Origin: Planctomycetota bacterium
GTDB taxonomy: Bacteria > Planctomycetota > GCA-002687715 > DRQF01
NCBI GenBank assembly: GCA_036479435.1
Contig: JAZGFI010000286.1
Location: 1-17,743 of the forward strand
DNA: 17,743 bases
Direction: 5' to 3'
The position numbers and the translations under genes are program-made. Below are positions 1 to 17,743 of the stretch, in pieces (position 1 is the first letter of the stretch; every line of letters begins with the position of its first letter). The notes beneath the pieces are model-generated. The model was given only the letters and a program-made list of their open reading frames with translations. It did no database searches and was not told the origin of the DNA.

Positions 1-127
1 TTAAGCCCCTCGCGGACGATTGCTCGCCGCGAGGGGCTTTTTTTTGTCGATCAAATCACGTTCGCTGGACTTCACCATGCGGATCAAATCCATCGCAGGA
101 TAATGACTGAAACGAGGTGCGGATTAA
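1..127 (+). repeat. Terminal direct repeat, copy 1 (probable assembly circularisation overlap)
   Basis: Identical to 17617-17743; 127 nt equals a common maximum de Bruijn k-mer. Confidence 0.95.
3..45 (+). terminator. Rho-independent terminator (same locus as 17619-17661)
   Basis: 13-bp stem AAGCCCCTCGCGG/CCGCGAGGGGCTT running into T8. Confidence 0.9.
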
Positions 128-259
128 CGCGTAGATAATGGGCTGCGATTTTGGTGAGCCCCAACTTCGTTTGTCTCAAAGAAAAATCATGAAAGTTCAG
201 CACTCCACGTCATCCCAACCCCATCCCAGTTGAAGACCAACTTTTTTTGGGAGCAAATA

Positions 260-769
260 ATGCTTAACCAACCCTATTTCGAAATCGCTCTTGTCGCTAC
301 TGACAACTCTCCACTCTCATTGTCGAAACGTATCGACCGCGCCCTGAGCAACTTGAATGCTTCTGAATCACTCTCGGAGCCAGAGAACTTGGCCAAGGTC
401 CAGTTGGAGCTGTTGAATAAAGAACTTGCCAAACAGGGCTGCGAACAAGACCTTGATCAATTGGCATGGAACTCGCGCCTCGTTCTGCACTCCGTGCTTC
501 AATCAGATTCAGACCCTACCCTCTTAAGAGGCTTGCTTCTTAACCGCACGCTTGAGCTCAAAACTCAAGCAGCCGACGTTCTCAGTCTGCTTGGCCTTGA
601 CGACCTATTGGAAGACGTTTTGAATGCTCTTGAGCTTCTGAAACAGCATTTCTTGCAGTTGAGCCTCTCGGGCCTGGAAGCGTTGAAGAGTAGTGAGAGA
701 TTGACTCTGGATGACCTGCTCTGCCAGCTCCAAGGCCCGACGTTGCAGAAGAAGAAGAAATCGGCATGA
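260..769 (+). CDS. Hypothetical leucine-rich helical protein (~169 aa)
   Basis: ATG at 260 preceded by GGGAG (249-253); stop overlaps next start (ATGA 766-769); no recognisable motif. Confidence 0.7.
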   Translation: MLNQPYFEIALVATDNSPLSLSKRIDRALSNLNASESLSEPENLAKVQLELLNKELAKQGCEQDLDQLAWNSRLVLHSVLQSDSDPTLLRGLLLNRTLELKTQAADVLSLLGLDDLLEDVLNALELLKQHFLQLSLSGLEALKSSERLTLDDLLCQLQGPTLQKKKKSA

Positions 770-1053
770 CTGAATCAGCAACGTTGGACTCTGACGAGAA
801 TGTTCTTTCCCCTGCAGTCGATCGTTCGATTGCTTGCGGGGGAGACAGGCGGGCTCATGCCGGTGTGGTTGAGCTCACAAAGTTCTACGCGGGACTTATT
901 CAAAACGAAGAGGGAGCCCCTCTACCCGTGAGAACCGATGCTTTCCTGCACGCGAGTGAAGAGGCGCTTGATGATCGCGAACTCTTTCAAGAGCTCCAGT
1001 TGAACATGGGCGAGGACTTGCTGTTGCGGGATCTTCGTGAACTGGAGGATTGA
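766..1053 (+). CDS. Small acidic hypothetical protein (95 aa)
   Basis: ATGA coupling to the upstream ORF; strongly acidic composition. Confidence 0.65.
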   Translation: MTESATLDSDENVLSPAVDRSIACGGDRRAHAGVVELTKFYAGLIQNEEGAPLPVRTDAFLHASEEALDDRELFQELQLNMGEDLLLRDLRELED

Positions 1054-1128
1054 TGAGGGTTAGATAATCGAAGCATTTCACTTACATGTTGGTCGCAACG
1101 AGTTGGGGGGCATGGCGAGTAGTTCGCC

Positions 1129-1716
1129 ATGACCCCTCAAACTTTTGGGAATGGACCAATGGCCGCACGACTACCAGCTATTACAGCTGAAGATTTCAAA
1201 GATGACGAAGCCAAGATCAGCTCGGAGCCTGAATTGCTAGGCTTCTTCTTGATCGACAAGGGAACAGAGAGGTCGATAGGAGCATCATATAATCGTGAGT
1301 TGAGACGGACCTCACCTGACAGCACCTCTGATAAGATCTTGGAAATCGCGAACAACCCTTCTTTCTGGTGCTCTCGAACCAAGGCTGAAATCAGAAAAAA
1401 CGTGATTAGCATCATGGGGAAGATGAATCGGAAGCCTAAAGCAAGCAAGGAGCTTGATGTCGCAAGGGTTCATTCAGAGGCGAATGAGAAACTGCGAGAT
1501 CAAAAAGCTGAGAACACCTTGAAGATGAAAGCCTGCGTCCGACACCTAAGCGGTGTGAATCCGCCGGTGCTTCTTGAGAGGCTCAAAGGCCGAACCTACA
1601 GAGACATTTGCGAGGAGCTTGAACTCAGCCCTGGTCAAGCTCGACATGCATACGAGGTTCAGATAGAACTTCTAAAGGCACGAATTAAGTCAGATCGCGA
1701 ACTTCGAGGATTATAG
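1129..1716 (+). CDS. Divergent ECF-type sigma-70-like protein (sigma region 4 HTH)
   Basis: C-terminus ACVRHLSGVNPPVLLERLKGRTYRDICEELELSPGQARHAYEVQIELLKARI fits the sigma70 region 4.2 pattern (L..L......l....GlsY.EIae.LgiS.gtv); 195 aa is ECF-sized; region 2 is poorly conserved. Confidence 0.65.
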   Translation: MTPQTFGNGPMAARLPAITAEDFKDDEAKISSEPELLGFFLIDKGTERSIGASYNRELRRTSPDSTSDKILEIANNPSFWCSRTKAEIRKNVISIMGKMNRKPKASKELDVARVHSEANEKLRDQKAENTLKMKACVRHLSGVNPPVLLERLKGRTYRDICEELELSPGQARHAYEVQIELLKARIKSDRELRGL

Positions 1717-1883
1717 GAAGACAGTGGGTGACAATCGGAGAAGCGTATCGACCTCCAGGAGATGGGATCTTCCGGGGGTCGTCTTCGTTTGTCTTTAGCA
1801 AGATTTCTCAGCGCTTCAGGCATAGCCAACACCATCTCTATTGTTGGTTCGCTCGCTTTGGTGGTGCTTAAGAAAGGTTTGCT

Positions 1884-2042
1884 ATGGACTTAAATGCTCG
1901 TGAAGTCGGAAAGCTTGTCAGCGCAATTAGCGCACATCTCACGTATGTCATGCTCATGACATTTTTGGTCTTTGTTGTGATGGCAGTCTCTTTGGGAGCC
2001 ATAACGCTGGCTCTCTTGGACTATCTGAAATTGATTGGCTGA
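1884..2042 (+). CDS. Small membrane protein (52 aa), not in the ORF track
   Basis: AGAAAGG upstream of ATG 1884; MDLNAREVGKLVSAISAHLTYVMLMTFLVFVVMAVSLGAITLALLDYLKLIG has one long hydrophobic helix; ends just before a terminator. Confidence 0.55.
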   Translation: MDLNAREVGKLVSAISAHLTYVMLMTFLVFVVMAVSLGAITLALLDYLKLIG

Positions 2043-2058
2043 TTGGTGTGGTCGGCGC

Positions 2059-2095
2059 AAAAGGGGGCGAGCTCAGTGGTGCTCGTCCCCTTTTT
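2059..2095. terminator. Bidirectional intrinsic terminator
   Basis: AAAAGGGGGCGAGC-loop-GCTCGTCCCCTTTTT between the convergent cargo operon and the recombinase gene. Confidence 0.85.
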
Positions 2096-2107
2096 GTCAA
2101 TCTTGGC

Positions 2108-3112
2108 TCAAAGGCAGAGCTTCAAGAACTTCCCCACGTTCTCGCGGAAGGCCGAGCCGTGGCGGATATAGCGGCGAACGGTCGCCGTCGATTTCCAGCC
2201 ACCTTGCGCCATGATCGCTCTCTCGGGCGCGCCATCCGCGGCGGCTTGGGTCGCTAAGCCCGCGCGAAGCGAGTGACCTGAGAACTTTTCGGGATCTTTG
2301 AGCCCCGCCGCCTTTGCCGCCTTCTGAATGACACGCGCCACGGTGCGACCGTCGATCCGGTTTGGCTTCACGTTCCCGCCCTTGGTTACAGACCGGAAGA
2401 CCGGCCCGGACTCGATCTCGGCCAGGTCGAGCCAAGCCAAGAGCGCTCGGACGGGGCAAACTTTCAAATCGGATTGAAACAGAAGGCCCTTAACTGTGCC
2501 CTCGCCTTCTTGATCGGTTTTCGACCGGCGCAGGATGATTCGAAGGCCCTCTTCGGTTTGCTCGACGTCTTCCAGATCGAGGGCCGCCAGCTCCGACCGC
2601 CGAAACGCGCCATGGAATCCCGTCAACAGCAGCGCCCGGTCTCGAACGCCAAGCGCCCCGTCGCCAGTCGTCGCCAGCAATGCCCTAAGTTCTTCGCGGG
2701 TTATCGGAGTTGCTCCGTTCATCGCCACGCCTTTTTCGCGCCGAATCCCCTTCCAGACTTCTCGGCATCCAGGCTCAGCCGTGGGGGACCGGTGCCCGGC
2801 CAGTTGATGCGCCACGGCGATCGAGGATAGCCGCCGCTGAAGGGTTGAGGTTGAAAGCGCCTCCGCGAAGGCCGTCAGGTATCGCGCCACGGTTTCCGGG
2901 CTCGCTGGCAGGGAGTCGAGACCCGAGGCTGAACACCATTCGGAAAAGTGAGCCCAATCGGAGCGGTAAGCCCGTTGGGTTGCCTCGCTCCTGGCCGCCT
3001 TCGCGAAGTCGAGAGCCGCGGCGTCGATCTCGGCCGGGTTCACAAGCTCGCCGCGCTTGCCTCGGGTCGCCGGGAGGTTTTTGGTCTTCGGGGTGGTTGA
3101 TCGCTTCGCCAT
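2108..3112 (-). CDS. Tyrosine recombinase, Cre/XerC-like (N-terminal core-binding domain + catalytic domain)
   Basis: Catalytic set visible: R (FRRSEL), K (RSKTDQ), H-x-x-R (HSLRAG), W (GGW), Y (RRYI); N-terminal 'SEATQRAYRSDW..F..WC'. ATG 3112 has GAGGA 7 nt upstream. Confidence 0.95.
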   Translation of the reverse strand: MAKRSTTPKTKNLPATRGKRGELVNPAEIDAAALDFAKAARSEATQRAYRSDWAHFSEWCSASGLDSLPASPETVARYLTAFAEALSTSTLQRRLSSIAVAHQLAGHRSPTAEPGCREVWKGIRREKGVAMNGATPITREELRALLATTGDGALGVRDRALLLTGFHGAFRRSELAALDLEDVEQTEEGLRIILRRSKTDQEGEGTVKGLLFQSDLKVCPVRALLAWLDLAEIESGPVFRSVTKGGNVKPNRIDGRTVARVIQKAAKAAGLKDPEKFSGHSLRAGLATQAAADGAPERAIMAQGGWKSTATVRRYIRHGSAFRENVGKFLKLCL

Positions 3113-3123
3113 GGTCAAATCCT

Positions 3124-3160
3124 CATTATGTCCGATACCACTATATTATCGGTCATAATG
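3124..3160. promoter_or_regulatory. lox/dif-like recombination site candidate (14-bp inverted arms, 9-bp asymmetric spacer)
   Basis: CATTATGTCCGATA-CCACTATAT-TATCGGTCATAATG, 13/14 arm match, immediately upstream of the recombinase gene. Confidence 0.75.
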
Positions 3161-3168
3161 GGTGTCAA
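3140..3168 (-). promoter_or_regulatory. sigma70 promoter of the recombinase gene
   Basis: TTGACA (3168-3163), 17 nt, TATAGT (3145-3140) on the minus strand. Confidence 0.8.
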
Positions 3169-3241
3169 GGATAGACAGGGAATATCAGGGGCGATCAGGG
3201 AGTGACAGGCGGGGGAGGGTGGGCCTTCTAAACGTGGGGAG

Positions 3242-3270
3242 TTTTCTGCGGGGGTCTACGCGCGAGGGGC
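3242..3270 (+). repeat. 29-bp direct repeat, copy A (copy B at 5371-5399)
   Basis: TTTTCTGCGGGGGTCTACGCGCGAGGGGC vs TTTTCTGACGGGGTCTATGCGCGAGGGGC, 26/29 identical. Confidence 0.8.
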
Positions 3271-3641
3271 AAACCCGCCCTCGCCGGAACACTGGCTGGC
3301 TTCAAGTCGGGTAACTGGGCGCAAAGCTGGAATATTTTGGCCCACAGGAGGCTGGGGCCAGGACGGTCGAGGATTTTTTAGACCAGTCTCCCATGCGCGA
3401 GAGGCGGTCGCACGGCGGCCATTTTTCTGTGGAGGAAAATGGTGAATGACGCCAGGCGGAAGCATCGGGGATCAGCAAGCCATCACTGATTTTACACCGG
3501 AAGCGTGCGGAAGCGAACGCATGTGACTGGATGAATTCTCGAATTGCTTACCTCCGATTGTCCGCCATCCGTAATGTCTCGGATTCCAGACCAGGCATTA
3601 CCAATGGACAACACCACGCTAATTTTGGAAGGAAGAATTCC

Positions 3642-4388
3642 ATGAGACATTTGTCATACGGGCTTCTCATTCTCGTTTTCTCGGCCGCGATCGCCGTGGG
3701 ACAATTTGTTCCGCAAGGAGCGCAAGTGCGAACGGGTCTTACGATCTCCCAGTCGAGCTCATCATCCGATTGCCAGTTATGCTCCGCCTCAACGGCTTTG
3801 GCCAACCTTTTTCACTCCGGTCCGGTTAATCCGAGTGACCCAGGCTGGGAAACTTCGCCGACCAACCCAGACAATATTTTTGGTGGTCTTGACGCGGCGG
3901 TAACTGATCCCGAAAACTCCGACCAAGTTGCAGGTGCCGCCGATGATAAAGGCGACGAGCTCGGTGGCGGAGATCTCAAGACAGACGTTACGGGATATGG
4001 CGACGTCAAGACTCCGAACGGCGGAGCTTCCGGGGGTCCGACAACGCCCATTTGCGGGATTGGTCCGAATGAATCTATGATCTTGCTTTGTGATTTCCCT
4101 TCGGGCGTAGGGCACGCACTCCTTCTGCAATCCAAGGATCCCACGCTCACGTGGTATGGCTTCGCGGATGAACCTCCGGCTTCAACAGATCCCGTTAACG
4201 TCAGCTGGGGAGGCTACACTTGGTGGATTGTCCAAGTGTACAAGGTTAAGGTTTGGGACCCATTTAGCGACGCTATAATCGAGGTTCTCATCACGCCCGG
4301 CGGCGATATTTATGATACTGGGGTTGTGCCCAGCCCTGAGTGGGGAAACGTTGGCGGCGGAATCCGAATCACCGTGTCTGAGACTTAA
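3642..4388 (+). CDS. Secreted protein, putative papain-fold (C39-like) cysteine peptidase
   Basis: GGAAGGA upstream of ATG 3642; Sec signal MRHLSYGLLILVFSAAIAVG/Q; motifs Q..DCQLCSASTALANL, GHALLL and KVWDP in the order of a Q/C/H/D catalytic set. Confidence 0.55.
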   Translation: MRHLSYGLLILVFSAAIAVGQFVPQGAQVRTGLTISQSSSSSDCQLCSASTALANLFHSGPVNPSDPGWETSPTNPDNIFGGLDAAVTDPENSDQVAGAADDKGDELGGGDLKTDVTGYGDVKTPNGGASGGPTTPICGIGPNESMILLCDFPSGVGHALLLQSKDPTLTWYGFADEPPASTDPVNVSWGGYTWWIVQVYKVKVWDPFSDAIIEVLITPGGDIYDTGVVPSPEWGNVGGGIRITVSET

Positions 4389-4392
4389 TCCT

Positions 4393-5151
4393 ATGAGCAA
4401 GACATCCATTTTGATGGCTATTTTAATCGTCGTCTGCTCAGTGGGAGCTTTGATTGTTTCCTCGAAAGAAAACGAGGCCATGTCCAAGAAGGACGCTTCA
4501 GGCGACGTTGAGCAACCGACATCGAAGGTCGTTGAAGACAATGAGTCCGATGCTTCGAAAACTACAAAAAAACATGTTGCCGACAAGATCGCTCGCAATG
4601 AGTTCGTTGACATCGAACCAGCGGTCACGATGGTAAATCATCTTTCTGGAGATCTTTTCTATACGACTGCTCAGGACCAGGTAATTGGCCTGCTAAAGTC
4701 TCTGGAGTCTCTGCGAAGCCTTCCGGGTCTTCAGCGCACCGACAACGGCAGAACCCACCCCGCATTGCGCGAGGTCAAAGTGACGGCTGAAGTTGATGGC
4801 ATGAAGTTCACGGAGACACTTCGAGGACAACGACACACGGTCAACCTTGAGACCCCAAAGCTTGTCTTGAATTACACTTGGCTCGGAAAATCCAATGATA
4901 TTCCGGATGCCATCATCGGCATTGTCACGCACAAGACCGAAGGTGGAATAGGGGAGAAAAGAATGTTTCGCCTAAGTATCCAGACAGTGGCTCCACACAA
5001 GATGTCGCTTACGCCTCGCGTTTGGAAAGAAGATTACTTTGCTCACCTGAGCAAATTCATCGGCCTGCCGCCTATGTCATCCGAGGCAATCCTCATGGCA
5101 TTTTCAGAAAATACTCCGGACGCCTCATTTCAGAGCCTTTACGGTTCCTAA
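4393..5151 (+). CDS. Membrane-anchored / exported hypothetical protein (~252 aa)
   Basis: ATG 4 nt after the upstream stop; N-terminal hydrophobic segment ILMAILIVVCSVGALIV then a charged linker and a globular domain. Confidence 0.7.
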   Translation: MSKTSILMAILIVVCSVGALIVSSKENEAMSKKDASGDVEQPTSKVVEDNESDASKTTKKHVADKIARNEFVDIEPAVTMVNHLSGDLFYTTAQDQVIGLLKSLESLRSLPGLQRTDNGRTHPALREVKVTAEVDGMKFTETLRGQRHTVNLETPKLVLNYTWLGKSNDIPDAIIGIVTHKTEGGIGEKRMFRLSIQTVAPHKMSLTPRVWKEDYFAHLSKFIGLPPMSSEAILMAFSENTPDASFQSLYGS

Positions 5152-5182
5152 GCCTCCCAAAGCCAACTCGACTACTCGAATG

Positions 5183-5218
5183 ACGCCGCGCTGAGTGACC
5201 AGCGCGGCGTTACCTTTT
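5183..5218 (+). terminator. Intrinsic terminator after the cargo gene pair
   Basis: 11-bp stem ACGCCGCGCTG/CAGCGCGGCGT then TACCTTTT (interrupted U tract). Confidence 0.65.
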
Positions 5219-5291
5219 GGGACTGCTCGGTCCGCTAAGCGTGGCCCGTAGCCTCATTTCCAAACGCCTCCGCGAGACTCGCCGGATTAAC

Positions 5292-5389
5292 GCCACTCGA
5301 CTTTCTGGATGTTTCCCGACTTTTCCGACGGGGTCCATGGAGCCGCTCGACTTTGTGGGGCTTATCCGACTTTTCTGACGGGGTCTATG
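5292..5389 (+). repeat. Two tandem imperfect repeats, 50-bp period
   Basis: 5292-5339 vs 5342-5389, 39/48 identical, sharing CTCGACTTT and CCGACTTTTCYGACGGGGTCYATG. Confidence 0.8.
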
Positions 5390-6093
5390 CGCGAGGGGCT
5401 CAGGTGACTTTCTGGGGCCAATTTTCCATCCACTATAAAAAGGGAGCCGAGTTGACCGTCAAAAACGGCGCTAACGGTGGCATCGTCTTCGTTGCCGTCT
5501 TCTGACCTTGCAGGGCTCGGCACGGACACCGCGCGAGTTTCTGAGGGTTTCGCTCCGTAGTCGACGACCACCTTTTGCGGATCGGCTGGCTTTACTTCTA
5601 AGTCAGATTTTTGATCCGCCGCACGAATAGAGTGCCAATTGGCACTCTGTTTTCCGCTCCTTACTTTTGAGTCGGATTTTTGATCCTCGGGACGAATAGG
5701 GTATTGATTAATACTCTGTTTGCCGTCGTTTCCCGCTTTGGAGTCTGGTTTTTGCTCTCCAGGGGCACAATTAGAGTACCGATCGGTACTCTGTTGCTCT
5801 TCTTTGATTTGTTCGGTGGCGCTATGCAGCGAACGAGAGCCGCTTCTTACCTCTTTTGCGAGCTCGGGATCGGCCTTGGCAACGCTCTCGGCGCGGGCCA
5901 TCGACCGCCGACTAACACCCGCCTTTTTCGCCGCCTCTTTCAGCGTGTCGATTTTCGCGCGCGCCCTTTCATAAGGCGACTTTTTTGGAGTTTTGCGCCC
6001 ACCTTCGCGCGCGCGAGGCGCAAAAGGCTCACCGTCAAAGAAGGTGGCATCTCGATCTGGGGATCCGAGTTTCTGGGGCAGTTTTCGGTCCAC
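5362..6093 (-). CDS. HTH protein resembling the HTH/helical part of ParB-like phage proteins; possibly a fragment or pseudogene
   Basis: EAAKKAGVSRRSMARAESVAKADPELAKEVRSGSRSLHSA matches the pattern of that HTH; three ~23-25-aa internal repeats follow. No RBS at GTG 6093, and both ends lie in DNA repeats. Confidence 0.45.
   Translation of the reverse strand: MDRKLPQKLGSPDRDATFFDGEPFAPRAREGGRKTPKKSPYERARAKIDTLKEAAKKAGVSRRSMARAESVAKADPELAKEVRSGSRSLHSATEQIKEEQQSTDRYSNCAPGEQKPDSKAGNDGKQSINQYPIRPEDQKSDSKVRSGKQSANWHSIRAADQKSDLEVKPADPQKVVVDYGAKPSETRAVSVPSPARSEDGNEDDATVSAVFDGQLGSLFIVDGKLAPESHLSPSRIDPVRKVG
5406..5479 (+). repeat. ~74-bp imperfect direct repeat (second copy 6067-6139)
   Basis: Shared blocks TTTCTGGGGC, TCCACT..AAAAAGGG, ACCGTCAAA.ACGG and GCTAACGGTG in the same order and near-identical spacing. 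Confidence 0.75.
5592..5796. repeat. Three tandem 69-75-bp units, each containing a 20-bp palindrome
   Basis: Palindromes at 5629-5648 (AGAGTGCCAATTGGCACTCT), 5698-5717 (AGGGTATTGATTAATACTCT) and 5773-5792 (AGAGTACCGATCGGTACTCT); units share AGTCNGRTTTTTG and CTCTGTT. Confidence 0.9.
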
Positions 6094-6702
6094 TTAAAAA
6101 AGGGGATCGCCTCACCGTCAAATACGGTGGCTAACGGTGAACCCGAGACCTCGAAGAAAAGCCTTCATCATGCGAATTCGGGCTCTGAGGTAGTGGTTCT
6201 TGGCAAAGAAGGCCAAAAATGCGGTTGCCGTCAAAAACGGGGGCAATTCGCGAGGCTCTTGACCGCGCTTGCAGGGTCTCAGGCCACGAGCAAAGAGTGC
6301 CGAGGATTCGCCCGAATCGGGTTCGCCGACCCCGACACCCCAAAAGGCGCAGGCCGTGCGAAGCGCGAGCCACGCAACACCGATGCAACACCTAAAAAGG
6401 GCTGTTGCACGATCGGCCCTCAGATAGTTTCCGACCGCTTACGCGAGGCAGGTCGGCTCAACGCCTGCGGAGTTTCCGGAGTTTTCGGAGTCGGTCACGC
6501 GCGCGCGAGGCGCTCACTTTCTGGGGGTTCTTGAACGGCCTACGCGCGCACACGCGAGGCCCGACCACGATCAGGACGACACTCTCGCTGCCAGGGCGAA
6601 CCAGGAAGCGCCCTCAATGCTCAATTTGCTGACTTTGGCTTAGGTTTCTGGGGCCAAATCGTGGAAACATCGTCTCGACCAAGAACCGAGCGAGATGTAC
6701 TC

Positions 6703-6936
6703 ATGACCAGCGAACACGATGACCAACAACCGGACGCTGACCAGGCCGAGGCCGAGCCACGCGCTTTGACCTACCGACAAGCCGCGGATTCTGTCGGGGT
6801 TTCAATCCAAACCGTGCGACGGTGGTGCGCTTCGGGAAAGCTTCGGCGCGTCTTCCTCGCTGGCAAGGTTCCTCGAATCCTCTTGGCTGACCTTCACGCC
6901 TTCGCCTGCGAATCGCCGACCGCTCGCGCCGTCTAA
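6703..6936 (+). CDS. Excisionase/AlpA-like winged-HTH DNA-binding protein (HTH_17 type)
   Basis: ALTYRQAADSVGVSIQTVRRWCASGKLRRVFLAGKVPRILLADLHAF is the typical excisionase-family pattern. Confidence 0.85.
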   Translation: MTSEHDDQQPDADQAEAEPRALTYRQAADSVGVSIQTVRRWCASGKLRRVFLAGKVPRILLADLHAFACESPTARAV

Positions 6937-7096
6937 GCGAAGAGGCCGGAAGGCTTCGCGCTCTCCGACCCCTCTCATTGATGCTTCGCGGGCTCAGCAA
7001 GACTGCCACGCAACTGTTATGCGATCCAAGCCAGGGCCATTAAGGCGGCCACGAGGGCACACATGACGAGAGATCGGCCACACTCTTTCGCGGCGT

Positions 7097-7972
7097 TCAT
7101 TGAGAGGCCCTCGCGGTGCCGTCGACGACGATCCCGCAGGCGCAAAGCCCAGCAACGAGGTTATTGACGGCTTGCAGGCTTAGGTTGGTGCCGCCGATCG
7201 AAATCATCGGAAGCGGCGCATCCTCCATTCGTTCTTGGTGCATTTCGAGTTCAACAGAGATTTCCCATTCGTCGATGACATCTCGACCGACTACAAAGCT
7301 GGGCCTGAATCGATGCGCCTCGCCAAACTTCGCGTCGATCGCCTCATCGTCCCAATCTTCACCAGATGTGAGATCAACAAACTCGGCAAAGGCCACTTGG
7401 TGACTTGTAAACACCGCGGCAATGCCAGGATCTACGTGCGACGAGAAGTGAGGGCCGCCAACTGGGGCCTTGTGAGCTTCAGCCTCGAAGCCTTCCGGCA
7501 AAACATCGCCGATCGCGCGGCCTTCCGACAGGTACTCATCGAGATCGAAGGGATCGGACGAGCTTAAGTCCAAGTTGCAAGCGCGACAGGCTTGGAAAAG
7601 GGCGCGCGCATCGTCGAGAGAGAAGAGGGGATAGGCGAAATCGGGATTGTCGGGGTTCACAAGCTCGATGAAGACTTCCGGGCTCCGCGGCTTGTCGCCG
7701 GATTTGCTCTCCCGATCCCACAAGTGCAGCGCCGCGCGGTTCCCGTTCGGCAGGCGGAAGCAGACGCGCGACTTCGCCAGGCGGTCAAGTGCCTCGTCGA
7801 AAAACCGTTCCTCGGCCTCGAGGGTCTCGAATTCATGACCGCCTGAGACGCTATTGAGATGGCGGCTCGCCTCCGCGTGAGTGCGGAATGCGGCGCTCAA
7901 GCCCTCGTCTTGAGGATTTTCGAAGCAGGACAGGGTCTCGGAGCCTTTCGGCTCGGGGCTGACAGGTGTCAT
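7097..7972 (-). CDS. Acidic hypothetical protein (291 aa)
   Basis: AAGGA 6 nt before the ATG; long ORF co-oriented downstream of the RHH gene; no recognised family. Confidence 0.75.
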   Translation of the reverse strand: MTPVSPEPKGSETLSCFENPQDEGLSAAFRTHAEASRHLNSVSGGHEFETLEAEERFFDEALDRLAKSRVCFRLPNGNRAALHLWDRESKSGDKPRSPEVFIELVNPDNPDFAYPLFSLDDARALFQACRACNLDLSSSDPFDLDEYLSEGRAIGDVLPEGFEAEAHKAPVGGPHFSSHVDPGIAAVFTSHQVAFAEFVDLTSGEDWDDEAIDAKFGEAHRFRPSFVVGRDVIDEWEISVELEMHQERMEDAPLPMISIGGTNLSLQAVNNLVAGLCACGIVVDGTARASQ

Positions 7973-8046
7973 AATGATTCCTTACTTGTTGCGGCTCCGA
8001 GCGACTTCTTTGCGGGGGAAGCTCGGGGCCGTGACTTTTTCGCTCG

Positions 8047-8286
8047 TTACCGGGAGCGAAGCCGTGCGGTGAACTCTCGCCGCAATTCATCTTCTGACGT
8101 AATTTGTCGCAAATCCTTCGGAGCCTTTGCCAGCGCCGCGAGGAAGGCCCTCACGACGGCCGAGCGGTTCAACGCCGTCCCGGTCTCTGTCCGCACGTTC
8201 GCTCGAAAGCCGTCAAGGCTCCCGACATTCTCATTCCTCAAGAGGAAGACTATGCGGCTCGTTGTGTTCTCTGGCTCTTTGGGCAC
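8047..8286 (-). CDS. Ribbon-helix-helix (CopG/Arc-like) regulator
   Basis: beta-strand RIVFLL, helix, then NRSAVVRAFL helix 2; GGAG RBS 9 nt before GTG; good promoter upstream. Confidence 0.65.
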   Translation of the reverse strand: MPKEPENTTSRIVFLLRNENVGSLDGFRANVRTETGTALNRSAVVRAFLAALAKAPKDLRQITSEDELRREFTARLRSR

Positions 8287-8328
8287 GGTGGCCGTCTCCG
8301 ATCTAACTTGGCAAGTCGTGTCAGTGAA

Positions 8329-8357
8329 ACTATCGACGCCACGAGCGAAGCCGTCAA
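8329..8357 (-). promoter_or_regulatory. sigma70 promoter for the RHH/hypothetical operon
   Basis: TTGACG (8357-8352), 17 nt, GATAGT (8334-8329). Confidence 0.65.
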
Positions 8358-8490
8358 GACGAGTTTCTAAAATTTCAAACTTGTTCGCTGTTTGTGGGGG
8401 ACGCGGGCGGTAGGATTCGGGCAGTTCGCCACTGGCACCCCATCCGCCAGGGCCACGCGAACGACCTCTTCCAGAAAAACATGCTATTCA

Positions 8491-8530
8491 AGCCGCCCGC
8501 GTAGTCGAATCCGCGAGCGGCTCTTTTTTT
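8491..8530 (+). terminator. Intrinsic terminator
   Basis: AGCCGCCCGCG/CGCGAGCGGCT stem (one mismatch) followed by CTTTTTTT. Confidence 0.65.
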
Positions 8531-8794
8531 CAAAGTTTTTATTCGCCCTGATCCAAGTGGGAACTTCTGGAAAGTTCCGGGGAATACCGGGGATTTTCGG
8601 TGAATTCGGTTGCATTTTGAGAGCGCCGCTGCGCCGACGGCGACTTGACAATGTCAAAACTGCCCGTGACAGCGGGGGCTCTGTCCTTTGGGGCGCTTAC
8701 CATGCAGGGTAGCCAAGGCAGTGCTTTGGCCTGGCTCCGATTCGACATCGAGGCCATCTGGTAGAGGATTGAATTATTTGGCCTGAATCAGTCC

Positions 8795-8830
8795 AAAAAA
8801 AAGGCCGAGGGTAGCAGCCCTCGGCCTTTT
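8795..8830 (-). terminator. Intrinsic terminator, strongest on the minus strand (U8), possibly bidirectional
   Basis: AAAAAAAA-GGCCGAGGG-TAGCAG-CCCTCGGCC-TTTT. Confidence 0.8.
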
Positions 8831-8970
8831 GAGATCCTCAGAACTTGTTCAGTCTGCGAGACTAACTTCGAGGAATTTGTTTTGTTCCGTCACTCTCAAC
8901 CACTTTCACCGAATCGCACAAATGAAAGAAGTGCGAGAAGTGCCTCGTGGTGTCATACGAGCGACACGTC

Positions 8971-9012
8971 CGCATCATATAGGCAGGAAACCACACCCTG
9001 CTATATTATGCG
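8971..9012. promoter_or_regulatory. Inverted repeat containing an extended -10 (TGcTATATT, 8999-9007), probable promoter/operator of the replication operon
   Basis: CGCATCATATAGGCAGG ... CCTGCTATATTATGCG, about 100 nt upstream of rep. Confidence 0.5.
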
Positions 9013-9109
9013 ACAACTTTTGCGGACAAAGCAGCTCAGAGCGTAAAGCTCTAATCGCTCGAATTAGTCATCGCAGGCCAGCTTCTAAGCCCCTTTGGGG
9101 TCTTGAGGA

Positions 9110-10882
9110 ATGGCTCAAATGCACGCGGAAAAAAAGTCGAACGAGGCCGCCACTAAGGCCCACAAATCCCGCAAATCCCGCAAATCTCCCCCGGATAAGA
9201 CCTCAAAAAATGTTCATTTTGTTGCCGGTGGCGATCCGAAAAATCGGAAGCCGGGAGGCTCTGGGGAGGGCCTTACCGAGTCAAATCGGGGCGCGGGCGG
9301 CGTCCCTGAAGGGGCCGGAAACCAGCAGGGAACCCTCTCGGACTTCCGAGCGCCGATGAACGGCGAAGTCCTTTTGGAGCGAGCCGTAAAGGGCGTTGCC
9401 AAAAGGTTCCCCAACGTATCCCACTCGACAGCCGCGGTCCTGGCGAACGCTATCGTTCGACGATCCCGGCAACACAGAGACCAAAACTACGCGCCTGGCA
9501 CCATTGATTCGATCGAGACGCTCGCCACTGAAGCCGATCTAACGCCCGGAACCGTCAGGCGAACGATCCCGGCATTGGTCGCTGCAGGGTTTCAACGGTT
9601 CGAAGTGCCATACGACCTTGTCCCGAGGCAGGGCGGCGAGAAAACCAGCAGGCCGAAGCGCCGAGCGCTCTTTGTTCCGCCTCAAATCGCGACGGTGACC
9701 CGCCCAGACGGTTCGCAGTTCAAGCGCCTCGTGTCACCCAACATCCACGCCGAAGCCTCTTACCGGGTTCTCAATCCGAGCCGGAGCAACAAGGCGGTCC
9801 GAAAGCCTGGCGACTATCTGGACTTTCCGACAGCCCGCCTCACTCCAACGATCCCGAAGGCCGCGCGAGACTTTGAACGGCCCATTAATGAGCCTTTCAA
9901 ACCTTCGAAATCGGACTTTGAAAGGCCCAGGAATGGGCCGGATGTATTAGAAGAGGATTCAAAGGCATTGAGAGGACTTGCGGAGCCATCCGGCTCCCCG
10001 CTCTCGGCTGAAGCCTCGACCACTCCTCAGCCTTGCGGCAAAGAAGGGGAGGCAGCGGACGCCAGTGCAAGCAGCGAGGGAAAAAGCTTTCGAGTCAAAG
10101 CAAAGCCCGCCGCTGGCGCGACCGAGATGCCGCGGCTCGCCGAAAAACCCGCCAAATCGCCGCCAAGCAGGCCCAGGTCGTCCGCTGCAAAGGCGAAAGG
10201 CGAGTCTCCGAGGGATTCGATTCAATCCGGTTCGAAAGCCGTGGCGGGGCGCTCAGGGGCTCAGAAGCGAAGCGGTAAAAAGCGGGGCAAGCTGAAGACG
10301 CCAGCCGATCCGAGGGCGAAAGCACCCAATTGCAACACATTCCTAACGGCGTTCGTTGACCAGCGCCGCCGACTAAGGCCGGATCTTCCCGAAATCACGC
10401 CTCTCGGAAACGCCAAGGACCGAGGCCAAGCCAAACTATTGCTCGAAGGTTGCGGCGGCTGGAAAGGGCTCATTGATCTCGCGAGCCACTTCGGGGTCGA
10501 TTCGTGGGAGGCCGTGGACGAGTTCTTGGCGATCATCGAAGACCCGAGCGGGTGCGACTGGAAGACAGGGAAAGCCGTGGCGGCGATCCGAGATGCGGGC
10601 TATCCGGTCGAGACGATTCAATCCGAAGGAAACCGCCGCACCTTGCTCGTTGCTGTTCAAGCTCGACTGGCCGAAAGGAAGCGCCGCAAAGACGAATCCG
10701 ACAAGATTAACCGCGAAATGCGCGAGGCCGATGAGCGGGCGGCGACGTTCCAGCCCGAGGAAAGTCGGCATTCAGACGCCGAAATTGACGAGGTTGTGGC
10801 CCGGCTTAATGCGAAGCACTCGCGCTCGACGGAAACAGTGACCGACCTCTATCTCCGGCAGGAAGCGGGGGCGGTCGCATGA
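9110..10882 (+). CDS. Putative replication initiator (N-terminal winged HTH, long low-complexity linker, C-terminal helical domain)
   Basis: HTH SIETLATEADLTPGTVRRTIPALVAAGF; first gene of the operon, coupled by ATGA to DnaB; internal iteron-like repeats. Start may be ATG 9119 (better GAGGA spacing). Confidence 0.7.
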   Translation: MAQMHAEKKSNEAATKAHKSRKSRKSPPDKTSKNVHFVAGGDPKNRKPGGSGEGLTESNRGAGGVPEGAGNQQGTLSDFRAPMNGEVLLERAVKGVAKRFPNVSHSTAAVLANAIVRRSRQHRDQNYAPGTIDSIETLATEADLTPGTVRRTIPALVAAGFQRFEVPYDLVPRQGGEKTSRPKRRALFVPPQIATVTRPDGSQFKRLVSPNIHAEASYRVLNPSRSNKAVRKPGDYLDFPTARLTPTIPKAARDFERPINEPFKPSKSDFERPRNGPDVLEEDSKALRGLAEPSGSPLSAEASTTPQPCGKEGEAADASASSEGKSFRVKAKPAAGATEMPRLAEKPAKSPPSRPRSSAAKAKGESPRDSIQSGSKAVAGRSGAQKRSGKKRGKLKTPADPRAKAPNCNTFLTAFVDQRRRLRPDLPEITPLGNAKDRGQAKLLLEGCGGWKGLIDLASHFGVDSWEAVDEFLAIIEDPSGCDWKTGKAVAAIRDAGYPVETIQSEGNRRTLLVAVQARLAERKRRKDESDKINREMREADERAATFQPEESRHSDAEIDEVVARLNAKHSRSTETVTDLYLRQEAGAVA

Positions 10883-12255
10883 TCGTTAAGCCCGCCAAGC
10901 TATCCGAGGAAGCTCGAAAGAAAGAAATAGCAGAACTAGCGGTGATCGGGAGAGCTTTCAATAATGGATCGTTTTTCCATTCCGAGACAACAATAAGAGC
11001 CGCGGCGTTTGAGACTCCAATCCGTCGGCAGATGTGGCAAGTCCTCTCGCGCATTCGTGCAAATGGCGAAGCGCCGACCGTGGCGAACGTTGTTGATGGA
11101 GTGAACGCGGACCCGAAGGACGTTGAGCGAGAACTATCGAGGTGCCAAGAGTTCGCGCACCTCACCGACGCTGAGGCCGTTGGCTTGATGCGCGCAGCGA
11201 GTGACGATCAGGCCGCGGCGTCGTTCGCCTCGATCGCGGCTCGCATTGCGAGCGAGCCAGGCCAAAAGAACCGACTTGACCTGATACACCAGGCCTTGTC
11301 GGACACGATCGCCGCTCAGCAGATCGACTCCGCTCCTGATTTCTTTGGGGCGTTCGCTGGCGAAGCCGTTAGGCAGTTGCTCGACCCAAAAGCCCGCGAA
11401 TTTCGACGACCAACGGGGCACGAGGCTTACGATCGACTAACTGCGGGAAGTGGCAACGCCGGCGGCGGGATTCTTCCGGGGACAATGGTCACGGTTGCAG
11501 GCCGACCAGGTCGAGGAAAATCCACCTTCGCTTTCGATGTTGCGAGATGCGCGGCCAAGACCGGGTGGCGACCTCTTATCGTCACTCTCGAAGTGCCACG
11601 GCACCGACTGATTCAAAACGTCCTGGCGGCTGAAGTCGGGTTCGACAAGCGGATATCGAAAGACAAGTTTGCCAGGCTTCCAGCTCACGCAACATTTGAG
11701 GAACTTGAAGCTGCGTCAGGATGTCTCGAAAGCCTTGCTATTCAGCAGCCCAAGAATCGTCAGATAGGGTCGATCCTGGCGACGGCGGAAACCTTTATTG
11801 CCGCCCACGGCTCCGATTTGGTCATGATCGACTATCTGGGAAAACTCCAGGGCGACGACCGAAAGCAAACGCGAGAAAACTACGCGGTATTTTGTCGGGA
11901 GATCCAAGCCTTTGCGATGCACTCGGGCGTCCCAGTAATGGTGATGGCTCAAGTGAATCGAAAGGTAGAAAGCGAAAGCGGTGATGGCGATGAGCGCCAG
12001 GCGCGTATGTCCGACTTGAACGAGTCGGCAGCCCTTGAGCATGATTCCGACGAGATTATTTTTCTGCGACGCATGTGCAAGCCGGATTGGCGGATATTGC
12101 CGGGAGATCCGGAGAACTTCGCCAAACGCCTCGTATGCCGAACAGAATTGAATCTGGCAAAGTCGCGCGACGGCGAAACGCGGGTTACTGAGGCTGATTT
12201 CGACATGAGTCGCGGGATCTTTATCGACGCACCAAGATCAGGAGCGGAAGAATGA
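10879..12255 (+). CDS. dnaB: DnaB-like replicative helicase (SF4)
   Basis: Walker A AGRPGRGKS, TLEV, Walker B MIDYLG, AQVNR, SDLNESAALEHDSD and LAKSRDG; N-terminal DnaB-like domain. Confidence 0.92.
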   Translation: MIVKPAKLSEEARKKEIAELAVIGRAFNNGSFFHSETTIRAAAFETPIRRQMWQVLSRIRANGEAPTVANVVDGVNADPKDVERELSRCQEFAHLTDAEAVGLMRAASDDQAAASFASIAARIASEPGQKNRLDLIHQALSDTIAAQQIDSAPDFFGAFAGEAVRQLLDPKAREFRRPTGHEAYDRLTAGSGNAGGGILPGTMVTVAGRPGRGKSTFAFDVARCAAKTGWRPLIVTLEVPRHRLIQNVLAAEVGFDKRISKDKFARLPAHATFEELEAASGCLESLAIQQPKNRQIGSILATAETFIAAHGSDLVMIDYLGKLQGDDRKQTRENYAVFCREIQAFAMHSGVPVMVMAQVNRKVESESGDGDERQARMSDLNESAALEHDSDEIIFLRRMCKPDWRILPGDPENFAKRLVCRTELNLAKSRDGETRVTEADFDMSRGIFIDAPRSGAEE

Positions 12256-13439
12256 GCCGAATTGCCGACGCCGTTGTTGATGCCGTTAGATGCCGGGCGG
12301 ACATGGTTTTGGTTGCAGAGTCGATCGGGCTCGTTGTCAAGAAAAGAGGCGGCGCGTTGTCGTTTACGACGTTGCGAAGCGAGGCCGACCCGTCAACGGC
12401 TCTTTATCCAGCCGGTTATGGCGACCGAAGCGATCCGCATTGGTTTGACTACGGCGAAAGAGTCGGCGGCGATGCCTTTGCGCTCGTTATGGCGGTGCAG
12501 GGTTGCAGTTTCCGCGAGTCCGTGGCGCACGTTGCAGGTGTGATCGGGTACGACATCGGCGACGTTGGCTCCGTGGAAGCCTTAAAGATGGCTCCGGCTC
12601 CGCCTAAGCCAAAAGCCCCCGAGCCGATGGCCGACGGCATCCAGGAACACACCTTTGATATTTTCTGCCGCGCCGTTCGACACGTTGTTCCAGAAGCCGC
12701 GGCTCAAGGCGCAAACCATTTGAGAAAGCGAGGCGTGATCGAATCAATCGCGGCGCGGTCTTGCTTGATTGTTCCGGCGGCGGCCTGGACTGAAATCGGC
12801 GAAGTCGCCAAGCGAGAGATCAAAGACCCGAGATGGCTCGAAGAGGCTGGCGTCTTGAGAGAAGACCAATACGGACGAGGGTTGCAGCCTTCGTGGCATG
12901 ACAACCGGGCGCTTTATCTCGCCTTGTCGCTAAATGGAGGGGGCGTTTTAACTCTCACGGCTCGGGCTCTTGCCGATGACGCGAGGTCGAAATATCTCGC
13001 GGTGGGTGGCGACAAGTGTCGATCCGTCAGGGCTCCGTTCAATTTGCCGGACCTCGAAGAGGCCAAGAAAACCGGCCAGCGGCTTTTGATTGTTGAAGGC
13101 CCAGCCGACGCCTACTCGGCGCGGTCTCTTGGGCTCCTGGCTATTGCGACAGGCTCGCGACCTCACGCCAAGGACAAGGACGACGATGTTGGGGCCGTTC
13201 CGAGAATGCTCAAACCGTATATCGAGGACTTCAAACAATGCAGCCAGGTTCTCGTGGCTCCCGACAACGACAAAGGCTTGATGAAAAGCGCACAGGGCAG
13301 CGCCTCATCGGTTGGCCTCGTTCGCTGGCTCAAAGAGCAATCAGTTTGGGCCAGCGTTGCCACGCTTCCGGATCTCAGAATTAGTGCCAACGACCTCGCC
13401 GAAGCCGCAGAAGCGAAACTAAGAGGGCAAGCAAGATGA
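12252..13439 (+). CDS. DnaG-like TOPRIM primase
   Basis: TOPRIM IVEGPADA and PDND, SKYL motif, NDLAE C-terminus; N-terminal zinc-binding-domain-like segment WFDYG..VGGDAFALVMAVQGCSFRESV. Confidence 0.88.
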   Translation: MSRIADAVVDAVRCRADMVLVAESIGLVVKKRGGALSFTTLRSEADPSTALYPAGYGDRSDPHWFDYGERVGGDAFALVMAVQGCSFRESVAHVAGVIGYDIGDVGSVEALKMAPAPPKPKAPEPMADGIQEHTFDIFCRAVRHVVPEAAAQGANHLRKRGVIESIAARSCLIVPAAAWTEIGEVAKREIKDPRWLEEAGVLREDQYGRGLQPSWHDNRALYLALSLNGGGVLTLTARALADDARSKYLAVGGDKCRSVRAPFNLPDLEEAKKTGQRLLIVEGPADAYSARSLGLLAIATGSRPHAKDKDDDVGAVPRMLKPYIEDFKQCSQVLVAPDNDKGLMKSAQGSASSVGLVRWLKEQSVWASVATLPDLRISANDLAEAAEAKLRGQAR

Positions 13440-15070
13440 CGACAGCGACTAAGGTTCTCCGCTCTCACCAGGCCGAAGGGATCGACGAGGCTCGCGAACT
13501 CTTCCGCGAAGGGAAGAAGGCGGTACTCGTCGAGAGAGCCACAGGCGCAGGTAAAACGGTCTTGGCGGCTGAAATCTTCCGGCTCGCCTATCCTCGGCCT
13601 TGCTTGTTCGTTGCGCCTCGTCGGGTTCTTGTGCGCCAAACTGAGAAGGCTATCCGGTCCTGGCTCGATGACGCGGAGCCGGTGGCCGTTGAGATGGCCG
13701 AACAGCACGGCCTAAGCGAAGCTGACGGCAAGGGGCCGCGAATCACGGTGGCCTCAATCCAAAGCCTGGCGCGGCGGATCGAGGAAGGCACGATCGACCC
13801 CGAGCGATTTGCCGGCGGCGTTGTCGTCGTCGATGAGGTTCACGCTATCGCCCTGGCCGAACGCTATCGCCCGGTGATCCTCGCTCTCCGGGACGCTGGC
13901 GCTCGGCTCATTGGCCTAACGGCGACCCCAAGCCGCAAAGACGATGGTCTCGAAGAGGTGTTTGACGGAGCCGTTGAGCCGGTCACGGTTGCCGATGCGA
14001 TCAAGGCCGGTTGGCTTGTGAAGCCGAAGCTATTCCTTCGCAGGCTCGACGCTGACCTTGGCAACGTCAAACGATCTCACGGCGACTTCGTTGAATCAGA
14101 GCTGGCGCGCGAGCTATCGACAGAAAAGGCCCTTGCCTCGATTTGCCGACCGATCATCGACCAAATCGACGATCGCCACGGGCTCGTTTTCGCAGCCGGA
14201 GCGGATCATGCCGAGAGTATCGCTCGGGTTCTTTGCACGATGAGCGGTGAGCCCGGCTTTGCGCGACCGATCTCGTACCGGACCAAAGAACGCGATCGGG
14301 TGGCGCTTGTCGAGGGCCTCGAAAACCGGCGATATCGACTCTTGGTCAACCCTTCGCTGTTGTCTGAGGGTTTCGATCTCCCGGCCATCAGCTTTATCGC
14401 CAACGCAAGGCCAACAAGCTCACGGGTCCGCCATGTTCAGGCCGTTGGCCGCGGCCTCCGTGCTTCGCCTGGCAAAACCGACTGTCTGGTTATCGAGTTC
14501 CACGCCAAAAACCTCCGCCACAAGCTCGCAGGCGCTTGGGATCTCGACGCCTCAGACGGACCCGCCGACCTCGGGGAGTTCATGGCGGAGATTGCGGAGC
14601 GCGAGGCGGACGAAGGCCGGGCGATCGCTCTCGACGACTTGCGAGCCTTGGCGGAGATAGAGCGGGCGGCTTGCCGGGTGGCGATCGTTTACGACCTGGC
14701 GCGTGTCGATCCGCTCGCGGCCATGGGGCTTGATCCGGAGACCTTCCAGGTTCAGGGCAACCTTGTGACCAGGCCAACAGACAAACAGGCCGAGTGCCTC
14801 AAACGCTCGGGAGTCAAGGCGGATCAGATCGCGGGACTATCTCGCCGCTCAGCCTCGAAGATCATTGATGTGATCGTGAAGCGCAGCCAAGAAGGACTAT
14901 CGACGCTCAAGCAAGCGCGGACGCTGACTCGCCACGGGTTCGACGGCAAGTCGGCGACGTTCGATCAAGCGCGGGACGTTTTGGAGCGTATCGGGGGCCT
15001 TGGGTGGCACCTATCGCCGATTCAAGTGACCGAGATTGCCGCTGTTTGCGGCGTGAATGTTCGAAAGTGA
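13436..15070 (+). CDS. Superfamily 2 DExH-box helicase (RadD/YejH/Irc3-like)
   Basis: Q motif LRSHQ, ATGAGKT, VDEVH, GLTATP, LSEGFDLP, QAVGRGLR; C-terminal PTDKQ/STLKQ helical repeats. Confidence 0.92.
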   Translation: MTTATKVLRSHQAEGIDEARELFREGKKAVLVERATGAGKTVLAAEIFRLAYPRPCLFVAPRRVLVRQTEKAIRSWLDDAEPVAVEMAEQHGLSEADGKGPRITVASIQSLARRIEEGTIDPERFAGGVVVVDEVHAIALAERYRPVILALRDAGARLIGLTATPSRKDDGLEEVFDGAVEPVTVADAIKAGWLVKPKLFLRRLDADLGNVKRSHGDFVESELARELSTEKALASICRPIIDQIDDRHGLVFAAGADHAESIARVLCTMSGEPGFARPISYRTKERDRVALVEGLENRRYRLLVNPSLLSEGFDLPAISFIANARPTSSRVRHVQAVGRGLRASPGKTDCLVIEFHAKNLRHKLAGAWDLDASDGPADLGEFMAEIAEREADEGRAIALDDLRALAEIERAACRVAIVYDLARVDPLAAMGLDPETFQVQGNLVTRPTDKQAECLKRSGVKADQIAGLSRRSASKIIDVIVKRSQEGLSTLKQARTLTRHGFDGKSATFDQARDVLERIGGLGWHLSPIQVTEIAAVCGVNVRK

Positions 15071-15083
15071 AAGGGATCTAGGC

Positions 15084-15332
15084 ATGACGAATAGACCTAA
15101 GAAGATTGGGCGACCGACATCGAGAACGCCTGCGCTTATCAACACGATCATGGCGCGAATCACGGGCGGCTCGTCGTATGACAACGCGGCGCGCGAGGCC
15201 GGGGTCAGCCCTACTTCCTTTTGGCAATGGCGGAAGCGAGACCCCGAGTTAGAGGAGATGGCGGCCAAGGCTCGCGTTGGCGCTTGGCAACGGGGGTCCG
15301 CTGAAAGGCGATCGGCACTCTCGGCCTCTTGA
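15084..15332 (+). CDS. Terminase small subunit-like HTH protein (82 aa)
   Basis: GRPTSRTPALINTIMARITGGSSYDNAAREAGVSPTSFWQWRKRDPELEEMAAKAR matches the N-terminal DNA-binding domain pattern of Sf6-gp1-type small terminases (GRP.kyt.e....ic..i..G.sl...c...g.p...tv..W....peF...y..AR). Confidence 0.65.
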   Translation: MTNRPKKIGRPTSRTPALINTIMARITGGSSYDNAAREAGVSPTSFWQWRKRDPELEEMAAKARVGAWQRGSAERRSALSAS

Positions 15333-15361
15333 GAATAGCCGAACACGATGGAGGCAGACTA

Positions 15362-15676
15362 TTGAGACCAACTCGACTTGATTGCGACCTCGGGGCCTAC
15401 GGCCACTTCGTGTTGCTTTCGAACAACTCTGGTGAAAGCTGGGAGGTTCACGATGCGAATGACCCGCGCGAGAAGCCAAGGACATCGACCACGCTAATCG
15501 GAGCGATTGAGCAACTGTCTCTTGCGGCTGATCGTGAAATTGGATTCCACGAAAACTTGGTCGATCTTCGGTGCGCCATTGTCGAGAAGATGGCGGCTAT
15601 CGAGGATTGCGTCTCGTCGATTTCGTTCTCCCTTGAGAGCCAGCGCCGCAGCTATTCCGAGGCGGAACAGTTCTGA
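15362..15676 (+). CDS. Hypothetical protein (~104 aa)
   Basis: GGAGG (15350-15354) 7 nt before TTG 15362; in operon orientation. Confidence 0.6.
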   Translation: MRPTRLDCDLGAYGHFVLLSNNSGESWEVHDANDPREKPRTSTTLIGAIEQLSLAADREIGFHENLVDLRCAIVEKMAAIEDCVSSISFSLESQRRSYSEAEQF

Positions 15677-15737
15677 TACCCTGAATCCGCAATGCTGACC
15701 CCGAGACGATTCGGGGCGCTTTGCTTTGAAAGGGTCC

Positions 15738-16499
15738 ATGATGACACCAAGCCTTCGGGTTGCCGTTGCTTCGTCCAAAGGCGGAACAGGCAAAAGCACA
15801 GTTACGAGCGCCGTTGGCTCAATCCTCGCCAGGTCCGGGTTGTCCGTTCTTGTCGTTGACCTCGATCCGCAAGGTGATGCGACCTTTGCTCTCGGAGGCG
15901 ATCCGGCCCGAGACGGCGCGGCTGAGTTCCTTTTGGGCGAAGGCCCTGCGCCGGAAGTCGTCGCCGAAAACCTTGCGGTCCTGGCCGGTGGGCCTCGCCT
16001 TGAGTCGATCGACGTTGAGCGACTCGACCCGGAGGCGCTTTTAGATGGCCTGGCCGGGTTCGACTTCGATGCGGTTGTGGTCGATTCGCCGCCCGGAGCG
16101 CCCTACCTTCGCCGCTTTGCTCTCGTTGCCGCATCCGTGGCGCTCATTCCATGCTCAGCGCACCCGTTCTCAGTTCGCGCCGCTGGCGAAATCCTCGACG
16201 AGATCGAGGGCCGCAGGGAAAGAGGCCGCCCGGTGGCCGAACGCGCCGCCCTTGTTGCGAACGCGATCGACCGCCGCCGAAGCCTCGACGCGACCTTCGC
16301 CGATGAGATGGCCGGGCTCTACGGCGACCGGGCTGAAGTATTGGAGGTTCGGCAAGACGCAGCCTTGGCCCTCGCCACGGCCTCGCGCGAACCGATCGCC
16401 TATTCTGAGTCGCTTCGAGGCAATACCCGCGGCCTGGCTGACCTCGAAGCCCTCGTTCGGTGGGTTCAAGGCGAAGCCGAACGCGAGGAGGGCGCTTAG
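15738..16499 (+). CDS. parA: ParA/Soj-family partition ATPase
   Basis: Deviant Walker A SSKGGTGKST, VDLDPQG, VVVDSPPG; no N-terminal HTH. Confidence 0.95.
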   Translation: MMTPSLRVAVASSKGGTGKSTVTSAVGSILARSGLSVLVVDLDPQGDATFALGGDPARDGAAEFLLGEGPAPEVVAENLAVLAGGPRLESIDVERLDPEALLDGLAGFDFDAVVVDSPPGAPYLRRFALVAASVALIPCSAHPFSVRAAGEILDEIEGRRERGRPVAERAALVANAIDRRRSLDATFADEMAGLYGDRAEVLEVRQDAALALATASREPIAYSESLRGNTRGLADLEALVRWVQGEAEREEGA

Positions 16500-17360
16500 A
16501 TGGCTCGCAAAGCAAAGCGACCGGATTACGCGGCGGCAGCAGCAGCCGGGGCCTCGAACACGGCCCGCAGGCGCGACCTCGAATCGGTAGCCGCGGCTAA
16601 GGTTGTTGCAGCGACGATGAAACTCGACCAGGTGGAAGCTCGCGCACACGGAAACGCTCGCGCTCTCGATCCAAATCACGTTTACGAGTTAGCGGTAAGT
16701 ATTGCGGCGACCGGGCTCATTCAGCCAATTGCAGTTGACCGCGTTGGGCGGCTTGTGGCAGGCGGCCATAGACTCGCTGCCGTCTTATTGCTCTCGAAGA
16801 CACCAGCCGAACGCGAAGCCTTCGCCGCCGCACTCGAAGAAGAAGCAGGGAAGATTGGGGATGGCGACCTATGGGCCGCAGCCTATGAGGCGAAGCGCGG
16901 GGCCAACGCGATCGCCGTTTTTCGAATCGACTTCAACTCGAAGACGGACGCGGACAGAGCCTTGGCGATCGAGGTGGCCGAGAACGAGAAGCGGCGCGAC
17001 TTCACGGCAGCGGAGGTTAAGAAACTCGCTGACCGACTTCGTGGGTTCGGGTATCGCGACAAGGGTGGACGGCCAAAGAGGGGAGAGCGGGCGCTTACGC
17101 CAGCCTTGGCGGCGATCGTTGGGAAGTCCCGGCGAACCGTTATTCGATATCTTGCGCCGGACTCTAAAACGGTGACAAGTGTCACAGTTTCCGAGGCGGC
17201 CAAGATCGACCCCGACAAGGCGCTAAGGCGGGCTCGGGCCGCCGCGGATGCGCTTGTCGAGGCGCTAAAAGGCGCGCGAGGGGCTCGAAAAGAGGCCAAG
17301 GAGGCGGCCTTGGATCTTTCGTCGGCAATCAATCGGGCTTTGGGTGAAGATGAGGAATAG
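16500..17360 (+). CDS. parB: ParB/Spo0J-family CTPase partition protein
   Basis: Box I GLIQPIAV, box II AGGHRLAA (GxxRxxA), ENEKRRDF, HTH LAAIVGKSRRTVIRYL; abuts parA. Confidence 0.92.
   Translation: MARKAKRPDYAAAAAAGASNTARRRDLESVAAAKVVAATMKLDQVEARAHGNARALDPNHVYELAVSIAATGLIQPIAVDRVGRLVAGGHRLAAVLLLSKTPAEREAFAAALEEEAGKIGDGDLWAAAYEAKRGANAIAVFRIDFNSKTDADRALAIEVAENEKRRDFTAAEVKKLADRLRGFGYRDKGGRPKRGERALTPALAAIVGKSRRTVIRYLAPDSKTVTSVTVSEAAKIDPDKALRRARAAADALVEALKGARGARKEAKEAALDLSSAINRALGEDEE
17167..17190. promoter_or_regulatory. Candidate parS palindrome within parB
   Basis: AAACGGTGACAAGTGTCACAGTTT (core GTGACA-AG-TGTCAC) just after the HTH-coding region. Confidence 0.5.
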
Positions 17361-17379
17361 GGCGCAAACCGCTCAAAGT

Positions 17380-17408
17380 TTGAACTTTTCGCCGGATTGT
17401 CCGATAGT
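17380..17408 (+). promoter_or_regulatory. sigma70-like promoter downstream of parB
   Basis: TTGAAC, 17 nt, GATAGT (same -10 as the 8329 promoter); the -35 is overlapped by palindrome AAAGTT-TG-AACTTT (17375-17388). Confidence 0.55.
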
Positions 17409-17414
17409 GGAATA

Positions 17415-17661
17415 GAAGTGACACCGGCTCGCAGCCCTCACTTCCGCTCAAGCTCAAGCCTGGCAGGGTGCCACGGTTGAGGTGGGAACCAAGATCGCCA
17501 TCAGGGACGGCTATCCCGGCGAGAGCTTCGGTCCCCCCGCTTCCCGCCCTGGCGAGCGAGACAAGGCGTGTCACCACGCGGCAGAGAGGACCAGTCGAAC
17601 CGGTGTCGAAAACAGTTTAAGCCCCTCGCGGACGATTGCTCGCCGCGAGGGGCTTTTTTTT
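17415..17661 (+). ncRNA. Candidate structured non-coding RNA of unknown family (~245 nt)
   Basis: Bounded by a promoter and a strong terminator, with no credible ORF; long closing stem 17420-17447/17578-17607 enclosing several hairpins. Confidence 0.55.
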
Positions 17662-17743
17662 GTCGATCAAATCACGTTCGCTGGACTTCACCATGCGGAT
17701 CAAATCCATCGCAGGATAATGACTGAAACGAGGTGCGGATTAA
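17617..17743 (+). repeat. Terminal direct repeat, copy 2 (probable assembly circularisation overlap)
   Basis: Identical to 1-127. Confidence 0.95.

Follow-up and report, generated by a model that had tools for sequence, protein, structure and literature searches.

The stretch behind parB in a small circular Planctomycetota element: a possible regulatory RNA interlaced with parS half-sites

The DNA analysed here is a whole contig of 17,743 nt from a Planctomycetota bacterium (hereafter the window), the last 127 bases of which repeat its first 127, making it a circular molecule of 17,616 bp. All but three of the listed genes are encoded on the + strand, the exceptions being the gene of a Xer-like tyrosine recombinase (int, 2108–3118, − strand) and those at 5362–6093 and 7097–7972. 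Int had no arm-binding domain detectable by domain searches, and its gene is flanked on either side by ~400 nt of non-coding DNA. Other genes encode an excisionase-type HTH protein (6661–6936), a 590-aa protein of no known family (9110–10882), a DnaB-type helicase (10879–12255), a primase-like protein (12252–13439), an SF2 helicase (13436–15070), a small terminase-like HTH protein (15057–15332), ParA (15726–16499) and ParB (16500–17360, with the stop codon ending at 17360). This gene content indicates a small integrative plasmid-like element that is circular and bears an integrase. The stretch studied here is the ~258 nt that extend from the parB stop codon to a terminator, plus the terminator itself (to 17661).

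A perfect 6-2-6 palindrome, GTGACAAGTGTCAC (GTGACA-NN-TGTCAC), is located inside parB at 17172–17185, 188 nt before the stop codon, and has no second perfect copy in the window and no second copy in the 5.47-Mb genome. Perfect palindromes of the 6-2-6 form were also found 135–225 nt before the parB stop codon in 24 of 81 loci with relatives of this ParB (19 of 74 distinct 3′ ends), compared to 1/77, 0/80, 2/81 and 6/73 in control windows of the same size, and their arms vary by lineage (CTGACA, CGGACA, ACGAAA and others). GTGACAAGTGTCAC is probably the parS (centromere) of the element. Several relatives have additional full palindromes behind the gene. In locus L030 four copies follow the parB stop codon 38 nt apart, the first at +41; loci L035 and L018 have three and two downstream copies, respectively, the arrays of these three loci having a spacing of 38–40 nt and a start at +41; and loci L028, L042 and L046 have one copy each at +25 to +40. 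Overall, the full copies in relatives lie 25–57 nt after the stop codon. The intragenic palindromes and the downstream copies together indicate that, in this ParB family, the DNA following parB is a region for centromere sites. Both arrangements have counterparts elsewhere, as the parS of B. subtilis lies inside spo0J, and the P1 parS and F sopC sites lie downstream of parB/sopB.

The stretch behind parB of our element has no full palindrome, only half-sites. One, GTGACAC, is at 17418–17424 (+58 nt from the parB stop codon), where it overlaps the 5′ arm of a predicted closing stem (P1) and the predicted transcript start; the other, GTGTCAC, is at 17568–17574, 143 nt beyond the first. Joined, the two would form a perfect GTGACA-CG-TGTCAC. 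The heptamer occurs four times in the window, with three of the copies within 17179–17574. An initial annotation of this DNA had proposed that the two heptamers pair with each other as a switch. Both are present, and the partner at 17568–17574 is apparently changed in the diverged relative described below; we reinterpret the two as halves of the parS-type palindrome that the element itself carries.

Read on the + strand, the stretch opens with promoter-like hexamers, TTGAAC and GATAGT, separated by 17 nt (17380–17408). The promoter claimed from these hexamers is thus present as a sequence and is weak, as it matches 8 of 12 consensus positions and a promoter scan called no promoters in the stretch, this pair included. 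The 5′ arm of P1 (17419–17431) follows and pairs with 17596–17608 in both the MFE and the centroid structures. The long-range inverted repeat within it (17420–17431/17596–17607) is paired at 11 of 12 positions on the + strand and at 12 of 12 on the − strand by virtue of a G.U pair, and the pairs CCTC/GAGG, CT/AG and CCGC/GCGG that were proposed to extend it are likewise present in the sequence. The left part of what proved to be a conserved core (17443–17537) contains two hairpins. H1 (17453–17481) is at the same time a 29-bp DNA palindrome that can be read as an 11-7-11 site, and H2 (17488–17532) is an interrupted hairpin of ACC/GGU, AAG/CUU, UCGCC/GGCGA and GGGA/UCCC that is found in the MFE and centroid structures. 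A C-rich tract, CCCCCCGCTTCCCGCCCT (17533–17550), is unpaired in a curated fold in which we combined the helices of the initial annotation into one structure. It is followed by hairpin H3 (GCGUG/CACGC, 17566–17579), which appears in the MFE structure and includes the GTGTCAC half-site. The right part of the conserved core (17585–17623) comprises the 3′ arms of two stems, P1b and P1, as well as a linker leading to the terminator. All inner pairings described previously (17453–17481, an interrupted hairpin at 17482–17540, and GACA/TGTC at 17560–17572) were located in the sequence, as was the perfect terminator (17619–17661). The latter is an intrinsic terminator with a G+C-rich stem of 13 bp, whose arms (17619–17631 and 17643–17655) are 100% complementary over 13 nt, and with T8 directly after. 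A consensus terminator scan missed it, presumably because its 11-nt loop exceeds the 3–8 limit of that scan.

The stretch is non-coding. The initial annotation was upheld in this conclusion, though not in its statement that there is no + strand ORF: open frames do occur, with lengths of 50 aa and 87+ aa, and across the core no stop codon interrupts three of the six frames. None of the ORFs of the region was found in a collection of 15 billion proteins, in which the ParB of the same element is present on three contigs, and two translated core frames had no match in a set of 5.8 billion proteins. In addition, the ORFs of the stretch had no match in Pfam, and indels of 6, 7 and 1 nt in the diverged relative exclude a reading frame.

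Comparison with known RNA families was similarly negative. No match was obtained in the whole window with Rfam 15 at gathering thresholds, and ARAGORN identified no tRNA or tmRNA genes in the window, in agreement with the earlier failure to recognise either. A 6S-like identity, which had been suggested by the length and closing stem, was not borne out: there was no Rfam row for 6S even at E ≤ 10, and the stretch resembles 6S RNA in length and in its long closing stem but has predicted folds with a branched interior, whereas 6S RNA is a rod with a central bubble. The best permissive Rfam match was to anti-hemB of Burkholderia (RF02837; 26.4 bits versus a gathering threshold of 49.5), followed by other sub-threshold matches to ncS54 (RF02871; 24.2 versus 43 bits) and the Betaproteobacteria toxic sRNA (RF02278; 21.9 versus 50 bits). 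The sub-threshold matches on the + strand are to sRNA models that align with the C-rich tract and the terminator, end at 17660–17668 and rest mostly on the terminator; that to anti-hemB is driven by the C-rich tract. The stretch differs from all three families in scoring far below gathering and in having a branched body of ~200 nt.

Counterparts of the stretch are extremely scarce. Sequence searches with 17361–17680 found no match in 8 further genomes of the family, in 22 others of the order, in PLSDB plasmids or in phage records. Exact-word scans of IMG/VR viral contigs with 29-mers and 20-mers also gave no match, and a 20-mer scan of GTDB genome contigs gave a single one, in a Gaiellaceae MAG, that we attribute to chance because its flanks do not align. 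ParB itself has 93 homologues besides itself, all with ≤50% identity, and as a single query it had no relative in GTDB genome contigs or viral contigs. The ParB-relative loci that were fetched comprise 80 metagenomic loci, two viral loci and six from four genomes of the phylum. The initial annotation had envisaged homologues of the RNA downstream of related parB genes; none was found by blastn and nhmmer searches of 86 of these loci (best E 1.2 and 0.06), and a covariance model of the curated fold (R1), run over 87 of them and the window, matched only itself. The stretch or part of it is present in 12 of 17 public runs listed, none of which is on record as RNA. Of four runs compared, three (X8, X10 and X11) had identical pieces only, and the fourth (X12) contained a diverged relative. 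By these sequence searches, then, the distribution of the stretch is very narrow, namely one element and one near relative.

The predicted fold was assessed against shuffled sequences. The + strand of 17415–17661, terminator included, had a z-score of −3.6, a value that is due to the terminator, as with the terminator excluded (17415–17612) it was −1.37 and 17 of 200 shuffles folded equally well. Folding is stronger for the reverse complement, for which z is −4.58 and 1 of 200 shuffles did equally well. Folding as single-stranded DNA was not compelling for either strand (z −1.7 for + and −2.5 for −). We also scanned the entire element in 88 non-overlapping windows of 198 nt, each compared with 20 shuffles; ordered by the better of the two strands, the candidate came seventh, with a + strand z of −0.7, and so was no outlier, and other windows had + strand values of −5.5, −5.4 and −4.2. 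The curated fold is 22 kcal/mol above the MFE, and the + strand MFE structure itself has an ensemble frequency of 0.002. The features are real, but a + strand fold of this stability can be expected by chance. The proposal of an undescribed non-coding RNA, in sum, retains its non-coding sequence, its + strand terminator, the lack of an Rfam family and a conserved core, and loses the support that a + strand fold better than shuffles would have lent.

The conserved core was revealed by the one relative in run X12, which is represented by two short contigs with a depth of 4–7. The first (record 5) covers 17310–17568 with 19 substitutions and 13 gap letters, and the second (record 6) covers 17551–17658 with 9 substitutions and one gap. 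Differences were listed only if they were at least ~31 nt from an aligned end, which leaves 8 and 6 differences hidden near the contig ends and makes the visible stretches roughly 17341–17537 and 17582–17627, with 17538–17581 essentially unseen. The visible substitutions are very unevenly placed: 17353–17442 has 11 of them and the other three are at 17584, 17624 and 17626, with none in the 95 nt of 17443–17537 or the 39 nt of 17585–17623. This corresponds to substitutions at 1 of 137 visible positions in the core versus 13 of 106 (~12%) in the flanks (Fisher p 1.2e-4; p 7e-4 for record 5 alone). In parB pieces from this run, differences were found at 11 of 79 and 6 of 39 positions. Both promoter hexamers are unchanged in the relative despite 8 substitutions in 17362–17416, which by our own arithmetic is not significant (p ~0.14), and the 5′ arm of P1 is unchanged as well. 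Three deletions were also visible: 6 nt at 17446, corresponding to one copy of a tandem GCTCAA; 7 nt at 17536, which shorten the C-rich tract; and a single A at 17598/99, by which the C.A mismatch of the closing stem becomes a bulge. The terminator has the changes at 17624 and 17626 plus more that are left unlisted in the table. Past 17658, right after the terminator, the relative has unlike sequence, which assigns the conserved block to parAB rather than to the genes downstream. The link to a downstream sigma-like operon that had been drawn previously is therefore unlikely, and a leader or riboswitch of the downstream operon was rejected for this reason and for want of an Rfam match.

How the differences fall relative to the predicted pairs is suggestive. 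The four listed substitutions within 17415–17612 (17416, 17433, 17442 and 17584) and the three indels are all at positions that are unpaired in the curated fold, although that fold was settled after the variant had been seen and 45% of the visible positions are unpaired in it, so this is not a clean test. In the MFE structure, which was computed beforehand, the substitutions at 17442 and 17584 break the pairs 17442–17583 and 17441–17584, and these are both pairs of the CT/AG helix. The P1, H1 and H2 pairs are without substitution. For H3, the nine loose letters with which record 5 continues past 17568 contain, if read ungapped, four transitions (17569, 17572, 17575 and 17576), of which two convert a U-A pair to C-G, a double change, one converts G-C to G.U and one is in the loop. 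We count 66 sets out of 126 random ones, each with four transitions in those nine positions, in which the H3 pairs would likewise survive, so these changes provide only a hint, and no real covariation is seen in the comparison with this single relative. The change at 17575 gives G.U on the + strand and C.A on the − strand, and the fold energy of the variant shifts from −82.1 to −81.1 on the + strand and is poorer by 12 kcal/mol on the − strand. These comparative hints from sequence lean to the + strand, opposite to the single-sequence energies. The near-constancy of this non-coding stretch in the relative suggests that it probably has a function, be it that of a small RNA or of a site in the DNA.

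The explanation that we favour, tentatively and at rather less than even confidence, is a non-coding RNA on the + strand that is either the 3′ tail of the parAB transcript or a separate sRNA. Our preference is based on the invariance of P1, P1b, H1 and H2, the compatible changes in H3, the location of substitutions and indels in linkers, and the hairpin–U8 end. The stretch would be the non-coding tail of the parA-parB unit, transcribed on the + strand; as there is no terminator from the parB stop codon (17360) to that at 17619–17661, read-through from parAB is expected, and the weak promoter may add transcripts of ~245 nt. The conserved core would act as RNA, in which the closing stem (17419–17431/17596–17608) surrounds H1, H2 and H3, the C-rich tract is single-stranded between H2 and H3, and the terminator comes after the 3′ arm of the closing stem. 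Possibly, this would be a regulatory RNA, 3′-UTR-borne or separately made, in which the C-rich tract base-pairs with ribosome-binding regions rich in G, a mode of action that we propose from the architecture alone. Base-pairing small RNAs usually have just such a 3′ module, a terminator hairpin followed by U8. The candidate is like those base-pairing sRNAs of bacteria that are carried in 3′-UTRs or share a terminator, both in its position at an operon's 3′ end and in having a G+C-rich hairpin and a long U tail with a C-rich tract upstream. An RNAduplex comparison with 17 translation start regions gave a best energy of −62.4 versus a shuffle mean of −55.2 (sd 3.4), a result we set aside as uninformative because of its unrealistic long loops. 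What we infer here is that RNA is the active molecule, as well as its fold, its 5′ end and its target.

An unlikely alternative to such an RNA is an accessory centromere or ParB site at the level of DNA. According to this explanation, ParB would bind the GTGACAC heptamers, and perhaps the H1 palindrome, and thereby aid its own loading or retention near the intragenic parS, or repress the promoter whose predicted start the left half-site overlaps. The perfect palindrome inside parB is at the place typical for the family, the six relatives named above have full copies behind parB, and in our element the heptamers are at +58 and 143 nt further, with most of the window's copies clustered around the end of parB. 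Binding of ParB to half-parS heptamers has been described in Pseudomonas aeruginosa (PMC10419367; 10.1101/280743). The stretch is like parS centromeres in lying directly downstream of parB and in having heptamers that are the arms of the intragenic palindrome, but it is unlike them in its lack of a complete palindrome or tandem array and in having halves 143 nt apart. Further points against a DNA site are that the right half-site is seemingly changed at two positions in the X12 relative and that the perfect intragenic site may suffice for partition. Moreover, no ParB site comes close to the conserved block in length, and ~135 invariant positions are left unexplained by sites of 7 bp.

The stretch may also have no specific function, in which case it would be a 3′ spacer with chance G+C-rich palindromes and the invariant block would be a tract recently exchanged between related plasmids. 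We consider this doubtful, even if a number of our results could be accommodated by it. The + strand folds with an energy that shuffled sequences also reach, the candidate does not stand out in the element-wide scan, ~30 inverted pairs of at least 9 nt are present in the surrounding 1.3 kb, homologues were not found beyond one near relative, and the conservation comes from two short contigs of low depth. However, a variable hairpin separates the two invariant stretches (95 and 39 nt), and diverged sequence borders them on either side, an arrangement that needs either two exchanged tracts or selection, and three indels versus one substitution in the core would be odd for a fresh exchange. The presence of half-sites at a family-typical distance is also unlikely by chance (~0.005 for the left one, by our own estimate).

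It is improbable that the stretch is a site for the tyrosine recombinase of the element. As an 11-7-11 core, H1 would read CTCAAGCCTGG-CAGGGTG-CCACGGTTGAG; it has the geometry of a simple tyrosine-recombinase site, and the conserved surroundings would then be the accessory sequence of an attP or of a multimer-resolution site beside the partition genes. Resolution sites such as cer are ~200–280 bp in length and conserved. Consistent with this reading, Int is Xer-like with no arm-binding domain detected, an excisionase-family gene is present, and similarity to the X12 relative breaks ~180 nt downstream of H1. Against it, synteny is lost at the terminator and not at H1. In addition, H1 is ~2.1 kb away from int, and the 92%-complete host genome contains neither another copy of H1 at ≤3 mismatches nor a second copy of 17300–17743 (blastn, E ≤ 0.001).

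Still less probable is an explanation that merges the favoured RNA with the centromere, namely an undescribed RNA gene that resides inside a former second parS site, such that the halves of GTGACA-CG-TGTCAC flank a 143-nt insert and ParB at the half-sites controls an element-specific regulatory RNA. The left half would then overlap both the start of the RNA and its closing stem, and the level of ParB would be coupled to copy number, excision or the expression of cargo genes.

Least probable of all, and to our minds highly so, is a gene on the opposite strand. The superior folding of the reverse complement noted above, with an MFE of −103.9 kcal/mol that is the lowest among the windows of the 88-window scan listed with energies, and the conversion of the P1 mismatch to G.U would fit an antisense gene. 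Nevertheless, no promoter-like site was found downstream on the − strand, the strong terminator hairpin would have to be crossed, and the listed genes of the element, the three exceptions aside, are on the + strand. The 7-nt deletion in the X12 relative removes a helix specific to the − strand, which accounts for the cost of 12 kcal/mol, and the C.A that results from the change at 17575 is likewise unfavourable.

Three further candidates were rejected: an origin of replication, as iteron-like repeats of the element are elsewhere (5292–5792) and the stretch has no direct repeats; an attP overlapping a tRNA gene, as ARAGORN found no tRNA-like sequence and there is no second genome copy; and a retron ncRNA. 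The stretch is like a retron msr-msd RNA in that a 12-nt inverted repeat, comparable to the a1/a2 repeats, closes a structured segment of ~165 nt, but it is unlike one in having a terminator directly after the structure and in belonging to an element in whose 17 larger ORFs no reverse transcriptase domain was found.

If the conserved core is indeed a + strand RNA, as we tentatively favour, it would represent a new family of plasmid-borne regulatory RNA that is attached to a partition operon. Among the papers listed in a full-text literature search, none describes an RNA gene directly behind parB by its title or abstract. A 2026 preprint on Caulobacter (PMC13371061) reports an mRNA structure at the 5′ end of parB, the opposite end of the gene, that raises the level of ParB. 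An RNA interlaced with a centromere motif would, if true, provide a simple system for cross-talk between partition and gene control. Apart from the RNA, the intragenic palindromes of the ParB family, with their fixed place and lineage-specific arms, may be of wider use, as they represent a ready-made set of ParB–parS specificity pairs.

Comparison of the fetched loci carrying relatives of the window's ParB revealed a perfect 6-2-6 palindrome (6-nt arms separated by a 2-nt spacer) within parB itself, 135–225 nt upstream of its stop codon, in 24 of 81 ParB-family loci, as compared with just 0–6 of 73–81 loci for control windows. The carriers include L009, L013, L019, L022, L024, L026, L046, L048, L049, L053, L059, L063, L067 and L091, among others, and the window has its own perfect 6-2-6 palindrome within parB at 17172–17185. 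The sequence of the arms differs from lineage to lineage, and the intragenic palindrome is probably a parS, the centromere site bound by ParB, that co-evolves with its own ParB. Three relatives have classical centromere arrays after parB, in which this same palindrome, here CGGACATGTGTCCA, is repeated within AAAAGT...CCTTTTT (L030:4695–4822, L035:1998–2087 and L018:829–882), the first copy lying 41 nt past the parB stop and the copies being spaced at 38–40 nt.

Behind the window's parB, a perfect A+T-rich palindrome, AAAGTTTGAACTTT, was identified at 17375–17388, where it overlaps the -35-like hexamer of a weak promoter-like pair. This palindrome is broken by a change at 17378 in the diverged copy of the stretch, which originates from a hydrothermal-vent metagenome run. 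Among the public runs listed, 12 rows from seven studies contain window 16500–17743 wholly or partly, with at least half of its words being present in nine of the 12, and identical copies were found in runs labelled as invertebrate, symbiont and other metagenomes.

Because the two ends of the contig share 127 identical bases (1–127 and 17617–17743), an overlap that includes the terminator behind parB (17619–17661), the element is a closed circle with a length of 17,616 bp. An identical ParB (P0002, window 16500–17360) is on record for three contigs, the longest of which, at 30,690 nt, exceeds the circle, and a larger or integrated form of the element may also exist.

Elsewhere on the element, windows 7936–8133 and 8926–9123 are among its most stably folding (+ strand z of -5.5 and -4.2, respectively, based on 20 shuffles); the span concerned, 7972–9110, gave no Rfam match and is without a family-assigned ORF, its ORFs being outside the family-library search. 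A comparable + strand z of -5.4 was obtained for window 5560–5757, which lies in a region (5292–5792) containing two pairs of iteron-like direct repeats, one of 48 nt (5292–5389) and one of 65–69 nt (5592–5725), as well as two perfect 20-bp palindromes, AGAGTGCCAATTGGCACTCT at 5629–5648 and AGAGTACCGATCGGTACTCT at 5773–5792. This region, which overlaps a doubtful ORF on the minus strand (5362–6093), is likely a replication origin or operator region.
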